From the NCBI RefSeq assembly GCF_030684315.1, contig NC_081387.1, positions 17,487,309 through 17,551,308 on the forward strand: DNA of 64,000 nucleotides, in the 5' to 3' direction. Under the pieces are notes generated by a model. That model did no database searches, was not told the origin of the DNA, and saw only the letters and a program-made list of their open reading frames with translations. A program made the position numbers and the translations under genes. The number at the start of each line of letters is the position of its first letter. Position 1 is the first letter of the stretch. The DNA comes from Stegostoma tigrinum (taxonomy: Eukaryota). Positions 1 through 64,000 of this stretch are shown here, piece after piece.

Positions 1-989
1 ATTTTGATTTATTTCCCTCTCATTTTTCCCATTTTTTGATCTCTTTTCTGTCACACTGTACAGTTGGGCAGTGACTGTAATTGAGAGGGCAATATTAAAA
101 TTTCATGGTGTGGTTTATTTATTTAAAAAACCCATTCTTTCAGTGATAGTGCTCTGTTGTAACTCAAGAAAATAAATGTGAGCTGCTAAGGCTGCAAGGT
201 GGACAAGGGAAGAAGCAAAGACAGATATACAGATTGATGATAGGGGGAGAAAGTGACACAGAGTCAGACAGGGAGAGGAGGACAACACAGGCAGTCATAG
301 CGAGAAAGACTGAGCGACAGAAAACTAGGCTGAGTGAAACACACAATGGGAAAAAGGGACATGAAGGGAATAAAAGGAAGGTCACATAGGGAGAAAGAGA
401 AAGGGACAAAATGAGAAAGAGACATACACAGGAAGAGCCAAGACTAACAGTCAGAAAAGAGATAGACAACGCGAAAGAGAGAGAAATACGGTGGGTTGGG
501 TGGGTTAGTGATGTTGAGAGATACGAACTAACAGCAATATAAGGAGATTGGAACATAAATGCAAGGAAAAGAAAGAGATACACTGGGAGAAAGTGTGACA
601 TGCATATATGAAGAAAGAGAGACATATGGATACTGAGAGAGACACACAGGGAGAATAAAACAGAAACAAAGCAAAAAGGGAAGCCCTAAAAACGTTCACT
701 AGGACCATGTTTCTGGCCGGCGTGCAGTAATTCAAATTGTATACTGCTTTAATGAAAATACCAGGTCAGAATTAAATTTGTCTGTAGTATTGATAGTTCT
801 GGTAGGAATCAATCGTTTTGCCCAGACAAAGAGCCTGTATCCTTCCTCCATTGCCAATATTTTTCTAACATCTAAAATGAATTTCTGTAGGAGTAACTAC
901 CTGCCATATTCTTGTTTGAGTAGTTCGCTGCTCTCTGTGGTGAATCCAGGGGCCTGTTGTATTATCTGTAGTCGAGGATGGACCATTAA

Positions 990-1120
990 ATAAAAACCGA
1001 AAGTACTGAAGATGCTGTGAATCGTGAATACAAACAAGTTGCTGGAAAAGCTCAGCAGGTCTGGCAGCATCTGAGAAGCAAAAAGAGTTAACGTGGAGAG
1101 TCTGGTGAACCTTCCTCAGA
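990..1120 (-). mobile_element. Penelope-derived short element (GCTCAGCAGGTCTGGCAGCATCTG family), decayed hammerhead
   Basis: Family body shared with the 16285, 18800, 46396, 57060 and 57643 copies. Ends in the reverse complement of CTGAGGAAGG...ACGTTAAC. Confidence 0.7.
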
Positions 1121-1849
1121 AGGGTGGACCACTGAAGAGTCTAAACAGAAGACGTACTTGTTTTACATACGAGGTGGCTTATTGCATAACAGCAATCATT
1201 ATAATTTATATTCACTTGCCTGGCATAATTACGTAGGATAATTGGGAGCTGTGCACAGCACATCTGCTCCACTTAGGAACATGTGGATCTTCACCCAATG
1301 ATGTGGCATCATCAGATTGTAACATTGTCATCAATTCCTTGAGAACAATTGCCTTGTACAATGCTTCCCTGTGATACTTTCCCCAGGGTTTATTTGTAGC
1401 AATTTCAGGGAGATTTTAACTTTTAATTCTGAGAGACGACAGGCCAATCCCAGACAGGTAAAAACACACTCGCAATGATGTTCCACATGGACACATTCGT
1501 AGGCATACTATATTTCATTGTTCACAACAAGAGAATAGAAAAAAATGATCCTGAAATTCTGCAGGTGTTACATATCATCTCTTGCCAGAATATTTGGCAT
1601 TTTCAGGGCAAACCAGTTTCCTACATTTAAATCTCACATCCCAGAAGAATCCTGCCTCGGTCCAAGCCAATACAGGGAGTGTCTGGTGAGGTACTAAGCT
1701 AGTAGCCTTCAAAGCTTCGCATGCCCAGCCTAACACCACTAGGCAGAAGGCATAAATTATCTGTGACATCAGGAGAAAGTAAGGGAAAGCTGTTAACAGT
1801 TTATCACTTCCATGCTGTGTGATAAGATGCTGCACTGTTCTGTCCATAG

Positions 1850-2165
1850 AGCTGTTGCGTTTTGGAATAACATGTTAAACTGAGAACCTACTTGTTCTCT
1901 AAAATGGTGCTATTTTGATAAAGAACAGTGGAGTTCATCAAAGTGTCCTAATCAATGTTTATCCCTCAAATCAACATCATTAAAACAGATCATCCTCTCA
2001 TTATCACATTTGTTCTCTGTGGGAGTTTGATGTATGTAAACTAGGTATAGGGATTCATCCATTATAACAATAACTCGACCTTAAGAAGTACCGAATTGCC
2101 TGTAAAGTGCTTTCGGATGTCCTGAGGTTATAATAGGAACAACAGAAATCAAAATATTTATTTCT
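1850..2165 (+). mobile_element. DeuSINE/SacSINE-like remnant with L2-type tail
   Basis: GTGGGAG...TGTAAAGTGCTTT...CTGAGG tail. Related copies at 2310-2460 (minus) and 39530-39715. Confidence 0.5.
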
Positions 2166-2659
2166 TTATTCAAGGCTGCTTCTTAGATCAGTGTGTTACT
2201 AATGGAAGAAGGAAAGAAGTGTTTGGGGAATGAAGTGGAGGTAAATAATTGGTGTTACATAGGGAAAATATAAATTATAGCATGGCTAGGCTCAATTTCA
2301 GAGCAACAGTAAAGAAAGAAAGACTTACATTTACGTAGCATTTTTACACCTACCAGATATCTCAATGTCCCTTACAGACATGGAGGTACTTTTCAAGAAA
2401 AAAAGTTGTCATTTTTGTAAGGTACAAAATGCAGCAGCCAAATTGCACACAACCAATGAGGTGATAATAATTAGATGAGGGTTGGTTAGCTCAGTGGGCA
2501 GCATAAGGTTGTTCTGGTGCAGTGGCAGTATCTGTATCTGAGTCAGAAGGCTTGAGTTCAAGCTCTACCTGCTCCAGAGGAGTGTCACACATCTCTGAAC
2601 AGATTGATTAAAAACAGGAGCTCAGTTAGCTGGACAGCAAAATGTGACAATGCTTTTTT

Positions 2660-2782
2660 TTTCTGATGAGGGGCCTAGGCCCAAAACGTCAGCTTTTGTG
2701 CTCCTAAGATGCTGTGTTCATCCAGCTCCACACTTTGTTATCCTGGGTTCTCCAGCATCTGCAGTTCCCATTATCTCTGAGA
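2660..2782 (+). mobile_element. Short Penelope-derived element with hammerhead motif
   Basis: CTGATGA-G-GGGCC/TA/GGCCC-AAAAC-GTC at 2663-2690, followed by the family body GATGCTG...CCAGCATCTGCAG. Confidence 0.7.
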
Positions 2783-4499
2783 CAATGCTGGTTCAGTTCC
2801 AGTACCAGTTGAGGTCGTAATGAAGGGCCCTTTTCAACTTTGCCGGAGGTGTGGAGACCCTCAGGTTAAACTACCACCAGTTATGTCTCCCTCTAATGAG
2901 GCTTTACTATAACCTAATAATCAGGTATTTTATTTTGCTTTCCTTCAAAATAGTACCATGGGATTTCTTATATTTGCCCAAGTAGGTAGACATGTGTATC
3001 ACTCCCTTCATCCTAGCTCACCAGTCTTGATTCTTGAGGTCAAGCCCTAGATTTGAACTTGGAAGCTTGTGATTCCCAAGCACAGCTATACCAACATAAC
3101 CACCGCTCACCCACCTCTGAACTAGGAGTTCTGGGTTCAAGCCCCATCTGCTTCAGAGGTTTGTAATAATAACTCTAAACAGGTTAACTGGAAAGTATCT
3201 AAATAATGCAGAATCAAAGACAGTAGCTTCTGCACCAGTAAAGTGGGCAGAGTTCCTTAGGGACAGGCAAGTTAGAGAACAATATGTTTTGGTTGTGGGA
3301 AATCTTAAATTATAACTTGCGTTAGAACGTAAGCAGCAAGAGTAGGCTCTGTGTCCTGTTAAATCTGCTTCACCATTCAATATTACAGCTGCCTCAATTC
3401 CACTTTCCCAACTTATATCCATATCCTCGGATTCTCTTAGTGGTCAAAAGTCTAGCAACCTCAGTGATTGAACGTACACAGCCCTGGTACAGAATTTCAA
3501 AGATTCACAACTTTCACAATGAAGAAACCTCTCCTCAGTCAGGATGAAATGGAAATCCTTTCATCTTGAGACTATTGGGCAGATTACGAAACAAAGTGTA
3601 ACGAGGGAATCAAAGTACAGATCAACTGTAATCTGAATGAATGTTGAGATCAGGTTTTGGGGTTAAAGTCCTACTCCTGGTCCTATATTCCAAAGAAATG
3701 GGTAGAAGAGAGAGTAAAAATGTATTTATATTTGTAGGAAAGGGTGGTCTATTATAAATAGAGATATTAAATCTAAATTGAAACATAAGAAAAAGGAGGC
3801 ATGTGATAAAGTTAGAGGCTAAAAACAGTAAGAAAATGTTTATGGAAGACAGAAAGCATGGGGGAGGTGAAATGAGAGATTAAAAATAGATGAAAGGGAA
3901 GATTTTACAGCAGAAAATATAAAAAGAATATATCATCAGCTTACATCAGGATATAAAAAGAAAAAGGAAAGATTATTTAAAGAGAGGGTAGGTCCACTCA
4001 TGAGTGAAGGAGAAGCACTAATTGTAAGGCATTAAGGATCAGTTGATATATTGCGTCAGTCTGTGCAAATAATGGCAATGAATATGTCAGTGTGCAGAAG
4101 AATTATGGAACAATTGACAGAGAGACAACTGCAGAACTGGTTCTGAAAATAACAGCAGAGCTCAAAAGCGAAATGAGTCACGAGGCCTTAAATGGCATCT
4201 ACCCGGTGTTGTTTAAGGAAGAATAGAAACATTTTGGATTGCTGTATCCTGTGTAGTTATGCTGGAGGACCGTACAGTACACAAGAATGAACAGTCTTCT
4301 TAAAATCACAAGCAGAAAGGTTCAGCTGGATTGACCATACTCTCAGAATCACTTGAATGTTACCGCATAGGAAAAGACAATTGAGCTCATCATGCCTGCA
4401 CAAGCTCTCCAAACAATTCACTTTGCATCTTTTTCCCTTTATCTCCCTCTAACCCTGAAAATTTTCTCTTGCAGATAACAAGGCAAATCCTTTATGAAT

Positions 4500-5030
4500 C
4501 TTTCAATTGAATCTGTGTCAAACAATGTGACGTATTATGAGTGTGCTCTTAGAAAATATAAAAAAAGAGAAAAAGCATGAATAACTAGCAATGTATGGAC
4601 TTTATCTAGGGAAACTTGCAGCACAGCTGGATTGACACCCACTCTTCATGCTGTGATCCAAGGCAGGTGCAGTGGGAAAAGAGACTGTCATTTACCTTCT
4701 TTCAAGTGTGCCTTTATAGAGCAGATCTGGAAAAAGGTGCAAGACTTTGTTTGAGGTTCATTTTGAGAAGTCCATGACACAGGACTATGCGGTTTATGGG
4801 CTGTTCCAGGGACAACCAGTGAAATAAACATCAACTACCACTGGAAGATCAACTGAGTGAAAGATGCTCTTTAGCCTGCTCAAAACCTTTAGCATGTACA
4901 AAGTAGACAAAAAAAGTTGTGCAGACTGGCATATTTCAAGGTAAAGGTCTATGTGCTGAAGGACATAGTTAAACTTAGGACAGTCATGGCAGAAGCCAAA
5001 TATATGAAGGTGGGACTGTTTAAGAATTTT
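4500..5030 (+). mobile_element. Tx1/Keno-like ORF2 C-terminal fragment
   Basis: Similar to the reverse complement of 54580-54900 (e.g. TATGGGCTGTTCCAGGGAC). Confidence 0.6.
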
Positions 5031-6061
5031 CAGCCATAAATATCAGCACTAAGAACAAACATCGCTCTCTTTCAGACAAGCACATGCACAGCCACACATT
5101 AGTCTTAAAAGGAAGGTGTAGCGCACAAGCTGACCACACAGAGCCAACCATCAAGCATTAGAGTGAACAGTGATTAAGAATAACTCCCTTCTACAGAGGG
5201 TTGTTAGAAAACAGAATACATTTTGATGGGGGAAATAGTTGAGGAAAAAATTGCTGTCTCTTTCCAAGGAAATGTGGGTGAAGCAAAAAGAATGTACCAG
5301 GCTTCAGGGGAGAGTCGGGCAACAGTGTAAGCTCCGGCCTTCTCCAGAACAGATGTGATGCATTAGCTGACATCCTGCTGTTATCCCATAAAGTTCCCCA
5401 GTTCCTTTGTTTTCCTTTCAAAGGTTATTAAGCTCCTCAAAGCTTGTCCTGCCATTTCAATTAAAACATGGCTGACTTGTATTGCAACTACAAAATCCCA
5501 ACTTTATTCAAAAACCTATATTTTTGCATCTTTGACAAGTTTAGTATTTGTTGCCCACTCCTAACTGCCATGACACAAGGGGTTAGTGATTTCAAAGGCC
5601 AATTAGGAATTAACCACATTGTTGTGGTTCTGGAGACAGCAGGTTTTCTTCCCTAATGGACATGAGGAAGCCAGATTTTTTTTTAAACACAAAAAAAAAT
5701 AGGTTTTACCCTTAATATTTCAGATTTTTAAACTGCATTTAAATCCCACCAGATGGGATTTGAACCCATACCTCCATGCATCGGCCTGGGCCTTAGGTTA
5801 CTAGTCCAGTGGCAGTGCTAGTAGTGCCACCACTGGCCAGAAGAAAAACAGTGACCTCAGTTCTGATATTTTCTACTGACCTTCTGACCCCCAACAGCAT
5901 TTTGAGAGTTTGGATTCTAGATTTCCAGTGTCCTTTCTGCGATGGAATGCTTCCTGAGACAGCTAAGCAAGTTCTCAACTAAAGGTTATGTTTTCTTGTT
6001 CTGGACTCCACCAACCAGAGGAAATAGTTTTCTCTCTCTATATCCTAGCTATTCTCATAGA

Positions 6062-7020
6062 GTAATAATCATAGAGCTGTCCAGCTTGGAAACGGACCCG
6101 TCGGTCCAATTTGTCCATGTCGACCAGGTATAACCTAAATTAATCTAGTCCCATTTTCCAGCATGTGGCCCAGATACCTCTCAACCCTTCCTATTCATAT
6201 ACCCATCCAGATGTCTTATAATTGTTGCAATTGTACCAGTCCCCACCACTTCCTCTGGCAGCTCACTCTATGCATGTACCACCCTCTGAACATCTTGCTC
6301 CTTAGACCCCCTCACCTTATACCTATGCCTTCTAGCTTTGGACTCCACTGGGTAAAAGACCATGGTTATTCACCCTATCTATGACCCTCATGATTCTATG
6401 AACTTCTATAAGGTCACCCCTCAGCCTCCAAAGTTCTAGGGAAAATGGCCTAGCCTAATAAGCCTCTCCCTATAGGTCAATCCCTCCAACCCTGGCAACA
6501 TCCTTGTAAATCTTTTCTGAACCCTTTCAAGTTTCACAGCATCCTTCCCATTGCAGGAAGGCCAGAAATGATCACAGAACTCCAATACTGGCCTAACCAA
6601 TACCCTGTACAGCCTCAACATGACCTCCCAACTCCTACACTGAACACACTGACAATAAAGGCAAGCATACCAAACACCTTCTTGACTATCCCGTCGACCT
6701 GTGACTCTACTTTCAAAGAACTATGTACCGCACTCCAAGGTCTCTTTGCTCAGCAACACTCCCCAGCACCTTACCATTAAATGTATAAGTCCTGCCCTGA
6801 TGTGCCTTTCCAAAATGCAGAACCTCACATCTATCTAAATTAAACTTGTTCTGCCATTACTCAGCCCATTTGATCAAGGTCCCAATGTACTCTGAGGTAA
6901 CCTTCCTGGCTGTCCACTACACCTCCAATTTTGGTGTCATCTGCAAACTTACTAACTGTACCTACTGTTTTCAAATCCAGATCATTTATTTAAACAGCAA
7001 AAAGCAACGGACCCAGCAAC
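6062..7020 (-). mobile_element. CR1 LINE 3' fragment
   Basis: LRLYRVLVRPVLE...LERVQKRFTRMLPGL and a KFADDTK motif. Confidence 0.9.
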
Positions 7021-9499
7021 AAATCGGTGGCACAGTGCTGTTCGCAGGCACAATCTTGTTAATCATCTCACACTCTTCATTTTGATTCTCAAGGAAATAC
7101 AAACCTAATTGAGCAACCTTGCTCATAATTCAGTGTTAATTTGATCTTGTGCTTAGAATGCACCCTTTGCCTCGAATTTATAGTATAGTAACAGGCCATT
7201 CAGTCCAACTACTCAGCCCTGATATTTATAGTTTATATCCAAGTCTCCTCTCATTCCATTTATCATGTTATATTCAGCATGTCATTTTCAGTATTATTAA
7301 GTATCTTGTATAGGTAGCTCTGTCAGACCACCTTAGTTGCTTTCTATCAAGGTTGAAAAACCCATTTTTCTAATTCAGAAGTGAATTTTCTACCTGTAGG
7401 TAATTAGCTGAATTACAATTCCGTGTATTGTGTCAATTAAGCACAACACACAGTTTTCTTTATCTTCAAGTTTTATACCGTTATTAGTAACAAAAGTCAT
7501 ATATCACCAACTGGCAAAAGCATCATGGACCAATGATTTAAGATAAGTTAAGGCTACATGAAAAAAAAACTTAATTATGTAATGAATAGTTAGGATGCGG
7601 GTTTTATTATCTGAGAGGGTTGGAGGCAGATCCAATTCTAGCTTCAAAGAGGATGAACTCCTAAAGAGAAAATTTGCAGGGTCATGGAAAGAAGTGGGCT
7701 CAGAAGTGAGACTAACTAAACTGCACCTGCAAGCAGTAGCGCAGACTTGATGGGATTTTTTTCTGTGTTGTAACTGCAGTATTGTATTTGGCCTTACCAG
7801 AGAATAGTCACATTCTCTGAGCTCACATAGCACCTGCTTCTCAGGCGTGATGAGACTTACTGAGGCTTTAAAATGAGCAGGCAGGAGGTTTGCATGTGCA
7901 CTTCCAGCTGGAATTCCTACACTTATGAGGATCAAAATCAAAGACTACATTATACAGCAGCAAAAATATATGTTAAGCTTCTTAATGAAACATAGGAAAG
8001 TAGAGAAAAAGTAGACAATTTGAATGGTGAATTGCTTTATGGGCCAAACACATCATCGGTCTTCATCTACCTCAATGCTATTTTTCCATATTCCTGTTTA
8101 TCGTTAGTAGCCATGAATTTTTCTTGAACATGCTCAGTAGCTGAGATTCCAGGCCTTCTTGGGTACAGAAATTGAAAAATTTACTACCTTCTGAATGAAG
8201 AAATTTTCCTCACTTTAGTCTTAAGTGAGTATCTCTTCCTATAACCCTGATTCTCAACTCATCAGCCATGGAAAATACCTATGTTTGTAAGTTTCAATGA
8301 GATCTTTTCTCATGTTCAAACTCTACAGAATACAAATCTAGTCTCCTCAGAATCTCAAAGGAACCTGCTGTCTCTGAAATAGCCTCTGCAAACTGGTTGA
8401 CCCATTCCCACCAATGTTGCCTTTTCTGAAGAACTGAGATCTTGAGCATCTTGGGGAGTTAAGTGTTAACAATCAAACTCACTCAAATTGTGGAAGCAAC
8501 AGATGTTCCTGCATATAAACAGAATGACTTTCCAGAGTCGTGGGAGGGAGGTATGGCGAGTCTTCTGCATTTCATGGGTACAGTAACACAGTTTTTTAGA
8601 TGATCTATTAACCGTATAGTGTAGAAAGATAATGGTGAACAATCTCTATTTTCCCAAAGGATCCACAAACTGTTAAGTAGGAAATCTTGGTTGATTGAAA
8701 TGGCTTCAGCGTAAACAACTACAACTGTTTACATTGATGGGTTGTTTTCAAGGGATTCAGGAACAGTACACTACGTCACGAGGTTTCAACTGTGACATTC
8801 TACTTGGCTGATATCAAAGTTTCTTGCCAAAAGGACCATCATTTTCAACTATTTTCAGAGTGAATAAAAGGCAAAACAAGAAATTCAAAGCCACTCTATC
8901 AAGCTAGGCTGAACACACATTAGAAGTTAATAAACTCTTCTGGACATTCAATCATTCACTATATTTATGTTAAAGGTATCATTGTGAACCAGGGCAGAAG
9001 GCATGCTGAAACACCCTTAAATGCTAACAGTGAGTGCTGACATAGACCATACTTAGAGAAGCACTACAATAAGCAAGAGAAATTATGGGCCTGAATTAGG
9101 ACAATAAAAGTGAGAGTGGGTTCTCCTGAGCCCACATTGAAAAACATCCATCCCAATCACCACTACAGTCTTTAGTTCCCTTGTCACTGTCCGTTCGCCT
9201 TTTGCATCTTCTGTAGAGAGTGTTACCCCTGATATATTCTCAGCTGCCACAGATGCAAATTCATAGAATCTAATGCAGCACTGAGACACTCAGTGTTGGG
9301 ACCAGAACGACACGGGGACAACCAGTGCATAATCCAGTATTGATTTGCTACTGTCTGTTCTGCTTCCCTACAATCAGGAATCAAAATAGTGAAAAATCCC
9401 GTATCATGTTGGAATCAAGACATAAATCATCTGTAAAACACCATTTAGCTTTCCTTCAGTCATCCATTGAGAAAGATTCCATATATCCTATCTATCCAA

Positions 9500-10472
9500 T
9501 GGTTGTCCAGAGGGATCCATACTGGGTACACTCTTGTTTCTCATTTATATAAATGATTTGGATGACAACTTAGGAGGCAAAGTAAGTAAGTTTGAGGATG
9601 ACACCAAACTTGGTGAGATAGCGACAGTGAAGAAGGCTACCTAAAATTACAAAAAGACCTTAATCAATTCAGTCAATAGGTTGAGGAGTGACAGATGGAG
9701 TTTAATTTGGATAAATGTAAGGTTTTGCACTTCGGTAAAACAAACAAGGGCAGGATTTATACAATTAATGGTCAGGTCCCAGGTAGCATTGTAGAACAGT
9801 CAGACCTAGGGGTTCAGGTACATAATTCTTTGGAATTTGTCTTACAGGTAAACAGGGTGGTTAAGAAGGCACTTAGCGTGCTTGCCTTCATTGTTTGGAC
9901 CTCCGGGTACAAGACGTGGGAATGTCATGTTGGGGTTGTACAGGATGTTTGTGAGGTCTCTTTTGGAGTCCTGTGTCCAGTTTTTCTCACCCTGTTACAG
10001 GAAGGATATTATTAAACTGGAGGGAGCTCAGAAAAGATTTACCAGGATGTTGCCAGGAATGAAGGGTTGGAGTAATAAAAACAGGCTGGGACTTCTTTCA
10101 GTGGATTGTAGGAGGTCGAGGTACAACCTTATAGAGGTTTATAAATTCATGAGCAGCACAGATAACGTAAATAGCAAGGATCTTTTCCCTCAGGGGTGGA
10201 GCAGTTCAATATTCGGGGGGGATACTTTTGAGGTAAGAGGAGAAGGATTTGAAAAAGGACATGAGGGGCAACTGTTTTACACAAAGTGGTTAGTGTGTGG
10301 AGTAAACTGCCAGAGGAAGTGGTGCACGCGAGTACAGTTAACAATGATTAAAAGACATTTGGGTAAAGACATGAATAGGAAATGTTTGATAGGGTACAGG
10401 CCAAATGCAGGCAGATGGCATGGACTACTTGAACCGAAGGGTTTGATTCCATGCTCTATCGCTATGACTTTA
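9500..10472 (+). mobile_element. CR1 LINE 3' fragment
   Basis: MEFNLDKCKVLHFG, LEGAQKRFTRMLPG and a CTATGACT tail. Confidence 0.9.
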
Positions 10473-11320
10473 TAGTTCAATGTAGTCCCAAACATGCTCT
10501 TAATCAACCCCAAGATTCTTTTCACTTTATTAACATGTCTGATATTCTGATACCTGGAAGGATGTCAACTCTGCACTTACCCTTTGCATGCTGCTATAAA
10601 GTGTGTGCAATGGGGAGACCAAATACAGTTAACATGACTGTTCTGCTAAACAACTCCTTTCAGACCGCAACAATGACCAGTGACCAATCTTCCAGTTGTC
10701 CATTATGCTAATTCTGCATCCTACTTCTACTCAAACCTTTAAGCTCTTAGGTTCTAAAATTACATCAAAGGCTCAGCACAAGCTCAAGGAACAATTCATC
10801 ACTTTTTGTTCCCTTACATGCTTCTAGGTTCAATGCAACAACAATTTTGCCATTTTCTGAGACAGCAGCTACTGGTAATGGTTCTGCGCGAAACTGAATC
10901 TGAATTCAACAAAAATCTCGAATTAAAAGTCTAATGATGACCATGAATCATTGCCGATTGTCAGGAAAAGAACGATCTGGTTCACTAAAGTACTTTAGAG
11001 AAGGAAACTGCCGTCCATATCTGGCCTTGAGACTACATATGATTCCAGATCCACAGTAACATGGTTCCCTTTCAACTGCCCTCTGGTCAGTTAATGATGG
11101 ACAATGAATACTGGCCTAGTCACAGCATCCTGTCACAGCATTTTTTTTTAAATTCATAGGGTGGTGTTGGGGTGGGTTTAAACAAGCTTGTCATGAGGAT
11201 GTGAACTTGAGGGATGACCCAAATTGGATGAAAGTAAGGCTAGTAAATGGAAGTCAAAAGGATGCTGAGGAGACTCACTGTCTCCCGACCAGTCCTTGAC
11301 ACTCCGTTCCTTCCCATCTG

Positions 11321-11660
11321 GGGGTGGCATATTGTTAGCACTGCTGCCTCACAGCACCAGGGACCCAGGTTCAATTCCACCCTCAGGCAGCTGTCTGGAT
11401 GGAGTCTGCACATTCTTCCCAGTGTCTGCGTGGGTTTCTCCCCAATGCTCTGGTTTCTCCCACAGTCCAAAAAAAATGCAGTTTGGGTGGATTGGCCATT
11501 CTAAATTGCCATAGTATCCTGGGATTTAGAGGTAGATTGGCTATGGGAAATAGAGATAGAGGTAGAAGGCTGGGTCTGGGGATGGATGCTGTGCAGAGGG
11601 TTGGTGTGAACTAGATGGGCTGACTGGCCTGCTTCCACACTATAGGTATTCAATTGTATG
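11321..11660 (+). mobile_element. HE1-type V-SINE
   Basis: tRNA-like head GTTAGCACTGCTGCCTCACAGC, V-domain GTGTCTGCGTGGGTTT, CR1-like tail. Confidence 0.85.
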
Positions 11661-11679
11661 AGATTAGAAGATAGGACAA

Positions 11680-13070
11680 ACAAACGCATATACACCAAGG
11701 TAGATGATACAAAGGCACAAATAGAGATACATGAGTGCGATCTAATTGTCATTACAGAAATGTGACTACATGGTGACCAGGACTAGGAACTGAATATTCC
11801 TGGACACTCACCATTTAGGAAGGACAGTGAAGAAGAAAAAGCACCCGGAGTTGCAATTGTAATAAAGGATGTGATCAGTGCATTAGTAAGGGAGGATCTC
11901 AGACTGTAAACGCGGTGTATGGAATCGGATTGGTTCAAACTTAGAAACAGCAAGTATTGATTGGAGTTATTAATAGACAACCAAAGGCACGGTTAGTATA
12001 AATTTGCAAATGACAAATTGTGTTTGACAAAATTGTTGGACAAAATTGAGTTGGGTGTAGTATATGTGCATTTTCAGCAGACCCCATCAAAGCCTGATTA
12101 GAAATATGGAAACATATGGGATACGAGGTAATGCACTGGTATGGATTAAGACCGTAACATACAGGAGAAGAATTAGGCATTCAGCCCATCAAGTCTGCTG
12201 CACCATTCAACACAATTCACCTGCCTTCATACCATAATCTTTGATCCCCATACTAATCAAGGAGGTATCTTGGTCTTAAAAGAAACTTAATGACTTAGCG
12301 TCCACAGTCTTTTGCGGCAGTGGGTTTCACAGATTCACCATGCTATGATTGAACAAATTTCTCCTCACGTCGGTTATCGTCACTCTGAAGCTGTTCCCTT
12401 GAGTCCTAGCCTCTCCAACTAGTGAAAACATCTTCTCTACGATCACTCTGTCCATGCCTCTCAATACTCTCTAAGTTTCCATGAGATGCCCCCTCATTCT
12501 CCTGAACTCCATAGAGTATAGACCCAGATTCCTCAAAATATTCTTCATGTACAAGCCTTTCACTCCCTCAATCACCCTTGTTAGCTTCTTCCGGGCCCAG
12601 CATATCCATCCTTATATACAGGGCCCAAATCTTACCAACCACTGAGGTCAGGCTAACTGGCCGATTGTGATTGACAATAGTCGATAATTGACAATAGCTA
12701 CAGTAGGAATAAATGTTCATTTTTGCATTTGCTGGCTGTGACTAGTTAGGCACAGCAAGAATAATTACTTGGGCTGAGTTGATCACAATATTTGTAACAA
12801 GGGACAAATATAATTCAAAATTTACGTATAATGCAAAGCTAAGTGGGAATGTTTGTGCTGAGAAAGATGTAAAGCAATTTAAGAAATTTGACAGGTTTAG
12901 TGAATGGGCAAGAACACTGCAGATGTAATATGGAAATATAATGTGGAAAAATGTGAAATGATTCATTTTAACAGGAGAATAGACCATATGCAGGGATTCT
13001 TTTTTAGATAAGAGGTTAGAAAGTGCAAATGTATAAAGGACTGTAGGTGTCCTTGTTGATAAGTCAAAAC
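11680..13070. mobile_element. Old plus-strand CR1 remnants (endonuclease, RT) split by a minus-strand CR1 3' end (about 12155-12670)
   Basis: Decayed ITE..L...ELNIPG...FRKD endonuclease motif at 11740-11830 and decayed RT at 12690-13070. Confidence 0.6.
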
Positions 13071-13099
13071 TACAGTCAAGGCCTCAACCTGTGCACGCC

Positions 13100-13720
13100 C
13101 CTTGATACTGCTAGCATTCAACATGCAACACTTGACACTGCCAGCCTTCAATGTACAAAACCTGACACTGTTATATTTCAACATCGATCACCTGATACAG
13201 CTGCCTTCAGCACCAAAAACCTGACAATGTCACATTTCAACACCCAAAACTTGTCAATGCCAGCCTCTAACACCCAACAGCCACCACATGACACTGCTAG
13301 CATTCAGAACCTATGTTCAGAACGCTAAAGTGCCACCTAACGTCATATTCTGCCTCACACCAACACCCAGCATTCTACTCTGCCAGCCTTCAACACTAAC
13401 TACCCAGCAATGCAAACCTTCAACATTCACTAATGGACACTACCAGCCAACACCCGATTTTGCCAGACACTAATGCCCACCACACAAAACTACCAGACAC
13501 CAACTCCCAGCACCTGGCACTACAAGATTTTAACTCCTGACGCTCTTTGGCAACCGCTCTTAGCCTTCAATGCCCATCACTGCCAGACAACAATACCAAT
13601 CACTTCACAAGGCCAGATACCAACAGTTATCACCAAATTCTGCTTGACCATGACAGCTAGCAGCCAAGGCCACCAGCTGGCAATAAACACTCAACACTGC
13701 AGATGCCAACATCAGCACCA
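13100..13720. repeat. Degenerate minisatellite, unit about 31 bp
   Basis: Recurrent TGACACTGCCAGCCTTCAACAC-like units. Confidence 0.7.
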
Positions 13721-14599
13721 GGGCGCAAAATACTTAATTTTTTCAAGTTCATTTTAAAACTTCTTTGACTCTACTTTTTGATTATCAGATTTTCAAGCAC
13801 CTTTTGATCCTTTTTCATCCTCATTCTTTTACTGGGTGATGCAGTCATGTAGCCACAATACTTCTGCATTTATGCTTACATAAGGATCTGGACTCACAAC
13901 AATAATTATAAGAATGAATCCAAATCCTCAGTGAATATCAAAGCAATAATGTACAAGAAAAGCATTAAATTCCTTAATACCAGTGTCTAAATTAGCACAA
14001 GACAACTTGCACAAGTTAACAACAGAAATTTTCTCAAAATAACTGACTTGCACTTCTAGACACAAGCAACCATCCAAAGACTTGTGATGCCATGCGTCCG
14101 CTGTATATGCATTTTACTGAGGTGGTTATGGCCTTTATGCTACATCCATGGTCTCAATCTCAGGTTTGAACTTAACAATTGACAGCAGCCACTATATTTT
14201 ACCCATCTGTTTGTCCCTGAAGTTCAATGGCTTTAAAGTAGGGATTTCACGTCCATTTTCAAGAAGCTCATTTACACAATGATTTTAAGGTTTTCCATTT
14301 CCCAGTCGGTTGAGTATTTATCTGTCAAATTCAAGTTCTTTTCTTCTTTGCAGCCACTCTCTCTCCTCTACCTCTCTATCACTCCTGAGAGAGCTCCTTC
14401 TACCCAATAACCTCCCATTCCTCCTCCACCACCCTCTTCCACCTTCCTTATTCACCTTTTAGACTCTCACAGCCCCTGATTTCTCTTGCAATGACCTCCT
14501 TGAAGCCTCCTGCTGATACTTGCCTCTCTGTTGCAGCCCCCTCCTCATCCACCCCTCTTGCAGTCTCCTGCTCTACTCCAACCTCCCCCGAAGCTTAAA

Positions 14600-14805
14600 T
14601 AAAAGCAATGATCTGAAATAAACACAGAACAATTTGCATAAACTTAGCTAGCCTGGTAGCTTCTGCGAGGGAGAAACAGATTTAACATTTCAAGACCAGT
14701 CACTCTTCTTTGGAGCCATAGTGGACTTGAAATGTGAACTTTGTTTTTCTCTCCACACAAATGCTGCTAGACTTGTTAGTTTTGATAGCACTTTCTGTTT
14801 TTATT
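14600..14805. mobile_element. Decayed fold-back copy of the Penelope-derived short element
   Basis: Inverted degenerate arms 14600-14712 and 14720-14805. Confidence 0.55.
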
Positions 14806-16079
14806 CCTTTCGATGCTTCCTTTTTCCCCTGCTCCATTCTCAACCCTCTTGTACCTCCTCCATGGCAGACACCTTTGGTCTCTGCCTAAGGCATGGCCTA
14901 TAGCTCCCAGAAAAAGCCCTGGCCTCCAGCAAAAGGTACAGACCACCGCAAAAATCCTGCCCTCTGGCTAAAAGGCAGATCTGTCTCCTATTTTAATTGT
15001 CCCATAATTTACTTTCCTAAATGCTGGCTGCACCTCCAATCACAGAATGATTCTCCAACCTCATGACTGACTTCTTCCAAAAGATTTGGCAATTTCAGAG
15101 GTGAATTCATCTGCTGGCCCCATGAATTTTGAGCCCCGCCCAGCAGCCAACTCAGCCACTGATACCCAGCACCCAAAGCTTTCACTGCCAAAACAGCACC
15201 AAATCTTGCTGGGCATTAACAGGCAGGAACCAGACCCTACCAGCCATTTCAAATCCTGGTCCAAAATTGCTGGTTCAAAGATACAGAATTAGGTTGTACC
15301 ATTATACGAGCTTGCATGGTCTATCTGAAAATATAGGTCAGAGATCAAGCAGCCATGATTCTCTCAAAGCTGAACTTTTGCCGTCTTCACCATTTCTAGC
15401 ACATGCGACAGATGCCCAACCTGAGGGCCTTTTAACCGCAATCACACAGGTCACTGGAAGTCTACTTGATACCATTAGAAATCCTGCCAGATGCAAGGTG
15501 GTAACTGGCAAGGGGAGTCAGAATGAAAGAGGGCACCAGATGGAAAGTTAAGTATGCAGTCAGCAAGAGATCAATGTGAGAGAGGTAGCAACAGTCAATT
15601 ATCAGGCAGTATGTTTCCACATCATTCAGACTATAACAGATTTATAGAGGGCAGCAGTAACCTGGAATTGGCCTAGTGATGAAGCACTAAGCTGAAAGCT
15701 GGAACAGGTTTAGCAACAACACTTATGCACTGTACAATTCAAGTTCAGTTCTCAACACAGCTGTTGAGTTCCATAAAGGTATAATTTACAGTTCTGACCC
15801 AAAATCACACATCAAAAGGCACAATGATATAATAAAACCTGTCTCCTTTACAAATTAATCTTCTTCACCTGCACCTTCTTTATAGACTCTGGGTCAGAAA
15901 GCAACAAAATTTGTAACTTGCTCAGAGACAGAGGAACAAGAAGCTATAAATGCCAAATTCTTTTGTTTGTCATAAAACACTGCTGCAAGATGGCGGTTAA
16001 ACACAGTTTGACATCTGAGTTTCAGCACCAACAGTTTTATTAAATCCTGAACTGCCTTCTCCATATTGAACACTCCCAC

Positions 16080-16760
16080 TTTAGGTACAGCATGAAATTA
16101 GATAAAGAGTAAAGCTCACACTTCAAAGTCCCATCAAACAACTCCTAGGGCAAACAGCACCAATTAGCTACACATTAAAGTCCCTTCTGCTCTTTTAAAC
16201 TGAAAGTAAAGATCTCTCTGCTTTCTAAAATAAAAGCTCCCTCCACACTTTTGTATTAAAAGTAAACTGAAAGTAAAACATGAACGAAAACAAAGTCGCT
16301 GGAAAAGGTCAGCTGGTCCAGCAGCATCTCTGAAGGAAAAAACAGAGTTAACATTTAGGGTCTGGTGACCCTTCTTCAGAAGTGAAGTAAAGCACTCCTG
16401 CCACTGACCCCATCAAACACTCCCAGGACAGAGACAGCAAAGATCACGTAAAGTGTAAAGTTCCCTCTAGTTTTTTTCGACTGAAATTAAGGCTTCCTTG
16501 ACACTTTCCCCGTCAAGCACTCTCAGGATAGGTATAGCATGGGGTCAGATACAGACTACTGCTTCTACTCAAACTAAAAAGTAAAGCTGTCTCCATCTGT
16601 CCCATAAGTCACTGCCAGGGCAGGTACAGTACAGGTTTAGATACAGAGAAAAGCTCCCTGTACACCGTCCCATCAAACACTCCCAGGTTAGGTGTGGATT
16701 GATAAGGTACAGAGTACAGCTCCCAGGACAGGTGACATACTTTACAAGACAGAATTCAAA
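16080..16760 (+). repeat. Degenerate tandem repeat, unit about 68 bp
   Basis: Units CCCATCAAACACTCCCAGGACAGG...AGATACAGAGTAAAGCTCCC. Confidence 0.75.
16285..16381 (-). mobile_element. Penelope-derived short element, decayed hammerhead
   Basis: Minus strand CTGAAGAAGGGTCACCAGACCCTAAATGTTAAC. Confidence 0.65.
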
Positions 16761-18623
16761 AATTGTATACTTCTCACACACAAATAAGACTGCCCTGAGC
16801 AGACAAACTATTTTCTTAACCTTACATACCCTCTACAGAGTCACTCTGTGAAGTCTCTCACCCAATAGTCTTTCTGCACCACACAGACCAGGAAATATCC
16901 AATCTTCAGTTCAATTCAAGGTCCTTGCTGATCTCACAGGGAGAGAGGTTGTAAAATATGCTCTGTGCCCAAGGCGAAGAGGTGTGGAGGGAAAATAAAC
17001 AAAACACAGTAAAAGGCAAAGCTAAACTTCCTGCAACTTATTACTATCCAACATCTGACGAAGAGCCCAAACTTGTCTGAATACACCACGTGGTTAAACT
17101 GCCGGCTCACACCTGTCTGTCCTCATTTTCACACAGGTGTTAACCTGTGCGATTCAAATGCTGAGTTTAAAAGCAAAAATCTTTGGGCGGGGCAGCAGAA
17201 TCTGCCGCTACCTCCACTCCACCAGCCCTTCCCATTCCTTCCAGCCGGGTATTTGATTCTTAAGGTGAGGATAATAATATTTCGGCAGGACAAGTTCTTC
17301 TTTAACAACCAATGATTAATAAAAAGACAGGACACGAGGGTCACAGGGCAGTAAAAAACAACAGAAGAAGTGGGAATCATGAATGAAGGTAAAGGAAAGA
17401 AAGGATGAAAAGGCATCACAGGATAGTGGACGGATGAATGCACAAGGTCAGGTGTTGATCTTAGAGAGAATGGAAGAGGGGTATGAAGTAAAGGAAGGGG
17501 CAAAGGAATAGGAAAGACAAAAACTGAATGCAAGGGAAAAAAAAAGTGGCAAAATCAGAAGTGATAGAGCAGATGAAATAAAAATAACATGCTGACTAAA
17601 GTCAAAGGGGCTGTATGTATCTTTAAACTCAAAATTCCTTGAGCAGAGTTTCTGGGCTGGGGGCTATTCCTCTCTTTCTCCCCCATGATGCTTTGTCTCT
17701 TTTCCTGTCTGTACCCATTCTTCCATACATCTTCAGAGGAATTGCTTGTGTGACCTTCATGCAACTGCCTCCTACCATTTTGCTGTTGGCCAGTGGGAGT
17801 CCCGCTTGCTTTTCTTTTCCAGTTATTTTTCACCTCTGTCCATTCCCCTGACTCCTTCGTTGACTAATACTCTTTTGATTCTGGCTTCTTGGGTGGATGT
17901 TGACTTGGTTGTTTCTTTACTCTACAGGGCCTCTTTCTCTCCTTGTCAGCCTTTTCTTCCTTCTGGGCGATGTTCATGTCAATGCATGTGCTGACACCTT
18001 ACTGTCCAGTTAGGGCTCGTGTTACCACATCTGACCATTGAACAGATGTGGCTTTCATCTTGGGCAAGCCTGCTTCCCTACAGAAATCGCAGCTCCTGGA
18101 GTCTTTACAGTCATTGATCAGGTGCCCCTCCTTCTTACTGTTCTTGTAGAGGATCACTTGCAGTCCGTTGAATCATGCACTGAACCCCCATACATTCGGC
18201 TTACTCTAGGCTGTCCTGCGTATGTCTAGTAACCTCCGCTTGGGAAGCTAAGTGGTGGTTGGAGGAAGTTACTGCAGGCGTCCACATTTAGGGTCACCTT
18301 GACTTGCCACTTGCTCATCCAGATCTCAAATGGGTCCATTTCATCAGTGCTGCCTCTGTCCAACTAGACATATATTCTCAGTAAGTTCAGGACATCTGCT
18401 GCAGAATGTGGGGAGTTATACATGGGATAGTAACCAGCCAGCTCCTCTATGCATGAAGGACAAACAATAGTGCTGGAGACAGGACAGAGAGTGCACCCTC
18501 ACGTCCCACCTTTTCAATGCCTTCAAGAGACACTCACATTGCTTCACTCACTGGAAGGTCACATCAAACCTACCACTACCAATCCACCACAGGGAAAGTC
18601 CTGCAGGCAGTAAATATCTGCTT

Positions 18624-18761
18624 TTTTATTTCAAAAATGTATTTTATTCAGAAAAAAAGTCTTTATGTATGTACATAACGATTAAAGCAGTTCAGTTCTA
18701 AACAGTAGCACAATGTTGAAGAAACAAATACTGGAATTTGACTCTATCCAGTCAACAAACC
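18624..18761 (-). mobile_element. 5'-truncated Tx1-family 3' tail inserted in ORF1 of the 17640-19190 element
   Basis: Resembles 54344-54480. Flanked by TSD ATATCTGCT (18615-18623 and 18762-18770). Confidence 0.65.
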
Positions 18762-18799
18762 ATATCTGCTATTTGGAACCCACAGCACAGCAATCTAGA

Positions 18800-18900
18800 A
18801 CAAAAACAGAAGGTGCTGGTAAAGCTCAGCAGGTCTGGCAGCATCTGTGAAGAAAAAAAAATCAAGTTAAAGTTTTGGGCTCAGTGACCCCTCCTCAGAT
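18800..18900 (-). mobile_element. Penelope-derived short element inserted in Keno-like ORF1
   Basis: Family body GCTCAGCAGGTCTGGCAGCATCTGTG with a decayed hammerhead end. Confidence 0.65.
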
Positions 18901-19159
18901 CTCGGACAATCTTCTTCACAAAGAAGCGTTGATCGATTGGCATAATTTCTTTAACCTTCTTTACAGTCTCCCCGACTGTGTTCTAGAGATCCTGGCCTGG
19001 GGTGCAGGGATTCCAGAGGTCAGAGCTCTGAACTGGCATTAGGCCGAAGCCAGCATAAAGATCCACCAATAACAGATCAGCTCAACTGACGATCCTCCAA
19101 CATCTACTAACCATTTAGAGATGGTCTTGAAATCCTGTCATGACTCACAACTCAGGACT

Positions 19160-19190
19160 TACACTTGATCTTAGCCAAAAGGCTGAGAAG
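19160..19190 (-). pseudogene. U2 snRNA 5' fragment (nt 5-35) fused to a retrotransposon
   Basis: Minus strand CTTCTCAGCCTTTTGGCTAAGATCAAGTGTA is 30/31 identical to vertebrate U2 nt 5-35. Confidence 0.88.
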
Positions 19191-19199
19191 TTTCCGGTC

Positions 19200-19815
19200 A
19201 ATGTTAAATCCCAAGGATATTGCGAGTGGAGGAATTCAGTGATTCCACTGAATGTCAAGATGCGTTGCTTAAATTCTCTCTTTTTGGATATGATAATTAA
19301 CTACCACTTATCAGTCCAAGCCTGCATGCTGTCCATGTCTTGCTACATTAGTACTACTTCAGCATCTATGCTAAATGTTGTACAAACATCAGTGAATGTC
19401 TCCACGTCTTACCTTATGATCTTAAGAAGGTCATTTATTAAGCAACTGAAGATGATTGGGCTTTGGACACTCTCCTAAGGAATTCCTACAATGATATCCC
19501 AGAGCTGAAATGACTGACACCCCACGCCCCCACGCAACCCAACATCCACAGGTGTCTTCCTTTGTGTTTGGTATCTAATGGTGAGTTTTCCATTGATTCT
19601 CATCATGTTTTGGTTTTTGTTCAAGGTCCTTGATGTCGCACTCAGTCAAATACATCCTTGATGTCAAAGGTACTTGATCTTATCTCCCCTCCCTCTTTCT
19701 TTTAAAATCTGTATTCAGACCAAAGCTACAACGACGTCAGGAGCTGATTGTCTCTGGCTGAAGTCAAACTGAGCTTTGGTGAGTGTTTTATCTCTACATA
19801 AGTGCTGCACGATAG
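19200..19815 (-). mobile_element. Old fragment of the second LINE family
   Basis: Minus-strand CCTTTGACATCAAG matches the DIK motif region at 31205. Confidence 0.55.
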
Positions 19816-19819
19816 CACT

Positions 19820-20100
19820 AGATCACAGCAGGTCAGGCAGCATCCATGGACAGAGAGCTAGCTAATGATTTCGACTTGGATGATTCTTCATCAGAGCTGA
19901 TGTGGAGGGGACGGCATTTGTTTGGGGGAGGGGTGGTTGTGGAGTGTAGAGTGCTGGGGGAGAAAGGATGTTGATAGTTCAGATTAAGTGATCAGAATAT
20001 TCGGAATGCTCTCTCTCCATGGATGCTGCCCGACCCAATGTCATCTACAGTATTTGTTGTTTTCAGTACAGATTCTAGCATCTGCAGTAATTTGCTCCTA
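19820..20100. mobile_element. Penelope-derived fold-back element, decayed hammerhead
   Basis: Minus-strand AGCT-CTGATGA...GAAA...AGCT. Inverted arm CTCTCTCCATGGATGCTGCC at about 20010. Confidence 0.6.
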
Positions 20101-20740
20101 CCTTCAATTACTTTGCCGATGATCAAGAATAGACGGTTACACCAGTCACTGGTTGGATTAGAATTCACCAACTTGTTGTCGTCAGGATGTACCGAAGCAA
20201 ATTTCTATATTGCCACTGGATGCCAGTGTTGTCGCTGTACAGGGACAGCTCTGCTCGGGAAATCAATTTGTTAATTGATTGAAATTAAATGTTTCTCAGC
20301 TACCATGGTGGAATTTGAACTAATCCCTCGAAAGCAGACCTCCAGGTTTCCAATTGAGTAACGTTATACTGCTCTAACTTCCTTGTTGCACTTAAATCAT
20401 GAGGATCATTACCTTTTCTGGCCTGTGGGAGAAGAACAGTGTCTGCTCCATTCCTCCAATTATACTGACCTCATGCTGCCAGTCAATAACAGGAGTCTGA
20501 CAGTGAGTGTGACATATTAATGTTTGAACACTGCTGGGGAAGTGATTCACCAGCAAGTTATTAAGTGTCATGTCATCTGAGCATTCTAAAATAGGGGCTG
20601 GATAGAATCTTCACATGGTTTTGTGTCAAAAATGAATAATGAGCAGCTAACTGTTACAGAGAGACCAGAGGGAATCTTTCCACTGTGTTTATAATGTCAC
20701 TGACACAGAGAGAGAGAGAGAGAGAGAGACAGAGAATTAT

Positions 20741-21068
20741 CACTGGAATGTTAATCCAGAAGCCCAGGTAATGTTCTGGGTACCTGGGTTCAAATCCCAC
20801 CATGGCAGATGAAAGAACTTGAATTCAATAAATACCTGGAATTAAGATTCTAATGATGACCATGGATTCAATGCCAAATGTTGGCGGGGGGGGGGCACAT
20901 TTGGTTCACTGATGTCATTTAGGGAAGGAAAATGCCATCCTTACTGCTCTGGACAATATGTGACTCCAGACCCATTGCAATGTAGTTGACTCATAACTGC
21001 CCTCCGGGTATGAGTAATAAGTGCAGGCCTGGCCAGTGATACCATCATCCCGTGAATAAACAAAAAAA
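20741..21068 (+). mobile_element. tRNA-derived SINE with second-LINE-family tail
   Basis: B-box GGTTCAAATCCC and tail GGCCAGTGAT...ATCCCGTGAATAAA. Related copies at 10890-11125, 21250-21650, 39200-39520 and 52140-52660. Confidence 0.7.
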
Positions 21069-22149
21069 CTGACAGTGAGAACCACAGGGAATCTGTGGTG
21101 TTTATAATGGTCACTGACACAAACACACACACACACAGTGAGGGAAAACTCACTGTTTCCACTCTCTCCGTAATACAGACCAGGAGAAACTTTACCAATG
21201 TGTTATTAACGGACATTGACTGGGCCAAGTTCTTCTGCATTATGGTTATGGACTTTTGGACTAGTAACTCAAAGACTCAGGCAAATTATCTGAAGACATA
21301 AATTCAAATCCCACAGTGGCAACTGGAGAAATTAAATTCATTTAAAAGAAAATTTGCAATATAAAGCTAGCATCAGCAATATGAGCACAAACCCCGGATT
21401 TTTGTAAAATCCCTATTTGGTTCACTCATGCCTTGCAGGTTGCAGGAGAAACAATCTGCTTTGCATAACTGGTGAGTGCTTCAGGTGACTCCAGACTCAC
21501 TGCAATTTAGTTTTGATTGAGAACTATTCTAACAATATAGCAGGCTACTCTGTTGTCTTGAAGAGGGTGGCCCACCATCACCTATGTAAGATTATTTTGG
21601 AAAGGCAATAAAGTGCTGGCCTTGACAGAGATGTCCATGAATGAATGACAGAAAATCTGCAAAACTGAACATTCTACTGAAAGATATTTACGTAACGTTG
21701 GAGCTTAGCTTAAATAATAAAAGTGGTTTACAATCACGAATCAAATTGTTTCCTAGCAACTGTGTAAAAATCAGCTGATCTTCATCTGCAAAAGGCAAGC
21801 AGGGGCAGTCGATGTTTATGTTTCTGGGACAGGAGGTCATCCTAGTTTAAGCAGAATCATACACACACATACACACACGCGCTTTCCATTTACTACAGAT
21901 CAGACATCTTGCAGAAAGGAGTGTGGTAGTGGAGTGGATACCCTCAGATTTGATGTAATTTGCAGTTCTAAATATTAAAATATCTTTGGTTAAACCACAG
22001 TTCAGAGCAAAAACACCACTTTGCACCACCACAAACTCTGAAACACTCCATCCAAATTGCATCTCCCTTCGACCGTTTTCTGATTTTACGTCAGGTAACT
22101 TCCTATGTCAGCTAAGTAATCCAGAATGTAGACTTGGATAAAAGTGTGC

Positions 22150-23075
22150 AAAAATGGGGAATAAGTCATGGAGATCGAGAGGAAAGGGGTTTATGGGAGG
22201 CAAGTGGGTGAAATACAGAAACGGGGAAGAGAAACATGGAAATATTGACCATAGGAATGTTTGGCCCTTTGATCCAACTCCGCCATTGATGCAGGCCAAC
22301 ATGAGTGAGAGAAAGAAGAAAGGAGTTGCAAGGTGAGAGGAAGAGAGAGAAAGAAGTGAACATGAAGAAGTGGAGAGCGTGAAGGGGGAAGAAGATAAGT
22401 GGAGTGTAAAACGAGAATGAAATCGGCACAGAAATCAAAGAATAGCAGAGGCAAAAGGCCAAGGAATAAGAGCTACCAGGCCAGAGTGAACAGGGGGAGG
22501 AAGGGAGAAAGGAGAGGATGGACTGATGGGGCAGAAGGGTTGAACAGGGCATAAATGGGGAAAGGGTGCACAGAGGGTGGAGACAAAAAGTGACAAGAGG
22601 GCGGAAAGGGGACAGAGAAAGGCAATGGAGATGGGTGGAACAATGGGGACCAAGAGACTTAAGGAGCACAGAGCGTGAAGGTAGCAAACAGAGCTCAGAA
22701 GGACCGTGGGGGGGGGGGGGGGTGGAGCAGCGAGGATATAGTGGGACAGAAAATTGATGGGAAAGGGGCAAATGGAGTACAGGGAGGAAGGAGATGCAGA
22801 AGGAGGAACAGGTAGGCACAGGGAAGCTGGAAGGAGAGGAGCCATGGTGATGGAGAAGGGCAAGGAAAGAACAGCAGTGGAACAAGGAGGAGAGATCGAG
22901 GAAGGCATGGGGGAAGACTGAAAAGGCAAGGAGACATGACAGTCTGGAGAAAGAAAAAGAGAAGCACCTTGAGAGGTGGACAGTGGCAAGAGTGAGGGAA
23001 GGAGGTCAGAAGATGGTGGGGGCAAACAGTGAGAAAAAGGAGCACAGACAGACAAAGTGGATAGTGAGGGGGACA
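22150..23075. repeat. Purine-rich low-complexity tract (similar tracts at 200-690, 17330-17560, 62930-63340)
   Basis: Strong A/G bias on the plus strand, which produces spurious L/S/P/F-rich ORFs. Confidence 0.85.
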
Positions 23076-23882
23076 TCAGTCTAGTAGGAATAAAACAGAG
23101 TCATATTGGACTCAAACATTAACTCAATTTCTCTCTCCAGGTGCTGCCAGATTTGCTAAGTTTGTCCAGTAGGTCTGGTTCTATTTTACATCTCTAGTAT
23201 GTGCAATATGTGGTTTCGTTTCACTGATAATACATGAATTAGACACTCTCCAAGACATTCATCAATTCAATTTCTTAGATGTAGAGTCAATTGGCAAACA
23301 GTTGGTTTTGCCAAAATATTTTTAAACTGCTCAAGCTGCCCTCTATCCAACACCTTAATATATATGAAAAGCAGGATTAAAGAAGATGTGTACCGTATTG
23401 GCGGGGGGGGGGGGGGGGTGTTGTTGCTTACTGGTCTTGCTAAGTCACTGTAAGTTCAGGGAAATAATACAGCAATCTGTTCGCCAAATGCTTCAGCAAT
23501 GACTCTATGAACCGCGAGATCGCAGTGCAAATCACAAAAGTACCACTGGAGCCAAAATGTTTCCAAACCCCCTGCCAACTTCAGCTGCAACTTGATGAGA
23601 AAGGAGAGGAACCATAAATGAAACCCTCCAAAAATAAATTGAAGAGTGGTAACTGTAATAAAGAAGAGAGATCTTTACCCTCGGATACATGCGAACAAAA
23701 GCTCAAATCCATGTCCTCTTAGCTTTGCAAATATATCAGAGACCGATCTGACAGTTAGCTCGAAACGGGTGGGGGTGGGTGGAGAGGTGTTTTCAAACAG
23801 GCAGACAATACCATAAGAAGGCTCAACAACGAGTGCTGTTAAAATGCTGTGAATGTGTTTGCAAGTGATCACAGGCACTTAC

Positions 23883-24150
23883 CTCACACTGCTGGATGAC
23901 TGAAAAAGGTTTTTTTTGTTTTGCAAATCCCGATCTACATACAATCGCAACGCAAAGATGCCACAGCCGTTCAGTATTCCAGGAGACGAGATTTTAGGAT
24001 CATTCCATTTGGCCTTGCATTTTTAATCCATTCTCTCTCATCCCCCCCTCCCTCCCACCCACCCTATGCTCCCTGTCACTTTGCTAACTGGCAGCTTACA
24101 TTGTAGCTCTGCACTGCTGCTTCGCTGCAAACTCTCCGGTTAAGCCTGCC
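23883..24150 (-). other. Candidate alternative non-coding first exon (SynGAP-C-like position)
   Basis: Perfect donor GAG|GTAAGT at 23883/23882. Non-repeat sequence just downstream of a promoter-like cluster. Only short uORFs (e.g. ATG CAA GGC CAA ATG GAA TGA). The 5' end is estimated. Confidence 0.55.
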
Positions 24151-24340
24151 TCTTCGCGGTCGGCGTCAATCACCACGCCCTAGCTAACTCTACACCAGTA
24201 GACACAGAGCTCACCCAACTGGTTCGGCCCATTGGAGGCTGCTCCAGCTTTGATTGACAGCCCGCCTTGCCTAGTCTCGGTCAACATACCAAAGGGCCCG
24301 GCCCGGCTTCCGCGACTGCTCATCTTAAAGGGACAGCTTT
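24150..24340 (-). promoter_or_regulatory. CpG-rich promoter-like region
   Basis: PBX/PKNOX decamer TGATTGACAG 24251-24260, second TGATTGACG (minus) 24164-24172, CCAAT (minus) 24231-24235, KLF/SP box CCACGCCC 24173-24180. Local CpG enrichment. Confidence 0.6.
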
Positions 24341-24382
24341 TACTACCTACAACCACCGTCCACCAAAATCACCTCAACAAAA

Positions 24383-24660
24383 TTAAATTAGATTAGATTC
24401 TCTACAGTGTGGGAGCAGGCCATTCGGCCCAACAAGTCCATACCGCCCCTTGGAGCATCCCACCCAGACCCATCCCCCTACAACCCACACACCCCTGAAC
24501 ACTACGGGCAATTTAGCACGGCCAATCCACCTAGCCTGCACATCTTTGGACTGTGGGAGGTAACCCGAGCACCCGGAGGAAACCCACGCAGACACAGGGA
24601 GAATGTGCAAACTCCGCGCAGACGCTGGCATCGAACCTGGGTTCCCTGGTGCTGTGCGGA
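24383..24660 (-). mobile_element. HE1-type V-SINE
   Basis: Same consensus in reverse, (ATTAG)n tail. Confidence 0.85.
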
Positions 24661-24899
24661 TATTGAAATCAGAAGCTTTCGGAGTTTTGTCAGATATTTG
24701 TCAGGGTAGATTATAACCTGGTGTCGTGTGACTTCTGACTTTGTACTCAGACAACAGTGACTAGGTACAGAACACTCCTTTAGTACTCGGGGGCAGAGTG
24801 AGTGGGTACAGGCTTCAGTACTGGGCACGGTAGTGAGAGCTGGAGCAGGCGGCGAGAGCGGGAGCACATAGTCCGAGGCGGCAGTGAGGGCAAGCATGG

Positions 24900-25135
24900 C
24901 CAGGCGCTTACGGACTGTGATGTTAAACTATTAATTGTGTTTCATTGTTTTTCTATGCTTTAGTAAGAAGGACTGTAATGAGAAATCTGATTTCTTTACC
25001 TGCTTTATTTATTTTTTTCTGCTTTGTACTAGGATTCTGCGCCTGAGGTACATTTGTGCCTGAGCAGCTTGTAAACTTTTCACTGTACTCATGCGAGTGA
25101 ATACATGTGACAATAAAAGCTAATTCATTCATTCA
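24900..25135 (+). mobile_element. Non-LTR 3' end (Rex1/Babar-like)
   Basis: TTTCACTGTAC...ATGTGACAATAAA plus (ATTC)n. Reverse copy at about 45700-45745. Confidence 0.5.
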
Positions 25136-25659
25136 GAGGGCACAGTGACTGGGTACAAAAATATACCTTCAGCACTCCAAGAGCACAGTGACACATGTAC
25201 ATTCACTGTACTGCAATATGTAATGAGGTGATCTGCGTGAAAGCTTGTTAACCACATGATGTTACACTGACCCCTGAGCTTGTGATTAATTAATTCAGCC
25301 AATAGCTGTAGGTCAACCTGTCCTTTCAACTCAGATCGCTTTCATTTGTCGTTCCAACCAGTCATGCATTAGTGGCCACATTATGTAATTAACAATCTGT
25401 AAACTATCGTCCTCGAATAAAACCATGGGTATTGGAAATATGATTCGGTACGTGGGAAATCATTGAGAAGTACCACAATCGCCATTCTCCTTTAAGAGGC
25501 AGTGCAGAGGCAATTTACTTTGGTCCTATTTTCAAATGCCGGAATTCACTTTTGAGCTATGTTCTCACGCACCATAAAGTCATATACAAACTGTCTAATA
25601 ACAGCTCCAACATGGCTTAAAGTATAATGCGCTACAATGTTCAATTTCAAGAAAGGAAG

Positions 25660-27030
25660 AAACAGAAAATTGGATGCGGTAGGTTATTTCGTGTCATTGG
25701 GAAAGTGCTAGAATTCAATATTTGAGGAGGTAATAGCTGTGAATAGAAAACCATAAAATAACTAAGGAGAGCCAATACGGTTTTGTGAAAGGGAAAGGGA
25801 AATTATGTTTGCCAAAATTCTAAGGGTTCTTTCCGGCTGCAAAACGCAGGTTAGATAAATGGGACCCAATAGTTGTTACAGGTACTTGGAACAGCAAAAA
25901 GCATTCGCTGTTAAAAAAAACGTTAGTGTGCAACTCAAGAGCTGGTGGTGTTGGAGTTAAATAATAGTATGGAAATAATAGTTTGGCTAACTAACAGGAA
26001 ACAGAGTCATAGTAAATGCGTCATTTTCACCTTGCAACTTGTAACAAGTTGGATGCCACAGTTAGCAACGCAGAAGTCTCAGCTTTTTACAATCTTATTA
26101 TTAATACATTGGATGAATGGGCCAACAATATTGTCAAATTTCCAAACGACACAAAGATAGATTGGAAAATGACTTGTGAGGAAGAGACAAAGAATTTGTA
26201 AGATGATCTAAATATTTGTTACACAAACTATTATGTTTGTATATTCATATAATATTCATTTTCATTGAAAAAGAATATGGAGAATTACTTCAATGGAAGG
26301 AGACTGTGGAATGCTTTGGTAGAGAGAGGCCGGAGTGTCCCTGTACATGAATCTTGCAGGTACAACAAGCGATTAGGAAAGCAAGTGGGATGTTAGCCTT
26401 TATAGCAAGGAGGATGGAGTATAAAAGTAAAAGGTTGCTACAACTGTACAGTGCTTTAGTGAGACTGCACCCAAAGTGTTGTATACATTTTATGATCTCA
26501 TTACTTAAGGAGGGATGTATTTGCATTAGAAGAGTTCAGAGAACATTCACTAGGCTGATACCTGGGATTGAGGGTTCATGGAAAAGTTGAGCAGGATGAA
26601 TCTATGTTGGTATTTAAAAGAATGAGAAGTGATCTTATTGAAATGTAAAGAAAATGCCCTAATAGGCTTGACAGGGTATATGCTGAGAGGGAAATTTAGA
26701 TCTGGGAAGCTCAGTTTATTAATATGGAGTTTCCAACATAAAATGGAGACGAGGATTATTTTCTTACAGAGGGAATTCTTCGGAATACTCTTTGGAATTC
26801 TCTTTCACAGAAAGCAGTGTAGACTGTGGGGCAATGAATGCAGTCTGAGTTAGACAGATTTTTGACCAGCAAAGGAGTCAAGGATTATTGTGGGGGGAGC
26901 ACAAAGGGGACTGTTGTGAGGGGAGACTGGTAGGACTGTGGCATGAAGATCACCTGTGATGTGACTGAATGGCGGAATAAGCCTAACGTGCTGAACGGCT
27001 TACTCCTGCTCCTACTTTCTATGATCTGAT
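25660..27030 (+). mobile_element. Older CR1 LINE 3' half
   Basis: KFPNDTK, LQLYSALVR and RVQRTFTRLIPG motifs. Confidence 0.85.
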
Positions 27031-27659
27031 GAGCCCTGTTCCATAGCTGGTCAGCTCTCCATATAATTTCTCATCTTCTGTGATGGGCCAGAAGCAAAAT
27101 GTTTGCCATTGGATAATCTAAATAAAATGAATGGAGTCAACAAGATTTGTAGACAAACTATTTCCTCTGTTGTGGGAGTTCAAAATAAAAGCAGCATAAA
27201 CTTAATATGGAGGCAGGCATACAGGTGTGTACAGAGGGAAGCACTTTATCACATTAGAAATCATGGATTTCTGAGCACTTTCCACACAAAAGCTACCAGA
27301 TTGAGAGAAGATTAAAGTTAACAAATTCCCCATGAGTAAGGATATGGAGGGACATGGAACAAAAGGGATTGAGGGAGCTGAGATACAGATTAACCAAGAT
27401 ATAACTAAAAAAGTGGAACTATGCTCGCATGACACTTAAGTGACTGAATGACACCTGTTCCTACATTCCCACATGATTCATAGTTTCACCTGCTCTTTTG
27501 CAAGTTTCCTCACTTTTGCCCTTCTTTTGTCAATTGTCATGATGAACACTATGGTGAATGTCTCTCAATTATTGACTTTGTGGGAGTGAGTGTCAGTGAC
27601 AGACTGTGGGAGTGAGGTGCCATAAGACTGAAGATCAGTGACTGTGGTACAACTATTTA

Positions 27660-28975
27660 AGAACGATGGTAAGGAAAATTTTAGGGAAAAATCGACTGGC
27701 ATCGGTGGTAGGCAAATTGTTGGAGGGAATCCTGAAGGACAGGATGTACATGAATTTAGAAAGGCAAGGTCTGATTAGGGATAGTCAACATGGCTTTGTG
27801 CATGGGAAATCACCTCACACTAAACTTTACTGAGTTTTTTTTTGAAGAAGTAACAAAGAGGATTGATGAGAGCAGAGTGGTGGATGTGATCTGTTTTGCA
27901 CTTCGACAAAGTTCCTCATGGTAGACTGGTTAGTAATGTTAGATTACATGGAATCCAGAGAGAACTAGCCATTTGGATACAGAAAGTAGAAGACAGAGGG
28001 TGGTAGTGAAGGGTTGCTTCTCAGAGTGGAGGCCTGTGGCCAGCAGTGTCCCACAAGTATCAGTGCTGGGTCCACTGCTTTTTGTTGTTTATATGAATGA
28101 TTTGAATGCGAACATAGGAAGTATGGTTAATAAGTTTGCATATAACGCCAAAACTGGTGGTGTAGTGGACAGTGAAGAAGGTCAGAGTACAATGAGATCT
28201 TGATCAGAAAAGCCAATGGACTGGGATTTGGCAGATGGAGTTTAATTTAGATAAATATGAGGTGCTACATTTTGGAAAAGCCAATTAGGACAGGACTTAT
28301 TTGCTAATGATAAGGTCATGGGGACTGTTGCTGAGCAAAGGGGCCTTGAAGAGCAGGTTCATAGTTCCTTAAAACAGGAGTTGCAGGTAGACAGAATATT
28401 GAAAAAGGCATTTGGTTTGCTTACCTTTATTGGTCAGTGTATTGAGTATTGGAATTGGGAAGTCATGTTGTGGCTGTACAGAACATTGGTTAGACTACTT
28501 TTGGAATAGGAAGGATGTTGTGAAACTTGAAAGGGTTCAGAATAGATTTACAGGAAAGTTGCCAAGATTGGAGGATTTGAGCTATAGGGAGAGTCTGAAT
28601 AGGCTTGGCTATTTTCCCTGGAGCATCAGAGGCTGAGTGGTGACCTTATAGAGGTTTATAAAACTCACGAGGGGTAAATTGACAAGGTCTTTTCCCTATG
28701 ATGGGCGTGTCCAAAACGAGAAGGCATAGGTTAAAAGCACCCAGGGAGCAACTTTTTCACACAGAGGGAGGTATGTGTATGGAATGAGCTGCCAGAGGCT
28801 GGTAGAATTACAACTTTAAAAGGCATCTGAATGGGCATATGAATAGGAAGGTTTTAGAGGGATATGGGCCAAATGCTGGCAAATGGAACTAGCTGTTGTA
28901 AGATATCTGGTTGGTATGGATGAGTTGGACTGAAGGCTCTGTTTCTGTGCTGTACATTTCTAAGACTGTATGACT
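27660..28975 (+). mobile_element. CR1 LINE 3' half
   Basis: RRQRVVV...VPQVSVLGPLLF and LERVQNRFT motifs, with a 3' tail. Confidence 0.9.
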
Positions 28976-28979
28976 GCAT

Positions 28980-31900
28980 AATTGTGATGGACTCTTTTGG
29001 TGTTCGTCTCTCAGCTATGGTCTCTAAAGTTGAATGTCAGTGCTGGAGTCTGTTGGTCAGTGCCTCTTCGTGATGGATTCAATGGGCCAGTGTCAGTAAT
29101 GGTCTTTATTGTCTGTCACTGAAAAACTCTATAGGTGAGTATTTGTTATTGATAAACTCGCAGCATCAATGTCAGTCATAATCTACCAAAGTCAGTAACT
29201 GTGATGAACTCTAAATGTCAGTGTCTCTCAGTTACAAACCCTAATATCGGTGTCCATAATGGACTCAGCCACTGTCAATGATGCACTGTTTGGATCTGTG
29301 TCTCTAAGTCATTTACTATGGTGAACTGGGATTGATTAGATCAATTGATTGCTGGTTTACAATGTAGAGTAACACCAACAGCATGGGTTCAATTCCCATA
29401 CCATAAATGATTCTCCTTCTCAACCTTTCCCTTCACCAGCTATCTCACTCTGATGAGAGAGTAAATCTACGGTTCTCTGGAATGATTTCAACTTTACCTT
29501 CTATGTGTGGGTCTGCAGACTCTATCTGTCAGCATCACTCCATGATAAACTATGTGCTAGTGCTAATGATGGGATTTATGGGTCAGTATCATTGACAAGC
29601 TCAGTGTTAATGATGGACTATGGGTCAACTTCAGTGATGTACTCTTATGGTTCAGAGTCTCTGCATGACAGTCTATGGGTCAGTGTCAGTGACAATGTCT
29701 GGGGTTCAATGTTTCTATGAAGATCTCCTAGAGACAGTGTAAGTGATAGACCCACAGCTCATTGTCATTGATAGGCTATGGACTAGTGTCATTGTAGTAG
29801 GTCTGTAGGTCTCAGTGACGGACTGTATGGTCACTGTTAGTGATGGACTTATGGGACAGTGTCTCTCCATGATGTTCTCTATGATAGACTCAGTGTCTTA
29901 GTGTTTCTCAGAGTGAACTGGATGCATCTGTATTTGTGTCTGTGCTTTCAGAGACGGACCCTGTGTCAGTGTCAGTGATGGACTCAATGGTCAGTGTCTC
30001 TCCCTGATGGATTCTATGAGTCAGTGTTAGTAGTAAATTTTGTCGGTCACTGTCAGTGATGGATTTTAAAGGGCAGTGTCTCTTTATGGATAGTGTCTCT
30101 CCAAGAAGGATTCTGTGGGTCATTGTCACTGATGAATTCTATTGATCAGTGCCCATTATGAACTCACTTATTGTTGTCCCTCAGTGATGGACCCTATGGG
30201 TCAGTATCATTGAATGATTCTATGGGTCAGGGTCTGCGATGATTTATTTGGGTAACTGTCAGTGTCGGACTCTTTAGATTAGTGTCTCTCCATGAATTGC
30301 AGCAGAATTCTACTCTAGCACAATCTGTAACCTCATGGTCCGGCATATCCCTCACTCAACCATTACCATCAAGCCAGGGGATCAAACCCGGTTCAATGGA
30401 GAGTGCAGGAGGGCATGTCAGGAGCAGCACTGGGCATACCTGAAGATGACGTATCAACCCAGTGAAGCCACAAACAGGACTACTTGCATGCCAAACAGCA
30501 AAAGCAGCAAGTGACAGATAGCGCTAAGCAATCCCACAACCAATGGATCAGAACTAAGCTCTGCAGTCCTGCCACATCCAGTCATGAATGGTGGTGGACA
30601 ATTAAACAACTCGCTGGAGGAGAAGGCTCCACAAAAACCCCCATCCTCAACGCTGGAAGAGCCCATCACATCAGTGCTAAAGATAAGACTGAAGTATTCG
30701 CAGCAATCTTCAGCCAGAAATATTGAGTGGATGATCTATTTTGGCGTCCTCCAGTGGTCCTCATCATTACAGATATTAGTCTTCAGCCAATGTGATCCAC
30801 TCCATGTGATATCTAGAAACGGTTGGAGATACAGGATACTGCAAAGGCTACATACCCTGACAACATTCTGGCAATAGTACTAAAGAGTTGTGCTCCAGAA
30901 CTGTACCGTTCCAGTACAGTTACAACGCTGGTATCCATGCAGCAATATGGAAAATTTCCCAAGTATGTTCTGCACACAAAAAGCAGGAGAAATCCAACGC
31001 AGCCAATTACCGCCCTATCAATCCACTCTCGATCATCAGTAAAGTGATGGAAGGTGTCATCGACGGTGCTATCAAACAGCACCTGCTCAGCAATAACCTA
31101 CTCACTGGCGCTCATTTTGGGTTCCGCCAGGGCCACTCAGCTCCTGACCTTGGTTCAAACATCGACAAAAGAGCTGAATTCCAGAGGTGAGGACAGTGTG
31201 ACAGCCCTTGACATCAAGGCTGCATTCAACCAAGCGGGGCATCAAGGAGCCCTAAAAAATCTGGAATCAATAGGTATCAGCGGCCAATTTCCTGGTGGTT
31301 GGAGTCATACCTCACACATAGGAAGCTGGTTGTGGTTGTTGGAGGTTAGTCATCTCAGCTCCAGGATGTCTCTGCAGGAGTTCCTCAGGGTTGTGTTCTC
31401 GGCCCAACCACCTTCAGCTGCTTCATTAATGACCTTCCCTCCATCATAAGGTCAGAAGTGGGGATGTTTGCTGATGATTGCACAATGTTCAGCACCATTC
31501 ATGACTCCTCAGATACGGAAGCAGTCCGTGCTCTAATGCAACAAGATCTGGACACTATCCAGGCTTGGGCTGACAAGTGGCAAGTGAAATTCATGCTACA
31601 CAAATGCCAGTGCAGCTCCAACACAGTCAAGGAGCTTGACACCATCCAGGATAAATCAGCCTGTTTGACTGGCACTACATCCACAAGCATTCACTCCCTC
31701 CACCACTGACGCTCAGTAGCAGCAGTGTGTACTATCTACAAGATGCACTGCAGAAATTCACTAAAGATGCTCAGACAGCACCTTACAAACCCATGACCAC
31801 TTCAATCTAGAAGCTCAAGGGTAACAGGCACATGGGAACATCACCTCCAAGTTCTCCTCCCAAGTCACTCACTATGCTGACTTGGAAATATCTCACCGTT

Positions 31901-32705
31901 CCTTCACTGTCACTGGGTCAAAATCCTGGAATTTTCTCCCTAATGGCATTGCTGGTCAACCTACAGCTGGTGGACTGCATTGGTTTAAGAAGGCAGCTCA
32001 CCAGCACATTCTCAAGTGCAACTAGAGATGGCCAAGAAATGCTCGCCAGCCAGTGATGCCCACATCCCACAAATGAAAAATAAAATGAAGCACTCTATAG
32101 GTCACTATCAGTGTTGGATTCTATGGGATAGTGACTCTCCATGATGGGCTATATGGGGCAGAATCAGTGATGGACTCCAGAGGTGAGTGTCAGTGATGGA
32201 CATGTTGGGTTTTGTATCAGTGCTAGACTATGTGGACCAGTGTCTCTCAGGAATAGTCTCTCCATGATAGACTCTCCAGGTCATAGTCAATGATGAATTT
32301 TATGGGTCAGTGTCTGTCCATGATGGATTCTTTAGGTTTTATATCAGTCTTGGACTCTATGGGTCAGTATCTCTCTGTGATGGTTTATATGGGTAAGTGT
32401 CAGTGATGGGCTAATGGTCACTGTCTGTCACTGATAGACTCTTTGGGATTGTGTTTCTTTGTGATGGACTCTATGGGTCAATGTCTCCAAATGCCATAGA
32501 GTGCTGTGATGCACTCTATGGATCAGCATCTCTCTTTGATGGACTCGATAGGTCAGTGCGATTGATTGAATCTATGGGTAGTACCCATGAAGATTTGTAT
32601 AGGTCAGTGTCCCTCAATTACGAACTCTATCAGTCACTGTTAGATTGTCTCTGTGTGTCTGTTCCTGTAATGGTCAGTCCAGTGAAATACCTATTGTAAT
32701 GGACT
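28980..32705. repeat. Degenerate 26-30-bp minisatellite (28980-30295 and 32090-32705, also about 27540-27650) interrupted by LINEs
   Basis: Dozens of GTCAGTGTC(TCTC)..TGATGGACTCTATGG units. Confidence 0.8.
30296..32085 (+). mobile_element. CR1-group LINE of a second family (RT and 3' tail) inserted in a minisatellite
   Basis: NYRPINPLSIISKVME, FGFRQGHS, ALDIKAAF and MFADD motifs. Tail GCCAGTGATGCCCACATCCCAC. Confidence 0.88.
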
Positions 32706-33183
32706 CTAACACTAAGTGGACATTTTAATTGCCTCTATTCATGGTTGACTGTACAGGCAATGAGCATCTATTCACGATCTCTTCACCTGTTTTTGTAGTT
32801 TGCACTCCTGACTGTGTGCAGGAGCAAAACTGTGATAAGGCATTTGATACAAAACTGCTGGAGCCCACAGCAAGTGAAGCTGGACTAAAATCCACATCTG
32901 AAATCAAATCAGTGGGGACTTGTCGTTTTCCATTATCATCTTGTTCGTGCATCAGAGTAGGAGTTTTAGCTACTTTTTTTTGGGTACCCACATGTACACT
33001 ATACATTGCATTTATACCTGCCCATACATGGGGACATATGTAACCGTACACCTATGTTCACATACACAGCCACATGCAGTCATTCACACATGCACATATT
33101 TTCTCACTCACACAAGCAAATGAGTCAATGCCAGTAGATTGGAGTAATAAATAAAACTATTAAAATATCCACCTGTAGCTTTA

Positions 33184-34005
<822 letters not shown>

Positions 34006-34914
34006 AATTCCACCTCCCTCATGAGGGGTTCATTTCCTCCTTATATATTAGGCAGAGGTTAGCACCAGATGTACTTTTGGTAAAGTAGTTTAAACCTGCA
34101 TTTGGGAGGGCTTCATGAAGTTTAGCAGCAGGTTGCATCTCAAGTTACCTGCTGGCACTTACTTATTAAGCTGAGAAATTGTTTGGCCAACAATTCACTT
34201 AAGAACCTCCCCTAATGGCAGCCAGCTGGCCAGGTGTGCACATGTTGCTGAGCATTTCATTCTTAGCTTTCAATAGTCACTTGCTAGTGGGATTGACTAA
34301 TTCCACTGCATTTGATATGTATTGTTGAGGCACAGTGGGAGATTTTCAGGGACAATTGTCAGATGTTTTACTGTGGACTTCACCTAAAAGGAGAGTTGAT
34401 ATTTTTCAAGTCCATTTTATAGGAGAAAGGATCATTTGGTGATGGACATCTTGTTCAGAGTCTTCCTTTGTCCTCAGGAGGATTCTTTGCCCTGTGGAGT
34501 AGAGGTCATTACTCCTTCGCCAGACTACCCCTTCAGAACCTTCAGTATCAGAACCATCTCATGTCTTTGCTATTTTTATCTTTAGGTCCTGAGCCACTCT
34601 GAAACTTGTCACTGAATGTCAATAAGTGCGTTCTAGTAGCTGTCAGTGTTTAGAGCCCAGATATACTGTCCCATGAACATTGCCTCCAATCATGCTTGAA
34701 TGCACGTGCTTTTTTTTAACAAAGTCACGGGATGGTAAATCAGCAAGCAGAGCTGAAATTGGAAGCTAAAACCAACCTTTCAAACAGATGCATCTCAATT
34801 GTACATTTAATATCGCTTTTCACGCTTTCACCAAAATAAACTCCATGTAGGCTAAAACACAGGAATAGGCCATTCAGCCCAACCTGTCTTTGCAGGCGTT
34901 TGTGGCCATAGAAT

Positions 34915-35230
34915 CCTTATCATAGCATCCCTACAGTGTGGAAACAGGCCCTTCAGCCCAACAAGTCCACACTGACTCTCAGAGCATCTCACCCAGACCC
35001 ATCTCCCTAATCTACATGCCCCTGAACACTACGGGCAATTTAGCATGGCCAATCCACCTAGCCTTCAGATCTTTGGACTGTGGTAGGAAACCAGAGCACC
35101 CGGAGGAAACCCACACAGACACAAGGAAAATGTGCAAACTCCACACAGGCAGTCACCCGAGGGTGGAATCGAGCGCGGTTCTCTGGCACTGTGAGGCAGA
35201 AGTGCTAACCAGTGAGCCACCGTGCTGCCA
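34915..35230 (-). mobile_element. HE1-type V-SINE
   Basis: Same consensus in reverse. Confidence 0.85.
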
Positions 35231-35911
35231 GTATTCTCCATAAGTCTCTACCCATTGTGATTGCATCTTCCCATTCTGCTTTCCATATCACCCTGCTTTC
35301 TTCCCCCTCAAGCCAGAATCTTATCAGACAGGATACGGGTGACAGTAGGTATAAATGAGCTTGCAAGTGGTCAAGAATTGAATCTGGGTCTTCTCTGCTC
35401 AATACGGTGTGGCAGTAGGCAGGCTGGGGCTCATCTAGCAAACCCATAAAGGATGCTGTCTATGCATCACCAATTGGCATCCAATGCAGTAGTAGCCATC
35501 GTAGCAGTAAGCTTAAAGCTATTGTCCTGGCACAGGCAGGAGCAGAAAGTGATGGGCCAACCTGATATTCATCCAACTGGCCTGTAGTGAGGGGCCAGTA
35601 TATCTGCACTCAATTATAGCCTCATTTTCAGACTGATCTCTTCTCATATAAAGACAGCCATTGAACTCATTCTCAAGATCCTGCCAGGAATGGCTTAACA
35701 AACAGGAGCAAATAACCACATTGAAAACACAATGTTTTCCTGTGAATCTTTTTTCTTTGAACCCTATCTTTTTCTTAACAGTCTGAAATCTGAGCTGATG
35801 GAGCTAATTTGTGTGTCAGAGGCAACCTTCTTCCCACTTATCTCCAGCTGTGTGGCAGGCAGCAGGTTCACTCTCCAGACCTTTGCTCCATTTCTCTGAG
35901 AATATCTTAAC

Positions 35912-37170
35912 GTGCATGGGAAATTGTGTCTCTCAAACTTTGAATGACTTTTTATGACGAGGTAACCAAGAAGATGGATGAAGGCAGAGCTGTAGACATT
36001 GACTACACGGACTTTAGCAAGATGTTCAACAAGGATCTGTATGGTAGACTGGTTGGTAAAGTTAGATCACATGGGATCCAGGGAAAGCTTGCCAATTAGA
36101 TCCAAAATTGGCTTGATAGTAGGAGACAGAGGGTGGTAGTAGAGGGTTGTTGTTTGGACTGGAGGCTTGTGACCAGCAGTGTGACTCAAGGATCGCTGCT
36201 GGGTCCACTGTAGATTCCTTATAAAAAGGACAATTTTAGAATATAGGAGGCAGGATTAGTAAGTTTGTGGATGACACCAAATTCATGGTATCATGGACCA
36301 TGAAGAAGGTTATCCAAGAGTACAAAGGGATCTTGATCAACTGAGGCAGTGTACCAAGGAATGCAGATGGAGTTCAATTCAGACAAACCTGAGATGTAGC
36401 ATTTTGGTAAGACAAACCAGGGCAGGACTTAGATAATTAATGGTCGAACCCTGGGAGTGCTGTCAAACAGAGAAACCCACTTAGTTCCTTGAAAGTGGCG
36501 TCACAGATAGACAGTGTAGTGAAGAAGGTGTTTGGCACGCTTGTCTTCATTGATCATAGCACTGAGTACATGGGTTGGGACATCATGTCACGGCTATACA
36601 GAAATTGTTAAGGCCACATTTGAAGTACTGCATACAATTCTGGTCATCCTGCCAGAGGAAGTATGTTATTAAATTGGAAATGGTGCAAATGTAATTTAGA
36701 AGCATGTTAACTGAGAGTGAAAGGTTTGAATTAAAGGAGAACCTGGATGGGCTGGGATGTTCTCGCCTGGAACGTAGAAGGATGACGGGGGACCTTTATC
36801 GAGGTCTATAAAATCATGAGTGGCACAGACAAGATGAATAGCCAAGGTCTTTTCCCAGGGTAAGGGAGTTCAACACTGGAGAGCACGGGTTTAGGGTGAG
36901 AGGGGCAAGATTTAAAAGGGACCTGAGGGGCAACTCTTTTATGCAGAGGGTGGTGTGTATATGGAATGAACTGTCAGAGGAAGTGGTAGATGCAAGTATA
37001 ATTGCAATATTTAAAAGACATTTGAACAGGTATGAGGATAGGAAGGATTTAGAGCAATTTGGGCCAAATGCAGGCAAATGGGACTAGTTTAGTTTAGGAA
37101 AGCTGGTTAGCATGGATGATTTGGGCCCAAGTGTCTGTTTCCATGCTGTATGACTCCATGACTCTCTGAC
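35912..37170 (+). mobile_element. CR1 LINE 3' half
   Basis: RT motifs (QGSLLGPL, FVDDTK) and a TATGACTC repeat tail. Confidence 0.9.
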
Positions 37171-37329
37171 TCAATGCTGCGCATCCTCTAAATCACACCA
37201 AGTCCCATTCACTCATGAAACTCTCGTGCTCATTGACTCATATTGGCTCTGGTCCAACAAGGCTTCATTGTGCAACAAAATTGCATCCTTCTTTACCAAT
37301 GCTTCTGTGGCTCAACCTCTCCCAACTAT

Positions 37330-37850
37330 AAGACACTAGTTTGGCGTCAAGCCTCAGTTCTGGGCACTGCACTTTAGGAAGGACGTGAAGTTACTGGAGA
37401 GAATGTAGAAAAAATTCTCAAGAAAGTTTCGCGGGATGAGGAACTTCATCATCATCATCATCATCATCATCAAATAGAGTGGAACAGTTGAACAGTGGAA
37501 TCATAAGGAATCCGGACAAAGGAGAAAGGGAAAAACTTCTAAGTCTTGTGAAAATATCAAGAATGAGTGGGCACAGATTTGAAATAATTGGCGAAAGAAG
37601 CAAAAACAAAATAAGCAAAAATATTTTCATATAGTGAGTGATTCAGGTATGCACTTTCTGAAACTGATGGAGGCAGATTCAATATATGTATTCAAGAGGG
37701 AATTTGACTTTTATTTGAAAAAGGACAATGTTCAGAAATGCAAGAAGGCAGCAGGAGAATGGCTAGCGATGAAATGCTCAATTGAAGAGCAGACGCAAAC
37801 TCGAAGGGATGTATGGCCTTATCTGCCCTGTGCTTCTGCAACATTTTTGT
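37330..37850 (+). mobile_element. Old CR1 3' end containing an (ATC)n microsatellite
   Basis: Degenerate CR1 C-terminus, with (TCA)8 at about 37446-37471. Confidence 0.6.
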
Positions 37851-38599
37851 AACTGTTTATTGTCCTACATTCTTTGTGATCTCTGTACTGTTAATTGGAT
37901 ATTATACATAGATTTTTAATCAACCTGTTGGACATGTTATGATGCAGCTCTGGGACAGGTGAGACTTGAACTCAGAACTTCTGGCTCAGAAGCTGGGGCT
38001 GTATCATTGTGATTAAGTGTCTACAGGTGGGCAGCGCTCATTGGATAATTGCTGGCATACAGATAAAGAGACAGCTTTGTGCTTCTTGAATCACCTCCCT
38101 GTAAAAAGTGTAACGTACATTGCTCTAATTCTGGCCTCTTGCACAAACTCAATTTTAATTCTAACACTTGCTGTTCAGCTTCAGCTGCCTCATCCCTAGG
38201 CTTTCGACACCTCTCTGCCTCTTAAAAATTCTCTCCTCCTTTTCAGAAACTTCTTGAAACCTATTTCTTTGACCACGGTTTTGTTCACTTGTCATAATAC
38301 CTCCGCATATACTCCAGTATCAAATGTTGTTTCATCACACGCCTGTGAAATCTCTTACAGTTGTTTCATTATTCTTAAGAGTGCTTTTGAAATACAAGTT
38401 ATGTAGATGCAACTACAAAAGCAAAGCACACCTTGAGCCCCCACCCTTCCCACTAGAAGATTAATTTCTTGCTGAATATACAGTTAAAATTAAAGCTCGT
38501 TAAAGAAAGGCTTTTTTAAAAAAATACACACTACCCTGTACAGCTATCTTGTATAATTACCAAAGGGCAACATATACAATCCTGCCAATGATTTGTTTG

Positions 38600-38890
38600 T
38601 CCTTCTTTCATCATATTCATTTACTGCTCACAATGTGGCCTGCTTGACACTGTGGAGACCAAATACAGATTGGACAACCATTTTGTGGAATATCTCAATT
38701 CAGACTGTGAGCGTGACCCCAGGCTTCTGGCTTTTTGCCATTCCAATTTTCCCACCCACTCTTGTTCTGATCTTTCTGCCCCCGGCCTCCTACACAGACC
38801 CAGTGAAGCTCAACAGAAGCTCACAGAACAGCATCTCATCTTTCCGTTAGACATTTTGCTGCTTTACAGCTTCAAAGCTGAGTTCAATAA
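38600..38890 (+). mobile_element. Old Penelope GIY-YIG fragment
   Basis: ETKYRLDNHFVEYL and KLTEQHLIF, similar to 60340-60560. Confidence 0.6.
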
Positions 38891-40741
38891 CCACCTGTTT
38901 AGCTACCACTCCCATTTTCAGGGGCTGTGGTAACCATGAACAACATCACAAAGGCAGATTATCTGCGCAGGACTCTTGAAAACAAAATTCATTCACAGAA
39001 TGTGGACATCACTGAATGGGCCATTACTTACTGCCTGTTCTAAGCACGTCTGAGATGGTGGTGTTAGACTGCCTTCTTTAGCTGCTGCAGTACATGTGGG
39101 TTAGTTACACCCTCAGTGCCATTAAGGATGGTATATTGAAAGTATGCCACACTGTTGGTGATGTAGATTAATATTTATCCTCTCTCATCTTTTTGAAGTA
39201 GTGGCATTGTAGTAATATCACTGAACTACTAATCCAGAGGCTCAGGCTAACACACTGGAGACACAGGCTGAAATCCCTATTAAAAGGGCTGATAAAATTT
39301 ATGTTCAATTTATAAAATCTGGAATTAATTTCTGCATCGGAAACCATGAAATCATTGTTGATTGTTGTAAAATCCTATCTGGTTCATTACTGTCCTTTCA
39401 TGAAGGAAATCTGCTGTTCTTATCCAATCTGGACTACAAGTGACTCCAGACCATCAGCATCCTCTGAAATGGCCTGGCAGGTCACTTTGTTCACTGGATC
39501 TCACATCCTGTGAATGATTTTGAAATATCATCACAAAAATAGATTAGCTGGTCATTATTATGGTGGTATTTGTAGGATCCTGCTGAGTGCAAATTGGCTG
39601 TTGTTATCTACACAACACTGACAACACTTAAAATACCTCTTCATTCATGGTAAAGCGATTCAAGATGACGGGTGGTCATGAAAAGTGCTATGTAAATGCA
39701 AGTATTTCTTTTCTCTTTATTTATTTCTTTCTCTGAAAAATGTGTCGGTTGTTTCTCATGAAATGAGGCAATCCAATAAAGAATCCTCAGAACTATCAAG
39801 TGTTTTTGACAGAGATGAAATGAAGACACTATTCCTACTGTCAGGAGGGCCAGTAGCCAGAAGACACAGACTTAAAACAGTTTTCAGAAGAACAAGAGAG
39901 GAGATGTGGAGAATTTTTCTCTTCATGATGAGTGGTTATGAACTGGATTGCAGTGCAAAAAGGATAGGAGAAGCATTTTCAATAGCACATTTAAAAATGA
40001 GACTGAAGAGGAATTAATTTCAGGAAGAGGAGAAAGATCAGTAGTGAATGGGACTATATAGTTGGCTTTCAAAGAGCTAACATACGGACAATGGGCGAAG
40101 TGGTCAGCTTCAGTGGTAAGAGATTCAATGAAGGAAAATCAAGTACCATCAGCGATCAGGAATCAGCTCTGACAAAAAATGTTCAGAAGAGTAAATGATT
40201 GTAGGGGCACAGCAGTTCATGATACCATATAGACTACAGCTCACATTGATGGTTGCTATCATCTTTGTCTGTAGGTACAGAAAGAAATACCTGAAGAAAA
40301 GCTTAACACAATCAGAGTCAACGTGGTTTTATGAAAAGGAAATCATGTTTGACAAATTTGCCAAAGTTCTTTAAGAATATAACAAGCAAAGTTGATAAAG
40401 GGGAATCAGTAGATAGTGTATTTGGATTTTCCAAAGATATTCTGTAAGGTTGTACATATAATATTATTGTTTAAAATTGGAATGCATGGAATTGGGCTTA
40501 CTGTGCTAAGAGGGAATGAGTATTGGTTAACACACAGAAGATGGAGAGTCTGGCTTGATGGGTATTTTTCAGTTAGAGGTAAGTAGTCTGCCACAAGAAT
40601 CAATGTGACTGCCACAATTATTCACAACTTATATTACTGACTTGGAGGACAGGGTAGAGTGTAATGTATCCAAATTTGCTGATGATACAAAAATAAGTGG
40701 GATGTTGTGATGAAAGCAAAAGGAATCTGCAAGGGCTTATA

Positions 40742-41068
40742 GATAGAATCCTGATGGTGTGGAAGCAAGCCAGTCAGCCCATTGAATCCACATTAACCCT
40801 CCAAAGAGCATCCCACTCAGATCCACCCCATCTCTGTAACACTGCATTTCCCATGGCTAATCCACCTAGCCTGCACATCGCTGGACACTGTAGACAATTT
40901 AGCATGGCCAAACCACAGAACTTGCACAACTTTGGACTGTGGGAGAAAACCCACATTGATACGGGGTAAGTGTGTAAAGTCCACACAGACAGTTGCTTGA
41001 GCGCAGAGTTGGACCGGGTCCCTGATTCTGAGGCAGCAGTGCTAACCACTGAGCCAACATGCCGCCGC
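40742..41068 (-). mobile_element. HE1-type V-SINE nested in CR1
   Basis: Same consensus in reverse. The host CR1 resumes at 41069. Confidence 0.8.
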
Positions 41069-41991
41069 AGGTTGAGAGAATGGGCAAAAATCTAGTAGAT
41101 GGAGTTTAATGTTGGAAGTTGTGAGGTCATGGACTTTGATGGGAAAAATCAAAGATAGATTATTATTTAAAAGGAAGAAGACTGCAAAAAAGTGCAGCAC
41201 AAAGGGATCTGGGTGTTCTTGGACATGAAATGCTAAAATAATTTCAGCATTATTATTGGGTTTCGAAGTTTAAAAATAGGAAAGTCTTGTTACAACTGTA
41301 CAGGGTGTTGGCGACGCCACTTCTGGTATAATGTGCATATAGGCCTCAAATTTAAGAAGAAAGTACAGGTAGTGGAGGCTATTCAAAAGAAAATCATTTG
41401 GCTTATTCCTGAGGTAAAGGGATTGGCTAATTGAGAACAGTTAAACAAGTCAGGCTTTTATTCATTAGAAGTTAGAAGAATTAGGGGTGATCTTTTTGAA
41501 ACACGCAGGATTCTGTGGGGGCTTGACAAGGTAGGAAACATTTCCACTGTTGGAGAAGTCATGAACCAGGGCAATTAGTTGCAGAACATATAACATAGAA
41601 TATAGAAGAGTATAGTACAGGAGCAGGCCCTTTTGCCCATGATGTTATGCCGAACATGATGCTGAACTAAACTAATCCATTCTGTCTGCCCATGGTCTGT
41701 ATCCTTCCATTCCTTGTATACTCATGCATTTATGTAAAAGGCACATAAATGTCATTATCATATTTGCCTCCACTACTACCCCTGGCAGCATGTTCCAGAT
41801 ACCTACCACACTGTGTGTAAAAAAGAAAAAAAACACCTGCCCCTCACATCTCCTTTGAACTTTACCCCTCTTACATGCATGCCCTGTAATCTTAGACATT
41901 TCAATTGTGGGGAAAAAAGATTCTGACTGTTAACCCTGTCTATGCCTCTCATAATCTTAAACTTCTATCAGGTCTCCCCTCAGCCTCCATT

Positions 41992-42318
41992 TATTAGATT
42001 AGATTAGATTAGATTCCCTACAGTGTGGAAACAGGCCCTTTGGCCCAACAAGTCCACACCGCCCCTTGGAGCATCCCACCCAGACCCATCCCCCTATAAC
42101 CCACACATCCCTGAACACTACAGCCAATTTAGCATGGCCAATCCACCTCGCCCGCACATCTTTGAAATGTCGGAGGAAACCGGAGCACCCGGAGGAAACC
42201 CGCGCAGACACGGGGAGAATGTGCAAACTCCACACAGGCAGTTTCCCGAGGCTGGAATCGAACCTGGGTCCCTGGTGCTGTGAGGCTGCAGTGCTAACTG
42301 CTGAGCTACCGTGCCACC
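41992..42318 (-). mobile_element. HE1-type V-SINE (young) nested in CR1
   Basis: CpG-retaining copy with an (ATTAG)4 tail. Confidence 0.88.
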
Positions 42319-42351
42319 ACTGATCCAGAGAAAATAACACTAGTCTGTCCA

Positions 42352-42513
42352 AGATAACAAGGTGTAGAGCTATGAACACAACAGGCCAAGCAGCATCAAA
42401 GGAGTAGAAAAGCTGATGTTTCGGGCCTGGACCCTTCTTCAGAAAATGGAATTTCTGTAATGTTTCCTTGTAATCTCAGATTCTCCAGCATCTGCAATTC
42501 CTACTATCTCTGA
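42352..42513. mobile_element. Short Penelope-derived element with hammerhead motif
   Basis: Minus-strand CTGAAGA-A-GGGTC/CA/GGCCC-GAAAC-ATC (42442-42415). 13-bp TSD ACTAGT(C/T)TGTCCA (42339-42351, 42514-42526). Confidence 0.78.
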
Positions 42514-45500
42514 ACTAGTTTGTCCAACCTCCTTGTATAGCTCATGCTGTGTAATCCAGGCAGTATCCTGTTAAGACAGTTCTGCAATGTTTCCAAAGCC
42601 TCCACATCCTTTCTGTAATGTGACTATTAGAATTGGACACAATACTCTTAAGTGCTGCCTAACCAAAGTTTTATAAAAGCTGCAATGTGGCTTCACGCCT
42701 CTTGTACTCAATGACCCAACTAATAAATGCAAACATACCTTTAAACCTGATCGACTTTTGTGACCACTTTCAGGGAGTTATGGAAGAAGGCTCCAAGATA
42801 CCTGTGTACGTCAATGCTGTTAAGGGTCTTGCCATTAACTGTATACTTTCCTTTAATATTTGATCTCCCAAAATGTACCATCTCATACTTGCCCAGATAA
42901 AACTGCATTTGCCATTTCTTCACCTATACCTGCAACTAGTCTATATCCCGCTGTATCCATTGTCAACCTTCTACACTGTCCACAACTTCACCGATCTTTG
43001 CATCATCTGCAAACTTACTAACCCAATTATGCCTTCATCCAAGTAATTTATAGAAATCACAAACAGCAGAGGTGCCACTAATGATCCCTGTGGAACACAA
43101 CTAGTCATGAAGTCTAGCCAGGAAAACACCCTTCCACCACCACCCTCTGTCTTCTATGGGCAAGCCAATTCTGAATCTAGTGGCCATATCTCACTGGATT
43201 GCATACATCGTACTCTTCTGGATGAGCCTACCATGAAGGGAACTTGACAAAAGCCTCACTAAAATCCAAGCAGACAACATCCGCTGCTCTACCCTCCATC
43301 GATCACTTTCATCACCTCTTCCAAAAAAATCTATCAAGGTTAGTAAGACATGACCTGCCCTGCACAAAACCACGCCATGTAAATCCTTTACCTAAGAAAC
43401 TTCTAGACTGCTTCCAAACCACCAATGTGAGGCCCACCAGTCTATAATTTACTGGATTACCCCTATTTCCCTTCTTGATCACAGGAACAACATTAGCTAC
43501 TTGCTAGTCCTCAGGGACCTCTCCAGTGGTTAGAGAGGATAGAAAGATCTTGGTCAAGGCCCCAGCAATCTCATTTCTTGCCTCTCTTAATAGCATTGGT
43601 GGATCTCATCAGGGCCTGGGGTCTTGTCCACCTTCATGCTCTTCAAGAAAGCCAACGATACTTCTTTCTTGACCTCAAAATGCCAGAGCATATTGGCATG
43701 CCCCACACTAATCTCACTATCCTCCATGTCCTTTTCTCTGGTGAATACTCATTTAGGTTCTCACCCATATCCTCTGCCTCCAAGCACAAGTTCCCTCCTT
43801 GAATGGCCCTACCATCTCCATAGTAATCCTATTGCACTTAATTAATTAATCTATAAAATGCCTTGGGATTCTCCTTAACCCTACTTGTCAAAGACATTTC
43901 ATGACCCCTCCTTACTCTTCTAATTCCCTGCTTCCTTTCAATTCCTCACAGACCCAGTCTAATTTTAGCTTCTTAACCCATACGTATGCTTCCTTTATCT
44001 TTTTAACTAAATCCACAAGCACCTTCATAATCTATGTGTCCCATACCTTGCCATCTTCTCCTTCCTCCTTACTGGAACATGTCAGTCCTGAACTCTTGCC
44101 TAATATTGTTGAAATTTACTCTTGCCCCAATTTAGTAATTTCCCACAAGTTCAAGACTTATTCATAGTTATCTTAAAATTTAAGGAGATGTGATCACCGT
44201 TTCCAAAATGCTGTCCAATTGTGAGGGCAGTCACCTGGCCAGATTCATTTGGCAATACAAGATCCAGTATGGCCACTCTTCAAGTTGGACTATATACATA
44301 ATGTTTCAAGAAACCCCCTTGGATGTACCTAACAAATTCTGCAAAGTCTTGCTATAAAGAAGTCCCAGTCAATATTGCAGAAGTTAAAGTCACCCACTCT
44401 ATTGTCTTTGAATCTTTCCATGATCTGCCTACATATCCATTCTTCAGTGTCCCTGTTTGGGGGAGTGGGTAGGGTTAACAGTATAATCCCACAAGAGTGA
44501 TTGCACCATCTTTATTTTTGAGCTCTCCCTGTGTTACCTAAGTGGATGAGCCTTCCTCTCCTCTCTGAGTGCAGTTGTGACATTTTCCTTGATTAGTAAT
44601 GCAAGGGGACTCTCAGTTAAAACTGAGATATAAAGAAATTTCTTCTCCCAGAGGGCAGTGAACGTCTGGAATTCTCTACCTCAGAGAGTTATGGAATCTA
44701 GATCACTGAAAGTATTGAAGAGGAAGTAGATGAATTTTTGTCATATCAAGAAGTTGAAGTCTATGAAGAACTGGCGTGAAAGGGGAATTGAGTCCTGGGG
44801 CTGAATAGCCATGATCATCTTGAATTGCAGGGCAGGCGTTAGGGACTGAATGCCCTATTCAGGCTTCTATTTCTTATGCTTTCATGTAACTGTAGGAAAC
44901 TACAGGGCCTTCTTGATCCAGTGTATTGAAGGAAACCACTTCCTGGTCTAACTAGTAGAGTCCCTTGTCGTGAACAAGATGCAATCATTGCATGTTTGCA
45001 ATGAGTTGGAGATTACATTATTTATTGTAACAGACTTTCGGGAGGACTAGATATTAGGTCTCACTCCTTTTGTGATCCTAAGCTGTTCATGCCTGAAGTC
45101 CATATGATATCATCTGTATGGACGATGCTCATGGTTTTCTTCAGTTTTAACCCTTTTAGACTCACCAACAACAGAAGAGATACTTATTTTCTATATTTAC
45201 ATATCGAATGGAGCAAGAATGAATAATTTTGGTAAGTATCCTGCTTGTCAGCTTTACCAGATTTTGCCTGTTCTGTTTATCTGTCTGACAGTCGATAGCT
45301 CAGGAAATACGATAATTGAATGGTGATCCTTCCATTATTCTGAGAATGAGCAATACATGGATAGGATAGGAAAGCCTAATTTACTCCCTGTTTGGGACAA
45401 ATTTCAACAGACAGAGTTCCATATTTATGTTATATAATATTATACAAGAGACATTCTGCACCCAGTGCCCTCCAAGTATTAAAGGAGTGTTTCTGTACCC

Positions 45501-46339
45501 AGTCACTGCGCCATCTGAGTACTGACGGAGTGTTCCTGTACCCAGTTATGATGCCTCTGAATACTGAGAGAGTGTTTTAGTATCCAGTCACTGATCTGTG
45601 GGTACTGCAGTTATGCATGGATGTGAATTTTTCTATTTATTGGCATGGTACCATTAATCCTTTGGACACTTACGTTGATGTTTTGAGATGCAGATCACTG
45701 ATTTATTGTCAAGTGTAACGAAGTACAGTGAAAAGTTTTGTTTATGAGCAGTATGGGCAGATCACTATGAGCAAGGATGTACAGATCATAAAGACCTTAG
45801 ACTGAGGCGTACAGGTTACATTGCACAGGGAAGATCAGCGTTAGCAAGATCAGTATTATTTGAGCCTAGAGAGTCCATTCATCAGTCTACTAACAGCCAC
45901 GAATCAATACCTTCAGCTTGACTACCTAACATTCCATTACATGACAGAGGTTGATTAGAGATGTACTGTCATTGCAGCACATGCTGTCTGCACAGATGTA
46001 AGTCTGCTTGTTGAACCCAGAAGACACACAGGCGTATTGTATTTTGTTTGTGATAATGCCCCTACCATCCCCTCCCTATACTCTGACAGTTCTGATAAGT
46101 ACCTCTGCTGTTGACAAATCCCTCACAATTGCTTCACTGCGGTTCTCAATTTCTCTTACATTTCGCAGAATTTAATGTCACATTGTGCTTCCTGCACAGT
46201 TCCAGATAGAGAGGCCTCTGCACATTAGGAATTTGGAATGTGCAAAACTTGGAGAAGTACCTGAACAGATTTGCTGTCTTTTCACAATTGGTATCCTACT
46301 GTTATCTTGTTCGCCCATGAAGGTGTACCTCCTGTTTGA

Positions 46340-46990
46340 GAGCTATGTTTGTTGTAGACAGTTCAGCGGGAGCTTTGCTCTCTATCTAACCCAGTTCTGA
46401 GGAAGGATCACGAGACCCAGAACATTAACTCCGATTTCTCTTCACAGATGCTGCCAGACTTGCTGAGCTTTTCTGGCAACTTCTGTTTTTGTTTAACACT
46501 ACTGCATCTGTCCGGGGCGTGTTTCCTGGGGATAGTTTTCAGGGACTTTTACTGTATATCAAACCACGTGCTTTATCAGTTCTGGGAGTGTTTGATGGGA
46601 CATTGTCATGGGGCTTTACTTTTCAGCTTTAAAGAGTAGAAGGAGCTTTACTGTGTGTCTAAATCCTGTGCTGTCCCTGCCCTGCGAGTATTTAATGGGA
46701 ACAGTGTAGAGAGTTTTTTCATCCCATATCTAACCCTAGGTTGTACCTGTCATGGGTGTATTTGATGAGGACACTTTACTTTGGAATTAACCCTGCGCTG
46801 TATCTGTCCTGGGAATATTTCATAGGACAGTGTAGTATCTAACCCTGTGCTGTCCCCATTCTGGGACTGTTTGGTGGGGGCAGTTTCGAGAGGTTTACTT
46901 TCAGTTTGTTTTCAGTTTAAAAGAATAGAAGGGACTTCACTCTGCATCTAACCCTATACTGTACTTGTCCTGTGAGAGTTTGATGTGACT
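46340..46990 (-). repeat. Same tandem repeat (unit about 68 bp) in opposite orientation
   Basis: GGGAGTGTTTGATGGGAC...GCTTTACT...ATCTAACCC units. Confidence 0.75.
46392..46492 (+). mobile_element. Penelope-derived short element, decayed hammerhead
   Basis: AGTT-CTGAGGA-AGGATC-ACGA-GACCC-AGAACATT-AACT followed by the family body. Confidence 0.65.
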
Positions 46991-47399
46991 ATTGCTAAGG
47001 ATCGATAACTGCAACTGGCACTTCCAATAACATTGTCATACTTTGAGTTGTGAATATATACGCTCGATCATCCCTTCCTCTAATCTCCCCTGCCCTACTC
47101 CTCCCTCTAGATATCTGCACTTTTCCAATTCCTCTTCTGCAACTATGGCCCCGCCATGAGCGCCTGTGCTTTCGGCTACCTGGGCTCTGAACTCTAGAAT
47201 TCCCTCCATATATCTTTCTGCCTCTCAATGTGCTGCCAGAAGCAGGCGTGTTTGTCATTATTGAAAGTCCTGCTATGATGCTGTGTCTCGGGGAGCATCT
47301 GTCTGCTTTTTTAACCAGAATTATCAGGTATTGTTAAAATTAGTGTTCATTGTCAAAAGTAATTAAACGTTCAGCATTTTATCTCTGGACGTGTGGGCA

Positions 47400-47413
47400 C
47401 TGCCATCTACTGG
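47400..47413 (-). promoter_or_regulatory. CTCF core motif
   Basis: CCAGTAGATGGCAG on the minus strand matches CCASYAGRKGGCRS, in non-repeat sequence. Confidence 0.5.
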
Positions 47414-48699
47414 GCATGACAGTGACTGCTTTGAGTCTGTGTTCATATACAAATAACACTGCATGTGATAGTCCACTGCCTCTGTGAAACCCTCACAGCC
47501 AGGCAGATTTCCAAGGATGAAGGTTTAACAGCCCTAATCTGAAATGATGAAAAGCTCATGTTTCCCACACCCCAGATTGTGGTGAACAATGAAACTGGAG
47601 AGTCTTCATTGCTCCATTGAACTCTTAATGGCACAAAGCTCTGGATTTCCCATCCTAAATCTCGTTACCCTTCTCTCCATAAGGCTCTCCTTAAATTCTA
47701 TGCCTTTAATTGACCTCCTGATCACTGGTTCTAATTTCTCTTTCAGTAGCTCTGCATAATATTTTGTCTGAAAATTGTGAAGCACCTTGGGAAGTATCCA
47801 CTCAATTAGAGACTACTTTAGTGTCCCCAGGCAATGCTTTTAACTTTTAAGACTTTCATCCTTGTTTGAAAATAAGTGAACATTGTGTGGTAAGCAGACA
47901 GGAAGAGGAGAATTAGGGGAGGGGATGGGGTCAGGAGGTAGGATGAGCTGATTGATGGAGAGACAGTGGATGGGAAGACTCTAGGACATGGGAATAGGAA
48001 TGGGGCCGATTAAAGATCAGGGAAGCAAGCTGGGCTGTGAATGGAAATGGGATGGATTTTGAGGTAGTCACCAAGGAGGGTTAATGGTTGAAGTGGAAAA
48101 GCCGGAATGATAAAGATTTCTTTAATCATCATCTGTGAAATACATGACGGTCTACTGACAGAGACAGAGAGAGCCTCCAGAATATAGGCTGGAAGGCATT
48201 TTCCCCAGATGTGCTCATTGAGTTGTTTAAAATTTCAAGCTCATCTAAACTGATTAATTAGGGATTGATTGCTGATGCTGAGTACTGGGAGAGTACACCC
48301 CCGAAACAAAAAACCCACGTCGCTAGTCTCAGAGGTGATGATTAAATTGTAAATGAGAACAGTATTCAGCAACCTGCCTCCAGGGTTACAGGCAGCTATT
48401 TTCGGCAAGGAATCAAAAGAGCTTTTTATAGCATTGGAAAACATCACCTCCAGCATTAGATTAACATGGAGGGTGTACTCTCTGTATACCTTTTTGGAGG
48501 ATTCAATTCACAATTTCAAAACGCAGGTGTGAAGGACTGAATTCCAAGAAATTTCAGCTATCATTTGCTGAGAGGGAGAAAACCCAGGAGTGTTTTTCAC
48601 TGGGGAAAGCAGCATGAAGTATGATTAATGTGTTTGCAAAAGAAAACTGCAGTGACCTATCAGGTTCACTCATTTACACCAAGCACATGTGGTATGATA

Positions 48700-49075
48700 T
48701 TAGATATTTCCTAACTGGGATAAGGATGTGTTATATAATATATACAGGAGCATATACCTCTGCAACAGTGTATTAGATAACATATCCAACAGTATTACAC
48801 TCCTTGAAGTGTGTTATGTAAGAGAGGATTGTTATACCCTGTAACACACAAAATGTGTTATGAGATATATATATATAGACTGATAAAGTCCTGTAAAAAT
48901 TGTTTATTACATAATATGTAAAAGCATTATATCCTTGTAACACTCAACATTATTTAATATATTCAGGCATGTTTACTCCTGTAACAAAAATGTATAATAC
49001 AATATGAACAGGAGTGCTACATCCCTGTCGCACTACTTTTGTTACATGCTATTGGCCAAAGTATTATACCCATGA
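48700..49075. repeat. Degenerate tandem repeat, unit about 56 bp
   Basis: Recurrent TATTATACCCCTGTAACA-like units. Confidence 0.6.
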
Positions 49076-49079
49076 AAAA

Positions 49080-49430
49080 TCATGTCAAATCACTTTGTCT
49101 TGCACTCATCAGGACAAATTGCAAGAAGTATCAGTGTAAAGAGAAAAACTGTATATTATACTGTATGGGAAGAGTTATCTCTGATTATGAGGGCATTGCC
49201 ATGAAAAATGCCTGAGATAATGATGACTGACAGCTAACTGTTATATCCCTTTTGGCTGTTTGCAAAAAAATGTACCAACCATGCCAAACCAGGTAATGCC
49301 AACAAAATTCACAGTTTCCAACATTAGTTCTGATTCAACAACTGGACAGTAATTGCCAAATATTCCTGAGCATGCAAAGAATCATGTTGACAAACAACTT
49401 AGGATTGACAGTCCAACGCTCTATCTGAAA
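49080..49430 (-). mobile_element. Old Penelope-like fragment with hammerhead remnant
   Basis: Minus strand TGTC-CTGATGA-GTGCAAGAC-AAAG...GACA at 49083-49116, with a 4-bp stem I. Confidence 0.5.
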
Positions 49431-51650
49431 TAACTACTGAGGCCATTATCCCAGCACCAAGTTACTCTTTATTTACATGTGCATAGCACTTGACACTGGT
49501 CCAATGTCCTCCGAGCAAACAGAACCTGTGACACTTCTGTTTATACCTGTTAACCAGGGTCCCTGTTGGATCGGGGAATTTTCACTCTGACGTTGATCTG
49601 GCTGACCTTGTTAAAATCCCTCCATCCTTCCCTCTCCGATTGCACTGATGTAGGCCTGTTCCTTCTCTTGTGGCATCTTCTGGGGCACCCAGTCTAGTTT
49701 CTTTGACTCACCCTCGGATACAGGTGTGGTGAGTTTAAAATTGGACTGTAGCCTGCCTCTTGCCCCCAGACCACGTTACAATAAATTTGTACTCTTCTTC
49801 AGGCAGTCAAAGCATCAATGCTGCAACATAGGCCACTCCATCTCAGACTTCGTTTCTTCGAGGCTAACTGGAGAGAGAGCACCAGAGGTTCTGACAGCCT
49901 TCCCAGCTGTTCTAAGGGGCTGGGTATGTTTTGCTCCTACCCTATTTGCGAATTTGCAGCTTTCATGTGATCCACGTGTTTGTTCTAGTTTGCTTCATCT
50001 ACCCGAACTTTCTACATTATGGGATCTGACCTCGCTTTGACTCAGCCTTTTACCCATGCAGCGCTATGGTTTTGATACCAAACTTGGTGCCCTGAAGTAA
50101 ACTCCCCATTAGAAACTCTGCTGGAGTTTTCCCTGTAGATGTATGAGGGGTGGTATAATCAAATGGGAACCAGGACAGTTTGGTATTGAGACGAGCTGTT
50201 TATTTAAGCCTGCCTTCAAAGTTTGGACGTCTCCTTCCAGACCATTGAATGATGGATGGAATGGAGCTGTGCTGAAATGCCAAATGATCTTTTGGAAATA
50301 CTCAATTTCTGTGCTGGCAAATGTTGACCCGTTGTCAGTGACCAACACTTCCAGGAGCCTATGTGTTGCTAGCAACTTTTCTATTGTTGTCCCTGTGTTT
50401 AATGAATGCGTTCTATGCATGTCCAACCACTTTGAGTGGGCATCCACATTGACCTGCACAGTTGACATGTGACCAGGTGCAGGGTTTACTGGGCCATTCC
50501 CATGAATGTGGGGGATCTGCTGGAGTAATTTTTACCCTTTTTATGGCTCTCTGGGCATTGCCCCCACCAGTTAGCATCCAGTCTGGTCCACAAGATATAA
50601 CTTCATACCAACATCTTCATGTTGAACAGCCTGGATGACCCTAGTGGGGTTCAGTCAGTATCTGGCAGTGACCTTTGCTCAGGACAATCATTCTTGTTTC
50701 CTGTAATAAAATGCCAACCTCTATGGTGATTTGGACTTGCCTGGTACAAAAAGGTTTCAATTCTGGTTATAATGGCCCTTTTGCTTCCCCCATCACCACC
50801 AGCTGTTTTAGTTTTGCCAGAACAGGATCTTTCTGCGTTCACGGTCTGATATTGTCAGCTGTGACTGGAAGAGTGTCCAGAAAATTTAAAATGAGAACAA
50901 ATTCTTCCAGTGGCAGCAGGAAGCTGCTCAGGGCATCTGAATTTGCTATTTGGCCTCTCAGAATCAAAATGAGAGCCCATTGCTGGGTTCGACCTGAAGC
51001 GTTGGGCAGCATGGCCTTATCCTCTTTCAGTAGCCCCATCAGAGGTTTGTGGTCTATTACCATTATGAATTTATATCCATAAGAGTATTGGTGAAATTTT
51101 CTCACACCAAAGATGACCGCCTAGTCTTCCTTCTCTGTTTGCTCAAAGTCCAGGAAGCGTTCCTCTCCATTGGGCTATCTGTGAGCCAACACGACCCCAA
51201 TACCATATGGGGAGCCATCACACATGAATGCCTGATCTTGGTTGGGATTGTAGTGTGCCAGCACCTTAGATGAGGATAGCTGCTTCTTCACTTCCCTAAA
51301 GGCTGCATCTTGAACGGGCGTTTCCAAAGCTGACACTTTTTCAATAGCAAATATACAGGTGACAGGATGGAGGCCAGGTTACACATAAACCTTCTAAAAT
51401 AGTCCACTGATCCAAGGAAGGGCCTATCCTCCAGTATAGACATGGGCGCTGGGGCACTTTTAATTGGTTTTACTTTATCTGCCAATAGGTATAACCCATT
51501 CTTGTTGATTCAGTAGCCCAGATAAGTCAATTGATGTGCCTGGAACACACACTTTCCCTCCAGCATACACCTGCCTTGGAGAAACGTCTGAGGACTTTGC
51601 CCAAGTTCTGTGAATGCTCGTTATAGGTCTTCCCTGTTATTAACACATCT
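49430..51650 (-). mobile_element. Decayed Gypsy/Ty3 LTR retrotransposon (RT-RNase H-integrase remnant and 3' LTR)
   Basis: Integrase VDAHSKWL...VLVTDNG...TAPFHPSFNG (50109-50468), RNase H IDHKPLMGLL (50839-51105), RT connection PFLGSVDYFRRF (51288-51485). Polypurine tract at about 49621-49637. Confidence 0.85.
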
Positions 51651-52139
51651 TCTCAAGGACAACCAAAGATATGCAATAAATCCTGACACAGCCAGTGATG
51701 CATACATCCCCCGAAATTTTGAAAACATCCTTAGTTCTGGAGTGATACGATGGGTGTAGAAGTTCCCATGGAATGAATACTCCCAAAACATTCAGTGAAG
51801 TTCACCTTTCCCTTTTTAATCTGTTAAAATAGTTGTTAAAAGAAACAAAATCCCCAATCCACTTTATAGTTAACAAATAACAATGTGTTTATTTAACCCT
51901 AACAATGAACAAATTAACTGAATTACTAACAAACTAAACAATTCCCCCCTAAGCACTAACTATTCTCTACGGGAACAAAATTCTACTGGAATGCTGTAAA
52001 AATAAGCACAAGTCCCACTTGTAAATATCAAATAAATAAGACAACAATAAAATAAAACTTTATCTCTCCAAATTCACACAGACTGTCTCTTCTGAAACAT
52101 ACCTTCTCCAGCCTTTCTTCTACTGATTCTCCTTTTAAC

Positions 52140-52660
52140 ATTTTATTCATTTCGGTATGTGGGCATTGCTGGCTAGGCAGCAATTATTGCCCTGAAGGCA
52201 GTTGAGAGTCAAACACATTGCTGTGGGTCCAGAATCACATGTAGACCAGGCCAGGTAAGGATGGCAGTTTCCTTCCCTGAATGACATGAGTGAACCAGAT
52301 GGGCTTTTCTCCCGACACTCAAATTCCATAATCTGCCTGGGCCGGATTTGAACCCAGGTCCCCAGGACATTATTTCTGAGATAGTGGGAATTGCAGATGC
52401 TGGAGAATCTGAGATGACAAGGTGTAGAGCTGAATGAATACAGCAGGCCGAGCAGCATCAGAGGAGCAGGGAGGCTGATGTTTTGGGCCTAGACTCTTCT
52501 TCAGAGGTTCTGGTCCTGAAACATCAGCCTCCCTGCTCTTCTGATGCTGCTCTGCCTGATGTGTTCGTCCAGCTCTACACCTTGTTATCTGTTTCCCCAG
52601 AACAATATCTGGGTCTCTGGGTTAACAGTCAAATGAGAATACCACTAGACCATTGCCTCC
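52140..52660 (-). mobile_element. tRNA-derived SINE (same family as 20741)
   Basis: Reverse-complement B-box GGATTTGAACCC and reverse-complement tail GCCAGCAATGCCCACATACCGAAATGAATAAAA. Confidence 0.7.
52376..52590. mobile_element. Short Penelope-derived fold-back element nested in a SINE
   Basis: Inverted arms meeting at decayed hammerhead cores (about 52473-52530). Same family as 42352 and 2660. Confidence 0.7.
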
Positions 52661-53649
52661 CTGCTGTCATGGCTGTTTTCTCTGTAAAGACTCTTAGGTA
52701 AAAGTGCTGTGATGCTTTTGACAGTCAAGATGGTGCTTTCTTGTGAGAGCTAGGTGCTCATTTCTTGGATGGTGGTTCACTCTCATCCCTTCAGCTGGCC
52801 GTTGTTCTCCCTGCTGACTTTCCAAATGTCCTTTTCTAATACCCTTGGTGATCTGTCTATTTCTTACACTGGAATTGGTCCCAGGTTGTCAACACCATCA
52901 GATTTAAATTGAATTGGCTTTCAGTATCTAAAGCCTGGTTTAAATTAATTAACTAAATTCAAAAACCTGTTGCCTTGATAAAAATGCTTTGCCTACTAAC
53001 TATGTAACCCTTCAGTATACATGTTTCAATTCATGATCACTGTGCAGCTGCTTGCAGATATTTTGTTTAAATCTCAGAGCGTATTTCTAAGCTATATCTC
53101 TTAAAGGGACCACAAGTTTTTTTTAACAAACAAATTCTAACTTATTGCCTTCCAATTTGTGAGTATTGTACACAACTTCAATAACAGGAGTGTTGGGGTG
53201 GGAGGGTGCTTCCTCGGTTTGAGGATGACTGAAGGCTCATGCAAGTCTTTAAGTATTCTTGCTGGACTCAAAGTCTCGAAGCAAATGCCGAACCAAGAAA
53301 GTACAAAAGGGTCTTAACTGCTTAAGATAATTGGGCCAAAGAACTGAAGAAGTTATCAAGGAGAATTGTTCTGCACACTGAGCTGCTTTGTGATGTGTAA
53401 TTATGACAGCGAGTCCCATTGTAACTTCCAAAGGGAATTTTGAGGACAACAGAGCTTGATGGACAGGTATATCCCTCGAAAGGCTGGGTCCCTTTAACTG
53501 ACCGTGAGGAATGTCACTTTAAGGATCAGAGAATCACGGTGTTTTGCCAGAACTGGTCAATCAGTAACAAAAGCTACACTGCAAACAGATTAGACCAGGT
53601 AATGTACACCACAAAGCAAAAAAAGAGCCCTGTCCAATCCTGGTTCTAC

Positions 53650-53754
53650 CTTTATCCGTAGGGATCTGAAGCGGGGTATGGCTGGCCGCCGGGAGCTGAT
53701 CCGCTGCTGCCTCAGTGAGGCACTCCTTTCTCTGAAAAAACTCTTCAAGCTCAT
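53650..53754 (-). CDS. Candidate alternative first coding exon, MSLKSFFRERSASLRQQRISSRRPAIPRFRSLRIK
   Basis: ATG with A at -3 (GAAAATGA) after an in-frame TAG, 35 codons, donor AAG|GTAGAA in phase 0, compatible with the phase-0 exon at 33354. Lies in a GC/CpG-rich non-repeat island. No homologue recognised. Confidence 0.38.
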
Positions 53755-54130
53755 TTTCCGGGTCTCTTCTCTCTTGGTCAGGAGCGGATTGCGTCGCTGC
53801 ACTGACTACCTCCTCCTCTCGCTGGCTTTTCAAGCTGCTCGTTCCCCTCAGGCTGCCGATCCAGCTCTGCCTCCACGGTGGCGAGTTACAGGTGACCTGG
53901 CCTGAGCCTCGCTCTCTCCACCACCACTCCCCCCCCCCCCCCCCCCCCCACCAACTTCAACTCTTGCCCCTCCTCCAGATCCACCCCTCTCACCTGAGCA
54001 GGTGCTGAAGCTCAGCTCCCCCACGCAAGCTACAGAATTGGACTCCGCTCTTGTTCCGCTCCAGAGATCTGAGAACATGATCTCGCCAGAGGAGGTCTCT
54101 GTGCAGTACTGGGAGAGGCTGTGTGTTTAG
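53755..54130 (-). promoter_or_regulatory. GC/CpG-rich 5'UTR- or promoter-like island
   Basis: Elevated CpG, a long C run (about 53929-53949), and a second strong donor CAG|GTGAGA at 53994/53993. Confidence 0.4.
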
Positions 54131-56005
54131 GTGAGGCCACGGACCTGGGAATTGAATGGATGTGATTAAATGTGGGTGAGTGTATTTGTAAGCGCGTTTA
54201 CGTATGTGATGAACGGCTGCGTACGTGTGGGGGAGTAGTGTGTGAGAGCTGTGTGGGATAGTGACTGGAGCTGGTTATTTGTGTGGGTGAGCATATGTTA
54301 GTCTGTGTTTGTGCAAGGAGGAGTGTAGAAACATGTTTGTGTATTTTTAAATTGCAAAAACATATTTTATTCATGAAAAATCTTTATGTACATATCCAGA
54401 TACTAAAGCAATTCTGTACAGTCATTGGATATCAAGAAAAACAAATGTTGAAATATGACATTTCCTACAGTCACGAAAACCAAAGGCCTTTCTTACTCAT
54501 GCATGGTACGATTTACATATGTTGAGACAACCAGAGGGTCTGATAACTGAACGAACCCCTATTTAACTTGAGAAAGATCTCAGGCACTGGTCTTTTCCTG
54601 TTGCCTCTTGGCTTTAGTGCATCCCTCAGCACATAGTCGTGGATCTTGGAATGTGCGAGTCTGCAATGCTCGGTAGTGGTCAACTCCTTGCTCTGGAATA
54701 TCAACAAGTTTTGGGTAGACCAAACAGCACTTTTCACCAAATTGCTGGTCCTCCAGGCACAGTTTATATTTGTCTCGGTGTGTGACCCAGGGAACAGACC
54801 ATAAAGCACAGACTCCCATGTCACAGAGCTGCCTGGGATGTACCTCAGCAAAGACCACTACATCTCTCTCCAGACCTTCATTGCAAAGGTTCTTTCCAAC
54901 AGGAGTGACAATCTCTCTGCCAGTGCAGCCACTTTAAGGGCTGCATGTGGTAGCTCAGAGAGATTGGGCATGCATGAAGGATCTGATAAGCACTGCTCTT
55001 CTTAACATCAGCCAAGCTACATATCGGCACTGGTTAGAAAATTTTGGTGATGAGGTATTTACCTTGGCTCACAAGGCTAGGTTGAGCTGGTCACAGATTC
55101 TTGCACTTAAAGCAGATCCAAGCAGAAAATGGTGACCTGCAGGCCCTTGCTGCTTGGAATAGTCACCTTTCTCCGGCTCACATCTTTGCTGATGGACTCA
55201 GCAAAAAGCTCTATTTAACACACAAACAAGACAGTAGACAGTGGGCAGCCCTGCCTGACTCCCGATCTGATTGTGAAGCTTTCTGATTCCTATCCATTGA
55301 TTGATACTGCACTATTGATGTTGGTGTAGAGCAGTCGGATCCGATTTTGGATTCCATCCCAAGGACCTGTTTTGGCGAGCACATCCACATGCAGGTGAAT
55401 GATATCATGTCAAATGACTTCTCTGGTCCAGGCTTAGGAGTTAGCCATCCGCCCGCATGTCTTGTGTATAGGCGATTATATCTTTGAGGAGCGCACAGAT
55501 CTTAGAAATCTTCCTGCCAGTACAGCAAGGCTTGGTCAGGGTGAATCGCTAATCTCTCAGACCTGACCCGATTGGCGATGTTGTTCGGCAGGATTTTGCA
55601 TTCGGCAGTGAAATTGCTTGCCACATTCTTATTTCCTCATTGTCCCCTTTCCAGTTCTAGGTGAGGGTGACGAAACCTTTCCTCATGAACTTATACATTC
55701 TATCTTCCAGAAGCACACTGTTGTACACCTCTAGCAGATCCAGGCCAAACAAGCCCCATACAGCTGAATACATATCAGCCAGTAATCCATCACTTCCAGG
55801 AGTTTTCTTCTTTGCTAAGAATTCAATGGCCTTGGTCAACTCATCCATAACAGCTGATCAAGCCTCTCCTGGTTCTGTTGTCTAAAGCCTCCTTCGCAGA
55901 GGGCAAGATGACTGGGAGGTCATGTTGTCTGTGGGCTTCATGCCACACAGTCTGGCATTAAAGGAATTGGATGTGAGTTTGCTCGCTGAGTTGGAAGGTT
56001 AGTTT

Positions 56006-56045
56006 TCAGACGTGTCGTCACCATTCTAGGTGACATCATCAGTGA
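56006..56045 (-). ncRNA. Minimal hammerhead motif, inverted copy
   Basis: TCA-CTGATGA-T-GTCACC/TAGAAT/GGTGAC-GACAC-GTC-TGA. GAAA mutated to GACA. Confidence 0.7.
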
Positions 56046-56449
56046 GCCTCCAACGAAGTGCTGGTGTTATGTCCCACTTTCTATTTATCTGTTAGGTTTC
56101 CTTGGGTTGGTGATGTCACTTCCTGCATTGGTGATGTCACTTCCTGTTCTTCCTATTCAGAAAGCTAGCCACCAGGATACATGAACATCAGAGGAAGGAC
56201 ACCACTTTGATTGGGACAACACATCCATCCTAGGACAAGCCAAACAGAGACACACACAAGAATTCCTAGAAGCATGGCATTCCAACCGGAACTCCATCAA
56301 CAAACACATTGATTTGGAGCCAATCTACCATCCTCTGAGAAAAAGAACAGGAAATGACATCACCAATGCAGGAAATGACATCACCAACCCAAGGAAACCT
56401 AACCAGATAAATAGAAAGCGGGTCATAACACCAGCGCTTCGTCGGAGGC

Positions 56450-56489
56450 TCACTGATGATGTTACCTAGAACGGTGACGAAACATCTGA
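56450..56489 (+). ncRNA. Minimal type I hammerhead ribozyme motif (Penelope pLTR)
   Basis: TCA-CTGATGA-T-GTTACC/TAGAAC/GGTGAC-GAAAC-ATC-TGA: core, 6-bp stem II and 3-bp stem I present. ACGT of stem III decayed to ACAT. Confidence 0.75.
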
Positions 56490-57059
56490 AAACTAACCTT
56501 CCAGCTCAGCGAGCAAACTCACATCCAGAACCTCAACCTGAGCTACAAATCTTCTCAAAACTCATTAAAGGAATTGCTGATCCTCAGACTGAGATAACAT
56601 TACTGAGCCAAAATCTTCCTTCAGACTGCTCAGCACATAGTTGTCCTTGTGCACCTTTTGGAAACAAATCTGATCCTGCTCCAAGGTGCAAACCCTGAAC
56701 TGGAAAATTATCTTGGAAGTCACCAGTGCAAAATGCGAGGCTTGCTGGCTGTTCACCTCCTGGAAAACATCCTTGACGTCAACCCCCATTGTCTGCAGTA
56801 GGAGTAGGTTCTACATGCTTTTCTGGAGTTTGGATAGCTTTCCCCATCTCTCTTGCCTTCTGAACACTTTTGAAGAACCTCTTGATGTTCCTCTTCATGT
56901 TTCCCATTAGTCTGATAGAAGCTCAAAGAGGGGCTTCATGCTTCTGCAATCTGTGTAATCCCTTGTGAGCTCTTCAGTGTCTTTTGGGGTCAACAGTTCA
57001 AATTCCATGTTTCCTTGTTGGCCTGCTGGCAACAGTCAGCCAGCTGGAGAGGAACACTA

Positions 57060-57202
57060 ACTAAAAACCAAAAGAACTATGCTTGCTGTAAATGAGGAAC
57101 AGAAACAGAAACATAAGTTGCTGGAAAGGCTCAGCAGGTCTGGCAGCATCTGTGAAGAAAAAAATCAGAATTAACGTTTTGGGTCCGGTGACCCTTCCTT
57201 GA
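57060..57202 (-). mobile_element. Penelope-derived short element nested in the Keno-like LINE
   Basis: Family body, minus strand GGAAGGGTCACCGGACCCAAAACGTTAA. Confidence 0.68.
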
Positions 57203-57642
57203 CCCAGTGGCTCTGACCGAGAGCATGCAAGATGTAAAGAGGAAAGCTATCCTTGAGTGGATAAACCTGCCTTGCCATGACAGGTGTATTTATGCTGCTG
57301 TGCTGTTGCAGGGGTGCTGAAGACGTTGTCCAGCTTTGTGACTTTAATTGTTTCCATCAGGAATCTAGATGTGGTGTCCAGTTTGTAAGGCTAGGGTTGT
57401 TGCCCTGTTCCTCCTCGAGGACACCGTCCTAATCAGATGTCATTGGGGCAGAGATGAATATGGAAAGTCCTGTTTCATGTCATACTCTAAATTGAGTAGA
57501 GTTATTGTGTGCTTTGCTCCTGGTTCAGAGTGTTGTTGCTCCCAGTTTCCCAGAACTATGCTGCGCTGGGTATCTCATGGTTCCCAACATCAGAAGGTGA
57601 GGTTTCACTGGGCCCAACGTGTTGTCTAGCATTTCCAGGTCA

Positions 57643-57742
57643 GGAACAAAAACAAAGTCGCTGGAAAAGCTCAGCAGGTCTGGCAGCATCTGTGAAGGAG
57701 AAAACAGAGTTCACGTTTTGAGTCCGGAGACCCTTCCTCAGT
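57643..57742 (-). mobile_element. Penelope-derived short element nested in the Keno-like LINE
   Basis: Family body, minus strand CTGAGGAAGGGTCTCCGGACTCAAAACGTG. Confidence 0.68.
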
Positions 57743-58966
57743 TCTTTTTTTTTGCTTTTTGTTCTTTGTTTTGAACTTTGTTTTTGTTCCTGATTTATAA
57801 CATTCACAGTTCTTTTGGTTTTTATTTCCAGTTCGGGGGTTGCTCGGTTCCTTTTCCCACCTCAGTGCTTTGCTTCTTCTGTTTATGGTGATCTTTCCAT
57901 CCATCTTCATTGAAAGAGGAATCAGGTGGTGTCACTCTCCACTCTGCTGCCGGCCTGCAGTAGCCCTGTGTGACTTAAGGTTTCCCTTTCTGGTTATGCA
58001 TCGAGACCTTCCATACACCCTTATGCTTGTTCATTGTGTCCTCCTCCACTGAGTCTGTATTCTCAGGTCGAGATTTAGTTGGTCTCTGTAGCATTTTGCT
58101 TTCTTTCTCCACAAGTCTTCCCTTCCTTCTGACTGTCCCTTTTTTCTCAGTCATCTTATTGGAGGGTGATGCCTGACTGCCCTTTTAGAGTCCACTAATC
58201 ATGTTGACTATTCTGGCCATTTGTGAATGTGTGGCCTCCCCATCTTGGGCAGACCTTATCTAGGTGGCCTGCTTCCCTACACAGCTGCAGCTCTTGGAGT
58301 CCTTTGTCAGGTGCTCTTCCACTTTGCTGTTCTTTGACATGTGCCTTGATTGTAGCAGTTTGGCACAATGCAGGCTGCACCACATACATCAGGTAGCCTT
58401 GGCTCCCTCCAATCGAGAAGCTGGAGAGCGGCTGGAGGCTGCCACCTTCAGGGTCACCTTGACCTGCTGCTTACTGGTCCAGATTCTAAAGGGATCTACT
58501 AGATTGGTGCTACTGCCTTCTAGCTGTATGTACCTGGTCAGGACGTTGAGGACACTTGCTGCTGGGACATGGCAGTTGTAGATATGGAGTATAACATTGC
58601 AGTTCTTCTGTGCTGTGTGAATAAACCATGGTGCTGCAGACAGGACAGAGAGGGGACCATCACTCCCAAATATCTTCAGGAGACATTCACATTGCTTCAT
58701 GCTCCAGGAGGTCAAAATACCTTCCCCGCCTCCCCCAACCCCCGCACCGCTCCTCCCCCCACACCCGACCCCGCCACTTCATCTCTTCCCTCCTGCTGGC
58801 GAAATCCCACAGATAAAAATGTCTGCTGCTTGGAACCCATGTCAATCCGAGAACAGATGGTAAGAACTGCCGATGCTGGAGTCGGAGATGACAGTGTGGA
58901 GCTTCAGAAACACAGCAGGCCAGGCAGCGTCAGAGGAGCAAGAAAGCTGGCGTTACAGGTTGGGAT

Positions 58967-59109
58967 AATAAAATGTGAGGCTGGATGAACACAGCAGGCC
59001 AAGCAGCATCTCAGGAGCACAAGGAGATGCTGCTTGGCCTGCTGTGTTCATCCAGCCTCACATTTTATTATCTTGGAATTCTCCAGCATCTGCAGTTCCC
59101 ATTATCTCT
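58967..59109. mobile_element. Short Penelope-derived fold-back insertion
   Basis: 49-bp perfect inverted repeat (58964-59012 / 59024-59072). 15-bp TSD GTTACAGGTTGGGAT (58952-58966, 59110-59124). Confidence 0.8.
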
Positions 59110-59671
59110 GTTACAGGTTGGGATCCTTCTACAGAAATGGGGGAGGGGAAGAGTGCTCTGAAATAAATAGAGGGGAACGGATAGATGAGAGAGAAGACGG
59201 ATAGGTCAAGGAGGTGGGGATGAAGCTAGTAAAGGTGACTTTAGGTAGGCAGCGGTGATGGTTGGGTCAGTGAGGTGGGAGGAGTGGATAGGTGGGAGAG
59301 AAGATGACAGACAGGTCAGTGTGACAGAGAGAAGGGGCTGGTCTTGGGATGAGGTCGGAGATGGGGAAATTTTGGAAGCCTGTAAAGTCTACATTGAGAC
59401 CATTGGGTTGTGGACTTCCAAGGCAGAATATGAAGTGCTGTTCCTTCAGCTTCCGCGTGGGATTGTTGTGACACTAGAGGAGGCCCAGCATGGACATGTC
59501 ATCCTGGGAGTGGGAGGGGGAGTTAAAGTGGTTCCCGACTGGGACGTGTTGTCGTTTGTTGTCTGTTGTTTGACACGAACTGAGCGTAGGTGTTCTACGA
59601 GGTGGCCTCTGAATCTTCGCTTGGTCTCACCGATGTAGAGGAGGCCACATTAGGGACAGTGGATACAACTG

Positions 59672-59990
59672 AGGCGGCACAATGGCACAGTAGTTAGCGC
59701 TGCTGACTCGCAGTGCCAGGGACCTACGCTCAATTCCAGGCTCGGGCGACTATCTGTGTGAAGTTTGCACATTCTCCCCGCGTCTGCATGGGTTTCCTCC
59801 GGGTGCTCCAGTTTCCTCCCAGAGTCCAAAGATGTGCAGGCTAGGTGAATTGGCCATGCTAAATTACCTATGGTGTAGATGAGGTGGCTTATAGGGGGAC
59901 TGGATCTTGGTGGCGTGCTCTGAGGTCCAGTGTGGACGTGTTGGGCCGAAAGGCCTGTTTCCACACTGTAGGGATTCTATATTTCTATAT
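59672..59990 (+). mobile_element. HE1-type V-SINE nested in a Penelope element
   Basis: GGCGGCAC...GTTAGCGCTGCTG head and V-domain. Confidence 0.85.
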
Positions 59991-61215
59991 CTAATAGACC
60001 ACGTTAGCAGATGTGCAGGTGAACATCTGTTTGATATGGAGGGTTTTTTTGGGGCCTAGGATGGAGGTGAGGGCGGAGGTGTAGGGGCAGGTGTAGCACC
60101 TCCTGCAGTTGCAGGGAAAGGTGCCGGGGGTGGTGGGGCTGGTGGAAAGTGTGGAGCGGATGAGAAAGTTGCGGAGAGAGCAGTCCCTCTGGAAGGCAGA
60201 TAAGGATGGGGAGGGAAATCTATCCTCTCTCACCTCCATTCCAGGCCCCAAAAAAACCATCCATATCAAACAGATGTTCACCTGCAAATCTGCTAATGTG
60301 GTCTACTGTATCCGCTGTTCCTGATGTGGCCTTCTCTAAATTGGTGAGACCAAGTGGAGACCGTTTTGTAGAACACCTACGCTCTGTTCATGATAAATGA
60401 CAATACCTCCCAGTTGGGAACCACTTCAACTCCCCCTCCCACTCCCTGGGTGATATGTCCATCCTGGGCCTCCTACAGTGTCACAACGATGCCACCCAGA
60501 ACTGGAGGAAGCACCTCATATTCCACCTTGGAACTCTACAACCCAATGGTCTCAATGTAGACTTAGCTTCAAAATCTTCCCACACCCGACCTCATCCCAA
60601 GACCAGCCACTTCGCTTATCACCACCTCCTTGACCTGTGCATTTTCTCTCCCACCTATCTACTCCTCCCACCTCACTGACCAATCCCCACCACCACCTAG
60701 CTACACTCACCTTTTACTAGCTTCACCCCTGCTTCCTTGACCTATCTGTCTTATGTTCCATCTATCCGCTCCACTATCTGCCTGGTGTCACCATGCTCCC
60801 CCCTCCCTATTTATTTCAGAGCCTGGTGCCCCGCTCCCCTCCCCCATTTCTGAAGAAGGGCCACCGACCCAAGCTTTCCTGCTCCTCTGATGCTGCATGG
60901 CCCGCTGTGTTCCTCCAGCTCCGCACTGTGTTATCTCAATCCAAGAAGAACCTTTTCACAAAGAAGCCCCAATCTATTGGTGTTCCTTCCTCCACCACGT
61001 CCACATTCATTTTGACCTGGTTCTGGACATGCTGGTCTGGGGCTCAATCACCCACCATGGTTGTAGCTTTGGTCGGCTGTTGACCAAATTAACATTAGCC
61101 AAAGCCAGCATAAAGACCCACCATTAGCAGCTCAGCTCAACCGACTATCTTTCCAAAGCCCAATCACAATCTAGTGGCAATCTCCCAATCCACTGATGAC
61201 TTGAAGCTTGGAGCT

Positions 61216-61241
61216 TACACTTAATCTGAGCCAAAAGACCG
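61216..61241 (-). pseudogene. U2 snRNA 5' fragment (nt 10-35) fused to a retrotransposon
   Basis: Minus strand CGGTCTTTTGGCTCAGATTAAGTGTA is 23/26 identical to U2 nt 10-35, with the same junction as the 19160 copy. Confidence 0.75.
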
Positions 61242-62435
61242 CATGTGGGTGTTTATGGTTATGTTTGTGTCTGTTTGTGCAGGTGTGCGCACACGTGCGT
61301 GTGTGTTAAGGGATTGTGTGTGAGAAGATTGCATTAATGGCTGATTGTCCATTTTGACTGAGTGAACACATGTTAATGTGTATGGCTGAGTGTATGTGTG
61401 GGTGAATGATTGTGCATGAATGAGTGTAAGATTAGATGTGAGTGAGGGGGTGAAAATGTGTGTGGGAGGGTGAGTCTGCATGACTGTGTATGTGTGGGTG
61501 AATGTGTGTTACTAATTGTGTGTGGGTGAGTAAGTGTGTGTATGTATGAGAGCGTGTGTGAGTGTGTGTGAAAGTTTGTTGTAAATGTGTCTGTGGGGTA
61601 ATTGTGGGTATGAATGGGAGTGTGTTTTCTTTTTATGTGTGTGCGTGAAGTTGTGTTTGTATGAGGGTATTCTCATGAGGGAGGGGGTGTTTGTGAGTAT
61701 GAGGGAATGTTTGTATAAGTGAGAGTGCGTTGGTAATGGGGGGCAGTATTAGTATGAGGATGTGCTGTGTGTGAGGTAATAGTTATGTGTAGGAATAGGA
61801 ATGTGTTTGACTTTAAGTATATATTAGTGTGTGAGAGAGGGTGTGTGTGTACGTGAGAGAGAGATGGATGATATATTTGAACGTTTGTATTTCTGCATAC
61901 ATGTGTGATTAAGTACATGTAAGTGAGGGAGTATTTGTGTCTAAGTGAGGGGAATTTCAGGTTGAGTGCATGTGTTTGCATGTTTGAAGGTGTATTTGTG
62001 TGAGGGTGTGTGTGTATGAGAGTTTGTGTATGTAGTGGCATGTGTGAGTGGGTGTTTGAAGTTATGTGTGAGGGGACTTTGATGAAGGGGTATCAATGTA
62101 TGTGGGTATTGCGTGTGTGAGTGTATGTGTGTGAGGCAGTGGTGTGAGTGGCAGTGTCAGTGTGTGGGTGCATGAAGGGCATATGAGTATGTGAGGGAGA
62201 ATGATGAGGTCTGTGAGGATATGTTTCAATGTGTTGTGAGAGTGAGTGAGTGTGTGTCAGTGAGTAAGGATATTGAGTGAGGGGGTTTTGGTTTGAGTGC
62301 CGAGGTGTCAGCAAACGTAATAAGTAATTGGCACACACGCGCGCACACACACAGTGTGAGTGAAGGTGTGTGAGGTGAGGGCTTCTGGTGGGGTTGTGAA
62401 TGATGGGTTGTCTGTATGTGTATGTGAGTGAGTGT
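61242..62435. repeat. Degenerate (TG)n-rich tract (continues at 54170-54343 across the LINE insertion)
   Basis: TG/GTGA-rich low-complexity sequence. Confidence 0.85.
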
Positions 62436-63764
62436 TTGAGGGTTTTTTCATTGAAATTAGCTCGAGCATGAGATGGTGCTGTTGCCAGTAGCGATCTCCC
62501 ACTTAGCGTTGCTGAAGCAAACCTATTTGACCAAGAACAGATGCTAAATTGAAAGGCTGGGAACTGGTCCTACCTTGCAGCCAGGGAGATTTGTAAATGC
62601 ATGGGAACATCCAATGCATATTTTGTCCCTGACCTTTGAACAGCTGAAATAGTTTGAAAGCTTGCAGATCTTTGTATCTAGGGAGACAGCACTATCTTCT
62701 TGAAAGGAATGGCTGCAGAAGGTGTATTGTTTTTGAAGGATACTCCAAAATCTATTGTCAGAAGATAACATGGCCCCTTTAAGGGGAAATGAACCATTAT
62801 TCTGTGTTCTTTCATCCCTCTGTTGGAAGCAATTGCATTCCAGATTGCTACAGGAAGCTTTCAATCGCAGGAAGTGAGTGGGCGGGAAATGGACAGTGAG
62901 TAGGGAGGCCATCAAGGACTAGTGGAGTAAGGAGATATTAACAGAGAGGGACAGATGAGGATGAGAAAGAGACTAGTTATGAGATTAAAAAAAAAGGGCG
63001 AGGCAGTCTAAAGAGAGAAAGTTAGAGGTTACGTGAGAAAAGGGGAGTGAGAACTGGAGAATGAAAAGGAGAGGGAGACAAGGGAAGAGGTGATGGAGAG
63101 AGGGTGTGAAAGGAAGAGGAAGGTGGGAGAGAAGGAAGGAATTGAAAGTGAATTGGAAGAGATTAAGAAAGGAGGGTGAAAAAGAGAGGGAGAATGTGGG
63201 GTGTGGAGCTGAGCACAAGAGGGAGATAGAGGAGTGTCAGGGAACAGACAGAGAGATACTGAGGGAGATGAAGATGGAAGGTGAGAGGATAAAAAGCCAG
63301 AAAGGAGTGTCATACAAGATGAAGAAAGGGGACAGGTAGGCGTGTCATCTTGGGGGACACAGGGGTGATGGTTGAGGGGTTGTACATTGCTGTTTTCTGG
63401 TTCCCTGGTTGTGACCCTCTGTGTAACACAGAGCCACGATTCGGGGGTAAATGTATGCAAGGAATGTTGGTTATAGAAATATAGGATGACCTGCACACAA
63501 TAGGAGAACGCAAAGAGGCGTGCAACAGGCATCTTATTAGTACGCAAATAACCCCACTCAGCAAACCCTCAGTATTACAGTCTCATATAATCATGCAAAT
63601 GCACCCGCTGGAAAAGTCCTCTCTCCATTGCCACTGATAAGAGAGTGGAAATTAAATATCTGACAACATTGATAAGAACAAGGTGTAGCAAAAGTGTCAT
63701 CCTCTCCTTGCCCCCTCTCTCTAATTTAAGCCATATAAAAGAGATATGCTACTACACAGAACAA

Positions 63765-63839
63765 AATTGCATTTGTGACTATGTATACACATAAAGATAT
63801 GTTTCATGAATAAAGTAGATTTTTGAAATTTAAAAAAAA
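63765..63839 (+). mobile_element. Tx1-family 3' tail fragment
   Basis: CATAAAGAT...TTCATGAATAAAGTAGATTTTTGAAATTTAAAAAAAA matches the reverse complement of 54344-54400. Confidence 0.6.
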
Positions 63840-64000
63840 GGGTTATGTGAGTAGTTCAAGTCATCTCAATGGTCAGCTGATGCTATATTAACGAAGCACT
63901 AGGGTTATACCTGGAGGATAGGATAATACACAGGGAACTTCATTTGATTTCTAACAATGTGCTCTGCTGTCCCTGCCCAGGAAATCTTTAATGGATACAG

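Follow-up and report, generated by a model that had tools for sequence, protein, structure and literature searches.

In the accessible parts of the reports on Keno and Utopia, the 3′ flanks of both elements begin at U2 nt 39 (PMC4640811, PMC6136364). The Tx1-Mar elements of crocodilians, including Tx1-11_Crp, are Keno-related Tx1 retrotransposons that lie outside U2 genes, and one of their families carries a U2 head; the available sections of the 2015 paper that describes them ascribe the heads to template switching and leave transcription open (PMC4494074). The same sections describe R2, which resides in 28S rRNA genes, as co-transcribed with its host gene (PMC4494074). How snRNA-headed retroposons are transcribed is a puzzle because their U1 or U2 heads contain no internal promoter, and the accessible portion of a 2018 paper still treats such transcription as undemonstrated (PMC5786205).

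Here we describe a family of U2-headed LINEs from the shark Stegostoma tigrinum, two degenerate copies of which lie in the 64,000-nt stretch of DNA that was analysed (the window). The description is less novel than an earlier note on this DNA suggested, since U2-headed, Keno-related Tx1 elements outside U2 genes have been published for crocodilians (accessible text of PMC4494074). We found no published description of U2-headed Keno relatives in a shark; subscription papers, Repbase, or supplements may contain one. Protein fragments from Scyliorhinus and Heterodontus, at 64–65% identity, fit the shark origin. We argue that the window copies are remnants of an old Keno-related LINE whose full-length RNA probably started at the U2 start, the promoter likely being borrowed by source copies inside U2 genes.

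Results

Two U2-Headed LINE Copies in the Window

Both window copies carry a real U2 head, as the earlier note had proposed. Compared with the genome's own U2 genes (L032), the two heads are more similar to U2 (Table 1) than the top match to U2 nt 10–35 in 100 shuffles of the window (19/26); the Rfam match of the copy 1 head falls under the gathering score. The claim that the copies begin with the 5′ end of U2 is right as to the origin of the head and wrong as to its first base: copy 1 starts at U2 nt 5 and copy 2 at nt 10, neither at nt 1. The shared junction holds exactly, with U2 nt 35 followed in both copies by GTGTA and then AG.

Copy 1 is a 1.3-kb 5′ fragment whose ORF1 stops near 17837. 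The LINE 3′ end nested in its ORF1 is flanked by a 9-bp duplication (18762–18770 and 18614–18622). We ruled out reading copy 1 as a SINE-like short unit made of head and 3′ tail (570 bp), because the tail is the nested insertion with its 9-bp duplication and ORF1 continues beyond it. Copy 2, which had been called near-complete with a non-U2 3′ flank, matches both LINE ORFs and aligns over 2566/5340 positions of a young relative, about half, so it is not near-complete; the flank below 54344 is indeed not U2. Within copy 2, an inverted-repeat insertion (window 55968–56527) resembles by eye the target repeat of family Y, described below. In themselves, both window copies are unremarkable fossils of the proposed U2-LINE process.

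The 5′ UTR contains a conserved stem-loop whose 27-nt core hardly differs between the old lineages and the young ones; it includes a UUCG hairpin, and its outer stem shows two compensatory pairs. An Rfam search of the 5′ UTR for a ribozyme gave no match, and by eye we take it to lack the HDV, hammerhead, and twister layouts.

Table 1. Positions of LINE-related features in the window
Feature	Position	Strand	Basis or remark
Copy 1, U2 head (U2 nt 5–35)	19160..19190	(-)	30/31 vs. genomic U2; Rfam RF00004, E 7e-4
Copy 1, body: 5′ UTR and broken ORF1, without 3′ part, two interruptions	17837..19159	(-)	blastn/tblastn vs. young relative
Conserved 5′ UTR stem-loop core	19032..19070	(-)	49-copy alignment and alifold
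Tail of a short, unrelated repeat, inserted into copy 1	18798..18902	(-)	Window self-blast; also 57641–57745, 57100–57199
Nested 5′-truncated 3′ end of related LINE (poly(A) signal, A tail), in copy 1 ORF1	18623..18761	(-)	
Copy 2: degenerate LINE, internal deletions and several later insertions	54344..61241	(-)	A-tailed 3′ end at 54344
Copy 2, U2 head (U2 nt 10–35, C23 variant)	61216..61241	(-)	23/26 identity
Copy 2, ORF1 pieces	57978–58838 and 60939–61184	(-)	
Copy 2, endonuclease	56583–57417	(-)	
Copy 2, RT	55122–55971	(-)	
Copy 2, candidate target-site duplication, 5′ copy	61242..61252	(-)	9/11 with 54332–54342; CA-rich, weak alone
Copy 2, candidate target-site duplication, 3′ copy	54332..54342	(-)	
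Lone 3′ end of related LINE	63747..63838	(+)	Self-blast
ORF2 C-terminal fragment, related LINE	4661..4983	(+)	

A Keno-Related Family with Two Junction States

The window family is an L1/Tx1-type non-LTR retrotransposon, A tail included. Pfam identifies zf-CCHC (ORF1 zinc knuckles), Exo_endo_phos (APE endonuclease), and RVT_1 in its young relatives, and the best solved structural relative is L1 ORF2p. In an RT tree, the window copy, lineages A and B, and relatives K and Y form one clade (SH-aLRT 100); this was a quick tree of 101 rows, and projecting the degenerate copies onto a Y query biases them toward grouping with Y. Next come amphibian proteins and then a teleost clade with BAD04856, which may be a Keno. 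In this tree, the link to Keno runs through in-genome elements at the Keno site. The earlier assignment to the Keno/Tx1 group is upheld to this extent.

We use A for the window's family, with its junction at U2 nt 35, and B for a sister lineage with its junction at nt 34. The 3.2-Gb genome was searched with the first 166 nt of the element, head included, and 40 of 178 candidates were scored, a copy counting as headed at ≥17/26 matches over U2 nt 9–34. Heads were present on 29/36 distinct copies read, a share inflated by the query's own U2 head. Seventeen of these headed copies join U2 at nt 35 and carry seven additional bases (A, the type of both window copies), 11 join at nt 34 (B), and 1 is ambiguous. 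The LINE body begins at the identical base across the headed copies read, and their upstream flanks are mutually unrelated. Genome searches with junction patterns returned 31 matches (control 8) and 11 matches (control 0); the total stands at 42 distinct U2-headed copies, a count enriched by head-containing queries, with 4 placed on head and junction alone. Exact genome matches to U2 nt 12–34 (n = 22) comprised 12 full U2 copies, 4 members of the LINE family, 4 of a separate short element, and 2 truncated U2 retrocopies. Truncated retrocopies in the genome include L159 (nt 1–40, with a flanking duplication) and L150 (nt ~8–55).

Within-group likeness is 68% for A, 73% for B, and 93% for the young family Y; at 68%, A must be old and dead. 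In a 5′ UTR tree from which head and junction were excluded, a 99/99 clade unites 10/11 B copies with the young relatives and contains no headed A copy. Junction and body cosegregate imperfectly: L030 combines an A body with a B-like junction, and L149/L217 have a B junction and an ORF1 that groups with A. The junctions are nevertheless fixed rather than sporadic, as the earlier note expected, with two states (nt 35 and nt 34) that largely track body lineage. For the 12 copies with both ends, the mean flank score was 5.2 for matched pairs and 3.4 for the 132 mismatched ones (p 0.006), which places the U2 head inside the inserted unit; duplications are plain by eye in 3/12 (L204, L211, and window copy 2).

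Two further readings of these copies were considered. The A/B heads could be viewed as an eroded U2 1–52; the in-register ATCAG match can come from CpG decay (L025, L026, L028), and this reading was set aside. A self-targeting hotspot in ORF1 may be suggested by the 7/44 loci that fuse a 5′ piece ending at 270–421 to a 3′ piece; the breakpoints differ and ORF1 rarely resumes.

Relatives Inside U2 Genes

In relatives K and C, the LINE is followed by the published Keno 3′ target TCTGTTCTTATCAG, from U2 nt 39. K sits exactly at the Keno site; the variant U2 gene that holds it has lost ~410 bp of the target on the 5′ side of K. At L321, U2 2–52 lies upstream and U2 39–186 downstream, with a 14-nt duplication. 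When the genome was searched for the 5′ end of L321, 74 candidates came up, of which 40 were scored and 30 read. In 25/30 a U2-type promoter and variant U2 1–51 precede the LINE 5′ end (lineage C); the other five are three promoterless loci that keep the head and this junction, one LINE in the short element's head, and one family Y copy. Among eight loci that were extended, L428, L430, and L434 have 3′ poly(A) followed by U2 ~41–185, giving the complete layout of U2-type promoter, U2 1–51, LINE, poly(A), and the rest of U2. L431 and L432 show the lineage C junction with the promoter absent, L431 in non-U2 DNA inside a ~70-nt duplication; the 3′ end of L429 lies in family Y's target, and L427 and L432 had no recovered 3′ end.

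The lineage C junction falls at U2 nt 51/52, vs. 35 in A and 34 in B, so C serves as an analogy and not as the parent of these lineages. Dispersed C copies branch outside the in-gene C loci. Because the in-gene loci lie in an amplified segment, they may represent one to a few events. A large amplified segment, seen on contigs C12, C13, and C10 and on many small contigs (L091–L108, L385–L414), has variant U2 genes that are variously empty or filled with K, C, or the SINE. At L433 (G000:C35:25306400-25316399), a lineage C LINE lies within the short element's head, part of which is duplicated. In the main U2 array (L110, G000:C2:162956200-162966199), whose tandem unit measures 7.6 kb, every U2 gene is followed at a short distance by an internal LINE fragment (Y 1091–4384, 89%).

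Family Y (L186–L198, e.g., G000:C33:3478500-3486999), whose copies are 93% alike and 88–90% like K, nests inside the U2-headed lineage C. It inserts at a single site in a common, presumably Penelope-like repeat that bears a hammerhead-like motif, and this repeat forms the 3′ flank in 13/13 loci. As its 5′ leader, Y has inherited a copy of this target that has since diverged.

The genome also holds a separate ~150-nt non-coding U2-headed element with a duplicated head segment (L141, L153, L157, L158). Its in-gene copies (L098, L232, L235–L248, L335–L338) follow the promoter of variant U2 genes and are themselves followed by U2 from ~37 onward. The earlier suggestion that the LINE supplied the sequence of a U2-headed SINE was not supported, as body similarity between the two is absent at E≤0.01; the LINE may still act as mobiliser of the short element.

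Targets of A and B and a Search for Their Promoter

U2 sequence followed 0/44 unselected A/B 3′ ends, which bears out the earlier view that the family had lost its U2 specificity. A U2-like motif in the 3′ flanks scored 4.07 vs. 3.67 of 14 (p 0.074, not significant) in a test that left out 4/30 loci without a recognisable end, including L090, which looked U2-like. Among the 44 ends, the only flank in common was an unnamed repeat, in which 3 ends of B type lie. The 3′ flanks of B copies L204 and L331 (L007, L025) lie in one unnamed ~100-nt repeat, a hint of a second preferred target.

A targeted search for an A run followed by U2 nt 39–53 returned 91 matches (control 27), 35 of which are one amplified insertion (K). 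Reading 43 of the other 56 revealed three LINE–U2 junctions: L295/L321 (young) and the old-type L319 and L320, in which poly(A) is followed by U2 39–62 and 39–57, respectively, and then by a further 3′ UTR fragment. L319 and L320 are placed with A copies, outside the B/young clade, and appear to be what is left of LINEs inserted in tandem into U2 DNA; both are 5′-truncated, which leaves no head to be typed. An exact gapped pattern joining the old-type 3′ end to U2 was also tried and discarded: of its 5 matches, just one, the already known L260, shows U2-like bases preceded by an A tail; for the remaining four, the verdict came from the matched string alone.

No promoter-like DNA was found upstream of A/B heads in 41 loci from the junction-pattern searches or in the 36 loci read before them (overlapping sets). 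We read 34 of 54 U2-promoter candidates, which proved to be 13 U2 genes, 2 degenerate variants, and 19 genes with the short element inserted; A or B LINEs behind a U2 promoter numbered 0 among these 34/54 loci, in a search that is incomplete because it missed the lineage C loci. The earlier idea of source elements in U2 genes, with a U2 promoter upstream, thus has its layout in the in-gene loci of lineage C but did not extend to A/B, where none was seen behind a U2 promoter and all heads read lacked one.

Discussion

We consider it likely that the RNA of the window family began at the U2 start site, because its source copies likely sat in U2 genes and used the U2 promoter. Promoter borrowing is likely in turn because lineage C displays the layout of an in-gene source as well as dispersed copies that share its junction. 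By analogy with lineage C, A and B would have used in-gene sources of this type and would have been transcribed from them.

Variation within the heads bears on where they came from. Head variant C23 occurs in 14/27 A and 0/15 B copies, and C27 (n = 10) always accompanies C23; both are also present in variant U2 copies (L047, L048/L231), L048/L231 with promoter-type upstream DNA, as expected if different host genes supplied the heads. The A/B heads are ~83% like U2 and A body pairs 68% alike, so the heads are about as near to U2 as the bodies would be to their ancestor, and little space is left for independent head drift. Moreover, no head extends upstream of U2 nt 1, and shared upstream DNA is never attached to the heads. 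These features, together with the in-gene sources seen in lineage C, argue against an alternative in which one or two capture events, through an in-gene ancestor or template switching, gave the element a head that then became fixed, and dispersed masters relied on flanking host promoters or an internal signal and no longer needed U2 genes. We regard this account as unlikely, although lineage-bound junctions fit it equally well and it agrees with the absence of in-gene A/B copies among the loci read, with the 3′ ends and the motif test reported above, and with the sister family Y, whose leader is likewise inherited; the accessible text of Kojima 2015 interprets the crocodilian heads in this way (PMC4494074).

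A separate template switch to U2 snRNA at each insertion, with a preferred break at ~nt 34–35, is very improbable: truncated U2 retrocopies do occur (to nt 40 in L159, near nt 55 in L150), the U2 junction of another short element, unrelated to this one, likewise falls at nt 34/35, and repeated U1/U2 additions are documented in SINEU-2, but the SINEU-2 junctions differ among themselves by as much as 22 nt (accessible sections of PMC4494074), whereas here two states are tied to body lineage, the body start base is constant with most copies read headed, and C23 sits on A bodies only, so that the linkage of junction and body largely refutes this account. A U2 truncation hotspot at nt 34–35 does not appear in the accessible part of PMC5322556.

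If the U2 promoter was borrowed, masters inside U2 genes would produce RNA from U2 +1 through the LINE. This assumes that an snRNA promoter can give rise to a long, translatable RNA. A relaxed endonuclease would then scatter daughters that keep the U2 head and leave the promoter behind, and those outside U2 genes would be dead ends without an upstream promoter. Occasional re-insertion into a U2 gene would renew the source; on re-insertion, the head may pair with the host U2 gene, so that the junction is kept and the head sequence takes the host variant. A and its sister B would have had in-gene source copies that were since lost by U2 gene turnover.

A broader proposal, which we see as evenly balanced between true and false, is that one Keno lineage maintained a source–sink cycle through A, B, and C, in which the only masters were rare in-gene copies driven by the U2 promoter, the scattered headed copies were dead ends, and heads were renewed by the host variant, the same route powering the U2-headed SINE and preceding the retargeting of Y. 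Such a cycle, if true, would answer how snRNA-headed retroposons get transcribed. In-gene and dispersed copies that share one junction provide concrete loci at which promoter borrowing can be tested, and a single genome shows how a LINE can pass from site specificity to dispersed families and to families with a new target.

Comparison with Described Systems

R2 has a restriction-like endonuclease and an HDV-like ribozyme and stays site-specific, whereas the U2-headed family gave no Rfam ribozyme match. The likeness to R2 lies in a probable reliance on the promoter of a host RNA gene; a source behind such a promoter was seen in lineage C and not for A/B among the loci read. SINEU-1/-2/-3, as the accessible text describes them, are likewise dispersed retroposons with a short U2 head and no known internal promoter (PMC4494074). 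However, they are short (<500 bp) and non-coding, and the present family is a coding LINE whose headed A/B copies run on into ORF1/ORF2; the SINEU-like element of this genome is separate and has no body sequence in common with the LINE.

The family shares with Keno an APE-type endonuclease and an RT, and K and C share its U2 nt 39 site. Keno is U2-specific, inserting from nt 39, as found in K and C, whereas A/B are dispersed and carry the U2 5′ part along (available portions of PMC4494074, PMC4640811, and PMC6136364). Tx1-Mar is similar in comprising Tx1 LINEs that group with Keno and lie outside U2 genes, some families having a U2 (or U1) head, a trait present here in 42 copies. Compared by description, Tx1-Mar elements prefer Mariner-N4_AMi, (PMC4494074, accessible text), and A/B showed no common target in 44 3′ flanks, apart from a few B copies in one unnamed repeat. 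In contrast with Tx1-Mar, a sister lineage here, lineage C, sits behind U2 promoters.
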